This document shows positions 1 through 64,000 of a stretch of 64,000 nucleotides of DNA, in pieces (position 1 is the first letter of the stretch; each line of letters starts with the position of its first letter). Below the pieces are notes generated by a model that worked only from the letters and a program-made list of their open reading frames with translations, was not told the origin of the DNA and searched no databases. Origin of the DNA: Candidatus Undinarchaeota archaeon (GTDB taxonomy: Archaea; SpSt-1190; JASMDC01); the NCBI GenBank assembly GCA_964519305.1, contig CAZFHY010000003.1, forward strand, positions 98,211 to 162,210, given 5' to 3'. The position numbers and the translations under genes are program-made.

Positions 1-143
1 GTCACCTTCTTTTCGGTGGCCTTCTTTACCGTGGTCTTTTTTGCTGCGACCTTTGTCACCTTCTTCTCGGTAACCTTCTTGGTCGCCGTCTTCTTTACAG
101 CGGCCTTCTTCACCTTCTTCTCTGCGGTCTTCTTCTCGGCCAT
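1..143 (-). CDS. 5' part of a gene running off the window; Lys/Ala-rich KK repeat N-terminus, by position probably RNA polymerase subunit A'' (Rpo1C)
   Basis: ATG at 143 overlaps the rpoA' stop (TGATG) with GGAGG upstream; reads MAEKKTAEKKVKKAAVKKTATKKVTEKKVTKVAAKKTTVKKATEKKV. The identity rests on gene order only. Confidence 0.6.
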   Translation of the reverse strand, partial: MAEKKTAEKKVKKAAVKKTATKKVTEKKVTKVAAKKTTVKKATEKKV

Positions 144-2770
144 CAGACACCACCTCGGACGTTCTCGATTATGTCCATGAGGTTGATCGTCCCCCATTCG
201 GACTGGGCGGGATTTATACCATCCTCGCCGTACTTGAACTGGATAATCGTATCCCTGTTATCGCGGACGGTACCATCGTAGTGCATGGTGAGGTCCTGGA
301 GGGCGTTTGCGAGACGGCGGTACATGTAACCGCTCTTAGGAGTTCTCATCGATGTGTCGGTGAGACCCTCTCGACCTGACATGCATACGTAGAAGAACTC
401 GAAAGGATCGAGCCCGCTACCGTAGGAGCGGCGAACGAATCCCTTGGCCTTGGGGCCGATGTCACCCACGGTGAAGTGGGGTAGGGAACGGTTGCGGTAG
501 CCTCGGCTGACACGCTTCCCGCCGATAGCCTGTTGTCCCAGGCACGCGGCCATCTGCGCCAGGTTGAGGAGCTTTCCTCTTGCACCCGTAATTGCCATGG
601 TGATGGCGGGATTCGACTCGTTGGTGAACTCTCCAACGACCTCGACGCATCTGTCACGGGCCTTATTGAGCCTGTTGAGGAGTTCGGTCTCGAAGGTCTC
701 CTCGACGGTCATTCCCGGCCAGGCCTCGAGCTTGTTGGCGCGGAAGTCCTCGATGAGCTTGTTGGCATTGGCCTCAGCGTCATCAAGGATGCCTTCGATC
801 TTCTTTGTAGCAGTGGTTGGGATCTGGATGTCAGAGAGCCCGATGGACATACCCCTTTTCCTCAGCATCTCCAATGAGAGCTTCGTGAGGTGGTCGATGA
901 AGTCCAGTCCCGCTCCTGCCTTGATAACCTTGAGCAGGAGCTTGCCTGAGAATGCACCCACAGATGCCTCGTCAATGACACCAGAAACGAGCTCACCGTC
1001 CTTGATCTCCACGTAGGTATCGTGCTCCTTACAGTCCTTTACGGTGTCATGAGGGAAGTAGCTTGACACCTTCGACTTGTAGGCCAGGTTGATACCCTTG
1101 GGGATCAGTGCCGAGAACACCTGCTTACCACTGTAATACTCAACACCATCCTCGACCTTCGCCGGTTTGTCAGCGAACTGCAGGTCGTTGATACCGATGT
1201 TGAACAGCATCTGCTGGGCCTCGTCCCGGGTTAGATAGGTATCCTTGTGGGTGAGGAAGTAGAGACCGGATAGGTGGTCCTGGTGTCCGCCGATGACGGG
1301 TCCACCGAAGCGCGGCGAGATGAGCTGTGTCCTGATCGACATGAGCATCTCGGCCTCCGCTCGACCTTCCGGATTCTGTGGCACGTGAAGGTTCATCTCG
1401 TCCCCGTCGAAGTCAGCGTTATAGGGAGGACAGGCAGCGGGATTGACCCTGAACGTATTATAGGGCAGGATCTTGACCCGGTGGCACATGATGGACTGCC
1501 TGTGGAGCGAGGGCTGTCGGTTGAACAGCACGACGTCCCCGTTCCTCAGATGGCGTTCCACGATGTAGCTCATCTCGAGCTCCTCGGCCAGCTGCTCTTT
1601 CACGTCATCCGTGATGCGTTTTCGCCGTCCGTCGGGACGGATGACGTAGTTGGCACCCTCAAGTTCCTTGGAACCGTTCATCACCAGATGGCGGAGGTAG
1701 TCGATGTTCCTCTCGCTGACGATCTCGGGATAGGTCAGTTCCATGGCGATCCGCTCCGGCACTCCCACCTCACCGATAGAGATGCGGGGGTCGGGCGAGA
1801 TGACCGTGCGCGCTGAGAAGTTGACACGCTTACCTGCAAGGTTGTGCCTGAAACGTCCCTCTTTGGACTTGATACGCTGGGTGATGCCCTTGAGCGGGCG
1901 ACCAGCGCGGTGCCGCGCAGGCGGGAGCGTTGGGATGTCGTTGTCTATGAACGTGGTCACGTGATACTGCAGCAACTCCCAGAGGTCCTCTATGATGACC
2001 CCGGGTGCGCCCGCGTCGATGGTCTGCTTCAGGCGCTGGTTGATGCGCACGATGTCCACGAGCTTGTGCGTGAGGTCGTCCTCTGCACGCTCACCGGTCT
2101 CCAGTGTGATGGAGGGGCGGACCGTGACGGGGGGGACGGGGAGCACAGTGAACACGACCCATTCAGGTCTTGCGCTCTCGGGATTCATACCGAGAATCTC
2201 GAGGTCCTCGTCTGGGATGCGTTCGAGCCTGTCCCTGACATCAGTTGGTGTCAGGGGCTGCTTTTCCCGGAAGTAAGAGTGTGGTTTCTCATACTTGATG
2301 GGATTGACCTTTGCATCGCAGTGAGGGCACTGCTTAACGCCCGCTGCAGCCTTATAGGCATCCTTGGTGAGCGACCACGAGGCGAGTTCCGACTCGCGCT
2401 CACGGACATGCTCCATCTGGACAGCGAACTTCTCGATTGTCGCGTCGTTGAGCAACAGCCGACCACATGCTTCACAGGTCGAGTTGAGCAGCTTGTGCAC
2501 GAGCTTGACGAACTTTATGTGGATGATGGGCCTGGCGAGCGTGAGATACCCGAAATGTCCAGGGCACTCACCGATCTTACCGGCACATGTCTTACACCGG
2601 AGACCCGGGTCAATAACACCCAACCTCGAATCCATGAGCCCTCCCTCGATGGGGTAACCATCGGGATCGTAGATCTCGCTCGTGATGACCTCGGCTGCGG
2701 CCATCTTGCGGACCATTTTCGGGCTAAGGAACTTGAACTGGATGCTTCCGATCTTCTTTGATGACTTCAT
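143..2770 (-). CDS. rpoA1: DNA-directed RNA polymerase subunit A' (Rpo1N)
   Basis: Catalytic YNADFDGDEMN motif, CKTC/CPGHFG Zn site, GKRVNFSARTVISPDP, SGYMYRRL; 875 aa. Confidence 0.99.
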   Translation of the reverse strand: MKSSKKIGSIQFKFLSPKMVRKMAAAEVITSEIYDPDGYPIEGGLMDSRLGVIDPGLRCKTCAGKIGECPGHFGYLTLARPIIHIKFVKLVHKLLNSTCEACGRLLLNDATIEKFAVQMEHVRERESELASWSLTKDAYKAAAGVKQCPHCDAKVNPIKYEKPHSYFREKQPLTPTDVRDRLERIPDEDLEILGMNPESARPEWVVFTVLPVPPVTVRPSITLETGERAEDDLTHKLVDIVRINQRLKQTIDAGAPGVIIEDLWELLQYHVTTFIDNDIPTLPPARHRAGRPLKGITQRIKSKEGRFRHNLAGKRVNFSARTVISPDPRISIGEVGVPERIAMELTYPEIVSERNIDYLRHLVMNGSKELEGANYVIRPDGRRKRITDDVKEQLAEELEMSYIVERHLRNGDVVLFNRQPSLHRQSIMCHRVKILPYNTFRVNPAACPPYNADFDGDEMNLHVPQNPEGRAEAEMLMSIRTQLISPRFGGPVIGGHQDHLSGLYFLTHKDTYLTRDEAQQMLFNIGINDLQFADKPAKVEDGVEYYSGKQVFSALIPKGINLAYKSKVSSYFPHDTVKDCKEHDTYVEIKDGELVSGVIDEASVGAFSGKLLLKVIKAGAGLDFIDHLTKLSLEMLRKRGMSIGLSDIQIPTTATKKIEGILDDAEANANKLIEDFRANKLEAWPGMTVEETFETELLNRLNKARDRCVEVVGEFTNESNPAITMAITGARGKLLNLAQMAACLGQQAIGGKRVSRGYRNRSLPHFTVGDIGPKAKGFVRRSYGSGLDPFEFFYVCMSGREGLTDTSMRTPKSGYMYRRLANALQDLTMHYDGTVRDNRDTIIQFKYGEDGINPAQSEWGTINLMDIIENVRGGV

Positions 2771-2774
2771 GAGA

Positions 2775-4583
2775 TCACCCCTTGTCCTCCAGCACTAGGC
2801 GCGGATAAATTCCGATGCTCAACAGCTCAGATAGAAGGATGTGGAACGCATAGGACATCTCAACTGAGTAGACAGTGGACGCCTCGCCGCACACAGGACA
2901 GTAGAGCTTGTCCCGGATATGGTCGTGGACAGCGACCAGTCCGCATCCGCCGCATACGGGGATGACTGTCGAATCGGAGTCGAACCGCTCTTTGAGGAGC
3001 AGTGCAGCGCCGTGGGCGATGAGACAGTCCTTCTCCATCTCTCCCATACGAAGACCGCCCTTCTTGGCACGACCCTCGGTGGGCTGACGGGTAAGGATCT
3101 GCACGGGACCACGAGAGCGCGCATGGATCTTGTTCGAGACCATGTGGCGCAGCTTGTGATAGTAGATAAGACCCTGGAAGATCTCCACCTCGTACTGCTC
3201 ACCGGTGATACCGTTGACCATGACCTCCTTACCGTTGGGCTTGAGGCCGTATCGCTTGAGCGTATCGGCGACACCCTTCATGGGATCCTCAGTAAAGGCA
3301 GAGCCGTCGATGAACTCACCGGAGAGAGTCCCTGACTTCCCGCTCATGATCTCCATGAGCTGGGACACGGTCATACGCGATGGGATACCATGAGGGTTGG
3401 TGATGAGGTCGGGGACAACGCCGCTCTCGATGAAAGGCATGTCCTCCTCGGGTACGATCATACCGACAACGCCCTTCTGCCCGTGACGGGAGGAGAACTT
3501 GTCGCCGATCTCGGGGATACGCTCATCGCGAACCCGTACCTTAACCAGGGTGTTGCCCTCGGAGTCCTCGGTGACGGCCACGAGGTCGACGAAGCCTCCC
3601 TCGCCGTGCCGGACTACCACAGAGGTCTCACGACGGTTCTCGACACCCATACGGAGCGAGGACATCGATCCGAGGAAACGGGGTGGCGATGTGCGCCCGA
3701 TGAGCACGTCGTCCGAACCGACTTCAGACTCGAGTTCGGCGATGCCATCCTCACCAAGGTGCCTGTACACGCGCTCGACGCGGTAACCGCGCACACCCTT
3801 GTCCGGGATGCAGATCTCGTCTTCCTGTCCTCCGGGGTATCGCTTCTCTACGGCCGTGTACGGCCGGTAGAACGTGGAGCGGGCCAGGCCGCGCTCAAGC
3901 GATCCCTTGTTGATAATAAGGGCGTCCTCCATGTTGTACCCGTCATGTGCCAGAATGGCCACGACGAAGTTCTGACCTGCCGGGTGGCGGTCGAATCCGA
4001 CGACGCTCGTGGTCTTGGTCCGCACGAGGGGTGATTGGGGGTAGTGGAGGATGTTCGAGTAGGTGTCCATGCGGAGCAGGTAGTTGAGGGCATAGAGCCC
4101 AAGAGCCTGCTTCACACCTTTGGATGCACCATAGTTGACACGGTCACCGCGGCTGTAGTTCGCATAGGGAACGTTCGACGCGGGGATGCCCACGATCGCA
4201 AGCGGATCGATCTCGACGTGGCTGTGTTTTGTAGTGATGGTAGAGTTGCCTACCGCGATGAAGGAGTTCTCCTCCTCGTCGGTGTCCAGGTACTCGACCT
4301 TGCCGAGACAGATGAGGTCGGACCACTTGAGCTCACCCTTCATGATGCGCTCAACATCCTTGTCATTGAGCTGGGGCTTGCCATCCTTGTCCAGGATGAT
4401 CAGGGGGCGCTGGATACGGCCGCCGTCGGCGTTGATGCGGATCTCGTCCTCCTGAGGAAGGAATGAGATGTTCAGCTCCGAGGTGAGAAGCCCCTTTCGC
4501 CTGAGGTTCCGGACCTTTTCTGTGATCTCTTCAGGATGATCGGTCTTTCCTACGAGCCGGCCGTTGAGATATACGTCCACCAT
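2775..4583 (-). CDS. rpoB1: DNA-directed RNA polymerase subunit B' (Rpo2C)
   Basis: GDKFSSRHGQKGVVG, NPHGIPSRMT, RQPTEGRAKKGGLRMGEME, C-terminal CxxC...CxxC Zn ribbon. Confidence 0.99.
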   Translation of the reverse strand: MVDVYLNGRLVGKTDHPEEITEKVRNLRRKGLLTSELNISFLPQEDEIRINADGGRIQRPLIILDKDGKPQLNDKDVERIMKGELKWSDLICLGKVEYLDTDEEENSFIAVGNSTITTKHSHVEIDPLAIVGIPASNVPYANYSRGDRVNYGASKGVKQALGLYALNYLLRMDTYSNILHYPQSPLVRTKTTSVVGFDRHPAGQNFVVAILAHDGYNMEDALIINKGSLERGLARSTFYRPYTAVEKRYPGGQEDEICIPDKGVRGYRVERVYRHLGEDGIAELESEVGSDDVLIGRTSPPRFLGSMSSLRMGVENRRETSVVVRHGEGGFVDLVAVTEDSEGNTLVKVRVRDERIPEIGDKFSSRHGQKGVVGMIVPEEDMPFIESGVVPDLITNPHGIPSRMTVSQLMEIMSGKSGTLSGEFIDGSAFTEDPMKGVADTLKRYGLKPNGKEVMVNGITGEQYEVEIFQGLIYYHKLRHMVSNKIHARSRGPVQILTRQPTEGRAKKGGLRMGEMEKDCLIAHGAALLLKERFDSDSTVIPVCGGCGLVAVHDHIRDKLYCPVCGEASTVYSVEMSYAFHILLSELLSIGIYPRLVLEDKG

Positions 4584-4587
4584 GTGA

Positions 4588-6078
4588 TCATTCCTCCACC
4601 GGCTTCACGCCGGCATTATATAGCTCCTGAAGGATGGCCTTGTCATCCTCGTTCCGCGTGAGGCGGGCGAAGAGGGCGAGGTTCTTCCTGAGACCGATGT
4701 TCTGACCCTCGGGCGTCTCCGAGGCGCAGAGCCTGCCCCAGTGTGTGGGGTGGAGCTCGCGGGCCTCGAAGTGCGGCTGCGAGGTGGTCAGGGGCGACAG
4801 GACTCTTCTCAAGTGAGACAGAGTGTCCATGAAGTTCAGGCGCTGTAGGTGCTGCGAGATACCGCGTCTCCCACCGACCCAGTTCCCCGTCGCTAAGGCC
4901 GATTCGACCCTGGAGGTCAGAAGGGCCGAACGAACGATCGTCGCGATGCTCGGCTCCTTTCCACGCTTGGCCACGCGGGAGAAGTTGTACTTGATGTCGT
5001 TGATGAGCACACGGAACGACACACGGAACAGAGATTCCATGAGGTCGCCTGCGAGCTTGAGCCTCTTATTCGCGTAATGGTCCTTGTCGTTCTCCTCTAC
5101 CAGGTTGAATTGGAGATTGACGACACGGCGCATCATCTTGGCGATGTGGTGCGCTTTCGAGATGCGCTGATTGGGATTCTGGCCGATGTGCGGGAGGAGG
5201 TAGGTGTCGAGGATCTGAGAGACCCGCTGGACCCTGTATTCTCGACCCTGGCCGATACGCATATGGCGCCCGATGTAGTCGAGCGCATCCTCGGTAGTGG
5301 GCGTTTCCGCTCCTTCCTCGAGGTTGATGTACATGTCCTCCATCGTCCTCTGGTGGGGCTCGATGGCTCTGATGACCTGCTCGTCAGTCTCAAGACCGAG
5401 CGAGCGCATTATGATGATCGCAGGTATCTTCGTGACCCGCGCGAAGGTCAGGGTCACGACACCGTTCCTGCGTCGCTCGAAGAGGTGAGGTACACGGTAG
5501 CCGCGTCGTTCGGAGAAGAGGCGCCCGATCGAAGTGATGGGACCCTTGTTCTTCTTCTCCAGCAGGAGGCGGTTGGGCGTCAGGTCCTCGATAGAGATGA
5601 GCACACGCTCCGTCCCGTTGATGATGAAATAACCCCCTGGATCGAGGGGATCCTCGCCGATGTCGATGAGCTCGGCTTCGGTCATCTTCGAGAGAGGACA
5701 TATGTTCGACTTGACCATGACGGGCAGATTGCCGATGTTGACGCGGACAGGGTCGTCCTCGATGTCATCCCGAATGACGATCGTGTCGAGCCAGATGGGT
5801 ACCGAATAGGTCAGATTCCGCATCCTCGATTCAAGGGGGAAGATACGTTCGATTGAACCATCCGCCTCTTTCGAGATGGGCTTCTCGAGATGGATCTTTT
5901 CGAGCTTTATCTTGTACTCCTCGATCCCGGGTGGGGGGAGCGTTGGCTCGATGATCTGATTCTCGTTGATGATCTGCTGGAGCTTGTTCTCCAAGAAGTC
6001 GTTGAACGACTCGATGTGATGAAGCGCAAGTCCGTGCTCACGGTAGAATCCAGTTGCAAGAGTTTCGAAACCTTTCAT
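4588..6078 (-). CDS. rpoB2: DNA-directed RNA polymerase subunit B'' (Rpo2N)
   Basis: DPGGYFIINGTERV, DKDHYANKRLKLAG, HPTHWGRLCASETPEGQNIGLRKNL; ATG at 6078 preceded by GGAGG. Confidence 0.98.
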   Translation of the reverse strand: MKGFETLATGFYREHGLALHHIESFNDFLENKLQQIINENQIIEPTLPPPGIEEYKIKLEKIHLEKPISKEADGSIERIFPLESRMRNLTYSVPIWLDTIVIRDDIEDDPVRVNIGNLPVMVKSNICPLSKMTEAELIDIGEDPLDPGGYFIINGTERVLISIEDLTPNRLLLEKKNKGPITSIGRLFSERRGYRVPHLFERRRNGVVTLTFARVTKIPAIIIMRSLGLETDEQVIRAIEPHQRTMEDMYINLEEGAETPTTEDALDYIGRHMRIGQGREYRVQRVSQILDTYLLPHIGQNPNQRISKAHHIAKMMRRVVNLQFNLVEENDKDHYANKRLKLAGDLMESLFRVSFRVLINDIKYNFSRVAKRGKEPSIATIVRSALLTSRVESALATGNWVGGRRGISQHLQRLNFMDTLSHLRRVLSPLTTSQPHFEARELHPTHWGRLCASETPEGQNIGLRKNLALFARLTRNEDDKAILQELYNAGVKPVEE

Positions 6079-6187
6079 GCGATCGCCTCCGGAACGCACC
6101 CTGCGGCACAGGTGCTTTGATAATAAGAACTAGGACCGCCTTCGCCTACCATGTTTCTCCATTCCTCCATGTCTTAAAGGCACCGGC

Positions 6188-6262
6188 TGGGCCGGGCAGG
6201 ATTTGAACCCGCAACCGTCCGCTTAAAAGGCGGACGCTCTAGCCAGGTTGAGCTACCGGCCC
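6188..6262 (-). tRNA. tRNA-Lys(UUU)
   Basis: Reverse complement GGGCCGGTAGCTCAACCTGGCTAGAGCGTCCGCC-TTTTAA-GCGGACGGTTGCGGGTTCAAATCCTGCCCGGCCCA folds as a cloverleaf; anticodon TTT; no encoded CCA. Confidence 0.95.
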
Positions 6263-6269
6263 GCGGAAA

Positions 6270-6361
6270 TGGCGCCTTGGTCGGGATTTGAACCCGGGTC
6301 ACGGCCTCTCTGCACGAAGTGTACGACAGGGCCGTATGATAGACCGCTACACTACCAAGGC
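6270..6361 (-). tRNA. tRNA-Asp(GUC) with a 16-nt intron at 37/38 (6308..6323) and encoded CCA
   Basis: Acceptor stem GCCTTGG/CCAAGGC-G-CCA; anticodon arm CGGCC CTGTCG[TACACTTCGTGCAGAG]A GGCCG; the junctions form a bulge-helix-bulge (CTGT:GCAG central helix). Confidence 0.93.
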
Positions 6362-6407
6362 ACGTATTTCTCGCAGAATAGCCCATCGACCCCGTTCGGG
6401 ATTGGCC

Positions 6408-6422
6408 TTATATTTAAAAAGG
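6408..6422 (-). promoter_or_regulatory. TATA box of the tRNA-Asp/tRNA-Lys (and possibly rpoB-rpoA) transcript
   Basis: TTTTTAAATATAA on the minus strand about 50 nt upstream of the tRNA-Asp 5' end. Confidence 0.6.
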
Positions 6423-6498
6423 TTGTGAAAAGGCGAGCACAATCCCTCCCTTCAGGAATGGGTATACAGCATATCCTTTATATTGATTTCGCGGAGGA

Positions 6499-8850
6499 GT
6501 GATAATGAGCACCATGGGCGGATCATCCGATGCGAACGACGATGCTCTGGACCGAGCGAGCAGACCACGCCCGATGCTCCTTGCACTGCTCGTATTACTC
6601 ATGGTCCTACAGCCCGTTCTTGGTGCAGATAACGAGATAATCCTCGACACCCTCCCCTTTGTCGTACGCATCGCTCTCGTCCTCCTCTGGACCGCGGTGT
6701 TCTACGTCGTTTTCCTGTACTGTGGTGTGCTCTATGAGAGCGTTCGTTCACCCGACATCCCGATCCTATGTGCGGGGACACTTCTATTCGTCCTGGGGCT
6801 CCTAATGCTCCAGACAGGGATGCTGGCGACACCCCCCTATATTATGGAGCGCCTTCTCGATGTGCTCCCACCTCATATCTACGCTCTCAAGATGGTGCTC
6901 CTCCTTGCGATCATCGGACTCACTCTCATGTTCCTTCGGGAGTGGGGCCGTGTGTTCATGGTCGCCCCCATCCTTGAGGAACCGGGGTATATCCCGTACG
7001 CTGCTGCATCCGCATCTATCCTTATCAACGCGATCTCCATCATGCTCCCCTACGTCTATAATCCCGTGGTCCCCATCGAGGATAGTGTACTGTTGTTCCC
7101 CGTTGTGGGGGGCGGTCTGTTCATCATATTGAGCGGGTACTACACCCTGACCGGTCTCCTCATGGCAAGGGAGACGCCGGTCCTTCGACGCTTCGTGTGG
7201 ATCATCGCCGAGACGACGCTCATGACCGTGTTCCTTATCCTCTTCCTCACCGAAACGCTCTGGGTCCCTGCGAACCTCCGCGGAGTGGTCTTTCCGTACA
7301 CGATCTTCTATTCCTACGTGGGATTCGCTCTCATCCTCGTCGGTTACGTCCTTAAGGTCCGCTCCTTGGTCGCCTTCTCGAGCACGTTCATTGCACGTGA
7401 GGTCGCGCGCTCCACCGGTATCAAAGGTGATACTACATTGTTCTGCAGAGTGATGGACCGACTCGTGGACTACTTCGATGACATGTCCGTCCTTCTCGAT
7501 ACCTTGAAGACGGCGGGTGTCAGGACCTATCTCACATTCCGCCCAGCGGACAGAAGGTTCACGTGCACAGGACACGACCTCACTCCCGTTGAAATGGAGG
7601 ACGTCTTCACCAAGGCATTCTTCGCTACCATCGAGCTGGCTACGACATCCCACCCCCCGGTCACGCGACGGGAAGTGGACGAGGACCGGCTCAAGGCAGA
7701 TCTCGCCGATCACCTCGGTGACGACATCCGTGACGTACCTCTCCGCGTGCGCTCCTATCTTCTTCCCGAGACGAAGCTCATGGAGCTCACAGTAACTGAG
7801 ACCATCAAAAACCTCCTGGAGATCCTGAGCCTTACAAAAGGTATTTCCGGTGTCCTCATGAGGAGCCTTGATCCCGCATTCCCCCGGGGGACCTTCTCTC
7901 TGAAAGACGAGTTCATAACGTTCGAGCCGGTTCACCTTCGCTCCCATATCCTCAGGAACACCCGGACCGAGGATGAGTTCGAGCAGGAACTAGCATCGGC
8001 CTATCTCAGGTTCTATCGTATAGTCCTCACCAAGAGCCGGCGCCTTCTGAGCACGGAACGACTCAGGTCGGTCCTCGAGACCGTTGTGTCACCATATTCC
8101 ACAGATAAGCTCTACGCAGCGACCGGTATCCCACCCCTCCTTGCGAACGGCCTGTTCGCAAAGGACCATCCCTGGGGTTATGCCGAGCTCGACGAGGCCG
8201 CAGGTCGGATCCAGAACAACTTCGCCGTGCTCCTAGCCCATACTCCGGACTTCCCCAAGGAGGACTTCCTATCCCAGTTCATCTCGGGGAGCATCAACGA
8301 GTACCGCAACGTCGTACTCGTGTCCCATATCAAACCGGCCGTACTGACCACGATGCTCGGGCCAGATCTGGAGGCTGAAACGCTCATGGACGAGGACCGA
8401 CTGTGCCTGCTGCTCCTCGATCCCAACCAAGAGGACATGGTCACGGAACGTAAGAACGTCGTAAGGATCAATACGTCCTTCAACAAGTTCTCCATGGGGC
8501 TGGAAGGCTATCTTGAGAAGCTCCCGCCCTCTGGCGTGGTCCTTATAGTCGAACTGCCCGTGTCCGCGCTCAAGGAGGAAGTGGACCAGCTCTATAAGTT
8601 CACGTTCCACCTGCGCTCGCTATGCGAACGGTACAATGCCACCCTGCTGCTCGGAGCGGACTCCGCCATCGCGGCAAGTGACACCATCGCCATGCTCGAG
8701 GAGTCATGTGATGTCATAGTGGAGGCGGACGATGCTTCGTTCAAGTTCTCCCGTATGGTGGGCCACGAAAGGATGGTCTTGTACTATGGTGAGGAAGGGG
8801 ACCGGCTCACCTTCGCCCGGCTCGAGGGCGGTGGCGCGGGACCTGCCTGA
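6499..8850 (+). CDS. Multi-pass membrane protein (about 8 TM helices) with helical middle region and C-terminal degenerate RAD55/KaiC-like RecA-fold domain
   Basis: Hydrophobic first ~290 aa; C-terminus WGYAELDEAAGRIQNNFAVLLAHTPDFPKEDFLSQF resembles the KaiC TGIxxLDxxLxGG...GxxGxGKT..F region without a Walker A; ends ..EESCDVIVE. Confidence 0.6.
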   Translation: MIMSTMGGSSDANDDALDRASRPRPMLLALLVLLMVLQPVLGADNEIILDTLPFVVRIALVLLWTAVFYVVFLYCGVLYESVRSPDIPILCAGTLLFVLGLLMLQTGMLATPPYIMERLLDVLPPHIYALKMVLLLAIIGLTLMFLREWGRVFMVAPILEEPGYIPYAAASASILINAISIMLPYVYNPVVPIEDSVLLFPVVGGGLFIILSGYYTLTGLLMARETPVLRRFVWIIAETTLMTVFLILFLTETLWVPANLRGVVFPYTIFYSYVGFALILVGYVLKVRSLVAFSSTFIAREVARSTGIKGDTTLFCRVMDRLVDYFDDMSVLLDTLKTAGVRTYLTFRPADRRFTCTGHDLTPVEMEDVFTKAFFATIELATTSHPPVTRREVDEDRLKADLADHLGDDIRDVPLRVRSYLLPETKLMELTVTETIKNLLEILSLTKGISGVLMRSLDPAFPRGTFSLKDEFITFEPVHLRSHILRNTRTEDEFEQELASAYLRFYRIVLTKSRRLLSTERLRSVLETVVSPYSTDKLYAATGIPPLLANGLFAKDHPWGYAELDEAAGRIQNNFAVLLAHTPDFPKEDFLSQFISGSINEYRNVVLVSHIKPAVLTTMLGPDLEAETLMDEDRLCLLLLDPNQEDMVTERKNVVRINTSFNKFSMGLEGYLEKLPPSGVVLIVELPVSALKEEVDQLYKFTFHLRSLCERYNATLLLGADSAIAASDTIAMLEESCDVIVEADDASFKFSRMVGHERMVLYYGEEGDRLTFARLEGGGAGPA

Positions 8851-8939
8851 TAAGCGGGATACCTTAACCCGTTCACACCAAGGTTCATAAATCACGCTCT
8901 AGTTATTATTTATCAGGTAGTTATAAGGCGGTCGGTCGA

Positions 8940-11900
8940 ATGGTGAGAACCCAATCTTGCGGGCGGATAAGAACGCTCCTAATTGTACTAGTCCTTCTGT
9001 TCGGTCTTTGTTCATCATGGGATTATGACTCGGGCTGGAGCGGTGAGTTCGGATCGCAGAACGGGAAGACACGTACGATCACCGGTTTCGGTACAAATCC
9101 GTCAAAGGTAGAGGTCCAGATGAAGCTGAGGGTGGACGTGACCGGCGGCAGCGGTGAATGGTACCGGGTCAAAGCGGACGGGACCGAGGTGTATTACACC
9201 GCTGGTAGTCTGTCGTCCTGTTCATGGGATCCCAGCCGATGTACCAGTAATTCCGTCAACTGCAAGTACGGTTCGGCCTTCACATTTGATGTGACCGAGG
9301 CGGCACAGGACGGTAGTGTTCTGCTAACGTTCGAGAATCCCAATTGCGTACGCATGAGCGGGGAGGACGCTTACGGTAAGATACGTGTCCTAGCTAATGC
9401 TCCAACTCCGACACCAGAACCCACTCCAACGCCAACACCTCCACCTGAGATTGAACCCACACCGACACCCACGCCTACTCCTACTCCTACTCCACCCCCC
9501 CCCATGCAACATCGATCTGGGTGGTACGCCCTATCACATCAATACAATAAACTGCATCTGCGAATTCCAGTGCGGAACGAACTGGAAATACCAGTCATAT
9601 ACTGAGGGCAGGAAGGACGTCGATGACATCTACAAGGGCTGCCCCATTCCCACAACCGACAACGTAGGAAACGATGAACCGTATCTGACGAGCGTACAGT
9701 GTCAGTACGTGACGCCAACACCGACGCCACTCCCACCGGGGCTCGTTGAGAGCCGTGGTGCTTCAGCAGATATCATGTGCGGGGAGGGCGAGGTGATGTG
9801 TGGCGCCCGTAACTCACCGAAGCATGTCTGGTTCCTACGCGACATCTGGTGCTGCGCTGCACCAGAGGGAACGACTGTAGGACAGCCCGGTGAACCTCTG
9901 GACGGGGCCAGCGGCATTCTCGAGTGCCCGTCGGGCTCGGTCCCGTGCGGCACGTACAGCGCACCCAACGAGGGATATGTAAACCGGGATGTTTGTGATT
10001 TTACTGAAGGTACGTGTGAGTATCCTCTGGACCAACTCTACTGCTGCCCGATGTCCGGGAAGGAACCGGGGGTACTGAGCGATGCAATGCAACCGTCGAC
10101 GAAGGGTGGTGATGTGAAATGTGCGGATGGTGAGATCGTTTGTGGCCTGCAGCATTACAGAAATGCGAATTATGTCCTGGATGCGATCCATTGTTGTCCG
10201 CTCGTCGATGCGGCTGAGGAAGAGGACGAGGGTGAGATTGAGGGGATCATCGTTGCCCAGAAGACAATGGTGCCGTCAGCCCCAACGTCGATGGAGAACT
10301 GGCAGATCATGAGTTATCTTATTCAACATGGGATCAATGCGGACGACGTCGAGGACATCGTGTTGCATGTAATACTATCAGGCGACCTGAGCGGCAGCTC
10401 TCCCCCCGTAGCCACGAACGTGGCCGAGCTGAACGAGTCGGTCTCGTACTGGATCGATGACGAGTTCATCGGGTATTTCGGTAACTGCTATTCTGAAACT
10501 CAAAAGGAATTGTCCTGTGAGAGCGGGGGCTGCTGCCAGTGTCCGGAGGTCAAGGTGTCTGTTCTGGAAAGCGCGCTCGATGACGAGCTCAAGGTACAGA
10601 TGAAGGGTACGAACGACATATCCGGAGATCCCTGCCAGCTCAGTGCTGCCTATCAGGCAGAGGTCATGCTCGTAGTGACGTTGGTTGAAGGCGCGGAAGT
10701 CGGAACAGGTACAGGGACCGGAACGGGGATCGGTTCAGGTACAGGCATGGGTACCGGTACGGGTACGGGTAGCGGGACTGGTGTACCAACAGGTCCGGAT
10801 GTCAGCCCATCGGAGTGCGCAGTGTTGTCGACTGGTATCTGGGATGAGACGAACGGTTGCTGTGATACCGACGACGCCTGGTGCGCTGATGATGGCTGGT
10901 ACTGTTACGACGGTCATCGATCCTTGTTCTCTGACCTCTCGGGCGGTGCATGTGCCTGTCTCTCCCCTGGGGGCGGTTGGGACACCACACGTATGTGCTG
11001 CGATGCGTGGGACTCGTGGCCGACAGACTGCCATCCCGAGGAACCAGAAGAGGACCCGGGCGCAGTGGACGCGTTCTTCGCATCCGGAGGGGGACATGCT
11101 GCGCTCCTTGATATGGACAAGCAGGCCAAGTCCATAATCGATAATATGCGGGATACTTACACGGTGGAGTACATTTTTGACGCTGGTGCTGACATCTCCG
11201 TGATCAACGCTTTCCGCGATCAGGCAGAGGACGAATACCATACGCTGGTCAGGGATGCTCTTCGTTCACGAGCTGATGAGCGGGTCAAGGATATACTGGA
11301 TACGCCCCTCTTCCAGCGCCCACCCGATCCGACAGCGGATATCGTCGCACTGGTGAACAACGGACCCACGGCCGAGGAGCTAGATAAGCTGCCTCGATAC
11401 ACAGAGAACCGTACCTATATGGCGGTCGTGCTCGCGCGTATCGATGCAGCGAGCGTCCCCATCACGATGAGTGTGATTGAGCAGCTCGGTGATGACTCGC
11501 TCGGTAACGAGGTACGGCGTCGCCTCATAACTCATACATGGTCCGTGTTCTCCCGAAGGCTCGATCATGATGCACGGATCTTCTCGCAGACTTGCACGCT
11601 GGACGATGAGCTCCGTGCGCTCGACGTCCAGGCTGATGTCGACCTGGTCGCGATGGAGTACACACGGGTCAACGACCTTCTCGTTCTCCTCGATGACGAT
11701 CCGGACGGTTCCTTGTGCGGCAACTGGTTCAACCGCGGCGGGTGCGGGCGGTGGAAGACGTACGCTGTCGAACCATACCCCGTTGACATACTTGCTTGGA
11801 CGTGCAACGAACCTGAGTGTACATGCCTATCCCCGGAATTCTCTATAAATGATGTGTATGGAATGGTGAAGGCGTTTCCGCAACCTCGATGGTACTCATT

Positions 11901-14900
11901 CCCCGAGGAGCGGGGGAAACATTGGATCGACAGCGACTCCCCGTCAACACAAAAGATCAACGTAGAATCGGATGGGTGTTTCTTCCTCCAGCTGACACAG
12001 GATCTGCCCCACGAGGATATCACACCTCTTGGTGAAGTGGGCGACTGCAGGAACGTGTACACAGCTGATGGATGCAGCAGTATCAAAGAGTATGAGGCCC
12101 CTGCAAGTGAACTCGTGGCCGAGGTCATGCCGTTCGATGAGAAAGACACAATGCTGCATGATCCTCCGTGGTGGGACGAGAGCTGGGCTTACCGTGTCCC
12201 CGTCACGATCACTAACCAACTGACGTATGATATCACTGATGTACAAGTTGCCCTATCGCTGGATACGTCAACTCTTACTGAATCGGGTAAGATACGCGCT
12301 GACTGTGGCGACATCCGAGTCATCGATTCGACGAACGCTGCAATACCAATCTGGGTAGGATCGGATTGTGGTGGGACTGCTACAAAGGTCTGGGTGAAGC
12401 TCGGTACGCTCCCAGCGTCGGGCAGCCTAACGCTCCATCTCTACTATGGGAACGATGGTGCCAGCTCTGTGAGCGACGGCCCGTCCGTCTTCGCCCTTTT
12501 CGATGACTTCGAGGACGGCAACATCGATGGCTGGACTCCTTCCCAGATTGGCCAAAGCACTCAGGATGGTGAGACATATCAAGCCTCTCCCATAGATATT
12601 AACGCGGGAGCAGGTTCATACAGTCTCTATCTCGAGACTCATTCAAGTTGTAGCGCCTCACCATGGAACGGCATCCATGCACTCGTCTCCAAGGATGTTA
12701 CGCTCACCGACGGATCATATGTGGTTGATCTACTCCGACGGGCATGGGGACACAGGAACCGTTTCTGCCCTACGGGGAATCCATCTTACATACCTCGCAC
12801 ATTCGTACGTCATGGCGACACGAACATATTCGCGACAACTGCCCTGTACGCAGGTAATGAGTGCGTCGAGGTGGACACCGATTGGGGTGACGTGACCACT
12901 GATCCTTTCGAGGTAACGGGTGGGACCGCCACCATCCGTCTTGTCACTTATTCGTGGGACTGCGAGAACGGCAAGGGGTGGTTCGACAACGTGCGCGTCC
13001 GCCGGAGCGTGGATCCCGCGCCCTCGGTCGCTCTTGACGATGAGGTGCCGTTCGATCCGGAGGCCAGCAACTGGGTAGTCTCTAAAGCACCCTTCGACGA
13101 GACTATAGAGATCCCCGGACAGACCGGCGGTTTCGGAAAGGCCTTGGACTTTGACGGGACCGACGATTCCGTAGAGATATCTGATAACTCGGCCTTGCGC
13201 GTCACCCCTCCCATCACCGTTGAGGCCTGGATTAAGGCGGACAACTGGGAGGCCGAGGTCTATGAGGGCATCATTGTGGATAAGCATAATTGGCAAGGGA
13301 TCGGGGGTTATGGCGGATATGTGCTCAGGACCGGCGAGAACGGAAAGCTCAGTTTCAACTTCGGTGCATGCGGTGGAACCTGGCCTTCTGCTACGTCAGC
13401 TGGAGGTATGCAGATCGGACAATGGTACCATGTAGCAGGTACTCACGACGGCTCCACTATCAGGCTGTATATTAATGGAGAGGACGCAGGTTCCACTTCA
13501 ACATCGAAAGCAATATGTGGTACGACCGATCCTCTTACTATCGGTAGAGGTAGTTTCTGGAACGACCGACTGTTCGATGGGCAGATCGATGACGTGCGTA
13601 TCTGGAAGACCGCGCTGAGCAAAGCGACCCTCCAGGAGTGGATGTCCAAGACCGTCGATGAAGCACACCCTGACTACAACAACCTCGTTGTCTACTACCA
13701 GTTCGACGAGGTGTCCGGTACTACGGCCAACGATGGTAAGAGCAATTTGGGGGGCACCCTCAAGGGTGGCGTGAACCGTGTCCCGTCGACAATACCTGTC
13801 GATGAGACGACCCAGTTCGTAGGTCCGGACCTCACTGAGCTCCTTCCCGGATTTAAATGGGCGCTCGGGCTGGACGGTGTGGACGACCACGTCAAGATTC
13901 CACATAACAGCGACTTTAATGTCCCAGATATTTCAGTGGAGGCGTGGGTTAATTTACCTGATGGGCCTATCCCCAACAACGGGAAGGTTGTTGCCAAGAG
14001 CGATGGTATTAACGCAAATTCCGACAGATCGTTCGTGATACGGATCATTTCTGACAGAAGGGTGCATGTGGCTGTATTCCAATCCACTGGAGGCTATAAA
14101 GCCAAGACTACGAGCACTAAGCTGAAAGCCAACACTTGGCACCACCTTGCTTTCACGGCAGTGGGCGGAAAACTGACCATCTACATCGATGGTGAGGTGG
14201 AAGAGAAGCTGACGTACGATGGCTCGATCCGCGAATCCAGCGAGCCGGTGTATATCGGGAGGAGCGGCTATTCGAGTGGGAAGCATTACAAAGGTCAGGT
14301 CGACGAGGTCCGGATCTGGGGGACAGGGCTCTCACAAGAGACCCTCAAGGCTTGGCAATATCGTGTTGTGGATGCGACACATCCGAACAAGGATGACCTG
14401 ATTGCGTATTATCAGTTCGATGAGGGCACGTTCGCGATGATACGTGACAATTCAGGTAACGGTCACGATGGTACACTCAAGAACGTAGAGAACACCGATC
14501 GTCCAACCTCGGACGTGCCTTATGACATGGACGGGGACGGCGAGCCCGATCCGGTTCCCCTCGGGGGATTCGGGACCGCACTGGCGTTCGATGGGGTGGA
14601 CGAGTACGTGGCCGTTCCCTCAAAAGCAAACGTCAACTTCGCGGGAAGCGACGACATAACCCTTGAGGCCTGGATATTCAACGAAGGCGGAGGTATCGAC
14701 TCCCATATCATAGGCAAACGATTCAATGGCAGATGTGGCCTCTCTATCGCATTTACTGTTGATCCCAATCGAAAACTAGGATTCGGGATGGACAGTTTCT
14801 CTTGTTGGCCTTATTGTGCTGGAGCCCGTCAGGGGTATTGCTGGAGCTGGATCAAGTCCTTAAGCGAGGTCCCTGACCTACGCTGGACCCACGTGGCCAT

Positions 14901-17610
14901 GACCAAGAGCGGCAAGACCATCAGACTCTTCATTAATGGGGCGCTCGATGGCGAGGGCGAAATCTATCAGGAGGCCTTTAATGCGGAATCAGCACCCACG
15001 GAACTGAGGATCGGTCGGTCGCGCGGCGAGCATCCCCAAGATTTCGTCAATTACTTCCTTGGCAAGATCGATGAGGTCCGCATCTGGGACACGGCCCTTA
15101 GCGGGGGCACCATACATGAGTGGATGTACAAGACGGTCAACGAGGACCATCCCCAGTACGCGAACCTTGTTGCTTATTATCCGTTCGATGAGAGCGAGGG
15201 CACTACTGCTACGGACATGGCAGGTGGTGACAATGACGCCTCACTCATAAACATGGAGGTGGGTCCCGAACTAGTCGAAGTCGCCTCTGACGTGTGTGGC
15301 GATGGATTGAGAGGGACCGCATTCCGTGACAGGAACCTGGACCAGGTCAATGACGAGGTGTGCGAACCGCCTGCAAGGGACGGATGCTGGTGTTTGGAAT
15401 CAGATTGTTGCTGCTGCTATGCGACCCATCACGATCACGACCTTGGTGCCGTGTTCACACCTGATCAGCTCGTGGTCCAGTTCGCATCAAATTTCCAGAG
15501 CCCTGGGAAACGGGCGGAGGTCTCGGTCTCCGAGACAGGATCGAGCTGGATAGCGATTGGCGAAACGAAGCTCGGTTACAAGTACAATCCATCGAACACG
15601 ACTTTCAACGTAAAAGGCCAAGCCTTCAGATACGTCCGTGTCAAGGCAACGGAAGGGTACAACGACGACTGGTCCGGTGTATGGGTGTATGAGTTCGCTC
15701 GCTTTGGGCCATACGATCTCGCCTTAAGTCGCGAAGCGACGACACTCGATACGCCGTCTATCTCTTGCGGTAACCTCCCATGCCGCTATACTTTCCATCC
15801 TGGAGCCGGTAACCTACAGGTCGCTATAGACCAGGAACTGAACGTTACCATCCGCAAGCTCGGTTCGTATAAACAGTTCGTCGAGCCTGCCGCCCAAGAC
15901 ATCGTCGCGAGCGCAGAAGAGGACCAGATTACTATCATCGAGAACCTCATAGCGACACTCACAGATGCTCCAGACGAACTCGGTATCGGTCAGGAGCTCC
16001 AGGATATCGCACAAGAGGCAGGAGACGTGCTCAACCAGAGCATCGAGGTCTCGTTCGCGAACGATGCGCTGTATTCTATCGGTGTAGACCTGAATATAAC
16101 TGGGCTCACTAACGAGACCCTTGAGGCCCTGGTGAACGGCACATGGCTCGCGCTCCAGCTCGATGTCGAGGGATCACAGGAGCTAATCTCCGACGCAGCC
16201 TCGCTTTCCGACCACGCGGATCGGACCATCCGTACAAGGGAGAACCTGCGCATCATCGCGGAACAAGCATTGGTGAAAGCGATACTCGAGAAGGCCACCG
16301 CATCGAACGAGGATCGTCTCGCGCTCGTACTCGGCGCCCGCAAGCTCGTCGAGGATGTCTATGCTAATGTTCTCGACTATGATGCGACGACCGAGCTACT
16401 CGCAAAGCTCGATCTCGCAATCGAAGAGCTGATAAAACCTGAACCGAACGAGGCCGTGGTCGAGGACACTCTACGGTTCGTACGCGAGAACCTCCCCGAG
16501 GTTAAGCACGTAGACATGACGGATATCCCCGTCCTCGGACTTGGACGTGGGGAGCTCGCGGCATCTGCACGTGCTGCAATGGGGCTCTCTTCCGGGATGT
16601 CCACGATGGTGGAAAGGATGCAGGGACTGGTTGGGGACACTTCGGTCAATGCTTCCGTTGATACATATCTCGTCAATGGTAAGCAGGTCTCGGTGTTCAC
16701 CATGTCCATCGAGAACGAGGGGGACAAGGAGCTCAAGGACGTGGGCATGCCACTCAAGATCGCGAAATGCCATCTTACTTGGTTCAATGACGCCAACTTC
16801 GACGAGAAGCCGTCGATGGTGCGACCCGATCCGCTCGTCCTCTGGAACCTCGGCAATCTCAGACCAAAGCAGAAGACTGAGCTCAAGTTCTCAACGACAC
16901 GGGTATTCTGCTCGGACGGCTCCACGTGCACCGGAGGCACATTCTGCGCTGACATATGCCTCACCTTGGGGCAGTGCGCGACGTCCTGCCAGGTATGCGG
17001 TCAGGCGTGCGACTCCGATCCCGAAAAGGACGAGATGTGCTCGAGCGAAGGTCAGTGCGTACAGAGGGGAGCGAAGCTAAGGAACGAGCGCTGTGGATGC
17101 GATGCCGAGTGCGAGACCGACAACTGTGTCCGCCAGGTATGCTGTGAGAAGAACGAGTTCGCAGACGCTTCGGGACAGTGCACCGATGTCGTGAACATGA
17201 TGAACATGGAAGTGGAAGCGCTCTCGATGGTGCTCAATGATGAACGCGTGGTCCCCATCCACCTCATCAATCCCCTCAGTCGGCTTGCAGATGTGGAAAT
17301 CTCTATTGTGGATGGAGGGGCGTTCGCTGAACTGTCGAAGCGGAAGGTCGCTCTAGGTCCGGGCGAGAAGCAGCTGATCGGGCTCCGTGTACAGGCCCTT
17401 CAGGCAGGTGACCATTCCGTAGTGCTCGATCTGAGCAGTACTGAAGGGATACGTGAATCCCTGTCGATATCTGTACAAGTGCTCACGGACGCCGAAGCGA
17501 TGGGCATCGAGATGCGCACAGCACCAGGTCCCGGTCTTCCCCTGCTTGTCCTGCTCGCGACGGTCTGTGCCCTATGGACGTCCACCGGACGTCGGCGTGA
17601 GAGTGACTGA
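8940..17610 (+). CDS. Giant (~2,890 aa) secreted surface protein/adhesin split into two ORFs by a 1-nt frameshift: signal peptide, PT linker, Cys-rich repeats, DUF2341-like domain, three LamG domains, discoidin-like domain, C-terminal PGF-CTERM-like anchor
   Basis: ORF 8940..9605 has the signal peptide and PT linker; ORF 9397..17610 continues after the C9 tract. PPWWDESWAYRVPVTITN..DCGDIRV (~12160); three ALxFDGxDD..VEAW..WxHVA..GxIDEVRIW units (~13135-15250); C-terminus APGPGLPLLVLLATVCALWTSTGRRR. Confidence 0.8.
9400..9503 (+). repeat. Pro-Thr linker repeat ending in a C9 homopolymer (9495..9503) at the frameshift
   Basis: PTPTPEPTPTPTPPPEIEPTPTPTPTPTPTPPPP; sequence tccaCCCCCCCCCatgcaac. 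Confidence 0.9.
10699..10795 (+). repeat. Gly-Thr low-complexity linker in the giant protein
   Basis: GTGTGTGTGIGSGTGMGTGTGTGSGTG with varied codons. Confidence 0.85.
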
Positions 17611-17621
17611 GAGGAACGACC

Positions 17622-18209
17622 ATGACGTCCAGAGCTGAGACAGGTGTGGGTTGGGGTGGTCAGAAGACCGCGATAGGGACACAGCCCATGCTCTCCTACC
17701 CACAGCCCACGTACTATGGCAACAATCTGGCACAGCAACAATCCAACGAACAGGTCACGTGGTCACCACCTGAGGAGGAGGAGAGCAGTGGTCTGAGCGC
17801 TGGAAAGGTCCTCCTGTTGCTCATCATACTTGTAGGGATAGTGGGTCTTGTCGTCTGGCGGAGCGGGTTCGTCCCAACACCGACATCGAGCGCTGGGCGA
17901 TCCGGTACTGCTAAGGGGGCTCATGCCATCGAGGCGACGCTGAACAAGAACTCATTCGTTATCGGGGATACCGTCGTTATGCAGGGTATGCGTATCGGAG
18001 CTGCACCAGGTGAAGATGAGACTATACGAAGTCTGTGCGAGTGGCGCGATCTGGGGCGAGGTACGTCAGAGAGCACGGACGCGGCCGTGGACGATTTCGG
18101 GATGTTCTCTCACAAGTTCTCGCCACGGCACCCGGGCCAGTACGAGGTCGGCCTCTACGTGGGGGGTTCGGCGACCCCACAGACAACGCTCACCTTCTCC
18201 GTCAGTTAG
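17622..18209 (+). CDS. Single-pass membrane protein with C-terminal Ig-like beta domain
   Basis: Disordered N-terminus, TM VLLLLIILVGIVGLVVW, C-terminal PGQYEVGLY..TLTFSVS; starts 11 nt after the giant gene. Confidence 0.65.
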   Translation: MTSRAETGVGWGGQKTAIGTQPMLSYPQPTYYGNNLAQQQSNEQVTWSPPEEEESSGLSAGKVLLLLIILVGIVGLVVWRSGFVPTPTSSAGRSGTAKGAHAIEATLNKNSFVIGDTVVMQGMRIGAAPGEDETIRSLCEWRDLGRGTSESTDAAVDDFGMFSHKFSPRHPGQYEVGLYVGGSATPQTTLTFSVS

Positions 18210-18302
18210 TCTTGATATGGCTCTGTGCGCCCCGGTGACAGGGGGCAGGCCAATCGGTTCCGCTTAAAAATCTACGTCAGACGTCCGGAGCGAGGGACGG
18301 AT

Positions 18303-19790
18303 ATGTCTCAGAAAAGCTTCACGCTATCGGGTGTGCTCCCTGCGCTCGTCACCCCTTTCGATAAGGAGGAGAACCTTGACGAACCAGCGTACCGCACACT
18401 GATCTCGCATCTAATCGACCAGGGGGTCACCGGAGTGGTCCCAATGGGCACTACCGGCGAGTTCTCCAATATGACGCTGGAAGAACGCCAGCGTGCCGTG
18501 GAGGTGTGCATCGACGAGGTGAACGGTCGTGTTCCGGTCGTCGCCGGTATCGGTGACAGTGCCACAAAGCACGTCATTGCGGGAGGTCTTCACGCCAAGG
18601 ACGCAGGGGCGGACGCCGTCATCATCGTCACACCTTATTACCTCAAACCCGGGGCCAAGGGGCTCTACGAGCATTACGACACCATCGCCAGCAAGCTCGA
18701 GATGCCCATCGTGCTCTATAACATCCCCGTGTGCACGGGGCTCAACCTCCCCTGGCAGGTCGTAGAGGACCTGGCCGACATCGACAACATCGTGGCCATC
18801 AAGGACTCGTCAGGTGACATGAAGTATTTCATGTCCCTCCTTGAGAAGGTGGGCGACACACTCTCAGTGATGATCGGCTGGGACGAACTGGTCCAGCCCG
18901 CCCTTGCCGCTGGCGCTCACGGTATGATCCTTGCCTCTGCCAACGTCATCCCGGACATGTGGCTCCAGGTCTACGATCATATGAAGGAAGGACGCATCGA
19001 AGAGGCCATCGCCATCCAGCGCCAGGTCCAGAAGTTCACACGCATCATCGTGGCCAGTGGCGCTCTTGGTACCAAGTGCTGCGTGAACGACATGGGCGTC
19101 ATACCGTCGGCCAGGTGCCGCAAGCCCCTCATGCTCGGCGACACGCTCTCCTATGAGTTCCGTGACGAGCTGCGTGTCGAGCTGGAGAAGTTCGGTAAGA
19201 TCGAGAAGAAGGCTATCACCTTCGAGTTCTCGAAAGAGGAGCGTCTCGATTCCCGGTTCTTCAGTGTGGGTCTCACTCCCGAGACCATCAGCGGATTCGA
19301 TCTACGCATCGGCGAGGCGCTGGTGGGCGACGGGAACGAGGTAGCTCACATCGACATTCTCATCGGCAAGCGCGACGGACCGGTGGGCGAGGCCTATGCC
19401 CGTGCGCTCTCCAATCCCGTGAAGGGGTACGAGGTGCTCCAGGTCATCCTGGAGCCGAACATGGTCGTCAAGCCGAGCACTATCATGGTCCCCACGGTGC
19501 GTAACCAGAGCCTCCGCCACTCGAGCCTTGTGTACGGACCGGCCCAAGCGGCCATCGGCAAGGCCATCATGGACTCGGTGGAGAGCGGTATCCTGCCCGA
19601 AGTGGATGACCTGCTGATGATTGCTAACGTGTTCGTCCACCCGTCCGCCTCGCGGCGGAAGCGCATCCATATCAACAACTACAAGGCCATGCGCAACGCC
19701 ATCCGGCACGCGATGGAAGGCACACCCACGGTGGCCGATGCCCTCGAGCATGCACGCTCAGCGCGCCACCCGTTCAGGGACGAGATCTAG
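18303..19790 (+). CDS. Fusion of a DapA/NAL-family class I aldolase with a C-terminal formaldehyde-activating enzyme (Fae) domain
   Basis: N-terminal PALVTPF, GTTGEF, TPYY, LYNIP, IKDSSGD (Schiff-base Lys); C-terminal IGEALVGDGNEVAHIDILIG, VKPSTIMVPTV, GPAQAAIGKAI, VFVHP, NYKA, HPF typical of Fae. Confidence 0.9.
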   Translation: MSQKSFTLSGVLPALVTPFDKEENLDEPAYRTLISHLIDQGVTGVVPMGTTGEFSNMTLEERQRAVEVCIDEVNGRVPVVAGIGDSATKHVIAGGLHAKDAGADAVIIVTPYYLKPGAKGLYEHYDTIASKLEMPIVLYNIPVCTGLNLPWQVVEDLADIDNIVAIKDSSGDMKYFMSLLEKVGDTLSVMIGWDELVQPALAAGAHGMILASANVIPDMWLQVYDHMKEGRIEEAIAIQRQVQKFTRIIVASGALGTKCCVNDMGVIPSARCRKPLMLGDTLSYEFRDELRVELEKFGKIEKKAITFEFSKEERLDSRFFSVGLTPETISGFDLRIGEALVGDGNEVAHIDILIGKRDGPVGEAYARALSNPVKGYEVLQVILEPNMVVKPSTIMVPTVRNQSLRHSSLVYGPAQAAIGKAIMDSVESGILPEVDDLLMIANVFVHPSASRRKRIHINNYKAMRNAIRHAMEGTPTVADALEHARSARHPFRDEI

Positions 19791-19822
19791 GATATTCACG
19801 AATAGACAAAGAGGATGATACA

Positions 19823-21079
19823 ATGGACATCAAGGACCTGCAGATCACCCAGACACGACTCGACGAGGTTAACGCCGTTCTCACGGACCCCGCTAATCCG
19901 CTCGTCGCTGACCTGCTCAAGCTCATCGAGAAGTACGGAGGCATCGAGGAGATTCGCCGGAAGGCCGCCGAGGCCGGGAAGGTGGATAACCTCATGCGAC
20001 GCCTTCGAGAGATGGGCTCGCCGCATGTCAAGGACCTGGAGTGGCTCATCGAGCAGAAGGATAACGGCGCGTTCATCACCATCGACGACTATCGGAAGAG
20101 GACGCTGGGCGACAAGGCCAAGGGCATGACCTTCGATACGACCTCGGCCGTCACCCTCGAGATCAGCGCATGTCAGTACTTCTCCTTCTTCATGGCGCAG
20201 GCCCGACAGGCCATCGAAAAGGGAGAGCTCATGCCCGGCCGCTTCATCCGCGTCCGTAACATGAAGGAGCAGGAGGAGGACGGCGACCTACTGGCCATGA
20301 CCGCTGCTATGCAGATAATCGGTGCTACCTGGTGCGAGACCCTGGACACTAAGGGGACCGATGGGTCCAACGTGCACCTTGGCGGCCCGGAGACCATCAC
20401 CGGTTACTTCGGTGGGGTGGGCCAGCCCAACGAGTACGCACTCAAGTGGGCGGACGAGTTCCTCTACTATCACACCAACTACGGAGTGAAGCAGGTGCTC
20501 AACATCAATCCGGGCACGGTGCTCGTTGGCTACCTGATCTATCGTCTCGGAGTCGACATAGAGTTCAAGATATCGGTGTTCATGGGCAACGACAATCCGT
20601 ACGCTGTTATGTGGACGCTCATGCTCGCGAGGCTTCTTGCCCGTGAGGATGGCACGACACCCCTCATCGGGTTCAACTTCGCCAACTCCGTGGACAATGC
20701 GACCATCGAGTCAAGTTCCCGTGTACGCAAGGCGCTGGGCCTTGAGATGAACGTACGATTCGAGCATCACATCACCGAGACCTGGAAGAGCATCGTACGT
20801 CAGCCCTACAACCGGCGGGACGAGCTCATGGAGATCGCACCTACGGTGCCCAACATCTCGGCCAAGCACGAGGGAGGCGAGGTCGATGTGGACGGTAAGC
20901 GTGACCACCCGTCGGACATCCTCGACTACTTCGTACCGCGTGCGGACATCGAGGCACAAGGGCTCATGGAAGCGATGACCCGGAACTATCTGGACAAGCA
21001 CGAGTCGGTGAACATAACTGCTCGGGAACTGACGGAGCGCGGCCAGACGATCGTTGCGGCGACCGAACTGCACAAGTAG
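19823..21079 (+). CDS. Uncharacterised soluble 418-aa protein, probably an alpha/beta enzyme
   Basis: GAGGA upstream, codon usage like its neighbour; motif-like segments LEISACQYF, ETLDTKGTDGSNVHLGGPETITGYFGG, FEHHITE, SAKHEGG; 32 nt after the aldolase-Fae gene. Confidence 0.75.
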   Translation: MDIKDLQITQTRLDEVNAVLTDPANPLVADLLKLIEKYGGIEEIRRKAAEAGKVDNLMRRLREMGSPHVKDLEWLIEQKDNGAFITIDDYRKRTLGDKAKGMTFDTTSAVTLEISACQYFSFFMAQARQAIEKGELMPGRFIRVRNMKEQEEDGDLLAMTAAMQIIGATWCETLDTKGTDGSNVHLGGPETITGYFGGVGQPNEYALKWADEFLYYHTNYGVKQVLNINPGTVLVGYLIYRLGVDIEFKISVFMGNDNPYAVMWTLMLARLLAREDGTTPLIGFNFANSVDNATIESSSRVRKALGLEMNVRFEHHITETWKSIVRQPYNRRDELMEIAPTVPNISAKHEGGEVDVDGKRDHPSDILDYFVPRADIEAQGLMEAMTRNYLDKHESVNITARELTERGQTIVAATELHK

Positions 21080-21104
21080 GGCATCTACGGTCCCAAAAGG
21101 AGGG

Positions 21105-21112
21105 TATAAATA
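21105..21112 (+). promoter_or_regulatory. TATA box of paralog 1 (leaderless spacing)
   Basis: ggagggTATAAATA; TATA starts 32 nt before the ATG at 21137. Confidence 0.7.
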
Positions 21113-21136
21113 GGCCTTGGAGGGCCTTGAATACCC

Positions 21137-21649
21137 ATGATGCTCGACATGGACGTTGCCGACGGTGATTATGGCCGGGCGGACGCTGTTGAGGGATACA
21201 GTTCGACCGATGACCTCTCGGCAAAGGACGTCGGCTACGCCGCACTCGCAGCAGGTGTCATTGGTGGCGGCATCGCCCTGTACCAGGCCAACGAGTCGGG
21301 TGCCCTTGACGATTTCAAGGACTACATGACCCGTCCTCACCCGGACGGGCGTGCGATCTCGGCGATCCGGTGCATCGAATCAGATTATGCTGACACTCCC
21401 CATCACATGCTCGCTCACGACCTTGCCCGTGTGGTCCAGGACTCCGAGGACGGCTCGTTCGGTGACTATAAGCCCACGACCACAGCAGGGTGGGAGCTAC
21501 GCAAGGCCATCGAGACGGATTTCGAGTATAATCCGAGCCATATGACCGCCTCCGCTGTCGCGAAGTACCTCCAGGTGGACGGCAACATGCACGATGGAGA
21601 TTTCTCCGCGTGGATCAAGGACGGTAACTACATCTGGAAAGAGCGCTAG
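21137..21649 (+). CDS. Unknown 170-aa single-TM protein, tandem paralog 1
   Basis: Acidic N-terminus, TM VGYAALAAGVIGGGIALY, internal two-fold repeat; collinear with the next gene. Confidence 0.85.
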   Translation: MMLDMDVADGDYGRADAVEGYSSTDDLSAKDVGYAALAAGVIGGGIALYQANESGALDDFKDYMTRPHPDGRAISAIRCIESDYADTPHHMLAHDLARVVQDSEDGSFGDYKPTTTAGWELRKAIETDFEYNPSHMTASAVAKYLQVDGNMHDGDFSAWIKDGNYIWKER

Positions 21650-21678
21650 GCGCATTATCCCTCCGCCCCAACGGAGGG

Positions 21679-21686
21679 TATATATA
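21679..21686 (+). promoter_or_regulatory. TATA box of paralog 2 (leaderless spacing)
   Basis: ggagggTATATATA; TATA starts 32 nt before the ATG at 21711, the same as copy 1. Confidence 0.7.
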
Positions 21687-21710
21687 GCGTTCATCGGCCT
21701 CGAAGCACGT

Positions 21711-22223
21711 ATGATGCTCGACGTGGACCTTGAGGGCGTGGCCTATGGCCGGTCCGATGCTGCGGATGGCTATGCTACGACGGACGACCTGTCCGGTAAA
21801 CAAGTAGGGTACGCAGCTCTTGCCGCAGGTGCTATAGCTCTGGGCATCGGCCTCTACAAGGCCAACGAGTCGGGCGCGCTAGACGAGTTCAAGGAGTACA
21901 TGACCCGTCCTAATCCTGATGGACGTGCCGTTGCGGCCATCCGGAACATAGAATCCGGGTACACGACCAAGCTCCATCACATGATGGCCGCTGACATGGC
22001 ACGTGTGGTCCAGGATTCCGAGGACGGCGTTCTGGGCGATTACACGCCGAACTCCGGCTGTGGTTGGGAGCTCAAGAAGGCCATCGAGAGCGGGTTCGAG
22101 TACTCGCCCAAGCATGGTGCTGCAGCAGCAGTTGCCCGCTACCTCCAGGTGGACGGCGACATCCATGACGGCGACTTCTCGGCGTGGATCGAGGATAAGA
22201 ACTACATCTGGCACGAGCGCTGA
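21711..22223 (+). CDS. Unknown 170-aa single-TM protein, tandem paralog 2
   Basis: Starts MMLDVD like copy 1 (MMLDMD); shares ANESGALD, YMTRP, ARVVQDSEDG, YLQVDG, DGDFSAWI. Confidence 0.85.
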   Translation: MMLDVDLEGVAYGRSDAADGYATTDDLSGKQVGYAALAAGAIALGIGLYKANESGALDEFKEYMTRPNPDGRAVAAIRNIESGYTTKLHHMMAADMARVVQDSEDGVLGDYTPNSGCGWELKKAIESGFEYSPKHGAAAAVARYLQVDGDIHDGDFSAWIEDKNYIWHER

Positions 22224-22235
22224 TCGGTCGCGTCA

Positions 22236-23291
22236 TCACGGACCTGTTGATCTAGTGGCGTTCACTTGATCCGATGTCGCTTCTAGGGCCGGTCTTACGA
22301 GTTCCTCTGCCATAAGGCCATGCGCCCTTGCGTTAGGGTGATGGTCGGTCGGATGGACCCAGAGCTCCTGATCGGGGATTCCCTTGAGCACGGGGAGCAT
22401 GTCAACTACCCGTATCCCCTGCTCCCTACAGAAATCGGTGATCTGGCTGTGGATGTCGGTGAACGGATGGTCGTTCAGCCTATGGATGAGCGGTAACACT
22501 GCGACCGTGAGCGCGATGTCATTCTCACGACAGTAACTGGACATGGCAGCAAGGTCATCTGAAGCCCGCTCCCACCGGTCCGCGCGCTCCCCGACATAGA
22601 AGGAGCGGTACCAGGATTCTACTTCGCTAGTTCGCTGCCGGCTCGCACGCTGGGCCGATATGAGATCGTATAGTGCGCTCACCGATCTCCTGTCGCCACT
22701 GGCGTCGGCCATCCGGTTCATGAGGTCGTCCTCGAACGGGGCCATGTCGCTCTCGGGTATGGGATCGTTGAGAGTGTAGGCCACGACCACGGCATGTGGT
22801 CTCACTAGCGGCGAGTAGTCGCGCAGACGGGCGAGTTCGTCCGCAGTGCCGTACCCGGATAACGCCGCGTTGAGCACCTGGTACCGGACATCTACCGGTG
22901 CTCGCTCTTGGAGCGATCTCTCTAGAAGATAGGGGAACGCTTCATCGAGCGCCACACCCTCCCCGAAGGCGAAGGAATCGCCCAGCACCATGATACGAAT
23001 TACATCGTCCGACATATCGGGGAACCGGTCAGGACCGCGCATTCCGATTGAGTTGATACGGTAGACCATGCGGCCGTCCTGCGGGAGAGTCCTGTAGGGA
23101 TCGCCGTCGTACATGTGTACGAAGGTCGCGTTCACACGGTTGTCGTAGGTGGCCACCTTCCCGTTCAAAGGAGGTGGTACGAGAAGCCGGGTAGCGAGCT
23201 CCATCATGAGGAGCGCGAAGAAGATGCCACCTAGAACCATAGCTATTCGCCTGGTGTTCTCCTGCGAACTCACCTCCGTCATTGTGATCAT
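22236..23291 (-). CDS. Membrane-anchored SGNH/GDSL hydrolase-family protein
   Basis: N-terminal TM, INSIGMRG, LGDSFAFGEG (block I), NAALSGYGT, LND, DHHPNARAH (block V). Confidence 0.85.
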   Translation of the reverse strand: MITMTEVSSQENTRRIAMVLGGIFFALLMMELATRLLVPPPLNGKVATYDNRVNATFVHMYDGDPYRTLPQDGRMVYRINSIGMRGPDRFPDMSDDVIRIMVLGDSFAFGEGVALDEAFPYLLERSLQERAPVDVRYQVLNAALSGYGTADELARLRDYSPLVRPHAVVVAYTLNDPIPESDMAPFEDDLMNRMADASGDRRSVSALYDLISAQRASRQRTSEVESWYRSFYVGERADRWERASDDLAAMSSYCRENDIALTVAVLPLIHRLNDHPFTDIHSQITDFCREQGIRVVDMLPVLKGIPDQELWVHPTDHHPNARAHGLMAEELVRPALEATSDQVNATRSTGP

Positions 23292-23390
23292 AGCGCGGCC
23301 GACCAATAAAAATGTGTCGTCAGGTATAGCTGAAGGGATCTTGTCTATGTATTGTCGTGGACACTCTGTAGTATCCTGGCCCTTACATTA

Positions 23391-23570
23391 TCATCCGAAG
23401 AGCTTGCCGGCATGAGCCCAGTTCTCACCGGGCACTTCGTCGAAGATTACATAGATGTACTGTGGGGGCTTGCCGCATACCTCCTGGAGCGCATCTGTGA
23501 AGCGCTTGGAGAGTTCTTCCTTCTGCTCGTGGGTAAGCGATCCTACGAGCTTCACGTTCACCACTGGCAT
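23391..23570 (-). CDS. 4-oxalocrotonate tautomerase-family protein
   Basis: 59 aa with Pro1 after Met removal (MPVVNVK), EQKEEL, VIFDEVPGENWAHAG. Confidence 0.9.
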   Translation of the reverse strand: MPVVNVKLVGSLTHEQKEELSKRFTDALQEVCGKPPQYIYVIFDEVPGENWAHAGKLFG

Positions 23571-23621
23571 GAGCTCCCTTAGAGGCGGGAGCAATAAAAA
23601 AGTGATGTAGTGGGACGTTCG

Positions 23622-25130
23622 TTACTGCTCCTCCTCTATGGTCCTGGGGATGATGAGCTCCATTATCCGCTGCTTGATGACGTCGTCAGACCATGCCTCG
23701 GCCCACGGTCGGTTGATGGCGAGGACCGGTGCGTCGAGATCACGCTTCGCATTCCTGATCATAGTCCTGTCGCGAGCGTATATGACACAGGTACTTGCCT
23801 TGATCTCGTTCGCGAGCTTGATGGCGTCAGCAGCGTCCGTGCAATCGACCATGGGGAGCACAGGTCCCGGGACACCTTCACGGACGAGAGAGCTCTTTGC
23901 TGCAAGATCGACGAACACGGTGGGTTCAATGAACCAGCCCGACCGTTCGATGCGGCTCCCACCTATCACGAGCCGACCCTCTTCTCGGCCGGTCTCCATG
24001 GCCATGATTGAACGGTTGAGCGCGTCCTCGCTGACAACAGGCCCTATATCGTTGGCAGCATCCCTTGTAGGACCAATGGCGAGCTCGTTGGTAAGACCCA
24101 CTATCGATCCGACCAGCTTCTCACGCACATCGGCCGCAACGATGACCCGAGCGCAAGAGAATGGTGACTGACCTTGGAACATGAACGCCGATGTGACAAT
24201 GCCCTCGGCCGCGAGCTCAAGGTCGGCGGACCTATCGACGATAACGGTCGTTGAGCCCTCGATGTCCGCTATCACACGCTTGAATCCGCGTGATCCCTTG
24301 GCAGTTCGTGTGGCATGAGTGTAGGCGCGTTCAGCGCTCTCTCGGTCACCGCATACGGCGATGTAGCTGATCCCCTTGTGCTCCATAAGGCGGTCGCCCA
24401 TCTCTGCGTCCGCGACCGGGCATAGGTTGACGATCCCCGGTAGCAGTCCCGCCTCATGCAAAAGTTCCACGAAACGTGCCGCAGCCACCGGGAAGGTGAG
24501 GGAGGGGATGATGATGACGGTATTGCCTGATCCAATGCATGCGGCCATCATCCCTGCCATGTCGGCGAGGGGGGAGCAGGAGGCACAGACCATGAGACCA
24601 GGTCCCCGCGGAAGGTAACTATGCTCTTCCACTTCGCCGGGGCAGGGTACTTCGGCTCCACCCTTGGCGAGATCCAACAGCATAAGGGCTGTCCGTTCGA
24701 TGCGATCGATCGCATCGGCTATCTCCTCGATGGCATCGTTCCAGCTCATACCGGCCTCTAGCATGAGACCGGCCGCGAGCTCAGGCCATCGCGATCGCAA
24801 GGTGTTCGCCACAGCAAGGATGTCCGTTGCTCGTTGTCCCGGGGATACGGTCCGCCACTCTGTGAACGCTTCCGCAGCTTTCTTTACAGCGAGATCGGCG
24901 TTCTCAGCATTGGCCGTGCAGAGCTCACCTACGACCTCCTCCGGATTAGAAGGGTTCAGGGACGTAACGGTCCGCTCTGTGATGATGCGATCACCACTAA
25001 TAATGAGGGGGTGGATTGTCCCGAAGGAGTCCTCCACATCGTGCACTGCAGCCTCTACTGCAGCCTGATCGCTCTCCCACGTAGGATCAACAAGGGACTC
25101 AGGATCGGATATCTGTGCCATAATGAACAC
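23622..25130 (-). CDS. Aldehyde dehydrogenase-fold protein (RocA/P5C dehydrogenase-like) with degenerate active site
   Basis: HPLIISG, SLNPSNPEEVVG, GNTVI, LLPGIVN, AFMFQGQ, IGPVV, GWFIEPTVF; catalytic residues are substituted (see findings). Confidence 0.85.
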   Translation of the reverse strand: MFIMAQISDPESLVDPTWESDQAAVEAAVHDVEDSFGTIHPLIISGDRIITERTVTSLNPSNPEEVVGELCTANAENADLAVKKAAEAFTEWRTVSPGQRATDILAVANTLRSRWPELAAGLMLEAGMSWNDAIEEIADAIDRIERTALMLLDLAKGGAEVPCPGEVEEHSYLPRGPGLMVCASCSPLADMAGMMAACIGSGNTVIIIPSLTFPVAAARFVELLHEAGLLPGIVNLCPVADAEMGDRLMEHKGISYIAVCGDRESAERAYTHATRTAKGSRGFKRVIADIEGSTTVIVDRSADLELAAEGIVTSAFMFQGQSPFSCARVIVAADVREKLVGSIVGLTNELAIGPTRDAANDIGPVVSEDALNRSIMAMETGREEGRLVIGGSRIERSGWFIEPTVFVDLAAKSSLVREGVPGPVLPMVDCTDAADAIKLANEIKASTCVIYARDRTMIRNAKRDLDAPVLAINRPWAEAWSDDVIKQRIMELIIPRTIEEEQ

Positions 25131-25188
25131 TTAGGGATAAGACCCGCCCTAGTTTTAAAAATCGCACGCCTCAAGCGGCCTCGTAGCT

Positions 25189-25503
25189 TCACTTCGAGTT
25201 CTTCGCTTTTGTCTTCGTGTTGGCAGCTACGCTCTCTAGGAGGCTTTCGATCCGGTCCATCCTATCTTCATGATCCATGCGGATCGTGTCTATCTTGAAG
25301 AAGAGTGAGGTGAATCCGAGGGTCACGGCCACCAGGAATATGAGGGCGAAGTCGACCGCCACGACGAGGAACCTGGTCGTATGGTCGCTCGAGGCCAGTT
25401 CTTGTACGGAGAGTGAGAAACGCATTGTGACGTAGCTCGCGAACACGAGCACGATCGCCATCACGGCCCCGTAACCGATGGAAAGGCGACGCTGTTCAGG
25501 CAT
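25189..25503 (-). CDS. Small two-TM membrane protein with coiled-coil tail
   Basis: Two hydrophobic helices; GGTGA upstream; operon spacing. Confidence 0.65.
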   Translation of the reverse strand: MPEQRRLSIGYGAVMAIVLVFASYVTMRFSLSVQELASSDHTTRFLVVAVDFALIFLVAVTLGFTSLFFKIDTIRMDHEDRMDRIESLLESVAANTKTKAKNSK

Positions 25504-25513
25504 TGAACATCAC

Positions 25514-26011
25514 CTATGCTTCATCATTTATATCCTCCGACATCTCGCCCGGGAGCTCCGAGATTTCCTCGTAAGGCGACAAGTCGAGGGTCGCAAAGGC
25601 GTCCTTCCATTCATCTATCCTATGAGTATGTATTGCAGCTGCCAGCAAGGTGAACGATATGGTGAGTGTCGGACAAGTGAATACCTGGGTCAAGCCGACA
25701 AGGAGGGCGAGGGGAATGACCAGACCCGCGATAGACAGGAACGCAAGGTATTCCTCATGTCTATGTCGGACCACTTCGGCCAGACCTGAGATGAGCACGT
25801 ACCATAGAATTAGCCCCGCCATTATGTTACGGACACTACGCGATGATCCACACGATGTGGACGAGGTGAGGAAGCTCAACGACACGAAGAGCAAGAGGCC
25901 AACGAGAGCTATCCTATAGAGCTTGTTGGGCCATGAACGTTCTGCTGGTCCGGTCGATTCTACGTGGGCGGAGGATCCATCCCGGTCCGATGCTTCGGGT
26001 TCGGAGGCCAT
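25514..26011 (-). CDS. Four-TM hypothetical membrane protein
   Basis: Hydrophobic segments; 11 nt downstream of rpoH. Confidence 0.65.
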   Translation of the reverse strand: MASEPEASDRDGSSAHVESTGPAERSWPNKLYRIALVGLLLFVSLSFLTSSTSCGSSRSVRNIMAGLILWYVLISGLAEVVRHRHEEYLAFLSIAGLVIPLALLVGLTQVFTCPTLTISFTLLAAAIHTHRIDEWKDAFATLDLSPYEEISELPGEMSEDINDEA

Positions 26012-26022
26012 GCTTAATAGCG

Positions 26023-26439
26023 CTAATCACGACCCAGGGCGGCGACGACGACACGGTAATAGTATACCTCGCCGGCAGTCTGTGACATTCGCTTGATCCT
26101 GATGATGTCCCCGGGCTTCGCATTGAGCGATACCACGGCGGGGTCCTTCTGGAGGATCTTGGGGATCTGTCGCAGGTCGACATTATATTGCCCGAGGAGC
26201 TCATCGATCTCATTCTGAGGGATGACCTCGTGGTTGGGGACAAGATCGTGAATGAAGAGGTCGAAGCTGGCCCCACGGTATTCAGCGTAATATTCCCGAA
26301 GCGTAACAGCATCCAGGTTATCGGCAAGTCTTTGGATGAGCTCCTTCTTCTTCCCCTTCGTCTGGAGTTTCTCCTCCTTGGCGATCTCACCAAGCTCTTT
26401 GTACCGTAGATTGTTCAACAGTGATTCTATACCGATCAT
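26023..26439 (-). CDS. rpoH: RNA polymerase subunit H (Rpo5) with an N-terminal SAP-like domain
   Basis: C-terminal HDLVPNHEVI..IPKILQKDPAV..AKPGDIIRIKRMSQTAGEVYYYRVV is Rpo5; N-terminal LNNLRYKELGEIAKEEKLQTKGKKKELIQRL matches the SAP consensus. Confidence 0.9.
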   Translation of the reverse strand: MIGIESLLNNLRYKELGEIAKEEKLQTKGKKKELIQRLADNLDAVTLREYYAEYRGASFDLFIHDLVPNHEVIPQNEIDELLGQYNVDLRQIPKILQKDPAVVSLNAKPGDIIRIKRMSQTAGEVYYYRVVVAALGRD

Positions 26440-26450
26440 AGCTTCTCACC

Positions 26451-27542
26451 TCATCGTCTTTTTCGGGGCGTGACCTCTTTCTCGAGGCGCTTGAACGCCT
26501 TGGAGGTGCACGCGATTAGATCCCAGCTGGTGGCCGTTGCTGCATGTACCTTGAGCCCCGCGACCGCACGCACTTTGACCTCGTACTCGATCTTGGCCTT
26601 CCTATCATGGAGGCGCTTGACATGGACATGGACCTTCTCGAGGTCGGTCAGGAAGGTTGAGAGCTTTTGGACATACTCACCTGTGACCTTCTTGAATACA
26701 CCGACCGTGAAACCCTCTTCCTCATCAAGACCCTTGATTTGAACGAGCGCACGTCGTCCTGATGGTTCGATGAGCCTTTGAAGGATGCCCTTCCGCGTGA
26801 CGAGCCCGATGGGCTCACCGGTCTCATTTGACACAGGGACTGCGCGAAGCCGATTATCGAGCATGAGCTTGATAGCCTCTGTCACAGGGCGATGCCGCTC
26901 AAGTACATGTGATTCGCGAGGCATTATGGACGTGATCGGATTGCCGAGCGCATGATGTTTGATCCCTGCCAACTCACCTCTTGTCTCGCGCTCCATCGGA
27001 TGGATGAGGATTGAGATGAGGTCGCGGCCTTCAACCATCCCGCTGAGCTGGAAGTTGTCGTTGACCACGATGAGCCTGTTGACACGATGGTTCTTCATCA
27101 ATGCACGGGCGGTGTCGATGCTCTCCTTCTCATTGATGGTGATGGGTGAGAGGCTCATGAACTCCTCGACCGCCTCGTCACCTTCGTACTGTTTAAGGAT
27201 ATCATCGATGCAAACCGCACCCAGAAGATTGCCTTTGTCCACGACAGGGATTGTCTCCACACCGGACTGAAGCATCTTCTCAGCAGCGCTTTCGACAGTG
27301 TCCTCTGGCTGGATGGTTGGGGGCGGGAACATCACGGTGCGGATCTTGGATGTCGTCGGATTGATAGTACCGTCGAGGACACTGTGGATAGTGAGCATCC
27401 CTTCGAGCGTACTGTTCGACACGACGATCATCTCCCTGATCGACTTCCTTGTCATCTCGCTGATGGCCTTGACGACCGATCCGTCAGCGGATGCTTTGGG
27501 AACATCACTGCGGATCATGTCACGAGCAGAACTCTGCATCAT
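26451..27542 (-). CDS. Four-CBS protein with C-terminal HPF/RaiA-like domain (candidate archaeal ribosome hibernation factor, HibA-type)
   Basis: Four CBS repeats; C-terminal VQIKGL..KVHVHVKR..YEVKVRA..AATATSWDLIACTSKAFKRLEKEV fits the HPF fold pattern; GGAGG before ATG 27542. Confidence 0.75.
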   Translation of the reverse strand: MMQSSARDMIRSDVPKASADGSVVKAISEMTRKSIREMIVVSNSTLEGMLTIHSVLDGTINPTTSKIRTVMFPPPTIQPEDTVESAAEKMLQSGVETIPVVDKGNLLGAVCIDDILKQYEGDEAVEEFMSLSPITINEKESIDTARALMKNHRVNRLIVVNDNFQLSGMVEGRDLISILIHPMERETRGELAGIKHHALGNPITSIMPRESHVLERHRPVTEAIKLMLDNRLRAVPVSNETGEPIGLVTRKGILQRLIEPSGRRALVQIKGLDEEEGFTVGVFKKVTGEYVQKLSTFLTDLEKVHVHVKRLHDRKAKIEYEVKVRAVAGLKVHAATATSWDLIACTSKAFKRLEKEVTPRKRR

Positions 27543-27569
27543 GGTCGTCCCTCCATGGAGGAACAATTA

Positions 27570-29144
27570 TTAACCTTTCGTTAAAGGGCGTCGCGCCATA
27601 TACGGTCCCCTACGCTTGTAACCGAGCCTGCGGAAGTAGGGGCGGACACCTATGCCACTAAGGATGAGCAGGCGTTCCTTATCCTGTTCACGGGCCATTG
27701 ACTCGGCCTCTTCAAGGAGCTGGCGGCCAAGTCCGCGGTGCTGTATGGCCTCTCGTTCATGCCCACCCAGTGGGAGCGCCTCTCCGCACACACGAAGCTC
27801 ACGGACGATGGCGCAGTCCGTTCCCACTTCCTCGCGGTGCGCCTGGGGGGAAGGGAAGCGAAGACGGCAGTAGCCTAGGAGAGCGTCATCCTCATCATCG
27901 GCCGAGATGAAGAGCTCGGTACCGTTACCCGCTTCGTACTGTTCAATGTTGAAACCGATGGCTTCTGCCGGCGCTGGTCGCTCTTTGCGTTGCCCTCGAC
28001 CCACCTCTCGGCATCTGATGCACGAACACTTTGTGCCACGTTTCGCCATCTCCCTTTCGACGAGCTCTGCAAGGTTCCCCGCCAACACGCCATCAGCGAT
28101 GTGATTGGACGGGATGTCCCGTAGGATACGCATGGTGCGGACCCAGCGCGGCATCATGGACTTCACCTCGACCAGCAGATTCACCATCTCCTCTGTCGTT
28201 GGAGGGTGGTAGTCACCTTGACGCCATATATCGTACAATCCGGTCCCTTCCAGGACCTGCGTGGGGTAGACCTTGACCATATCGGGACAGAACCGTGGAT
28301 CGGTGAACACTTGGCGGAAGCTCTCGAGGTCCCGATCCCTGTTAGAACCAGGGAGCCCTGGCATGATGTGGTAATTGACCTTTAGCCCAGCATCACGGGC
28401 GGTCCTCGTCGCTTCAACAGCGTCCGCTACGGTGTGACCTCGTCCCACCAGCTCGTAAACATCATCGAAGACTGTCTGGACGCCTAGTTCTACCCTGGTA
28501 GCGCCCAGCCTGAGCATGAGGTCGATATGGTCCTCCCTACAGTAGTCAGGTCTCGTCTCGAAGGTTATGCTCACACAGCGATGCGAGGCATGCTCGTTCT
28601 TGCGCTGTGCCTCAAGGAGAGTAGGTGAATCTCCATTGTTGAGCGCATCGAGGCAACGATGGACGAAGTGCTCTTGCTCCGTGGGAGGACAGGAAGGAAA
28701 GGTACCTCCCATTATGATGAGCTCTACCTTGTCAGTAGAGTGCCCTGTCCTCTCCAGTTGTGTGACCCTAGCATTGGTCTGATCGAATGGATCGAATCCA
28801 TGGGCGATGGCCCGCATAGCCGCCGGTTCATGCCCTGTATAGCTCTGTGGTGCCTTATCGCCGCGGGGGCAGTAGGAGCAGGTTCCATGTGGACACGGTG
28901 CAGGTGCGCTCATGACGGCGATCACAGCCACACCCGAAAGGGAGCGGACAGGCTTCGTCCTCAGTACGGCGCGCCATTGCTTCTGTTCCTCCTCTGATAA
29001 GGCCGTGAGGACGTCCGCATTCGATGGTACACCGCCTAGTGCGAACTCGCGTGCGACTTCTAGCTTGATAGTGTTCAGGTCACCCGCACCTCGGATCTTG
29101 AGCTTCAGTATGATGGCTCCTGCTGCCTCCCTGGAAAGCTCCAC
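27570..29144 (-). CDS. elp3: Elp3 tRNA U34 carboxymethyltransferase (radical SAM plus KAT domain)
   Basis: KPVRSLSGVAVIAVM, CPHGTCSYCP, QSYTGHEP, IMGGTF, ETRPDYC, CIRCREVG, VREL..QHRGLG. Confidence 0.96.
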   Translation of the reverse strand: MELSREAAGAIILKLKIRGAGDLNTIKLEVAREFALGGVPSNADVLTALSEEEQKQWRAVLRTKPVRSLSGVAVIAVMSAPAPCPHGTCSYCPRGDKAPQSYTGHEPAAMRAIAHGFDPFDQTNARVTQLERTGHSTDKVELIIMGGTFPSCPPTEQEHFVHRCLDALNNGDSPTLLEAQRKNEHASHRCVSITFETRPDYCREDHIDLMLRLGATRVELGVQTVFDDVYELVGRGHTVADAVEATRTARDAGLKVNYHIMPGLPGSNRDRDLESFRQVFTDPRFCPDMVKVYPTQVLEGTGLYDIWRQGDYHPPTTEEMVNLLVEVKSMMPRWVRTMRILRDIPSNHIADGVLAGNLAELVEREMAKRGTKCSCIRCREVGRGQRKERPAPAEAIGFNIEQYEAGNGTELFISADDEDDALLGYCRLRFPSPQAHREEVGTDCAIVRELRVCGEALPLGGHEREAIQHRGLGRQLLEEAESMAREQDKERLLILSGIGVRPYFRRLGYKRRGPYMARRPLTKG

Positions 29145-29160
29145 GAGCCCGGCTCTCGGG

Positions 29161-29176
29161 ATAAATCCTTAAAGGT
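29161..29176. promoter_or_regulatory. Compact, probably bidirectional TATA region between elp3 and the RDD gene
   Basis: ataaatCCTTAAAGG, near-palindromic, about 30 nt from both GTG 29144 (-) and ATG 29198 (+). Confidence 0.55.
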
Positions 29177-29197
29177 ATGCCGGGGAGACTCGTTCGA

Positions 29198-30001
29198 ATG
29201 AAGGACGAGGTATCCGATAACGACGGACGGATCCGGGATGGGGAACCCCCGGTGACCATGAAGGCCGCTCAAAAGACCGAGCCCTCCGTCAAACCGCGGA
29301 CCACAAAGCCCGTTCACCCTGTACCAGCATCACGGTATCCCGGGGACGAGACCGGATTCTCCAACGAGGAGCGTGCCCTTGCCTTCGAGCTCATCGGCGA
29401 CCTTGCCGTTGTGGGACGCGCAGGCATCTTCAAACGGCTAGCGGCGGGCCTAATCGATATAACCCTCGTGCTTATTTTCATCGTATGGCCGTGCATGGTA
29501 GCAGTGACGTTCTCCTCGGACATCGACCTGAACGAGGCCGATAGCTTCGAACTATCGAGCGATGATCCCGAGCAGTTCATTGAGGAGCATCAGACCCTTT
29601 TCAACGCCATACAACGCGCCCTTATACTCTCTGGGATCCTGGTTATCGTCTACTTCGCGATTACAGAAGGGACATTAGGTCAGAGCATTGGGAAGGCGTT
29701 CATGGACATCGGAGTCATCGCTGAGGACACATCACCACTGGGTATCTCTGCGGCGCTTGGTCGTAACGTGCTCAAAGGAACCCTGATCGCTTCAATGGTG
29801 ACCGTGCTAGCACCCGTTGTCCTAGTAGTATTCCTTATTGACGTGATTTCCCTCATCTATGCTGATAAACACCAGCGTTACCTCGATCGGTTCGTAGGCT
29901 CGGTGTGTGTCGAGGGTTATGTGCTCGAACACAGCAAGAAAGGCTCAACCTCATCTACGGATGGCGAGTTCATTACATTCAAGGGGGCGGACAAGCGATG
30001 A
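29198..30001 (+). CDS. RDD family membrane protein
   Basis: AGIFKRLAAGLIDI, YF..EG..GQSIGK, RN..K, HQRYLDRFVGS; alternative start at 29177. Confidence 0.88.
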   Translation: MKDEVSDNDGRIRDGEPPVTMKAAQKTEPSVKPRTTKPVHPVPASRYPGDETGFSNEERALAFELIGDLAVVGRAGIFKRLAAGLIDITLVLIFIVWPCMVAVTFSSDIDLNEADSFELSSDDPEQFIEEHQTLFNAIQRALILSGILVIVYFAITEGTLGQSIGKAFMDIGVIAEDTSPLGISAALGRNVLKGTLIASMVTVLAPVVLVVFLIDVISLIYADKHQRYLDRFVGSVCVEGYVLEHSKKGSTSSTDGEFITFKGADKR

Positions 30002-30918
30002 ACATGAAGAACATCGGTATAGGTTTTCTAATCCTCATAGGGCTCTTCCTCGTGAGCATCATTATGGGGGCTCTAGTGTCAGTGTCAACCGAGGACGTTG
30101 TGGGGGAGGCGATAGGTGTCATACGCCTTGATGGTATCATCTCCTACGATGAGTCAGTCGGGATTCTTGGAGGCACCTCTGACATCGAGGATGTCATTAC
30201 GCAACTCGACAAAGCTCGTAAAACCGGTAATATCAAGGGAGTCCTTCTGATCATCAACAGTCCTGGCGGAGCCCCAGTGGCCAGCCATGAGCTAGTTCGG
30301 GCTATCGAGCGTGTTAAGGAGCAGAAGCCTGTCGTTGCATGGATCGCCGACGTGGGGGCATCGGGTGCCTATTGGGCAGCCTCAGCATGCAACCGAACAG
30401 TGGCCGACGAACTCTCTGTCACGGGTTCTGTCGGCGTTATCTCACAGCATATGGATTATGGTGGCCTGTACGACAAGCTCGGGATAAACACTACTATCAT
30501 CAAGGGCGGCCGGCTAAAGGATGCCGGAGCGAGCCATCGTCCATTGACCGATGAGGAACTGGAGCTCATCCAAGAAATTGTCAACACAACGCATACGGTC
30601 TTCATCCAGGACGTGATACGGAACCGGGGCCTTACGACCGAGCAGGCGCTAGCCGTGTCAACTGGTCGGCTCTTCGTCGGTATCCAGGCCAAGGACATCG
30701 GTCTGGTGGACGAACTTGGGGGGAAGAATGATGCCCTCCGTGTCGTGACGGACCTTGCAGGGGTCCAATGGCGTCCGAGGACCATCGACCTGAAGACCAA
30801 GAAGGGATTCCTCGAGCTCATGGACGGGCTCACAGCGACTCTCGGCTATGGCATCGGCCGGGGGATGGTCGCTTCCGCCGAGCAGACGGCGACACAGCAA
30901 GTGCTCTCTATGGGGTGA
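29998..30918 (+). CDS. sppA: Signal peptide peptidase SppA (S49)
   Basis: INSPGG, KPVVA, ASGAYWAAS, TGSVGV, GLVDELG; ATGA overlap with the RDD stop. Confidence 0.93.
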   Translation: MNMKNIGIGFLILIGLFLVSIIMGALVSVSTEDVVGEAIGVIRLDGIISYDESVGILGGTSDIEDVITQLDKARKTGNIKGVLLIINSPGGAPVASHELVRAIERVKEQKPVVAWIADVGASGAYWAASACNRTVADELSVTGSVGVISQHMDYGGLYDKLGINTTIIKGGRLKDAGASHRPLTDEELELIQEIVNTTHTVFIQDVIRNRGLTTEQALAVSTGRLFVGIQAKDIGLVDELGGKNDALRVVTDLAGVQWRPRTIDLKTKKGFLELMDGLTATLGYGIGRGMVASAEQTATQQVLSMG

Positions 30919-31036
30919 CCTCTCTCATGAGTGTGGAACTGATGATGGATGGGCACCTGTAACGGATGACCATTATAGGGTCTCTGTGGCCTCTCATCGA
31001 CAAATTTATAAGTCAGGTGGGGCACAATTCCTTGAC

Positions 31037-31684
31037 ATGGAGCCCCTCCTATTACAAGGACTCCTCTCGTTTGGAATAGTTTGCGGGCTCTTTTACATAT
31101 TCTTCCACCGGGACCCTGAACGCATGCCTCCTGAAGAGGATGACATAATCCTTAGTCCGGCGGACGGTTGGATCAAGTGTGTTAAACGCATCATGCCCGG
31201 AGAGGTCCCCGTCGTAGAGAAATATGGTCGTGAGATCGAGCTTGTCGACCTGCCCCATATGGGGATTCTCGAAGAGGGTAAGGGCGGTTTCCTGGTAAGT
31301 GTCTACATGTCCCTCATGGACGTCCACGTGAACCGGTCCCCTGTGGGAGGGACGGTCGAGAACATCCAGTACCGACCGGGAAAGCTCAAGCTCCTCGTTG
31401 GACGCACTTTCCAGGCGGAGAACGAACGTAACACACTTGTGCTCCAGAATGAGGACCATGACATGAAAGTAGGTGTGGTCCAGATAGCTTCCCCCTTCGT
31501 GCGCAGGATCGATTGTTACGTCGCTGACGGTGAGCCTGTCGAGCTCGGTCAGCGGATCGGCATGATCCGGCTCGGGAGCCAGGTCGATCTAATCCTCCCT
31601 GACAAGAAAGGGCTCGAGATCGTGGCACACAAGGGGATGCGCGTTCGGGCTGGTACTTCAATCTTAGCTAGGTTACGAAGATGA
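31037..31684 (+). CDS. psd: Phosphatidyl/archaetidylserine decarboxylase proenzyme
   Basis: FFHRDPER, SPADG, MSLMDVHVNRSPV, ENERN, VVQIA, GMIRLGSQVDL (pyruvoyl cleavage site); TATA (TTTATAA, ~31005) upstream. Confidence 0.93.
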   Translation: MEPLLLQGLLSFGIVCGLFYIFFHRDPERMPPEEDDIILSPADGWIKCVKRIMPGEVPVVEKYGREIELVDLPHMGILEEGKGGFLVSVYMSLMDVHVNRSPVGGTVENIQYRPGKLKLLVGRTFQAENERNTLVLQNEDHDMKVGVVQIASPFVRRIDCYVADGEPVELGQRIGMIRLGSQVDLILPDKKGLEIVAHKGMRVRAGTSILARLRR

Positions 31685-32280
31685 GCTTCACATTCCTTTG
31701 CGAGGCAGCCAGGGACTTCCGCGCCATAGGCTCACCCATACCTTCCCTGGGGGTAGCTGTCCGGCTCATGGTCCGCCAGGCCGGAGTGAAGGAGGGGGAT
31801 GTCATTGCCGACGCGGGAGCCGGAACGGGTGTCATCGCGATCGAGGCTGCGCGTAAGGTCGGTCCATCCGGCCATGTCATAGCCGTCGAGAACAACAAGA
31901 ACCTCTGTAAAAAAGCACGCAAACGCATAAAACGCGCGGATATGGAAGACCGCATCACACTTATCGAGGGTGATGCCTTCAAACTGCGCAAGTACCTCGC
32001 GGACTTGGACGGACGACCCGATCGGTTCGACGCTGTGCTCTCGTCTGTGCCCATCAGCTATCTACCCGATCCGACAGTTTATATCAAGAGCCTAGCGGAC
32101 GCGACCAAGCCCGGCGGCACTGTCGTTCAGGAGACCCATTTTGCACAGAAGGTAAGACACCTATTCCGTGAGGTAGGTCTCCAAGGGATCCACTCAGCTT
32201 TCACTATCATCACCTTCGCTCCTGGAGCAGTAGTCTCAGGAAAAGTACCGAATGAAGTCAAGGTGTCCGGCCAACGATGA
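31681..32280 (+). CDS. pmtA: SAM methyltransferase resembling Sinorhizobium/Agrobacterium-type phospholipid N-methyltransferase
   Basis: F..DFRAIGSPIPS, DAGAGTGVI, AVE, IEGDAFKL, FDAVLSSVP, GGTVVQET; coupled by ATGA overlaps to psd and pssA. Confidence 0.72.
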   Translation: MSFTFLCEAARDFRAIGSPIPSLGVAVRLMVRQAGVKEGDVIADAGAGTGVIAIEAARKVGPSGHVIAVENNKNLCKKARKRIKRADMEDRITLIEGDAFKLRKYLADLDGRPDRFDAVLSSVPISYLPDPTVYIKSLADATKPGGTVVQETHFAQKVRHLFREVGLQGIHSAFTIITFAPGAVVSGKVPNEVKVSGQR

Positions 32281-32978
32281 TCCGTGGGATGCTCGCTTTC
32301 ATTGGAATAAAGGATCTGGTCACGATCTGCAACGCCTTCGCCGGCTGCGCCGCGATCGTCGTGGCTGCCAAAGGGGGGAACGTTCCGCTCGCATGCGGGC
32401 TCATCTTCCTTGCAGCGGTGTTCGACTTCCTCGATGGTGGGTTGGCGCGCGCTACAGCACCCAATCCCTTCGGCAAGGAACTGGACTCGCTCTGTGATGC
32501 CATCTCCTTCGGATTGGCACCGGCCTTACTTGTGTTCTTCCAGGGCCCGACCGTACCTCTTCACTACCTCGCAGCTCCCTTGATATACCTTGGCGGGGCG
32601 ATCTTCCGCTTGGCACGCTTTAATGTCACGACACAGAAGAACTTTACCGGGATACCTTCGCCTGCGGCAGCCCTCACAGCAGCGGCCTTGACGCTTGCAG
32701 GTCTTTCATGGCAGATGCTCCATGGTACACTTGTCGTGCTTTCTTTCCTTATGATCTGCGACATCGAGTACCCGTCGCAGAAGAACCTCAAGTCCAGCCA
32801 GATACTCTTCATCGCTATCCTGGGCGTGATTGCCTACATTGGGGTCAGCTCTCTGGGAGGTAACGTCCTTGGGACCGCTGGGTCCGCAATAGGTGTTGGC
32901 TACATACTCTCCCCTCTCGTTCTGTACGGGAATGCATCTGATCATGAAGAAGAGACTAAGGATACGGACGAGGAGTGA
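32277..32978 (+). CDS. pssA: CDP-alcohol phosphatidyltransferase, phosphatidyl/archaetidylserine synthase
   Basis: DFLDGGLAR..FGKELDSLCDAISFGLAP, FRLARFN, FTGIPSP. Confidence 0.93.
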   Translation: MIRGMLAFIGIKDLVTICNAFAGCAAIVVAAKGGNVPLACGLIFLAAVFDFLDGGLARATAPNPFGKELDSLCDAISFGLAPALLVFFQGPTVPLHYLAAPLIYLGGAIFRLARFNVTTQKNFTGIPSPAAALTAAALTLAGLSWQMLHGTLVVLSFLMICDIEYPSQKNLKSSQILFIAILGVIAYIGVSSLGGNVLGTAGSAIGVGYILSPLVLYGNASDHEEETKDTDEE

Positions 32979-33029
32979 GAGCACGACGTCTAGCATCCAT
33001 TTAAATTAATTAATAGCCAAAGCACCGGT

Positions 33030-33707
33030 ATGGGCCATGGAATGGGTCTAACCGATGAAATGCGGTATCTACTCATAGTCTCTCTCTTCGGCTTCACGGG
33101 AGTGATCCTTGCGTGGGCACTGAACATGGTGTTCGTGTATCTTGCCAATGAGATCGTCGTGTCGCTGGGTGCAGTTGGGCGTCTCATTCCTGGTCTCGCT
33201 GACCATCTCGTGACCTTGGTATCTGGTTCGCTTTGGGGCTTCTTCGTATTCCTAGGCGTGGTCCAAGCCCGAGGGAAACGACAGAAGACTACCACATCAC
33301 AGTTTACCTTGTGTTCCATTTCCTTGGGATTCGCTCTTCTGGGCGCGAGCGCAGTGATCGAGCTCCTAGGTATGATACTTCCCGGGCTAGTTAATGTAGT
33401 CGGCCATATCCTGCATGGAGCGCTCCTCGGATGCCTCTACGGTTCCTTCCTGGCACTTATCATGCGGCTGGATGTCTGGCACATGTTCGTACCCCTCCTC
33501 AGTGTAGGTGGGGCGGTCGGCGCCTTAGCGGTAAGGGTCCTCCAAGATGTTCCCACTAGCGCCCAGGGGACTATCGAAGTGTATCTCTCTCAGTACGCCT
33601 TTACGTCCCAAGGATTCGTGCTCGGATTGTTCGCGGGATACGCATTCTTCCTGTGCGACATGCATATGGGGATCTTGCGTCATGCCCGGTGGATGCCGGA
33701 GGACTAG
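33030..33707 (+). CDS. Hypothetical multi-TM membrane protein
   Basis: About six Gly-rich hydrophobic helices; TTTAAATT about 30 nt upstream. Confidence 0.7.
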   Translation: MGHGMGLTDEMRYLLIVSLFGFTGVILAWALNMVFVYLANEIVVSLGAVGRLIPGLADHLVTLVSGSLWGFFVFLGVVQARGKRQKTTTSQFTLCSISLGFALLGASAVIELLGMILPGLVNVVGHILHGALLGCLYGSFLALIMRLDVWHMFVPLLSVGGAVGALAVRVLQDVPTSAQGTIEVYLSQYAFTSQGFVLGLFAGYAFFLCDMHMGILRHARWMPED

Positions 33708-35035
33708 CTGTCCTCTACCGGTTCTTCCTCCCTTAAGCGTGCGACCTCTTTCCTGAGACGGTGTACGATCTCGCGGTCAGGGAGCAGACCGTCGGGTGCT
33801 TCCAAGGGTGCCCGCATGCGAACAGGTACACCATCCATACGGTACGCTGTCCCCTCGGACTCGATTCCGGTGAAAGCGCAGGGGATGTAAACGTCCGCGA
33901 GCTCGGATGTGACGTTCCATACAGGATCGATGACGATGACCGGGATGCGTCGTAGGGCGCCGAGGGACTTGAGCGGTAAGTGGGCAGCAGGATCCGAGGC
34001 CACCACTAGGAGACAATCGCACTCACCCGAGGAGAGGACCGGGAACAGGTCGGTCTCACCGGGATTATAGCGGGGGTGCCCGCGGGAGAGATCGACGGCG
34101 AAAGGGTAACCCGTTCGCCAAGTGAACGCTTCACATGCACCCGTGACATTGAAATGTCCTCGCATAGGAAGGACAACGGCCTTCGTATGTTCGCTCAGGT
34201 CCCTGAGGAGCGAGAGGAGGGCGTCAACGTTACGATGGCGCCCCGTTGATGTTGTCAGTCCCAGTCCGAAGAAAAAGGCACAGAACTCGCTGTCTTTGAG
34301 CTTGTCAGAGAGCCATCGGAGCTCATCCAGTGGAATCCCATCGATGGAGTCGGGCATATCCTGTCCTTGGATGAGCATACGTAAGGCACAGAGCACCTCG
34401 TAATCACTCCCCGGTCTGACCTTTATGAACCTGTCGGCCACCTCGGCCGTACCCGTGGGACGGACATCTACCACGACCACCTGTCGATCGTCACGGCCTT
34501 TCTTCCGGAACGCACCTTCTGGGAAGACAGAGTAGCGGCTCATGTGCCGGTCGTGTGATGCGGCGGGATTCGAGCCCCAGTACACCACACAGTCTGCATG
34601 GTTGAGCACCTCGCCAAGCGTCGCTGAAGAGATCCCTACTTCTTGGACGGCTTGGATGGAGGGTCCGTGGCAGAAGGATGAGCAGTTGTCGATCAGGGCT
34701 CCAAGTTCCTCCGCGAGGTCGAGCCCCTCGCATATGGTCTCAGTACTTGTTGAGCTCCAACCGAACAGGACGGGGCGCTCGGCCTTTTCAAGCAGCATTG
34801 CCGCCTGTTTCAGGGATTCATCCAGTGTGGCATCGCGGAAGTGGTCCGTCCGGACTTCCTTGAAATCTCCGTTCTTCACTCTGATCCTGGGGACGAGCTC
34901 TCGAGATGATGGCTTGGAGAATGCATGATCGCCGACCTTACAGGCATTGCATACATCCTCGATCGTGTTCTCTGAAGTACGCACTTCGATATCGTCACAT
35001 AGGCATCCGCAATAGGGACACACGACATCTTTCAA
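33704..35035 (-). CDS. fwdB: Formylmethanofuran dehydrogenase subunit B (Mo/W-pterin)
   Basis: CPYCGCLCDDI Fe-S motif, SFCHGPS metal ligand (Cys, not Sec), YWGSNP..HDRHMSRYS, PMRGHFNV, GTAYRMDGVP. Confidence 0.93.
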   Translation of the reverse strand: MKDVVCPYCGCLCDDIEVRTSENTIEDVCNACKVGDHAFSKPSSRELVPRIRVKNGDFKEVRTDHFRDATLDESLKQAAMLLEKAERPVLFGWSSTSTETICEGLDLAEELGALIDNCSSFCHGPSIQAVQEVGISSATLGEVLNHADCVVYWGSNPAASHDRHMSRYSVFPEGAFRKKGRDDRQVVVVDVRPTGTAEVADRFIKVRPGSDYEVLCALRMLIQGQDMPDSIDGIPLDELRWLSDKLKDSEFCAFFFGLGLTTSTGRHRNVDALLSLLRDLSEHTKAVVLPMRGHFNVTGACEAFTWRTGYPFAVDLSRGHPRYNPGETDLFPVLSSGECDCLLVVASDPAAHLPLKSLGALRRIPVIVIDPVWNVTSELADVYIPCAFTGIESEGTAYRMDGVPVRMRAPLEAPDGLLPDREIVHRLRKEVARLREEEPVEDS

Positions 35036-35442
35036 GGTACAGCCCTCCTGAGAAGGTCGCGTACACTCTCTACATCCTCACCAAGCGCCCGTGATACTCT
35101 GGCATCCAGACCTTTGAGACCTGGTAATCCTGAGCCCTCGCATGCATCGGTGCTCACAGCACTGGCCCATGGGCCAATAGGTATCGATACAAGTCCCTTC
35201 ATACCCTCGAGGCCAGCCAGTACCCGGACGACGACCGATCCGCCATCGGTAGTAACGCGGACGGTATCTCCTTCTGCCACGCCCAACGAACGCATGTCCG
35301 ATGGAGCAAGGGAACAAATCCCTACGTTCTCGCGGTATTCAGCGTGGAGCTTCTTATGGATGGTCGTACCCTGGCCTACAGTGCGCATGGTGACCAGGGT
35401 GAGCGTCAGCTCCTTAGACCGTCCCATGGCTATGGTCCCCAC
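35032..35442 (-). CDS. fwdD: Formylmethanofuran dehydrogenase subunit D
   Basis: LVTMRTVGQG, DMRSLGVAEGDTVRVTT, IPIGPWAS, GLPGLKG; overlaps the fwdB start. Confidence 0.88.
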   Translation of the reverse strand: MGTIAMGRSKELTLTLVTMRTVGQGTTIHKKLHAEYRENVGICSLAPSDMRSLGVAEGDTVRVTTDGGSVVVRVLAGLEGMKGLVSIPIGPWASAVSTDACEGSGLPGLKGLDARVSRALGEDVESVRDLLRRAVP

Positions 35443-35483
35443 TGGGCCTCCTTATTTTATGATCAGGCCTTTGTCGGACCCGA

Positions 35484-35795
35484 TCACTCCTTCTTCTTCA
35501 ACACGACCTCGAACTGGCCATCCCAGCCAGCCCCTTGGACCTTAAGGCCGTCTTCCTTTGCCTTGTCCAGGAACTCACGCAGGGGTTCGAGCATGTCGAC
35601 CAGGAAACCGACCTGGGCGTTCACAGTAACGCCCTCGCGTCGGATACCGTGCATAGCGCAGATGACCGCATGCATATCGTTCGCGGAATCAGCATTGCAT
35701 TCGACACCCTCTTTGTATCCCAACATCTTTCCTAGCGGGCAGATATCGCATCGTGTGAATGACTTGACGTTGTCGAAACCCATGAGTATCACCAA
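35484..35795 (-). CDS. Small hypothetical protein with Cys/His cluster (possible metal binding)
   Basis: CDICP..C..H..C..H; lies between the M42 gene and fwdD. Confidence 0.65.
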   Translation of the reverse strand: MVILMGFDNVKSFTRCDICPLGKMLGYKEGVECNADSANDMHAVICAMHGIRREGVTVNAQVGFLVDMLEPLREFLDKAKEDGLKVQGAGWDGQFEVVLKKKE

Positions 35796-35803
35796 TTAGC
35801 CCC

Positions 35804-36868
35804 CTAAAGGGCCCTAATGAATCCCTCCAGGAGGCGTAGAGATGCCTCCAGATCAGCGAGAGAAAAGATTTCAGCAGTGGAGTGTATGTATCGTGTGGGC
35901 ACACCTACAGCACCGCTCATAACACCCCGTCTGACGGACTGGATGGCGGACGCATCTGTGGTCGAGCCTTCGGCGATCTCGTACTGGATGGGGATCTTCC
36001 CTTCAGCAGCTGCGTCCTGGAGCGCCCTGAGCACGCGCTCGTGGACAATGAGCCCCCAATCGGCGATGACGATTGCCGGACCCTTTCCAAGTTCGATCTT
36101 TGGTTGTCCCTCGGGTACTCCCGGGAAGTCCGTAGCGATCGAGACCTCAAGAGCGAGAGCGGCCTCGGGCTGGACGGCATACGCCGCTGTGGCAGCTCCC
36201 ACGGTACCGAACTCCTCTTGGACAGTACCGGCAAGGTATACAGTATTCTGAGGTCGATTGTCATGAAGGTAGCGTGCCAGGAGCACAAGCATAAGGCAAC
36301 CGACACGATCGTCGGCCGCCGATATCATCACACGGTCCTTTCCTAGTAGCCTGACACCCTTCTCGAAGACTATGAAGTCACCCGGTGAGATCCCGAGAGC
36401 GAGTGTCTCATCCTTAGTGGACGTTCCGACGTCAAGGAATAGATCATTGATCTTGAGCTTCTTCTTGTCCTCTTTCTTGTGAAGGTGCGGTGGAAGGGCG
36501 CCGATAACGCCATGGAATGCTCCCTTCTCCCGAGTGAGGATCTTGGCCTGCTGACCGAGGACCATGCGTGGGTCCAGTCCGCTCAGGTTGGTGAACCTTA
36601 TCTGCCCCGTGTCCTCGATCACGGTAGCGAGCATGGCGATCTCGTCCATATGTGCGGCCATTAAGATGGAAGTGCCGTCTTCATCCGCACCTTTGATGAT
36701 GCCCACAAGGTTACCGAGCCGGTCGACCTTGATCTCGTCCACATATGGTCGCAGGAGCTCTGTGAGCGCTTCTCTGACCGGGCCCTCGCGAGCGGGAGGT
36801 CCGTCAGCGAGTGCGAGGTTCTCCAGCACTTCGATTGTCTCAGTCCGGTCAAGCGTGATCTTCTTCAT
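35804..36868 (-). CDS. M42 family (TET/FrvX-like) metalloaminopeptidase
   Basis: AAHMDEI, ADDRVG, TVQEEFG, LGKGPAI, TTDASAI, GVPTRYIHS. Confidence 0.93.
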   Translation of the reverse strand: MKKITLDRTETIEVLENLALADGPPAREGPVREALTELLRPYVDEIKVDRLGNLVGIIKGADEDGTSILMAAHMDEIAMLATVIEDTGQIRFTNLSGLDPRMVLGQQAKILTREKGAFHGVIGALPPHLHKKEDKKKLKINDLFLDVGTSTKDETLALGISPGDFIVFEKGVRLLGKDRVMISAADDRVGCLMLVLLARYLHDNRPQNTVYLAGTVQEEFGTVGAATAAYAVQPEAALALEVSIATDFPGVPEGQPKIELGKGPAIVIADWGLIVHERVLRALQDAAAEGKIPIQYEIAEGSTTDASAIQSVRRGVMSGAVGVPTRYIHSTAEIFSLADLEASLRLLEGFIRAL

Positions 36869-36880
36869 TGTGAGGACCTC

Positions 36881-37690
36881 TTAGTCGAAAAGGTGTGATA
36901 TGAAGTCGTGGGTGCAGCCGTTACCGGGAGCATTGAGGAGCTCCGGGACACCATCATCGTTCTTAGGGATCATGATGGATGAGGATACCGTGTTGTGGTT
37001 CATGGGATTCTCGGGAATGGCGTGGCGACAGATAGAGTATTCGGATGGATCCGGATCGTGATCGCGGTAGACCTCCATGATATCCTTGGGATGTATCTTC
37101 TTTTTCGGTGCGAGGAGATCCTGTACCCGCTTCCTTCGCATATAGGAGCTTGGATAAGAGTAGACGTCAGGGCCGAACTCATCCAGGAAAATGAAGTGAT
37201 TGGTTCGCACTTGGATGCCGTTCGTGATGCGCTGGACCGCGAACTCGGAGTCGGTGCCTTCGATGATCGCACCCTCGGTAGCATCTGCCAAGAGCATGCT
37301 TCCACCCATGTATCGCCCGTGCTCTATCTCCTCGGTCACGAACCGGATGGCCTCCTCGACGTTCGCACAGAGGCCTAGGATCGCACGGCCAAGGACACCG
37401 CACTTCCGCAGAGTAGCGTCCGCGCCAGGGATGGGCTTCCAGTCCTCTTCCCATCCCGGTTTATTGATCTTGACGAAAAAAGTACCAATGCATAATCCTT
37501 TGTCATTGATACCCTGGGTGATTATGTCCGGTCGGGTCTTGTGGTTGACGCCCATGAATGAGTAATCCAAGCGGTCCTTGATGACCATCTCCTCCCCCCG
37601 GATTTCACCGCATTCCTTATCCCTGTTCTTGGCCATGAAAACCCGGCCGAAAGAAGACCGGTCAGCGCCGATGATAATGCCCGTACACAT
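36881..37690 (-). CDS. Cys-type N-terminal nucleophile hydrolase (C45/C69-like)
   Basis: Begins M-CTG, AKNRD, QGINDKGL, VRTNHF, SSYMRRKR, ICRH, TVSS. Confidence 0.82.
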   Translation of the reverse strand: MCTGIIIGADRSSFGRVFMAKNRDKECGEIRGEEMVIKDRLDYSFMGVNHKTRPDIITQGINDKGLCIGTFFVKINKPGWEEDWKPIPGADATLRKCGVLGRAILGLCANVEEAIRFVTEEIEHGRYMGGSMLLADATEGAIIEGTDSEFAVQRITNGIQVRTNHFIFLDEFGPDVYSYPSSYMRRKRVQDLLAPKKKIHPKDIMEVYRDHDPDPSEYSICRHAIPENPMNHNTVSSSIMIPKNDDGVPELLNAPGNGCTHDFISHLFD

Positions 37691-37777
37691 GAGAACCAAC
37701 TCGAATACCGCGGTACGCGGCCGTATCGAAAGGAGTGCCCCAAACACATAAAAAGATGTTGGCACCCTTGCCCTTGT

Positions 37778-38674
37778 ATGTCCCTTACCATAGGGCTTTT
37801 CACGAGGAAGCTAACGTGGGAGAACCAGAAGGTCCTCGTAGCCCTCATCAAGAAAGGTTGCGACGTTCTCACCATCTCACCAGAAGAGATCCGTTTTGAG
37901 ATATCTGACGGTATCAAGGCACGGTTAGAAGACTATGACCTGTCACATCTTAGTGGTGTGTACAATCGTCTGGACGTCACTCCCGACCTCGGTATGCCCT
38001 ATCATGCATTCCAAGCGATCAAATACATCGACAAGGCCGGAGTTCCCATCGTCAACAGCCCCGCATCAATCGCCACGGCACATAACAAGTTCAATACCTT
38101 CGCAGCGCTCATGGGTGGCGGGATCCGACTCCCGCTCACAATCCTTGCCCAAGACGTTGTCCAAGCCGAATCCATCCTCAACCGGAGTGAACTCCCTCTT
38201 GTCATAAAACCTGTGTTCGGCTCATGGGGCCGAGATGCGTTCCTTGTGAACGACTTGGAAGAAGGCCACTACATCCTTGAGAACCTGGCTGAACGTGGTT
38301 GGTTCCAGGAATCGGGCATCCTGATACAACGATACATCGACAATCCTGGTAGGGACATCAGGGCGCTGGTCGTTGGTGACCGAGTCGTCGCCGCCATGTA
38401 CCGATACGCACCTCGGGGGGAGTGGCGAACCAACATATCTCTCGGTGGTCGTGGAGAGCCCTGTAAGATCACACCGGAGATCGAGGAACTGGCTGTCCGC
38501 TCCCTCGAGCTAGTGGGCGGTGAGATAATGGGCGTCGACCTTATGGAGAGCAAGGAAGGGCTCTTCGTCCTCGAAGTGAACGGTTCGGCTGACTTCCGCG
38601 GCCTCACACGGGCCACGGGTGTGGATGTCAAGGAGATCATTGCTGACTATCTTATCAAGACTTTTAGACGATGA
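37778..38674 (+). CDS. RimK/LysX-family ATP-grasp amino-acid ligase
   Basis: NKFNT, PLVIKPVFGSWGR, IQRYI..PGRDIR, EWRTNISLGG, GVDLMES, LEVN. Confidence 0.92.
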   Translation: MSLTIGLFTRKLTWENQKVLVALIKKGCDVLTISPEEIRFEISDGIKARLEDYDLSHLSGVYNRLDVTPDLGMPYHAFQAIKYIDKAGVPIVNSPASIATAHNKFNTFAALMGGGIRLPLTILAQDVVQAESILNRSELPLVIKPVFGSWGRDAFLVNDLEEGHYILENLAERGWFQESGILIQRYIDNPGRDIRALVVGDRVVAAMYRYAPRGEWRTNISLGGRGEPCKITPEIEELAVRSLELVGGEIMGVDLMESKEGLFVLEVNGSADFRGLTRATGVDVKEIIADYLIKTFRR

Positions 38675-39007
38675 TTAGCCTTTGATGTCGTTAATTCGAA
38701 CCGCTTCATTATGACCTCGCCTACGAGCGTGCTCTTCATGGCTATGGAACGCAACCTCATGTCGCTCAGGAAGTCGATGGGTGAGGAGCTTCCAGCGATC
38801 CTTGTCCACGAGGGTGCTGGCCAGTCCGACATGAGGCATTTCCCTGGTACCGGAGCCCAATGCATCGAGATAGGTCCCCGTGGAAATGGCGCTCATGCTC
38901 GAACGGAGTATGTCGAGAAGGATTCATTGACTATCCATGCGAAGGCGCTCGCGGCAACGCTACTGGACCTAATCGGTGATGAACGTGCCACGTGGGCGAG
39001 CTCCTGA
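38671..39007 (+). pseudogene. Remnant of an M20 (ArgE/DapE/LysK-like) peptidase, C-terminal ~110 aa only
   Basis: GQSDMRHF..IEIGP.GNGAHARTEYV matches the M20 C-terminus; the coupled ATG at 38671 stops after four codons; N-terminal metal ligands are absent. Confidence 0.65.
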
Positions 39008-39013
39008 TTTTTT
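39008..39013 (+). terminator. Oligo-T terminator candidate
   Basis: T6 immediately after the TGA at 39005..39007. Confidence 0.45.
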
Positions 39014-39067
39014 AGAAGGCTCTGGAGCTTGAGCTTTATGAATCATGAATGACTCTGTCAGACTTTC

Positions 39068-39190
39068 ATGGACGAGGGGGATGAGGTTTTTCTTCACGGG
39101 GAGGAATTGAGACGTATCGATGAGATCATTGATACCATGTTCGTATCCCTACGTTCAATGGACATGGTCCTCCCACTGGACGACTACTGA
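39068..39190 (+). CDS. Possible 40-aa acidic small protein
   Basis: MDEGDEVFLHGEELRRIDEIIDTMFVSLRSMDMVLPLDDY; TTTATGAA 33 nt upstream (leaderless spacing). Confidence 0.35.
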   Translation: MDEGDEVFLHGEELRRIDEIIDTMFVSLRSMDMVLPLDDY

Positions 39191-39580
39191 ACCGCTTGTT
39201 CGCTTTCTAGGCAGAAGATCTCTGATTTCTTAAGCATTGTCAGGTACATGCAGGGGAACTGAACTTTTGCAGAATGAGAATGAAACCATGTCGCCCCCTC
39301 CGCTCGATCGGCATCATCGGCCGGGACTTGGTATACGGGCTATTTTTCCAGACGCCACCCGTCAGGCGCCTATCAGTCGGGACATGAAGTCCCGCAACCG
39401 TGTAAAGGTCGCTATGTACCCCGTTTATTTCCTACTGGACCACTGATGGTTTTCAAGATTTATTAAAGTTTATTAGACCGCTCAGATCGGTAACAGACCC
39501 CCCTGGCATACATCGTAGTAAATGCTATAAGCAGCCACCGATATGATAAGTACACGGGTGCTGGGAACCCCGTCCTGAGA

Positions 39581-40936
39581 ATGGTACGAGAACGGAAGAC
39601 GAAGGCCGGACGCGAACGTCGATCATCCTCCAAAGGAAACCGTGATAACTCCCAGGATATCGGTCCGGTCGACGATCAGTTCGAGTTGAAAGGGACCGGT
39701 CATGAGGATCAGCTCCCGGTCGTGAGCCGCAGGGACTTCGTCCAGGAAGGTATCACCTTTCTAGCATTGGCCGGTCTAGCCGGTCTGGGCCTACGTGCAT
39801 TCAGGAGCCCGGTAATAGGACCCCTTCCGACACCTCACCCTCTTGAGGGTCCACCTTCACCCGTAACGATCGATGGTGCTTCCGGACCATCCCCGGGAAG
39901 CACTCCGATTCCCGGTCTACAAGAAGCGAGCTTCTACGTTCAGGCAGCAGGTGGCAAGGTCGCCTGCGATCTATGTCCCCATGGTTGTGTTCTCTCACCA
40001 GGCCAACGAGGAATCTGCAGGGTCCGGGAGAACCATGATGGGCGCCTTTATACCCATGGATATGGGAATCCCTGTTCAGTCCATATCGATCCCATCGAGA
40101 AGAAGCCGCTGCTCCACTTCCTGCCGACCACCACTGCGTTCTCTATCGCTATTGGTGGGTGTAACTTCAGATGTCTCAACTGTCAGAACTGGGAGATCTC
40201 ACAACGTACCCCCGAGGAGGTCGAACAAGGGGAGCTCACACCTGTCGAGGTTGCCGAGCTCGCAAAGAGGGACGGCTGCGAATCGGTCGCTTATACGTAC
40301 TCGGAGCCATCTTCGTGGTACGAGTACATGCTCGACAGTGGGACCGCGACACGTGCATTGGGCATGCGGAACGTGTGGGTGACGAACGGCTATCTCAACC
40401 AGAGACCGCTCATGGAGCTGTGCAAGGTGCTAGATGGTGCGAACGTCGACCTCAAGACCTTCTCGGAGAAGATGTACAGCGAGCTATGCTCCGGGACACT
40501 ACAGCCTGTCAAGGACACTCTAGTAACGCTCAGGGAACAGGGTGTATGGGTGGAGGTGACGACGCTCCTGGTGCCCGGGTATTCCGATGATATGGACATG
40601 CTACGTGACATGTGCACTTGGATGGTCAAAACCCTCGGTCCGGACGTACCGCATCACATCTCCCGGTTCCATCCGGACCATAAACTCAACCACCTCCCTT
40701 GGACCCCGATTAAGACGCTGAAGGAAGCGCGTGAGATAGCTAGGGATGCGGGGGAGCATTATGTTTACATCGGGAACATCGCACCTTCCTCTGACATTCC
40801 TGATCCCGAGACGACCTATTGCCCATCATGTGGAGAGGCCGTGATCGAGCGCACCGGTTTCGTGGTCACGAAGAACGAGCTGGAGGGCGGCACCTGTCCA
40901 AAATGCGGTGAATCCATCGCGGGAGTGTGGGCCTAG
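39581..40936 (+). CDS. amrS: AmmeMemoRadiSam-type radical SAM enzyme with Tat-like N-terminal leader
   Basis: CDLCPHGC..GICRVR, IDPIEKKPLLHF, GCNFRCLNCQNWEISQ, AYTYSEP, HISRFHP, C-terminal CPSC/CPKC; SRRDFV plus hydrophobic stretch upstream. Confidence 0.9.
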   Translation: MVRERKTKAGRERRSSSKGNRDNSQDIGPVDDQFELKGTGHEDQLPVVSRRDFVQEGITFLALAGLAGLGLRAFRSPVIGPLPTPHPLEGPPSPVTIDGASGPSPGSTPIPGLQEASFYVQAAGGKVACDLCPHGCVLSPGQRGICRVRENHDGRLYTHGYGNPCSVHIDPIEKKPLLHFLPTTTAFSIAIGGCNFRCLNCQNWEISQRTPEEVEQGELTPVEVAELAKRDGCESVAYTYSEPSSWYEYMLDSGTATRALGMRNVWVTNGYLNQRPLMELCKVLDGANVDLKTFSEKMYSELCSGTLQPVKDTLVTLREQGVWVEVTTLLVPGYSDDMDMLRDMCTWMVKTLGPDVPHHISRFHPDHKLNHLPWTPIKTLKEAREIARDAGEHYVYIGNIAPSSDIPDPETTYCPSCGEAVIERTGFVVTKNELEGGTCPKCGESIAGVWA

Positions 40937-41000
40937 TTCCCTCGCCCTCACCGCTGCATTTTTCAATCTTGACCGAATGTTGATCGACGAGGGACCAATA

Positions 41001-41630
41001 ATGGGAATGTTGGACAACATCCACTGGCTCGGACACGCGAGCTTTAAAGTCACGGGACCGCTCACGGTCTATATCGATCCTTGGAACGTCTCCGAGACCC
41101 ATGATGCTGACATTATCCTTGTCACGCACGACCATTACGACCATCTCTCTCTGGATGACGTCGATCGTGTCGCCAAACCGGACGCAGTTGTCGTGGCACC
41201 GCCAGGCATGGGGGGGAAGATCGGCCCTACCGGACTTGCGTTCCAGCCGCTCGGTCCTGGGCAGGCCGCAACCGTGAAGGGCATGACGGTCGAGGCGGTC
41301 GCTGCCTACAATCCTGCAAAACCCTTTCATCCCAGCTCCAATGGATGGAACGGATACGTGTTCACTCTCGAAGATACACGTATCTATCATGCTGGTGATT
41401 CCGACCTGACTCCCGAGATGCAAAGCGTCACCGCTGACATCGTGCTCCTACCGGTGGGCGGGAAGTTCACCATGGATGCGGGCGAGGCCGCGCGTGCCGT
41501 CCAGGCGATTGGTCCTAAAGCTGCGATCCCTATGCATTGGGGGAGCATCGTGGGCAGCGAGGATGACGCTCGACGTTTCTGTTCCCTGGTCGGCGGGGTA
41601 GGGGTAATCAAACCCAAAGAGAGCAATTAG
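41001..41630 (+). CDS. MBL-fold metallo-hydrolase
   Basis: WLGHASF, YIDP, THDHYDH, YHAGDS, PVGG, IPMHWG. Confidence 0.92.
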   Translation: MGMLDNIHWLGHASFKVTGPLTVYIDPWNVSETHDADIILVTHDHYDHLSLDDVDRVAKPDAVVVAPPGMGGKIGPTGLAFQPLGPGQAATVKGMTVEAVAAYNPAKPFHPSSNGWNGYVFTLEDTRIYHAGDSDLTPEMQSVTADIVLLPVGGKFTMDAGEAARAVQAIGPKAAIPMHWGSIVGSEDDARRFCSLVGGVGVIKPKESN

Positions 41631-41712
41631 TACGGACCATTGACAGTGGCTCCTACGCCCTCTCATCGCGCCAGGTTTAGGTATATAAAACATAACGGGA
41701 AAGGGTCGTGCG

Positions 41713-42048
41713 ATGGGTACGAAGGGGAAGCTAGCGGAAAAGGCAGTGGCCCTTGAAGCGGAGTTTATCAGGCTCGAGTCCCAGCGTCGCGTTCTTAGGG
41801 ACGAGATACGCATCCTCGAACGTGAGGTGTACGAACTCCACCATCTTCGGGCCGAAAAGGATGGCACATGCCCCTTCTGCAAGAGAGCCTTCACACCCGA
41901 GGTCATCGACAACCTCCTTGTCGAACGCGAGGAGGAGCTGGAGGGCATCATCTCGGCTCTCGACACTGTGCGTGAGAACCATGCAGACGTCGAGAAGCGT
42001 CTTGTCGATATGCACAAGAAGATGAGCGGTGGTACAAAGGACGTCTAA
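41713..42048 (+). CDS. Small coiled-coil protein with central Rad50-type zinc hook
   Basis: Heptad helices flanking GTCPFCKRAFT; TATATAAA 31 nt upstream. Confidence 0.7.
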   Translation: MGTKGKLAEKAVALEAEFIRLESQRRVLRDEIRILEREVYELHHLRAEKDGTCPFCKRAFTPEVIDNLLVEREEELEGIISALDTVRENHADVEKRLVDMHKKMSGGTKDV

Positions 42049-42049
42049 T

Positions 42050-43108
42050 ATGGTACTGCGAGGATGGACCTTCGCTCTGTTTGTAGTGGCGCTCCTAGCT
42101 ATACCTTGTACCGGTTATAGTTACGATTCGATCCAGTACTCTATCAGTATCATAAACGAGACTGCTTCTGATGAGCAGATCGAGTTTACCATCATAAATG
42201 AAGAGAACACGACGATGAACTCTTTCAATCATACATTCTCAGGTTCTGTCGAAGTGTTCTCAGTGCTCATGGATGGACAGAAACCATCATATGAACTGCA
42301 TCGATTGGAAGAACGGGGAGTACGTATACAACTGAGAGTGCCTTTCAGTCGGCCGCTCGGTCCAGGGGACCGCTCCAGCTTCGTTATTAAGGTCAGGACG
42401 CATGGACATGTTGAGAAGGTGGGGGACGGGTTCATGTTCTCCCGAAGTTTCGGTTTCAAGAAGCGGTCCTCCCTCTTCAAATGCAATGTGTTCCTTCCCA
42501 TCGGGGCCATGTTGCCCACACCGGGAAAAGAGGAGGCGCCTGCTCTCTTCTTCCCTCCGGGTGACCTTTCACATGACGGTCGCAGGCTAAAAATTAGCTG
42601 GGCCGTGAGCGATCTTGAAGCACGTGAGCCCTTTGTATCCTTCATCCTCTACGAGTTCCCACCAGAGGTAACAACGATCGTAAGGACGGTGCTTGTGGAA
42701 AATAACGAGACGCGTCGCATGCTCGATACGGCCCTCAATACATCTGAGCTCCTGCGGGTCCAGCTCCAGGAAGAGCAGTCCACGAACCGGATGCTCTCTT
42801 CGTTCCTCCTCTTAGAGACCGTTGCCCTGGCGCTAATCGCTTACTTCCACATTTTCTCCCGCGCACGTGCCGCCCAGGGTGTCAGCACTCTCATACTTGA
42901 TAGCCTTGACGAGGATGAAGCATGCGTGCTATCCAAGGCCGTGGAACAGGTTGAGCCCATCACGCAGCGTGAGGTCCAGGACCTCCTAGGATTCAGCAAG
43001 GCAAAGCTATCGCGGACCTTGGACCGGCTCGAGGCGAAGGGTTTCATCAAAAAGGTAAGATGTGGCCGTACGAACAAGGTCCATGTCACTGAGAAAGCGC
43101 TCCGTTAA
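42050..43108 (+). CDS. Membrane-anchored regulator: signal peptide, extracellular beta domain, TM, C-terminal winged HTH
   Basis: C-terminal LDEDE..ITQREVQDLLGFSKAKLSRTLDRLEAKGFIKKVRCGRTNKV. Confidence 0.85.
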   Translation: MVLRGWTFALFVVALLAIPCTGYSYDSIQYSISIINETASDEQIEFTIINEENTTMNSFNHTFSGSVEVFSVLMDGQKPSYELHRLEERGVRIQLRVPFSRPLGPGDRSSFVIKVRTHGHVEKVGDGFMFSRSFGFKKRSSLFKCNVFLPIGAMLPTPGKEEAPALFFPPGDLSHDGRRLKISWAVSDLEAREPFVSFILYEFPPEVTTIVRTVLVENNETRRMLDTALNTSELLRVQLQEEQSTNRMLSSFLLLETVALALIAYFHIFSRARAAQGVSTLILDSLDEDEACVLSKAVEQVEPITQREVQDLLGFSKAKLSRTLDRLEAKGFIKKVRCGRTNKVHVTEKALR

Positions 43109-43168
43109 CGCTGCAGGATACCTTTAAGTGCTTTGGGCGGACAATAGTGGGCTACGAGGTGCTTGACC

Positions 43169-43600
43169 ATGAGCGAGGACAAGAAGGAAGAGGATCGAAA
43201 AGACGATGTCGATGAGTCGACGTCCGATACGATTGAGGAGAAGACGGTAAAAGCGCCCCGCGAAGAGGAAGATCAATCGGAAGAGGACGCAGTCGAGGAA
43301 GAGGTCACTGAAGAAGAGGAAGAAGAAGAAGAGGAAGAAGAAGAAGAGGAGAAGACCGAAGAGCGAAAGCCTCTATCCAAATCCCCCGTCAAACCTCCTG
43401 CACCCAAGAAGAAGGCGGAGGAGGCTGGACCTCTTGGGATCCCGCAGCACGACATTCTTCCGCTATTTCTTGCACTGGCAGGACTGATGGTGATGGTGTT
43501 TGCTCGATACCAGACCGCAAACCTCAACCTGCTCTATGGAGGTCTTGGACTGGTCGTCATCGGTGTCATCGCCTTCGTTGTCACGAACGTCACGCGATGA
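43169..43600 (+). CDS. Acidic disordered protein (poly-Glu) with C-terminal TM hairpin
   Basis: E14 run then two hydrophobic helices; GAGGTG upstream. Confidence 0.7.
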   Translation: MSEDKKEEDRKDDVDESTSDTIEEKTVKAPREEEDQSEEDAVEEEVTEEEEEEEEEEEEEEKTEERKPLSKSPVKPPAPKKKAEEAGPLGIPQHDILPLFLALAGLMVMVFARYQTANLNLLYGGLGLVVIGVIAFVVTNVTR

Positions 43601-44321
43601 GGCCGGCTTCAACAACGCCCGCAGCAACAAGAGCGGCACAGAGCAGACCGATCAAGCGGACGTAAGGCCCATGTGCATCTCGAACTGAGGCGTCCACATC
43701 ACCACTGCTGTCCATGACCGCAAGGACCTCACACGCGATTGCGTAGCCCACTGAAGCACCGATTATCAGGACAGGAAGTTCTACGATCGCATGGGGTAAC
43801 ACATATCTAACGAGCGAGTAGAGACCTTCGAGGCCGGTCATACCAGCGAGCCCGAGGAGCATGCCCCCGACCGCGCCGTTGAGCGCCATACCGCCTCCCG
43901 GAAAGAGGAATAGGAGGAAGTATGTGTCCTGGTCCTCATCCGCGACATCGTCCAGACCGGGATCGAAATAGGCCCCTAGCCGGTATATCGCTCGAGAGAT
44001 AGGCCCAGGAGGGCGACGTTCGGTTATCCGTGCGAGGAACAGTCCGCCCAGTGCCATGAAGAGGAGTGCAACGATGTTGTTTACCATCAAAGCGAGGGAT
44101 ATGCCGGCACCTGAGGCGCCTGCGGCCTCTCCTACAGCATGACCGACCGCAGCAGGAGCGACGACCCGGGTCATTGCCACGGTGATTGCCTGACCTGATT
44201 GGACTGGCGCTGCAAGTTCACCCAGAAATACCATGCTGAGGCCGAAAAGAATTCCCTCGACGAACCTCCATAACATATGCGGGATAGCGTCCCGCACCCG
44301 GGGGGGGAGCATCCTACACAC
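43590..44321 (-). CDS. SpoIIM-family membrane protein
   Basis: NNI, LNGAVGG, LPHAIVELP, AAGVVEA. Confidence 0.8.
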   Translation of the reverse strand: MCRMLPPRVRDAIPHMLWRFVEGILFGLSMVFLGELAAPVQSGQAITVAMTRVVAPAAVGHAVGEAAGASGAGISLALMVNNIVALLFMALGGLFLARITERRPPGPISRAIYRLGAYFDPGLDDVADEDQDTYFLLFLFPGGGMALNGAVGGMLLGLAGMTGLEGLYSLVRYVLPHAIVELPVLIIGASVGYAIACEVLAVMDSSGDVDASVRDAHGPYVRLIGLLCAALVAAGVVEAGLIA

Positions 44322-45357
44322 CGGAACCTGAACTGACGATATTCACGATGAGCGCCAGGTAGAGCAGGAACAGGAGCGAGGACTCGAAGCGAGTAAGACG
44401 CCTGTCAATGAGCATGATGACCAGAAGAAGGGTCACCAGCACCATGGCCGGTGCATAGAACGAGATGATGAGTGGTGGTACCAGCATCACACTACCGCCG
44501 GACATAGAGGGATAGATAATGGAACATATCCCGATGACGACCAGGATGTTGAAGTTGTTTGAGCCCATTATCCCGCCCGTGATCATCTCCTCTTGTCCCT
44601 TGAACTGGGATATGAGCGAGGTGACTAGCTCTGGGAGCGATGTGCCGATGGCGATCATGGTGAATCCGATAATGACATCGAGGACGTCATCGGCGATACC
44701 CAGCATCCGACCCACATCTGTACCGATGGAGACCGCTCCGGTCACGGTTGCCCGGGAGCCTAAGAACACGAACAAGATCCCCATCAGGACGAGCAGCCCT
44801 GCCTTGTTGGGTGGTATGCTTGGCTCCTCTTGCTTGTTGCGGGAACCGCGCAGGTTCGTGACATAAGCCACGTACATCATTAGGAGGATTACCCCCTCCA
44901 GGGGGACGATCTTCCCATCGAGCGCGACGATGACGAACGCGAAAGTGGACACAAGAAGGAAAGGGACCTCGGCAAGGAGCACGTTCCACTTGATATCGAT
45001 ACCGTGGACCATGCCACAGACACCGAGCACGAGAGTGATATTGGCGATATTGGATCCTACGATGTTACCTAGCACCAGATCAGGCTTATTGATGGTAAGA
45101 GCCATCAGCGATGCACCAAGTTCTGGAAGGCTCGTTCCCAGTGCAACGATCGTGGAGCCGACCAAGAATGCAGGTACTCCGAAGTGGATCCCGAGATTGG
45201 ATGCGCCCTCAGTGAACCTGTCAGCACCAGATACGAGCACAACGATACCACATAGGAATAGCAGGTAGGGATTATTCAATCCCGTCGTGGGGAATAGCAT
45301 GCCTGCGAGTAACAGGGAGAAGGCCAGAGCCGATGCTATATCCTGCTGGCTGACCAC
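44314..45357 (-). CDS. Ca2+/Na+ antiporter (CaCA/YrbG family)
   Basis: Two alpha repeats ALGTSLPEL..GNIVGSNIAN and AIGTSLPEL..GSNNFN; GTG 45357 lies 30 nt below TTTATAAA. Confidence 0.92.
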   Translation of the reverse strand: MVSQQDIASALAFSLLLAGMLFPTTGLNNPYLLFLCGIVVLVSGADRFTEGASNLGIHFGVPAFLVGSTIVALGTSLPELGASLMALTINKPDLVLGNIVGSNIANITLVLGVCGMVHGIDIKWNVLLAEVPFLLVSTFAFVIVALDGKIVPLEGVILLMMYVAYVTNLRGSRNKQEEPSIPPNKAGLLVLMGILFVFLGSRATVTGAVSIGTDVGRMLGIADDVLDVIIGFTMIAIGTSLPELVTSLISQFKGQEEMITGGIMGSNNFNILVVIGICSIIYPSMSGGSVMLVPPLIISFYAPAMVLVTLLLVIMLIDRRLTRFESSLLFLLYLALIVNIVSSGSGV

Positions 45358-45455
45358 GTTGGCTCCACTACGCTCACATTTTATAAAGGCATGGGTGACT
45401 GGAAATGCCCGTATCGGGGAAACCCTTTTCAAGGTTAGGCAAGGGTGGGAACGTT

Positions 45456-48400
45456 GTGAAGCGGGCCTCGAGACTTGTCGCGGTCATTGTTGTCGCGGCA
45501 CTCCTCTACATCCTCCCGGAGATCCTGCGTGAACTCTTCCTCGGAACGTATGGTTTCGTTGGTTGGCCTACGTACTACCATACACGGATCGCCCGTCTAA
45601 TCGTCAATGAGCAGGCCTTTCCTGTTTATGACGCGCAGTCCTTTGGCGGAAGGCCATGGTCCTATCCACCCGGCTTCCCTTCGCTACTTGCTGTAGTGGC
45701 CATCGTGAACGGGTGGGAGCCGAGCCTCTCGGTCATCATCGTCCCTCCGATCATCGGAGCGGTATCCATCGGCCTCGTCTATGCCATCGCCCGACGGGTC
45801 GGCGTACCACCTCTGCTGGCAGCAGTGATCTTTTCGATCAGTCCGCCCCAAGTGTACTCTGCCAGCCACTCGATGTCCCGCATCCTTCCGTTGTTCGAGG
45901 CCTATGCTGTCCTCCTACTGCTCCTCCTCTATCTGCGCTCGCGCCGGACCGCTTTCCTAGCGCTCTCGGTCCTCTGTCTAGCTACGACCTGGGGATCACA
46001 CCTGGCGGTCAGCCTCTATTCCTGTATCCTTGTCGCAGGTCTCCTCTACGAAGGAGGGATCAGTCCTTCAGAAGCCCTTCTGCTCTTCGTAGGCTCCTTC
46101 CTCCTCGTGGGTTTCTGGTATGTGAATATCTACACTACGCTCGGCATACCAGAGAAGAACGCGTTCCATCAGAACTTCGGTGACCTGACTGCCTACTTTC
46201 CTGACCTGATCTTCGAGTTGAGGCTAACGTCCTTGAGCCTTCTTGTGTATGCTGCGTCCCTCCTTGCTATCCCTATCCTGTCACGTAGCCCTGAGGGGAG
46301 AGCGGTAGCGTGGTGGATGTTCGTTACCCTCGTGTTCGTAATGGCCGTGGGGAACCGTGAGAACATCTACCTCGCGATGCCGTTCTCGCTTGCCGCGTCC
46401 ATAGTATTTCGCAAACTACCACGTCGCCTCATGGTGCCCGTTCTGGTGCTCCTGTTGTACTATGCATGGAACCAGACCGCGTTCATGGCGATCCTACCGC
46501 CGAACACACCTCTTATTGACACGATGCGCTGGGTGGGCAACAACACACCACTGGACGCAGTCGTGCTCTCTGAATGGTCGAAAGGCCACTGGATCGCGAC
46601 CATCGCCGGTCGACAGAACGTCATGGACTTCTTCGCCGAGTACGTGGACGATGCCGACGAAGTATGGTGGGACACGCGTATCATCTTCCAGGGTGATAAT
46701 GTTACCAAGACCATGGGCTTGCTGGCTAAGTACAACGTCAGTCATATCCTCATCGACTCACCGATGCGTCAGTGGGAATTGTGGGGTTGGGAGAAGTACG
46801 GCCTGCTATCTTACGTCAATGATACGGAGGAGTTCAGCCTCGTTTACAACAACACCTATGCTCAGGTATACGAGGTGCACAACACTTATCCTCCCATCGA
46901 GATCCACATCCCCAAGCTGGAGCGACAACAGAACACGTTCACAAGACTGTCCCGCGTGCTCCCCGTGCTAGCGCTCGTTGTGGCGGGTGGTGTCTGGTGG
47001 AGCGGGACCCTCTCTACGGTGGCCCTCTCGTTGTTGATGCTCCTTATCGCGCTCCCGTTCCATATCTATCCGATCGCGGCCAACGTCGCACCTCTCGGAT
47101 GGGATGCGGCGTTCCACCAACGTCTGACATCACTACTCGGGAGCCAGGCGGACCTTCCTGTATTTGATCCGCTCTCGTCAGGGGGACGGCCGGTGGGCAT
47201 CGGGATGGGGTACCATATCCTTGGTGCGCTCGTAGGGCTCCGGACCGTGAACACGATGGCCTATCTCGCGCTATTCCCGCTGTTCTACGTGTTCGCCCGC
47301 CGATACCTGCCACGACCCTATGCGGTTCTGGCAAGCGGTGTGTTCCTACTTCAGTTCGAGGTCCTGGTGAGCTCTACTGCTCTACATCCCCGCATTCTGG
47401 GCCTTGCGCTCGTACTGGCCCACATGCGTTGGCGCAACCCCCTGATGCTCTTGGCCATCTCGACCATTCATCTTCCGTCATTCCTCTTCGCCATCCAGAT
47501 ATCGCTGCTCAGTGACCTTGTGGAAAAATGGCGAGCCGTCGATCTCGTCCTCCTGATACTGACAGTTCCGGCGTTCCTGTTCCGGCTTGTCTCATTTAAT
47601 CCATTAGTGCCCCTGGTCCTGGTATTCCCGTTCATCTGGGTCCGGGAGAAGCGAAGCTTAGTAGCGCCCCTCATGGTCGCACTCCTCTGGCTCGCTTTCC
47701 TCAACGCAGGAGGGATGGTGTTCAACGATCCCACATGGGGGTGGACCGAGCCATGGAACTTCTATACGTACAAGTACAGCTACATGGGTGTCCTACTTGG
47801 ATTGATAGCGCTTCCCCTGGTGCCGTCGGAGCTCATTGCTCTGACCGCGTACTCTGTCGTGCTGACTAAGTACCAGTTCCTGACCTATGTCCCCAATACC
47901 TTCTCGCTCTTCCCTTCAGTATTCGTGGCCATGATGGCTGCTATCGGTCTACGAGCTGTCATACGCACCGTGGTCGATCCGGCTGAGCCCAAGTTCGGGA
48001 GGAAGGTGGCGGGAGCACTGCTTATCTTCATGATATACTGGTGCGCTCGGGCGAGCCTCAATCACGCGCTCAACGCCTATCCGGACGTTACACTGGAGGA
48101 TCTCGAAGCGCTGAAATGGGTGGAGGCCAACGCAACGGGTACTGTCCTGGGGTCGGTGGATATATCTGCAGTCTGGCTTCCCACCTACGCCAACCGCACA
48201 TCCTATCTGGATGCTGAGTTCTTCACGACACCGGACTTCGTTCATCGTGAGAACATCACGAAGAGCATCTTCGCCAAGGACGATCCGAATGTGGTCCGCT
48301 ATCTAGTGGATAAGGAAGGGATCGACTATATCTACCTGACCGCCGAGGACCCGCGCTTTATCAGGCGAGGTATCGAGAACATCACAAAGAAGTTCGAGCA

Positions 48401-48470
48401 GGCTAACCTAACTCTTGTCTACAAGAACGATCGCGCCCGTATATTCGCGACGGGGGTGGGTCCGGAGTGA
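45456..48470 (+). CDS. Tandem double GT-C (STT3/AglB-like) membrane glycosyltransferase
   Basis: Two repeats of the pattern GW(P/D)..(Y/F)H.R..D..S.GGRP, TM bundle, W...N....V(L)S..W, VY.N; module 1 SEWSKGHWI, module 2 SVDISAVWL. Confidence 0.72.
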   Translation: MKRASRLVAVIVVAALLYILPEILRELFLGTYGFVGWPTYYHTRIARLIVNEQAFPVYDAQSFGGRPWSYPPGFPSLLAVVAIVNGWEPSLSVIIVPPIIGAVSIGLVYAIARRVGVPPLLAAVIFSISPPQVYSASHSMSRILPLFEAYAVLLLLLLYLRSRRTAFLALSVLCLATTWGSHLAVSLYSCILVAGLLYEGGISPSEALLLFVGSFLLVGFWYVNIYTTLGIPEKNAFHQNFGDLTAYFPDLIFELRLTSLSLLVYAASLLAIPILSRSPEGRAVAWWMFVTLVFVMAVGNRENIYLAMPFSLAASIVFRKLPRRLMVPVLVLLLYYAWNQTAFMAILPPNTPLIDTMRWVGNNTPLDAVVLSEWSKGHWIATIAGRQNVMDFFAEYVDDADEVWWDTRIIFQGDNVTKTMGLLAKYNVSHILIDSPMRQWELWGWEKYGLLSYVNDTEEFSLVYNNTYAQVYEVHNTYPPIEIHIPKLERQQNTFTRLSRVLPVLALVVAGGVWWSGTLSTVALSLLMLLIALPFHIYPIAANVAPLGWDAAFHQRLTSLLGSQADLPVFDPLSSGGRPVGIGMGYHILGALVGLRTVNTMAYLALFPLFYVFARRYLPRPYAVLASGVFLLQFEVLVSSTALHPRILGLALVLAHMRWRNPLMLLAISTIHLPSFLFAIQISLLSDLVEKWRAVDLVLLILTVPAFLFRLVSFNPLVPLVLVFPFIWVREKRSLVAPLMVALLWLAFLNAGGMVFNDPTWGWTEPWNFYTYKYSYMGVLLGLIALPLVPSELIALTAYSVVLTKYQFLTYVPNTFSLFPSVFVAMMAAIGLRAVIRTVVDPAEPKFGRKVAGALLIFMIYWCARASLNHALNAYPDVTLEDLEALKWVEANATGTVLGSVDISAVWLPTYANRTSYLDAEFFTTPDFVHRENITKSIFAKDDPNVVRYLVDKEGIDYIYLTAEDPRFIRRGIENITKKFEQANLTLVYKNDRARIFATGVGPE

Positions 48471-49909
48471 GAACGGATCGTGTACGCTGGATCGTTGTGC
48501 TCGTGGCGATCTCGCTCATCCTCCGAACGATGATCGGGCTCACGCTAACGCCGTATCTCCATGGCATGGACGGGTATTTCCACCTGAGGATGGCCCACCT
48601 CGTAGTCCGCGACGGCCAGATACCGACCGTGGACGCGAACTCATGGGGAGGACGTTATTACAATTATCTCCCTGCTTTCCATGTTCTGTTGGCGACCATC
48701 AGGCTCGCCACTGGTATCCCATTCGAGACAGCGGCCCGTGCCATCGGACCCCTTATCTCAATTCTCCCCACATTATCCATCTTCTTGTTGGTCCGTCCCC
48801 ATGGTACTCGCCAGGCCTTTCTCGCCATGTTGGCGTTCGCCCTTGCGCCGTACGCTATGTTCAAGTTCACCGTGAACGCTATGGCGGATGCCCTGTCCCT
48901 CGGTCTCATCGTACATGCTGTTCTCTTGGCGTCACGAGGACTGTACCCTCTCCTCTGCCTCACGGTCTTCACCTGCGCTTTCACTCATCCCTCGGCTGCA
49001 TTCCTCCTCATCCTCACACCTTTCCTCCCCGCTCGCCGCTCATTGATACTCGTCCTGTTCCTGGCGCCAGTGTGGGTGTTCCTGGCATCATTAGCCCCTA
49101 TCGCGGGCCAAGGGATAGCTCATCAGTTCGTGCCAGACCTCCTCCTGGACCATATCTACGAGCCGGTAACGCGACTACACCTCACGATCGGTTTCAATCC
49201 CCTCATCGGTATCCTGGCGGTCGCGGGCTTGGCGTTCCATGACGGGTCGCGGAGCGAGAGGATGCTGCTCGTACTCTCAACATGTATAATCGTGGGTGTT
49301 ATGCTCGGTTATTTAGAGGCGGGTCGCGGTATAGCCTACCTAACTCCTGCCGTGGCAGTGTTCGCGGCCGCTGCTGCCGACCGGTTAGCGACCGGGGGCT
49401 GGCCTGCCGGGTTCTTACTCGCAGGTTCCCTGGTATTCAGTATCCTGGTCCTCATGTGGGCCATCCACTTCTCCTTCTGGGGTGTGATGTCGCCGGCCCA
49501 GCGTGGTGCACTCCTCTGGTTGAAGGACCAGCCTCGCGGGACCGTGGCCACCTGGCTGGGGGACGGGCAATGGATCGCCACCGTAGCCGACCAACCGAAC
49601 ATCATGGACGGTCATTTCACGGGGCGTACGGATTCCAATGAACGTCTTAACGACCTCAATGACCTCTTCAACGTCACGACGGCCAGTAAGGCAGAGGGGA
49701 TTCTCCGTAAGTATGACGTGACCTACGTCTACCTTCACAAGCTCCACTGGCACTGGATGGAGCGACAGGGTTATGAGCATGATCGGCTCGTCTATTCCAT
49801 TGATAGCTCGTCCTGCTTCGTCAAGGATTTCGACAATGGACATTCTCGGTTCTATCGTGTTGTCCGTCGCACCGATTGTTTCCCGCCGAACATCGCAGAC
49901 ATAATCTGA
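48467..49909 (+). CDS. Single GT-C (STT3/AglB-like) membrane glycosyltransferase
   Basis: GMDGYFHLR..DANSWGGRYYNYLP, TM bundle, LLWLK..VATWLGDGQWI..NIMDG..ILRKYDVTYVY. Confidence 0.72.
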   Translation: MRTDRVRWIVVLVAISLILRTMIGLTLTPYLHGMDGYFHLRMAHLVVRDGQIPTVDANSWGGRYYNYLPAFHVLLATIRLATGIPFETAARAIGPLISILPTLSIFLLVRPHGTRQAFLAMLAFALAPYAMFKFTVNAMADALSLGLIVHAVLLASRGLYPLLCLTVFTCAFTHPSAAFLLILTPFLPARRSLILVLFLAPVWVFLASLAPIAGQGIAHQFVPDLLLDHIYEPVTRLHLTIGFNPLIGILAVAGLAFHDGSRSERMLLVLSTCIIVGVMLGYLEAGRGIAYLTPAVAVFAAAAADRLATGGWPAGFLLAGSLVFSILVLMWAIHFSFWGVMSPAQRGALLWLKDQPRGTVATWLGDGQWIATVADQPNIMDGHFTGRTDSNERLNDLNDLFNVTTASKAEGILRKYDVTYVYLHKLHWHWMERQGYEHDRLVYSIDSSSCFVKDFDNGHSRFYRVVRRTDCFPPNIADII

Positions 49910-49969
49910 TGTTGAGGGCGCGGGGCGAAACACAAACCTTTTTGATTGTTCGCCCATCACCTCCAATCC

Positions 49970-50272
49970 ATGGTACTTGGCACTATGGGCGGAGGGGAAT
50001 GGCTGGTCGTACTACTGCTCGCTTTCCTCCTCTTCGGTCCCAAGAAGCTCCCTGAGCTTGCCCGCTCACTAGGGCTCGCGTCCTCCGAGTACAAGAAAGC
50101 TGTCAAAGAAGGCGAGGAGACGCTCAAGAAAGAACCCGAAGAAAAGAAGAGCGATGTCGTGAAGGCCGCAGAGGCGCTAGGCATCGATATCAAGGGTAAG
50201 TCTGAGAAGGAGCTTAAGCAAGAGATCGCGACTCAAATGAAGGGAAAAGAGGACGGGAGCGGCGACGACTGA
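49970..50272 (+). CDS. tatA: Twin-arginine translocase TatA
   Basis: GGGEWLVVLLLAFLLFGPKKLPELARSLG..EYKK. Confidence 0.93.
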   Translation: MVLGTMGGGEWLVVLLLAFLLFGPKKLPELARSLGLASSEYKKAVKEGEETLKKEPEEKKSDVVKAAEALGIDIKGKSEKELKQEIATQMKGKEDGSGDD

Positions 50273-50273
50273 A

Positions 50274-50996
50274 GTGGAAATGCCCGTGGAGGAGCACCTC
50301 GAGGAGCTCCGCCGCAGGCTCTTTATCTTCATAATCGCTCTGTTCTTTGCCCTGCTCGCGCTCTTCCCTCTAAGCGGGCCTGTGTTCAAGCGGATGCAGG
50401 AGGACCTGATCCTCACGGGGGACGGGACGGCGGTCCAGGTAATCGCCACGTCGCTCACTGAGTCGATCGTGGCACGTGTAAAGATAGCCACTTACAGCGC
50501 GCTTCTCTTCATCCTTCCGACGGTGGGCTTCTATGAGGCCTTCTCCTTCGTCAATCCCGGACTCCGCGCAAAAGAGAGACGTGTGGTGTTCGCCACGGTG
50601 ATTCCGGTGTTCATCATGTTCGCGGCAGGCGCCGTTTTCGCGTACAAGGTCCTCCTTCCCGTTATGATCTCGTTCCTTGTCGGATTCACCCTGGACATGG
50701 GGGTGCAACCCTTTCTTGCGGTGGACACGATGGTATCGTTCATCTTCGCGACCATGCTGTTGATGGGTTTCATGTTCGAGCTCCCAGTGATGTGCGCTCT
50801 GCTCGCGTGGCTGGGCGTGCTCCCCCCAGAGCTCCTGAGCTACTACAGACGACATATCTACCTGATAATCTTCTTCTTGGCGGGAGTTGTCACTCCCGAT
50901 CCGACCTTCGTCAGCCAGTTCGTGCTTGCCATCCCCATGGTTGTCCTGTTCGAGCTGGGTGTCGTGTTCGCACGCATAATGTGGAGGGGAGACTGA
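50274..50996 (+). CDS. tatC: Twin-arginine translocase TatC
   Basis: EEHLEELRRRL, FVNPGL..KE, FELP, YRRH, TPDPTFVSQ, PMVVLFE. Confidence 0.95.
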   Translation: MEMPVEEHLEELRRRLFIFIIALFFALLALFPLSGPVFKRMQEDLILTGDGTAVQVIATSLTESIVARVKIATYSALLFILPTVGFYEAFSFVNPGLRAKERRVVFATVIPVFIMFAAGAVFAYKVLLPVMISFLVGFTLDMGVQPFLAVDTMVSFIFATMLLMGFMFELPVMCALLAWLGVLPPELLSYYRRHIYLIIFFLAGVVTPDPTFVSQFVLAIPMVVLFELGVVFARIMWRGD

Positions 50997-51902
50997 ATGG
51001 AACCCATGGTGCGAATGGATGAGGTGTCCAAGAGCTTTGATGACATCGAGGCCGTGAGCGCTCTTACTTTTTCCATCAAACCCGGCGAGGTGTTCGGCCT
51101 GCTTGGACCCAACGGTGCAGGGAAGACGACGGCCATCCGCCTGCTCAACGGTATACTACTTCCCGACCATGGTGAGATAGAGGTCTTCGGAGAGTCCCTG
51201 CACGAGAATCCCACGAACAAGGCACGCATCGGCTATCTCCCCGAGGAACGTGGCCTCTACCAGAAGATGAGAGTGCTGGACGCCATGGTGTTCTTCGCCG
51301 CGCTTAACGGAGTGGCCCGACATGTTGCCCGCGAGAGGGCAAATGAACTTCTGGAGCACTTCGAAGTAGATCCTGGTCTCAAGGTTGAGGCGCTGTCCAA
51401 AGGGAACCGTGCCAAGCTCCTCATGGCCATAACGATCATCCACGATCCTGAGCTCCTCATCTTGGACGAGCCTTTCTCGGGTCTCGATCCCGTGGGCGTC
51501 AGGGTCATGCGGGACATCATACTTGAGAAAAAGCGCGCAGGTGCATCGATCGTGCTCTCTACACACCAGATGACGGATGCCGAGATGCTCTGCGACCGTA
51601 TCTGCCTCATCAACAAAGGGAAACGGGTCGTCTATGGCCCTCTCAGCGAGGTCAGGAAGGCCTTCGGGATGCGATGCATCGAGGTCGAGGGGGAGGGTGA
51701 CATGGATTCCCTGAGCGAGCTGGGGTACGAGTACGAGGTAATGGGTAATACTGCCCGCGTATACGGTGCTGAACAGCAGCCGGTGCTTGCCCATCTACTG
51801 AAGAAACAGGTGAAGCTCACATCGTTCAGCGTGTCCGAGGCGCCCCTGGAGAAGATATTCCTTGATGTGGTAGGTGATAGCAATAATGCGACCGATGATT
51901 GA
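50997..51902 (+). CDS. ABC transporter ATP-binding protein (NatA/YhaQ-like)
   Basis: GPNGAGKTT, GYLPEERGLY, LSKGN, LILDEPFSGLDP, STH. Confidence 0.95.
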   Translation: MEPMVRMDEVSKSFDDIEAVSALTFSIKPGEVFGLLGPNGAGKTTAIRLLNGILLPDHGEIEVFGESLHENPTNKARIGYLPEERGLYQKMRVLDAMVFFAALNGVARHVARERANELLEHFEVDPGLKVEALSKGNRAKLLMAITIIHDPELLILDEPFSGLDPVGVRVMRDIILEKKRAGASIVLSTHQMTDAEMLCDRICLINKGKRVVYGPLSEVRKAFGMRCIEVEGEGDMDSLSELGYEYEVMGNTARVYGAEQQPVLAHLLKKQVKLTSFSVSEAPLEKIFLDVVGDSNNATDD

Positions 51903-53046
51903 AGTAGCACGTCGGGAGTTCTTCGAGAACGTCAAACGACCGGGCTACATCATCATCACGCTCATCTATCCCCTCTTCCTGTTCTCCATGCTGCTACTCC
52001 CATCACAGCTCATGGAGCGGTTCGCCACAGAAGCCACTATCGGCGTTGTGGACGAGGTCGGCGGGCTCTTCGGTACACTTAGAAAGGCCGCATCACGGAT
52101 GGAGGTCGTACCTTTCAATACAACGAAAGATGCGGATGCAGCGCTCAATGCTCATGATATCCGAGGGTACCTGATAATCCATAACGTCTCAACGGGCACT
52201 TACGTCACTGCGTCACAGAACCCAGCAGAGCTCTTTAATGTCCGAGCTGCGTTCGAGGCTGTCGTCCTGTCGCGTCGCTTGAGGAACGAGGGGCTGGACT
52301 CCTCTGCTCAGGCAAGGGTGTTGGCCCGCGTATCCTTCAGTCATAATGTGATATCGGAGACGGGCGTCAAAGAAGGCAATATACTCACATTCCTGATAGC
52401 TTACATGATCCCCATCCTTTTCATCGTGCCCCTCTTCCTTACCGGACAGTATCTGGTCCAGAGCGTAGCTGAGGAAAAGGAGAACCGTGTAGTGGAGCTC
52501 ATCCTCTCTTCACCCCTCTCACCTTCTTCCTTGCTCCTGGGAAAGGTGCTCGGACTGTGCGTTCTGGGGCTCATCCAGATGACGATATGGTTCGGTGGTG
52601 CAGCTTATGCACTGGCCTCGACGACGGTCCAGATCACTGCTTCGACCATCGCCCTATCACTACTGTTCTTCCTGCTCGGATACCTGTTCTACGGTATGGT
52701 GCTGGCAGGGCTTGGTGCCATGGGCTCATCACTTCGCGAGTCACAGTACATCAGCATGACGGTTTCGTGGTTCGCCCTTGTCCCTTTCATCCTCTTGCCC
52801 GCGATCCAGGAGAACGTGGCTCTCGCACGTCTATTAGCTCTATTTCCCTTCTTCACTCCAATGGTCATGATCATACGGATATTCTCGCACCCACCTTCCC
52901 TCGGCGAGGTCTTCTTCTATTCACTGGTCCTGCTAATCTCAACGATCATCGCCTCGCGTGTGTTCGGTCGCATTTTCCGTGCGACCATCCTCATGTACGG
53001 GACCCGGCCGACCATTCGTCAACTGTGGCGGGCGCTCACAGTTTGA
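51886..53046 (+). CDS. ABC-2 type permease (NatB/YhaP-like)
   Basis: ARREF..VK, VAEEKENRVVELILSS, GKVLG, FPFFTP. Confidence 0.9.
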   Translation: MRPMIEVARREFFENVKRPGYIIITLIYPLFLFSMLLLPSQLMERFATEATIGVVDEVGGLFGTLRKAASRMEVVPFNTTKDADAALNAHDIRGYLIIHNVSTGTYVTASQNPAELFNVRAAFEAVVLSRRLRNEGLDSSAQARVLARVSFSHNVISETGVKEGNILTFLIAYMIPILFIVPLFLTGQYLVQSVAEEKENRVVELILSSPLSPSSLLLGKVLGLCVLGLIQMTIWFGGAAYALASTTVQITASTIALSLLFFLLGYLFYGMVLAGLGAMGSSLRESQYISMTVSWFALVPFILLPAIQENVALARLLALFPFFTPMVMIIRIFSHPPSLGEVFFYSLVLLISTIIASRVFGRIFRATILMYGTRPTIRQLWRALTV

Positions 53047-53050
53047 TGGT

Positions 53051-53800
53051 TCATGAGTACAGGATGACGACCGGGCAATGGTCGGAGCCCATTACCTCTG
53101 GTAGTATGAAGGATTCCTGAACTCTGGATAGTAGCTTCCGGGAAACACATACGTAATCTATGCGCCACCCTATGTTCCTGGCTCGAGAGTTGAACCGGTA
53201 CGACCACCATGTATAGTGCCCTGGATCCTTCGTGAAGTGTCGGAAAGTGTCCACGTACCCTGCCTCGAGGATCGCAGAGAAGTCGCGACGCTCCTCGTCC
53301 GAGAACCCCGGATTTTCATGGTTCCGGTCCGGATTTGCCAGGTCTATCTCCTCGTGGGCGACGTTCAGGTCACCGGTGATGATCACAGGTTTCAATGACT
53401 CGAGGTGCTTGACGAAGTCGAGGAAGTCGCGGTCCCATGTCATGCGGTAAGGCAGACGTTTGAGCCCGTGTTGAGCGTTCGGTGTGTACACGCACACGAG
53501 GAAGTGGTCGGAGAACTCGAGCGTGATGAGGCGCCCCTCAGTATCATGCTCCTCCTTTCCCATGCCGTAGAGCACTGCCAAGGGCTTGATACGTGTGAAC
53601 ACGGCCGTTCCGGAATAGCCTTTCTTCTCCGCGCTGTTCCAGTACTGCTCGTATCCGGGGAGCTCCATGTTGACATCCTCCGGTCGGGCTTTTGTCTCCT
53701 GGACACAGATGATGTCAGGGGCAATCTCAGAGATTGTCTCGATGAATCCCTTGCGGATGGCGGCACGGATGCCATTGACGTTCCAAGAGAGGAGCTTCAT
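53051..53800 (-). CDS. xth: Exodeoxyribonuclease III / AP endonuclease
   Basis: SWNVNGIRA, QETK, GYSG, GDLNVAH, YTWWSYR, GWRIDY, GSDHCP. Confidence 0.97.
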   Translation of the reverse strand: MKLLSWNVNGIRAAIRKGFIETISEIAPDIICVQETKARPEDVNMELPGYEQYWNSAEKKGYSGTAVFTRIKPLAVLYGMGKEEHDTEGRLITLEFSDHFLVCVYTPNAQHGLKRLPYRMTWDRDFLDFVKHLESLKPVIITGDLNVAHEEIDLANPDRNHENPGFSDEERRDFSAILEAGYVDTFRHFTKDPGHYTWWSYRFNSRARNIGWRIDYVCVSRKLLSRVQESFILPEVMGSDHCPVVILYS

Positions 53801-53855
53801 AAGTCACGGTCGCCCCAGATGTTTTAAGAGTGTTGCGTGGATGTCGCTGGAACGC

Positions 53856-54278
53856 TCATCGTGTGTACATGTGCCGGCTGTGGTCCTTACTGCGGCGCTG
53901 GAACGCGAAATGCTTGAAGTGTTTAACGAACATCCTTGCTGAGAAGATCCCCACGATGGTGCCTTTTTCGGTGACGACGACACGGCGGATATTATGTTTT
54001 GTCATCAGATCGCTCGCCGCTACCGGATCATCATCTATATCCACCTTGACGAGGGGTTTGGAGATGATGCTCCCGGCTTCGACCGTGTTTGGGTCGTCAC
54101 CCTTTGCGACCACGCGTCTGATGATGTCCCGCTCTGTGACTATCCCTTCAATATGGCTTCCCTTTTCAACGAGGACCGAACTAATGCCCTTCTTCATCAT
54201 AAGCTTGGCCACGTCGGTAATGTTCGTTGTTGCAGCGACCTTTGTAGTGGGGCGCATCACGTCCTTGAGCAGCACCAT
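53856..54278 (-). CDS. CBS-pair protein
   Basis: GIVTERDIIRRV, second CBS HNIRRVVV..IVGIFS. Confidence 0.9.
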   Translation of the reverse strand: MVLLKDVMRPTTKVAATTNITDVAKLMMKKGISSVLVEKGSHIEGIVTERDIIRRVVAKGDDPNTVEAGSIISKPLVKVDIDDDPVAASDLMTKHNIRRVVVTEKGTIVGIFSARMFVKHFKHFAFQRRSKDHSRHMYTR

Positions 54279-54325
54279 GGTTTGTACGGTGCACGCTAAA
54301 GGTTAAGAGCGTTGGGTCGGAAGCG

Positions 54326-56167
54326 CTAGCAACTCTCCTTACGAGCGATGCGTTCGTAGCCGCCATCTCCGACCGGTTCCACCAGCATCGGATCGAGCGT
54401 TACCGTACCGAGGTCGTTTGTTCCTTCTGAAACAGTGAGTACCTCACCGTGGGGGAGTACCTTCCATCCGGGCCTTCCGTCCCGGTCCATGGATGGTACG
54501 AAAAGTGCAAGATATCGTCCCGGTACGACCCCCTCGATAGTGAACTGCCCGTTCTCATCAACGATAGCGGTAAGGGACTCGCTCATCCTTGGATTGAGGG
54601 GGGATAGGATGATCTCGATGAATGTTGGTGGTTTCCCGTCGACGTAGCCGAGAGGAACGGTCCCTCTGTCGTCCACGCGTCTGGAATTGATACAGAAGAC
54701 TCGGTTGCGCATCGCGACGGTCCCCTTGACCGTGGCGTGGTCAAGGATCGTGATCTCACGGGAGAACGTTGACAGGATGTTAACTCGCTCCACGTACCGG
54801 GCCTTCCCTGCCGGATCAGCGGATTCAGCGACAAGGGTGTGGATATTGCAGGGAGCATTATCTACCTGTAGCCGATCAGAGCCCTCTGTGGGGTAGATAA
54901 ATGGACATGAGTCGATATACACGGAACCGGTGCGTACCGACGTCCCCGATGAGTCGACCATCCCGATATCCAGCGTGCACGAACCCTGGCAGACATGGGA
55001 TATCTCCTCTGGACCGGTGACACTATCGTCGATTCCCTTGATGTTATCTTCACGGAGGAATGGGCGCATGTAGAACACGAACTCGAGAGGTCTGACTTCA
55101 ACGCTCCCTTCGCCACCTACGACCTTCGCGCTCTTCATGAGGTCCCTGATGCGCATCTCCACGGGGAATGTCACATTGTACACTACAGAGAAGCGCTTGA
55201 AGCATGCTTGAGATGCAATAATGGTCGGTACGGATATCTCCTCGACAACATCGGTGCTCTCCTTTTCAGTATCCTTGTTGGCCAGGAGCGTGAACTTGAG
55301 CGCCTGACGGTCCACCTCGGCCGTCCAGGCAACAAGGTCGTCAGCGGGTTGTTTGCTACGTACCGTATCAAGTTCCAGTGCTACAGCGAGCTGTGCGTTC
55401 TGGCGGAAGGGCTCGACCATTTCTGTATGGTGGACCTTCTTGGCAACGCCACAGGACGTGAGGCCGCGCATGCCCATGTTCGGGCCCCATATGCGAGAAT
55501 CCTGTGTGATCGTCATGAGCAGGTTGTCCTCTATTTCACGTCGATCGATGTACGCCTCCACGTACGCGACAGCACGGTCACGTAATGTCTTCAATCGTAA
55601 AGGTACGTTCTTATCGAACTGGATCGCGGTCGTGACCGACACACCTTCGTCATCGAGCACGGTCAGCGGGAGCGCAAGGGTCGTGCGGATGCTCTCGTTG
55701 TACAGCTCGACAGTGGCGTTTGGTGCCCCCATTGTGATATGGTTGAGTGTCAGTGTGCGCTTGAGCTTGTCCCTTTCCACGGCGACTCGACGGGAAACCT
55801 CTTCAGCCATCATGATCTGCATGACCTCGATGGTGGGCACGTTAACTTTCTTCCCCCTGTCGAAGAGATATGGGACGCCTCGTGGATGGCCTAGAGGTGC
55901 GTTCTCCTCAGTAAAGCCCCCATGTAAGGCCATCTCTTCGGCGGACTGGTGTATGGCCCTCTCGAGGATGGACGATATCGCCTGTTCGATTTTGACCTGT
56001 TCCTCCTTGACACCTTCGGCCTGCCTGCGGTCGTCCGCAAGGTCACGGTCCTGCTGGCCCCGTGTAAGGAACATGTACAGCGTCCCGATGATGAGGACCG
56101 AGAGGGCGATCAGAGCTATCATGGAGAGCTGACCGCGATCGGCGCGGCGGATGATCGTCCCCCTCAT
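54326..56167 (-). CDS. Large secreted protein with class III (pilin-type) signal peptide and C-terminal beta-sandwich domains
   Basis: IRRADRG|QLSMIALIALSVLIIGTLYMF; C-terminal DENGQFTIEGVVPGRY; ATGA-coupled to the upstream gene. Confidence 0.7.
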   Translation of the reverse strand: MRGTIIRRADRGQLSMIALIALSVLIIGTLYMFLTRGQQDRDLADDRRQAEGVKEEQVKIEQAISSILERAIHQSAEEMALHGGFTEENAPLGHPRGVPYLFDRGKKVNVPTIEVMQIMMAEEVSRRVAVERDKLKRTLTLNHITMGAPNATVELYNESIRTTLALPLTVLDDEGVSVTTAIQFDKNVPLRLKTLRDRAVAYVEAYIDRREIEDNLLMTITQDSRIWGPNMGMRGLTSCGVAKKVHHTEMVEPFRQNAQLAVALELDTVRSKQPADDLVAWTAEVDRQALKFTLLANKDTEKESTDVVEEISVPTIIASQACFKRFSVVYNVTFPVEMRIRDLMKSAKVVGGEGSVEVRPLEFVFYMRPFLREDNIKGIDDSVTGPEEISHVCQGSCTLDIGMVDSSGTSVRTGSVYIDSCPFIYPTEGSDRLQVDNAPCNIHTLVAESADPAGKARYVERVNILSTFSREITILDHATVKGTVAMRNRVFCINSRRVDDRGTVPLGYVDGKPPTFIEIILSPLNPRMSESLTAIVDENGQFTIEGVVPGRYLALFVPSMDRDGRPGWKVLPHGEVLTVSEGTNDLGTVTLDPMLVEPVGDGGYERIARKESC

Positions 56168-58974
56168 AAGCAACCCGCCTCCTCAAGATTGTTCCAGTCG
56201 CCCGGATTCCCCTCCAGATAGATCAGGAACCTGTCCGTCGCCGTCTCATCAGAGGTGGCGGCTGTCACTTCGATGGGGACGGGCGTGTCCGGAGGTGGGA
56301 CGTCGGGGCATAGGTCCACCTGACCCAGCTTCAACTGTATACCTTCGGCAGTGCTGATCATGTCGACCAGGTTCTCGGGCGGCAGTTGCTTATCATGGAT
56401 CTTTACTGTGAACGATTCGGGGGTCAGTGTGTCGCCCCCCCTGAGCTGCATGAACACGTCCATCGTGAAGCCCATGGCCACAAGAGCGTAGAAGAGCGGT
56501 TCGTCCGCAGTACCGGGGCTCACTTTAACGATCCGGAGGTCAAGGGGCACACGGTCAACGATGGAGAACGCATCAACGGCCTGACCTTCGCGACCGAGGC
56601 GGGATATGCGGACGGTGAGCGTTCCCGATCCTGCGGCCTGGATGCTCCTGAACGTGCCCACGACCTCCCATAGACCTGAAATCGGTTGGTACTTGGCGGC
56701 CACTGCCACTGCATTCAGTTCGCCGGCGAGCATCTCGAACGACTCCTGGGGAAGGTCATCGACATCGTTCCCCTGTGCATCCAGAACACGCACCATGGTC
56801 TTTACTGAAACACCGGTACGTAGCTGCTTGGCGCTAACTGATGTGGGATTCACGTTCTTGATAACGAGGTCCAGCTTGGAGAGCTGTTCGGGATACCAGA
56901 CATAGAAGGGGCTGCGGGCGAGCTGCATGGCCTCACGGTGGGTCACGAGCAGGAACGCGTCGTACTGGCCCGGTGACAGGTCCGGAGCGAACTTCGCAGT
57001 GAACTCCCATCCTTTCTCCTCATCGAGGTACCTGGCGCTCACCTCGGAGCCCTCCACGTCCCCTATAAGGGCCCGGACCTCGAGCGCGTCCTGCACGTCC
57101 TCCCTAAGGAAGCTGCCTTCGGATTTCAGGTGACCATGCCATGTTAGACGGATTCCATCGCGGAGCTCGTCTGCCCGCACGTGGTCCACTGGTGGATCCT
57201 CGATCCTGAGCACGAGATCGACCTTCCGACAACCATCAGGAGTGCAGGTCTCACCGAAAGAGCAGGATGATATGGGTCGTGACGTGTGGTCCAAACAGAC
57301 ACATGTGCTTGCACACACCTCACCGACCTGGAGGCAGTCCATCGTGTTCAGACCCCGCTTCGCAAGGCACTGGCCATCCTCGTGCACGATGATGTAGGGG
57401 CTCTTGGTCAGCTCCGTGTCGACGCACTGGCCTCCTGAACATCGCTGGCCGTATTCGCACACTGCCGCAGCGTTATCGTCCGTATCGAAGCAAACGCACA
57501 GTGGAAGTGAGGAAGTCGTGGGGAAGCACCGGTCCTCGCTGCCGATGCAGGGGAGAGTGTGCTGGTTCACCCGCATAACGCCCTCATGACAGAGCTCATA
57601 GCGCTGTGTGCGCTGGAGAGGTTGCCACTCCATGACGGAGAACATCTTGGAGGATACGCCCTTTATCCTTCCGTCCTCGATCTGTTTCACATTGATAAGG
57701 ACGGGTCCTGGTGGAGTCGAGGCAGGGACCGGGATGGATATCACCGTGTCGCATCCGGGTGTGTCCAGCTCGGCGATGCGTACCCTGTTCTTATCTAGGA
57801 GCTCGGTGCGCGTGAAGTCACACGTGGCCGATGGATCGGGGTGGATGTACACCTCGTTACCGGGCATGACCTGCTCTGGTTCGATGAGAGGTTCCTCTCC
57901 ACCGATATATCCGGAGCCCATGAAGTTGATCAGGACACCGGCCGAGCCCTCGATCCCGTTGGCACTTGCCTTCACTCGCACCCTGTGGTCGCCCGGTACC
58001 CAGGACGTGGATGTCCCGACCATCATGTCAGTACATCCGCGGTAGAAGCCGTCAGTGACCGTGAAACCCTCTATGTTCTGAACGGACACATCGCAAGCAT
58101 CAAGGGCCTCATCGCCGGTGACCTCCAGCGTGAACACCTCCCCCAGAAATATCTGAGGTCTATCCACTGTTACGGTTAGCGACAGGGATGAGTCAGTGAG
58201 CCTGACGGTTGACTTGGCTAGGGAGAGCTTTCCCAACCGATAGGATACGACCAATAGCTCGTATTCTCCAGGTTCCAAGAACGCGGACGTGGCCAATGCT
58301 GTTGGGCGGCAGAGGACCGATAGCTGCTTGGCCACGACGACATCGTCCTTCACGAGCGCGGCCGCGCACAACTCGCCCTCCAGTTTTGGGATGCTGATGA
58401 ACTCGCCGAGCATATAGGAATCCTGTTCAGGTGAGAATGAGAGCGATCCGGGGATGCCAACAAGGGAAAACGATGAAGAATAAGTGGACTCGCCCACGTT
58501 CTCCAGCACGGTCCTGTGCGTGGGATATACCACATCGAGCTGTCGAGAGAGCACCCTATAGCCACGTGTGAACACGAACTGCTTGGGCTTGTGCTCGAAG
58601 AGAACATCGAGCTTGAGCTTGTCCTCGAGGAATGTGAGGTCCTTGAACGTGAAGCGTGGCTGGTCGAATACCGTGAACGATATCTCGCTCCGTCCACCTT
58701 CCTTTTCGGAGATGCGCACCTCGCAGTTGAGGAATGTCGTGTCACCGCCGGTAGCGAACTGTTTCCGACATAGCTGGCGGAGGGTGTCCTCGTTGATACG
58801 CCTCTCGCGGAGGTAAGAGGATGGGATAGTGAGAGCGATACGGCTCTTGGCGTACTTGAAGCCTCGGATGTCAACCTCCTCCACCACTTCGTCCACGGTC
58901 GGAAGAGCGGTGGCCAGTACCGCCAACAGTATGGCGATAAGCATGACGGGAACTATATAGGAGATGCGAGACAC
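56164..58974 (-). CDS. Secreted 936-aa protein with Ig-like domains and two Cys-rich repeats
   Basis: Signal peptide; PGEYEL/PGDHRV/PGQYDA strands; CVC.D......C..G..C....C twice. Confidence 0.75.
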   Translation of the reverse strand: MSRISYIVPVMLIAILLAVLATALPTVDEVVEEVDIRGFKYAKSRIALTIPSSYLRERRINEDTLRQLCRKQFATGGDTTFLNCEVRISEKEGGRSEISFTVFDQPRFTFKDLTFLEDKLKLDVLFEHKPKQFVFTRGYRVLSRQLDVVYPTHRTVLENVGESTYSSSFSLVGIPGSLSFSPEQDSYMLGEFISIPKLEGELCAAALVKDDVVVAKQLSVLCRPTALATSAFLEPGEYELLVVSYRLGKLSLAKSTVRLTDSSLSLTVTVDRPQIFLGEVFTLEVTGDEALDACDVSVQNIEGFTVTDGFYRGCTDMMVGTSTSWVPGDHRVRVKASANGIEGSAGVLINFMGSGYIGGEEPLIEPEQVMPGNEVYIHPDPSATCDFTRTELLDKNRVRIAELDTPGCDTVISIPVPASTPPGPVLINVKQIEDGRIKGVSSKMFSVMEWQPLQRTQRYELCHEGVMRVNQHTLPCIGSEDRCFPTTSSLPLCVCFDTDDNAAAVCEYGQRCSGGQCVDTELTKSPYIIVHEDGQCLAKRGLNTMDCLQVGEVCASTCVCLDHTSRPISSCSFGETCTPDGCRKVDLVLRIEDPPVDHVRADELRDGIRLTWHGHLKSEGSFLREDVQDALEVRALIGDVEGSEVSARYLDEEKGWEFTAKFAPDLSPGQYDAFLLVTHREAMQLARSPFYVWYPEQLSKLDLVIKNVNPTSVSAKQLRTGVSVKTMVRVLDAQGNDVDDLPQESFEMLAGELNAVAVAAKYQPISGLWEVVGTFRSIQAAGSGTLTVRISRLGREGQAVDAFSIVDRVPLDLRIVKVSPGTADEPLFYALVAMGFTMDVFMQLRGGDTLTPESFTVKIHDKQLPPENLVDMISTAEGIQLKLGQVDLCPDVPPPDTPVPIEVTAATSDETATDRFLIYLEGNPGDWNNLEEAGCL

Positions 58975-59043
58975 GCTACAAACCCCTCCGGTAAGGGGGT
59001 CTGCGAGGTATATAAAGGTTTGGTTGCCGTAAGCCGTCTTTCG

Positions 59044-62000
59044 CTAGCCGAGCTCCACTACGTGCCTGACCTTCTGCTTGAGCCGTATATGCTCGTCCGT
59101 CCCACGCTTGACCAGGTCCATCGCCTTGGTATAGTAGAACCGCGCCTTCTCCCTTTGGTCCTTGTCCTCCGTGTCGATACCAAGGAACTGGTTGCCCAGA
59201 TGCTCGTAACGGTTGAATAGGAACTCCTTGGCCTCTGCGTTCTTCGGTTGGAGTGTGAGGACCTTCTCGAAGGTCTCCTGGGCCTGTTCTTCGCGCTTGG
59301 TCCGTGCAAAGAGATTGGCCATGGCCACCAAGGCCGGAACACTGTCGCCAACGGGGCCTGATGCACTGTCATATGCGTCCAAGGCCTTGTCGTCAAACCC
59401 GTCCTCTTCATAGAGCTCGCCTGCGTGCAGCCAGGCATCCAGACGTGAATGGTCGACCTCAGCGAGCCGGACGTAGTGCTCGATGGCCTTGTGAGCGAGC
59501 CCTTCGGCCTTGTAGCTCACGGCCAGGGCCTCCAGGGCGATGGTGTTGGACGGATCCGTTGACAACACACGATTGTAATACCGCTTGGAGTGTACAGAAT
59601 CGCCGGTATCGTTGTAGGCCTTCCCGGCATTGAGCATGGCCTGCACGTTCCCCTCGTCATGCTGGAGCACCATCCCGTACCACGCCAGGGCGCTCGCGGG
59701 ATCCCCTGCCAGGTAGAGTGCGTTACCCACACGGAGCTGCATCTCAGGATCGAGCTCGCCAGCTCGTGGTGCATAGGTGCGGGCGGAGTTGGCCATGGCA
59801 GCAACTGTAGCGTCATCTAGGCCTATCGACGATGCGTCATGAACGCTTGAGGGGAGTGGCGATAGGGCTTCGGATAGAGATTCCAACGGAGTAGGCCCTG
59901 AAGTGGGAAGCTGGACCTGCTCCGGAGTGGCGGTCTCTGCTGCATGCTGGGCGATGTAGCCCGTCATGTCGTACACACCTGCTTGCGGAGCAGTACTCTG
60001 AGGAAGCTCCACACCAGGTCCGTCTTCCTCCCCTCCGACAACGAGCCGGTAGAGCATTACTGAGGACAGGGCGAGGACGACTGTGAGCACTGCGGCGATG
60101 AGCATCCAGGGAGGGCCCTCACGCAGGACGAGGGGTGCAGCGCTCACTACCTGACCGGGCATCACCTGATCAGGCTCCTCGGTCGCGACGGCCGCGACGG
60201 TCGCGCTGTAATCAGTACGGTCGATATCGGTAGCCATCTGGATGGCGCGATCGGCAAGTTCCATGGCATCCTTGTAGGACCCCTGGGTGATCATGCTGTC
60301 GACCTGCCTTACTGTGAGATTGAGCTTCTCTCTCTTGTACTCGCTGTCCACGTGATCGATGATGGCCCGGAGGACCTCGAGCTTGTCCAAAGCCTCTTGG
60401 AGTTGTGGATCGGGCGGGGGCGTTGGTATGGGCGTAGGTGCCACCGATGCAGATACGTCGGGACCGGGGGAAGGTGTTGCAGTGGCGTTCGGTGTCGGTG
60501 CTGGTGTCGCGGTCGGCGAGGGCGATGGGGTCGCTGTTGCGTTCGGTGTCGGTGCTGGTGTCGCCGTAGCGTTCGGTGTAGGTATCGGCGTCGCTGTGAC
60601 GTTGGGCGTGGCCTCCGGTGTGGGGATGGGCGTCGGTGTGGGTGTAGCCACGACTTCAGCGAGCAGGTAAGCGAACGAGCATCCGAAGTTCTCAAGCTTG
60701 TCCCTGCAGCATATACGTACGGTATGGTTCGCCGGATCGAGCTCCAGTTCCCATGTGACCGAGCCCTCCCCTGCATCCCGCCACTTCTTCGAAACACCGT
60801 CGATGTCAAGCCCACAGTCGCGTGGTCCTGCATAGGGATCGGTAATGTTCACGGTGATCGCGTAGGTCCCGGACGGGACAGTCATATCCTTGAGGTCCGT
60901 CGTGGGGGGATCGGTGTCACGGGCGATGATTATTCGGCCTTCGCCCGTCTTCCCATCGATGTCGGAGCACGTTATGACCGCGTTGTGCTCCCCGCTCTCT
61001 GGAAGGTCGGCCCTTACCTTCGCAAGCCCGGTCCGCTGCCACTCCTCAAGGTCCAGGTCCATGGTCTCGTCCTCGAGGTCGGCTCCTGCAGGCGTGGTCA
61101 TTCGCAGTTTGCAGTTGTCTATGTGGTAGTTCGAGCTAACGTTGGCGTACACCCAGATACGATTGCGCTCTGTCGGTTCTACCGGTTCGATAGAAACGTT
61201 AACCTCGGCAGGTGCCTCGGTGTAGGCGAAGGTGATGAGCATCGATGCGGCATTGTCAGTGGCGTTGATCCAGAGGTCGCGTTCACCGCTCCCCGTAACA
61301 GGTGCGTGGAACTTACATGTGCAGGGCGGGTCCGTGCAAGGGCAAGTCTTCTCCAGCGCCCCATGGGAGTTGAGGGTGTCCTTTCGTGTGACGCGTACCT
61401 GGGCGACGAGGTTCGAGAACGCGCCAGTATCACGTTCGATGGTAAGGTTGATCGCCTCGCCGTCGAACCGCGCAGAGCCCGATGTTTGGACTCCGGATGC
61501 GGAGACCAGGTAGAATGGCTCGGAAACGGCCTCCACGTCACCAATGGCGAAGCGTGTGGGTGATGTTGCGATGTAGCGTACCCTTACCGGGAGCGTGCAG
61601 TCCCAGTGCCTCTCATGCGTGACGTTATCGTTCTCTACCTGGTGGAGCCTGGACCTGTCAGGGCTACTGATGAGGAGGAGGGCACGTTCGGGCGTCGGGT
61701 CCATGGTGAGGTTAACGGCGAGCGTGGGCTCTGACACCGAAGTGAGACAGATCGCCCTGGCAGGTTCCAGAGGGGGTAGCACAGCATATGGCCCGACGAA
61801 GTTATGATAGATGGATTCGGTACCTGCACGCATACCGATCTGTATAGTGGAGGGTACACTGTCCCGCACTCCCGGGAGCCAGGCGGCCATGGTCTTCCCT
61901 GTGGAAGAAAGGAGGGGGGTCGTCTCATTGACGTTGAGGCTGATGGCTGCGGTCGTGCATCCTCCTTCTACTGGTTCGAGCGTGACGTTGCGTACTACCC

Positions 62001-62385
62001 GTCCCAGACCTGCATCGTAGTCGAGGGTCACGACGTCCTTGATCCCATCACCGAAGTCAAGCGAGAATGTCACGTTGGGACAGGTCGGGGTGGCCGTGAG
62101 CGTGATGCCCTCGATGACCGTTCCTTGTCCCGGGAGCATCATGGTACGGGTACCGGCGAGGACCAGGCGGGTGCTGTAGTCCATGAAATGGCAGAGGTCA
62201 CCATCGATTGTGCAAAGTTCGGGCGAGGCGCCCGGGATGGGGAGCACGACGCCCTCTGCATCAAAAGTGATGACTGTGGCCTCGTCGCCAACGGTATAGA
62301 GCGTAGGATTGCTCACGGTGAGCGTTGCGAGGACGGGCGCTAGCATAAGTGCGATCGCCAGGAGAACCGTCGTCCTTCTACGCAT
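59044..62385 (-). CDS. Type I membrane protein: Ig-like ectodomain, Pro/Thr stalk, TM, cytoplasmic TPR repeats
   Basis: [20 protein letters not shown] signal; DTDPP; TPNATATP repeats; [21 protein letters not shown]; TPR-like [29 protein letters not shown]. Confidence 0.8.
60409..60650 (-). repeat. Pro/Thr/Ala stalk with ~10-aa (30-nt) repeats carrying N-glycosylation sequons
   Basis: [30 protein letters not shown] ... [10 protein letters not shown]. Confidence 0.88.
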
Positions 62386-62448
62386 AGGGACTCTTAGACC
62401 AGCGTGCTTTTTACGTTTTTGTGCAGCGCCCATCGAGCCACAAGCGGT

Positions 62449-63714
62449 CTACCATACCGGTCCCTTGATGAACTCGCGCACTACGTTGGTAGCATATGCT
62501 CCCTTGGTAAGAAAGAACCGGAGGGACACGGCCCCCTCATCAGCTCCCAGTTCACTAGAGAAATCCTCGTACCGTACTATCGCGGCCCGGCGCGTACCGT
62601 CCGACGATGAGATGCAGGACGAGAACAGTGATAGGTCGGTCCCTTCCTCCTCGATGACCTTACGCTCCAGTTCTCCGGGCTCACCGGTGGCAAGGGTCGT
62701 TCGTGATCCTGGTAACGGGAGAGAGACGGATGCTTTTCCTGCGCGACAGATGGTCGTGAGCCTTTCGATGTTCTCATTGTCCACGGGAATGGTCTTCCAT
62801 CCGATGAGGAGGATATCGCCTTCTACAGGTTCGTCCAAGGGCATGCCCTGCTCTATGCGCAGGGAAAGGATACGATTGAACATCAGGCCCTGGTATGAAT
62901 GGATCAGCAGGCGAAGGAGCTTTTTGGGGATGACCCGGAACGCGGCTGCTGGAGGACGGCCGCGGGACAGCTCACGTAGCATGGCCCTTTCATACGTGAG
63001 GCCATGTGGGAACGTTTCTAATGCGTGGTCGAAGTCACCGTCCTTTGCCAGCTCGGCCCGAGCTTCACGGGATCTGGGGGCCTCGTTGGGATGGTCGGCC
63101 CATAGGAACTCGGCTAGCGCTCCATCGAGGTCACCATTGACGAGGGCCTTCCCTACCAAGTGGTTGTTTGGTCTAGAGGCGCCGAACCGTTGGATGCCCA
63201 GGTAGTTGGGAGCAAAGCCTCCGAGCTGTTCTTCGATGGTGGTGAGTCGTTCACCAAGACCATCCGGCTCGGGGATATCGCGTACGACGATGGTGAACCG
63301 GTTCCCCCTGAGCATGCCGAGCTTGATCTTGCGTCGTGCCCGATAGACATCGAGCACCTCGATACCGGGGATGCTGAGGTCGAGGAGTTTGTCCGGTTCG
63401 ACACCCATGAGCGAGACCTTCTGCTCGGTCACGGCCTGCCGGTCCTTGTTCCCAGCGAATCCGAACGACTGCATCCCGACACCGAGTTCTCGTCCCAGTC
63501 TGATGAGGGCGCCCATCGTGTCCCAACGTCGTTTACGTAGTGTGAACACCACGTGTGAGCCTTCGGGATCTGCCGGGATGTCGGAAACTTCGGAGACGAT
63601 GAAGTCCTCGGGCTCTGACTTGATACTTCCCCCGATACCCGGCACCGAAGAGCGATAGCATCGTATCCCGACGCGACGTTCGAGCTCAGGTGGTTCAACG
63701 GTCGATGTGGGCAT
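62449..63714 (-). CDS. truD: tRNA pseudouridine(13) synthase TruD
   Basis: IKSEPEDFIVSE, FAGNKDRQAVTEQ, LGMLRGNRF, PNYLGIQRFG, FFLTKGAYAT. Confidence 0.96.
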   Translation of the reverse strand: MPTSTVEPPELERRVGIRCYRSSVPGIGGSIKSEPEDFIVSEVSDIPADPEGSHVVFTLRKRRWDTMGALIRLGRELGVGMQSFGFAGNKDRQAVTEQKVSLMGVEPDKLLDLSIPGIEVLDVYRARRKIKLGMLRGNRFTIVVRDIPEPDGLGERLTTIEEQLGGFAPNYLGIQRFGASRPNNHLVGKALVNGDLDGALAEFLWADHPNEAPRSREARAELAKDGDFDHALETFPHGLTYERAMLRELSRGRPPAAAFRVIPKKLLRLLIHSYQGLMFNRILSLRIEQGMPLDEPVEGDILLIGWKTIPVDNENIERLTTICRAGKASVSLPLPGSRTTLATGEPGELERKVIEEEGTDLSLFSSCISSSDGTRRAAIVRYEDFSSELGADEGAVSLRFFLTKGAYATNVVREFIKGPVW

Positions 63715-63770
63715 GGGACGACTCTCGGTCCTCATTGAACAACTTAATAAAGGGAACCCACTCGTTGCAC

Positions 63771-64000
63771 GTGGACGACAGGCTCCTTCTAAAGCTGGCT
63801 GCAACGACCTTCTTGGTCGGATTGTGTGCCGTGGTATTGCTGGATGGACCTCGTGACTTCGCCATCGCTGATATCCCGGATGCAGGTCTTGTTCGCTTGC
63901 ATGGTATAGTGACCTCCGTACGTGAAAGGGGTCCGGGCTTCCTCTTCGTCCTACGGGATGTGACCGGTGAAGCCACTGTCTTGACGGGTTACGATGGATG
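63771..64000 (+). CDS. Partial gene: N-terminal TM followed by an OB-fold-like domain
   Basis: GTG start, MDDRLLLKLAATTFLVGLCAVVLL..VRLHGIVTSVRE..FLFVLRDVTGEATV; TTAATAAA at 63744. Confidence 0.6.
   Translation, partial: MDDRLLLKLAATTFLVGLCAVVLLDGPRDFAIADIPDAGLVRLHGIVTSVRERGPGFLFVLRDVTGEATVLTGYDG

Follow-up and report, generated by a model that had tools for sequence, protein, structure and literature searches.

Among the closest described systems is the S-type PmtA of Agrobacterium (AtPmtA; PDB 9KO3), for which the SAM-contact roles have been described (PMC12139422, PMC3972451). According to previous studies, the head-group site of AtPmtA is lined by A32-T36 (A32-I-V-P-T36) and Q158-I-S-Y161 (PMC12139422), Tyr161 is essential in S-type Pmts (PMC12139422, PMC13669648), and an amphipathic membrane-binding helix is formed by residues 5-24. 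In archaea, archaeol with choline and N-methyl-ethanolamine head groups has been found in Methanopyrus, Methanoperedens and environmental samples, and M. kandleri was reported to make archaetidylcholine (Nishihara 2002). Choline lipids and methyltransferases for head groups are both absent from a review on the synthesis of archaeal phospholipids published in 2022, and the literature we searched contained no paper linking Methanopyrus, phosphatidylethanolamine and an N-methyltransferase. Putative archaeal phosphatidylethanolamine N-methyltransferases derived from KEGG annotation are already in print (PMC13032954).

The locus studied here lies in a 64-kb stretch of DNA, the whole of which is called the window. 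It consists of three genes on the same strand, including psd, which encodes an archaetidylserine/phosphatidylserine decarboxylase proenzyme of 215 aa (31037..31684, +), a gene encoding a class I SAM-dependent methyltransferase of 199 aa, hereafter MT (31681..32280, +), and pssA, which encodes a CDP-alcohol phosphatidyltransferase of the serine-transferring type, a putative archaetidylserine synthase of 233 aa (32277..32978, +). As read from the sequence, both junctions are ATGA overlaps, the MT start overlapping the psd stop and the MT stop overlapping the pssA start. A TATA-like box, TTTATAAG (31005..31012, +), is located 25 nt 5' of the psd ATG, a spacing from which a transcript with no leader, or only a very short one, is expected. 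The box occurs as a single copy within the window, which is not significant alone, because at least one copy was present in 24 of 100 shuffled windows. The box and its flanks are also kept in the same-genus genome G001 (89% mean column identity, in an alignment that extends from the last part of the preceding gene into the beginning of psd), which possesses the identical three genes with identical 4-nt overlaps. The arrangement claimed in the preliminary description, three ATGA-coupled genes behind one TATA box, is present in full and conserved in the sister genome. We infer that TTTATAAG acts as a promoter element of psd-MT-pssA, which might be co-transcribed.

The product of psd matched PF02666 at 141 bits (gathering score 22) over profile positions 3-197 of 198, and it is the sole match to this family in the window's own genome (G000). 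Its scores against the NCBIfam PSD equivalogs were slightly below their cut-offs (171 vs 183, and 162 vs 230 for TIGR00164). An LGS segment (IRLGSQVD) is located at what we take to be the expected self-cleavage site. PssA matched PF01066 at 56 bits and exceeded the equivalog cut-off of TIGR00473 pssA (124.9 vs 107 bits), while it stayed below the archaeal-specific cut-offs of NF038087 archaetidylserine synthase (133 vs 240) and TIGR04217 (109 vs 200). It also carries a DG-x2-AR...G-x3-D-x3-D segment, presumably the CDP-alcohol phosphatidyltransferase-type motif. The lipid backbone, which had been called unreadable from the window alone, could be assigned from the rest of the genome as archaeal, because G000 encodes CarS (CDP-archaeol synthase, 112 bits) and GGGPS (GGGP synthase, 224 bits).

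MT possesses all five motifs that had been quoted as the Sinorhizobium/Agrobacterium PmtA pattern, namely RAIGSPIPS (14-22), GAGTGVI (46-52), IEGDAF (95-100), FDAVLSSVP (116-124) and VVQ (148-150), and it matched several class I methyltransferase Pfam families. Its score against the S-type PmtA equivalog NF045881 was 41.6 bits by hmmscan and 40.8 in a six-frame genome search, far below the cut-off of 250. The OlsG equivalog NF041658 was the top-scoring lipid methyltransferase model, with 49 bits (cut-off 350) and residues 4-164 aligned to profile positions 6-163 of 191. The top NCBIfam matches of the window and Methanopyrus proteins were MpqE (53 bits) and CpaM (59 bits), both restricted to the core. 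In all five genomes tested (G000, G001, G029, G041 and G042), the best whole-genome match of the OlsG model was the methyltransferase of the operon, a reciprocal best-hit relation. When 1.84 billion representatives were searched exhaustively with HMMER, only five strong full-length relatives emerged. Among 13 weaker full-length matches, hand-picked from the best 150 matches listed, OlsG was the best NCBIfam match for each, and 12 also matched PmtA; several relatives carry the source name "phospholipid N-methyltransferase".

MT might instead be a housekeeping enzyme unrelated to lipids, acting on tRNA, rRNA, protein or a small molecule, so that its place among lipid genes would be meaningless. 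In a PDB search with the archaeal-only profile, TrmI (PDB 3LGA/3LHD) ranked first with 65 bits, whereas AtPmtA came no higher than sixth with 51 bits; among solved structures, TrmI thus matches the Rossmann core of MT best. Foldseek on the AF2 model (pLDDT 87) likewise found generic class I methyltransferases, with TrmI first (TM 0.66, E 5e-12), and the structure is therefore uninformative on the substrate. Moreover, GCD14 (PF08704, 34 bits) and Ubie_methyltran (PF01209, 39.6 bits) scored above their gathering scores as partial matches, the neighbours of MT in the protein atlas are generic UbiE-like small methyltransferase clusters, and source names include "TRM11 family" (NCBI) for the Methanopyrus protein and "UbiE" (JGI) for a close homologue. 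However, these TrmI- and UbiE-type matches are confined to the Rossmann core (at most MT positions 21-173 of 199), covering profile positions 31-121 of 247 in GCD14 and 40-150 of 233 in PF01209, and MT does not possess the N-terminal domain of TrmI. Better TrmI candidates exist elsewhere in the genomes (46 bits on contig C9 of G000, and 80.6 bits in the Methanopyrus genome G029), and full KsgA genes are also present separately. To our knowledge, Methanopyrus-type methanogens are not known to make quinones. The translational coupling within the lipid operon is conserved in the window genus, and in a second phylum the order differs, with the methyltransferase gene immediately preceding psd-pssA. 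Together with the trees described below, these observations make a housekeeping role unlikely.

The placement check proposed in the preliminary description, PmtA against UbiE/TrmI by profiles and phylogeny, favoured the lipid enzymes. With hhalign, the archaeal family aligned to PmtA/OlsG-like proteins over 182 columns (residues 4-189; score 278), whereas alignment to other methyltransferases was limited to 137 core columns. In the tree, the archaeal family and the PmtA/OlsG-like proteins were split from 32 UbiE-like and other methyltransferases with an SH-aLRT support of 99, and the same split with the same support was obtained from core columns only. When four TrmI and three KsgA sequences were added, the lipid methyltransferase grouping was supported at 92, apart from KsgA and with TrmI in a separate clade. 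All three trees were built with a "quick" method, and the outgroups were our own choice from the match list. The archaeal family falls outside the crown group formed by bacterial PmtA/OlsG proteins. None of 81 Alphaproteobacteria genomes scanned for PmtA contained a match of at least 250 bits, and nine alphaproteobacterial sequences with 111-181 bits against the PmtA model served as PmtA-like references; the alphaproteobacterial tally of 14/81 includes genome G098, whose locus was left out. Profile alignment, the N-terminal motif described below and the trees place MT in the clan of S-type PmtA and OlsG lipid N-methyltransferases, as a divergent member of His type.

When compared with AtPmtA, MT is of nearly equal size (199 aa vs 197 aa), and both consist of a single Rossmann domain. 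The (D/E)xGxGxG motif is common to both (AtPmtA E58/G60/G62, MT D44/G46/G48), as are the acidic residue after strand 2 (E84, E70), the D-A-F motif (D106-A107-F108, D98-A99-F100), the S-x-V-P motif IV (A128, S122) and the V-Q-x-T strand (Q158, Q150), and the cofactor contacts of S-type PmtA are found in MT as D44-A-G46-A-G48-T-G50, E70 and D98-A99. The N-terminal head-group segment is present as well, as G17-S-P-I-P21-S22, in which S22 corresponds to T36 of AtPmtA. A G[AS]xxP[ST] pattern upstream of the SAM motif was found in all nine family members and in 13 of 22 PmtA/OlsG-like proteins, while it was found in none of 32 other methyltransferases. MT has only 16 residues before GSPIPS vs about 31 in AtPmtA, about 14 fewer, and its amphipathic membrane-binding helix would therefore be short or truncated. 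The AF2 model contains a helix at residues 2-11 with low confidence (pLDDT 50-59), and for residues 2-13 we calculated a hydrophobic moment of 0.53. Unlike S-type PmtA, MT is encoded within a psd-pssA operon of an archaeon with an ether-isoprenoid backbone. At the specificity residue Ile159 of AtPmtA, MT carries Glu151 and the Methanopyrus protein carries Leu.

A further departure from S-type PmtA is at the catalytic Tyr161, which is replaced by His153 in MT. The window clade and every Methanopyrus sequence examined have His at this position, while Tyr is present in P0046, P0047 and P0048, the only other family members found beyond the window genus and Methanopyrus. The T-H pair (152-153) of the catalytic strand also occurs in P0097 (189 bits) and P0130 (182 bits), the two most OlsG-like relatives found. 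The missing tyrosine might indicate that the middle gene is an inactive remnant and that the operon makes serine and ethanolamine lipids only. However, the open reading frame is intact, the AF2 model is confident, the SAM-binding residues are all kept in the window clade and the Methanopyrus sequences examined (about 33-37% identical), and His153 does not vary within either clade and is seen again in OlsG-like relatives, all of which makes loss of function very improbable.

Strong full-length orthologues of MT were present in eight of 401 archaeal species genomes, namely G000, G001 and all six genomes of genus g26, which was identified as Methanopyrus by two exact protein matches in G029. Methanopyrus, the genus named earlier for its choline lipids, is also the one carrying the only distant orthologues, and the synteny survey across archaea that the preliminary description had called for found MT linked there to psd and pssA. 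The Methanopyrus protein (WP_148688450, AAM01380.1 / Q8TYX8; 182 aa) is a true orthologue with 33-37% identity over full length; it has the motifs of MT and likewise a His in place of Tyr161, while it is without the 7-residue insert of MT at 107-113 and the C-terminal tail. The gene order also differs, with MT-psd-pssA in Methanopyrus, where MT is directly upstream of psd, vs psd-MT-pssA in the window; the Methanopyrus cluster is complete in four of the six genomes, whereas in the other two it is interrupted by the end of a contig. The hosts are likewise dissimilar, one being a hyperthermophilic methanogen and the other a marine mesophile-type metagenomic lineage. In five other archaea (G018, G023, G024, G026 and G040), psd adjoins pssA without room for MT, and a family search of these genomes found no family member. 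The linkage of all three genes was seen in two lineages only. Transfer of the whole operon between Methanopyrus and the window lineage was considered and is not supported, since Methanopyrus ranked only fifth of seven for Psd and eighth of ten for PssA among non-genus matches. A pattern scan for related loci, with patterns that cover the generic SAM-motif region, produced no orthologues among the 43 loci listed, and the Nanoarchaeota loci L024 and L033 among them encode FkbM-type methyltransferases in glycosylation clusters and are irrelevant here. G300 also possesses a PmtA/OlsG-like gene of full length (78 and 74 bits), which is not adjacent to lipid genes.

We propose that psd, MT and pssA would be transcribed as a single unit, whose products would make lipids with amino head groups on a CDP-archaeol backbone. 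PssA would transfer serine onto CDP-archaeol to give archaetidylserine, Psd would decarboxylate this to archaetidylethanolamine, and MT would then use SAM to add between one and three methyl groups to the nitrogen of ethanolamine. The expected products are monomethyl- and dimethyl-ethanolamine archaeol, and archaetidylcholine may be formed as well. MT is predicted to be a soluble or peripheral protein with a Rossmann fold, in which the GSPIPS segment and the strand Q150-E-T-H153 might line the head-group site, as A32-T36 and Q158-I-S-Y161 do in AtPmtA, and His153 might take the place of the catalytic Tyr. The route from CDP-lipid through serine and ethanolamine to methylated or choline head groups, as drawn in the preliminary description, gains support from the trees and from the linkage to psd and pssA in Methanopyrus. 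Of the outcomes that had been named there as refuting it, neither clustering with tRNA or quinone methyltransferases nor a lack of linkage to psd/pssA in relatives was observed. Judged from sequence comparison, MT is probably an enzyme that methylates archaeal ethanolamine head groups toward choline, and we regard it as reasonably likely to be an archaetidylethanolamine N-methyltransferase, a variant of a known enzyme kind. The substrate, the products and the number of methylations are what we infer here, beside the observed gene order and synteny, tree placement, residues and phyletic pattern.

MT could also be a lipid enzyme with another acceptor. It might methylate archaetidylserine at its amino group, a different amino lipid, in the manner of OlsG with ornithine lipid, or the head group at a position other than nitrogen. 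The OlsG model outscores the PmtA model slightly (49 vs 41.6 bits), the T-H pair is common to MT and the most OlsG-like relatives P0097 and P0130, and MT lies between psd and pssA, so that the product of either could be its substrate. However, the neighbours of MT are serine/ethanolamine head-group genes rather than ols genes, and N-methylserine lipids are not known to have been reported from Methanopyrus. A review states that archaea lack ornithine lipids (PMC3972451), and, going by Nishihara 2002, archaetidylcholine is the only known lipid of the characterised host genus that requires N-methylation. An acceptor other than archaetidylethanolamine is therefore considered improbable, even more so than a housekeeping role.

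For archaetidylethanolamine as the acceptor, a further suggestion can be made with some doubt: the small His-type family might represent the missing archaeal choline-lipid route, in which one enzyme was recruited twice, at different positions, into an ancestral psd-pssA operon and trimethylates archaetidylethanolamine to archaetidylcholine. If so, the choline lipid of Methanopyrus would be explained by this family, methyl-ethanolamine or choline archaeol would be predicted in an uncultured marine lineage, and the mechanism of S-type Pmts would have a variant based on His. The locus provides a specific candidate gene for head-group methylation, of 199 aa in the window and 182 aa in Methanopyrus, through which the archaeal head-group pathway would gain one step. 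A natural His-for-Tyr variant also bears on the current debate about the catalytic mechanism of Pmts, and, if the function were confirmed, the gene could serve as a genomic marker for reading methylated PE-archaeol biomarkers.

Finally, eight DNA sequencing runs from two marine/seawater metagenome studies contain this sequence, and the assembly may derive from them; no RNA run was among the sequencing runs listed for it. The genome of the window lineage measures 3.6 Mb, compared with 0.6-1.2 Mb in the rest of the phylum.

The 199-aa SAM-dependent methyltransferase encoded in the window (31681-32280, + strand; hereafter MT) lies between psd (31037-31684, +, 215 aa) and pssA (32277-32978, +, 233 aa), and an ATGA start/stop overlap is present at both junctions. 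A TATA-like octamer, TTTATAAG, is located at 31005-31012, 25 nt upstream of the first ATG, that of psd; it occurs once in the 64-kb window, which alone is not significant, because at least one copy was present in 24 of 100 shuffles. The same-genus sister genome, G001, carries the same three genes with identical overlaps, and the octamer and its flanks are conserved there. The overlap-coupled genes and the TATA-like box of the preliminary description were thus borne out, as were its five quoted motifs, every one of which was found in MT, and the three genes are presumed to be co-transcribed.

Psd is a phosphatidylserine decarboxylase (PF02666, 141 bits), the sole copy in the window's genome, G000 (3.63 Mb, 42 contigs), and PssA is a serine-type CDP-alcohol phosphatidyltransferase (TIGR00473, 124.9 bits vs a cut-off of 107), for which the archaetidylserine synthase models of NCBIfam rank next, under their cut-offs. 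The presence in G000 of CDP-archaeol synthase (PF01864, 112 bits) and GGGP synthase (PF01884, 224 bits) points to archaeal ether lipids, so the backbone, which the preliminary description had left as a question, would be archaeal, judging from gene content. Two separate CDP-archaeol synthase-like genes were found (G000:C5:134968-135474 and G000:C6:149451-149936), and G000 has four CDP-alcohol phosphatidyltransferase genes, two of them 2 kb apart on contig C6. In the proposed pathway, PssA would convert CDP-archaeol and serine to archaetidylserine, Psd would decarboxylate this to archaetidylethanolamine, and MT, acting after Psd, would N-methylate archaetidylethanolamine in a SAM-dependent manner. 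Gene arrangement, clan placement, conserved cofactor residues, and phyletic distribution are direct observations, from which we infer this substrate and the product series. We regard MT as a fairly probable candidate for an archaetidylethanolamine head-group N-methyltransferase; less probably, the acceptor would instead be another lipid amine.

According to Pfam, MT matches generic class I methyltransferase families only, and its top NCBIfam match, MpqE (53 bits), covers the core only. The NCBIfam matches extending furthest toward its N-terminus are the models of OlsG (ornithine-lipid N-methyltransferase) and PmtA (phospholipid N-methyltransferase). The OlsG model scores 49 bits over residues 4-164 (profile positions 6-163 of 191), far under its cut-off of 350, and the Agrobacterium-type PmtA model 41.6 bits over residues 9-150 (positions 23-158 of 197), far under its cut-off of 250. 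When 5.8 billion proteins were searched by word index, three close clusters came up at 85-90% identity; beyond these, the strongest match had E 4e-12 and covered 61% of MT; one 85%-identical protein bears the NCBI label 'Candidatus Undinarchaeales archaeon'. In 1.84 billion representatives searched exhaustively with HMMER, a profile of the window clade and one Methanopyrus sequence gave 20,612 matches at E <= 0.001. Only five of these were strong full-length relatives: besides the window clade and Methanopyrus, they comprise P0046 (160 bits), P0047 (141 bits), and P0048 (123 bits), each a singleton on a short metagenome contig. The best NCBIfam match is PmtA for P0046 and P0047, and OlsG for P0048. 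Among 13 weaker full-length matches (about 62-72 bits), hand-picked among the best 150 of the 20,612, OlsG was the best NCBIfam match in all 13 and PmtA also matched in 12. Several such relatives carry the JGI label 'phospholipid N-methyltransferase'.

That MT is instead a housekeeping tRNA or quinone methyltransferase has some support, with TrmI as its best PDB and Foldseek match and UbiE-like neighbours in the protein atlas. However, the TrmI- and UbiE-like matches are confined to the MT core, and separate TrmI and KsgA genes exist. As well, hhalign aligned the archaeal family with 22 PmtA/OlsG-like sequences over 182 columns (residues 4-189, score 278), and with 32 other high-scoring methyltransferases over a 137-column core only (residues 21-159, score 250), where the core identity is higher than with the PmtA/OlsG-like set. 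In trees built by a quick method, with outgroups that we chose from the match list, the archaeal family and the PmtA/OlsG-like proteins split from the 32 others (SH-aLRT 99). The same split was recovered from core columns with both termini excluded (SH-aLRT 99) and after adding four TrmI and three KsgA from archaeal genomes (SH-aLRT 92, not starred). All nine family members, 13 of the 22 PmtA/OlsG-like sequences, and none of the 32 others carry G[AS]xxP[ST] on the N-terminal side of the SAM motif. The housekeeping alternative is weakened by these core-only matches, separate genes, and trees, together with the tight psd-pssA linkage (the genes are translationally coupled in the window's genus and are neighbours in Methanopyrus). 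Within the clan, the window clade joins P0046 and P0047, with Methanopyrus close by and the bacterial PmtA/OlsG crown group apart; the trees show that the archaeal family belongs to the PmtA/OlsG clan, rather than orthology with PmtA.

Residues were mapped on the Agrobacterium tumefaciens PmtA structure (AtPmtA; PDB 9KO3, PMC12139422), which ranked sixth with an archaeal-only profile (51 bits) and first by far with a combined profile (124 bits). The head-group site lining A32-T36 corresponds to S18-S22 of MT, the SAM motif E58xG60xG62xG64 to D44xG46xG48xG50, E84 to E70, D106-A107-F108 to D98-A99-F100, A128 to S122, and Q158 to Q150. The specificity residue I159 is E151 in MT. Methanopyrus has Leu here, and this Leu would suit methylation all the way to choline if the Ile/Phe switch of PMC12139422 is taken as a guide. 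The catalytic Y161 is replaced by H153; His is invariant here in the window clade and the Methanopyrus sequences examined, and is also found in P0097 and P0130, the two most OlsG-like relatives, while P0046-P0048 retain Tyr. Tyr161 was described as essential in S-type (Sinorhizobium-type) Pmts (PMC12139422; PMC13669648), so MT lacks a defining feature of S-type PmtA. About 14 fewer residues precede the GSPIPS motif than in AtPmtA, and MT would therefore have a short membrane-binding helix, a low-confidence region of the predicted model. The preliminary interpretation is supported at the level of a candidate: MT would act like an S-type Pmt/OlsG, yet falls under the curated cut-off and lacks the catalytic Tyr, and is classed as a variant.

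Among 401 archaeal species genomes, 36 had a match at E <= 1e-18, and eight of these were strong and full-length (255-276 bits): G000, G001, and six genomes of Methanopyrus (genus g26), i.e., 2 of 17 genomes in the first phylum and all six in the second. Since conservation spans two phyla, an inactive remnant is unlikely. The orthologue in Methanopyrus genome G029 is, by exact sequence match, a protein annotated 'TRM11 family'. The other 28 genomes scored at most 80 bits, 27 over the core only and one (G300) full-length, and the clan therefore has further archaeal members besides the MT family. The G300 gene (locus L104, 3998-4567, -; G300:C1:78897-79466) encodes a 189-aa full-length PmtA/OlsG-like protein (OlsG 78 bits, PmtA 74 bits) and lies, in a 1.0-Mb genome, beside DEAD helicase, OMP decarboxylase, MazG, and Rpe genes, with no lipid genes nearby.

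MT is adjacent to psd and pssA in G001 and in Methanopyrus, where it lies directly upstream of both on the same strand (MT-psd-pssA vs psd-MT-pssA in the window). The Methanopyrus cluster is complete in four of six genomes (G029, G041, G042, and G043); in G044 it is cut by the contig end past the psd start, and in G045 the contig stops 112 nt after MT. In five other archaeal genomes psd and pssA are immediate neighbours, not separated by an MT gene, and those genomes have no family member at any other locus. Most simply, an ancestral pair of psd and pssA would have received MT in two different ways. Neither the Psd nor the PssA proteins of these lineages are mutual closest relatives, so there is no sign that the operon as a whole was transferred recently.

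Our literature search found no gene assigned to archaeal head-group methylation and no paper joining Methanopyrus, phosphatidylethanolamine, and N-methyltransferase. Nishihara et al. are said to have found archaetidylcholine in M. kandleri in 2002. A review from 2022 on phospholipid synthesis in archaea mentioned neither choline nor a methyltransferase for head groups. Ca. Methanoperedens was described as containing MMPE- and DMPE-archaeol (monomethyl- and dimethyl-PE; PMC6581649), and PE-, MMPE-, DMPE-, and PC-archaeol were reported from springs (PMC13032954, 2026). The latter also noted putative EC 2.1.1.17 and 2.1.1.71 enzymes in KEGG for >30 archaeal species, among which the Methanopyrus gene may be included.

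G000 (3.63 Mb), whose contig C3 holds the window at 98211-162210, and G001 (3.8 Mb) are large compared with the phylum's other 15 species genomes (0.6-1.2 Mb), none of which gave a psd match; with psd, pssA, CDP-archaeol synthase, and GGGP synthase in G000, this looks like a large-genome and apparently lipid-autonomous lineage among reduced relatives. Upstream of the operon are genes for an ELP3-like radical SAM protein (27570-29144, -), an RDD-family membrane protein (29177-30001), and an S49 signal-peptide peptidase, which ends at 30918, 119 nt before psd. Downstream, a gene for a 225-aa multi-pass membrane protein without a Pfam match (33030-33707, +) starts 51 nt past the end of pssA in the same orientation, keeps this position in G001 (locus L002, 2826-3527), and may be part of the transcription unit. 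It is followed by an overlapping pair (33704-35442, -) encoding a molybdopterin oxidoreductase (443 aa, PF00384) and a molydopterin dinucleotide-binding protein (136 aa, PF01568), which presumably resemble formylmethanofuran dehydrogenase B/D-type subunits.
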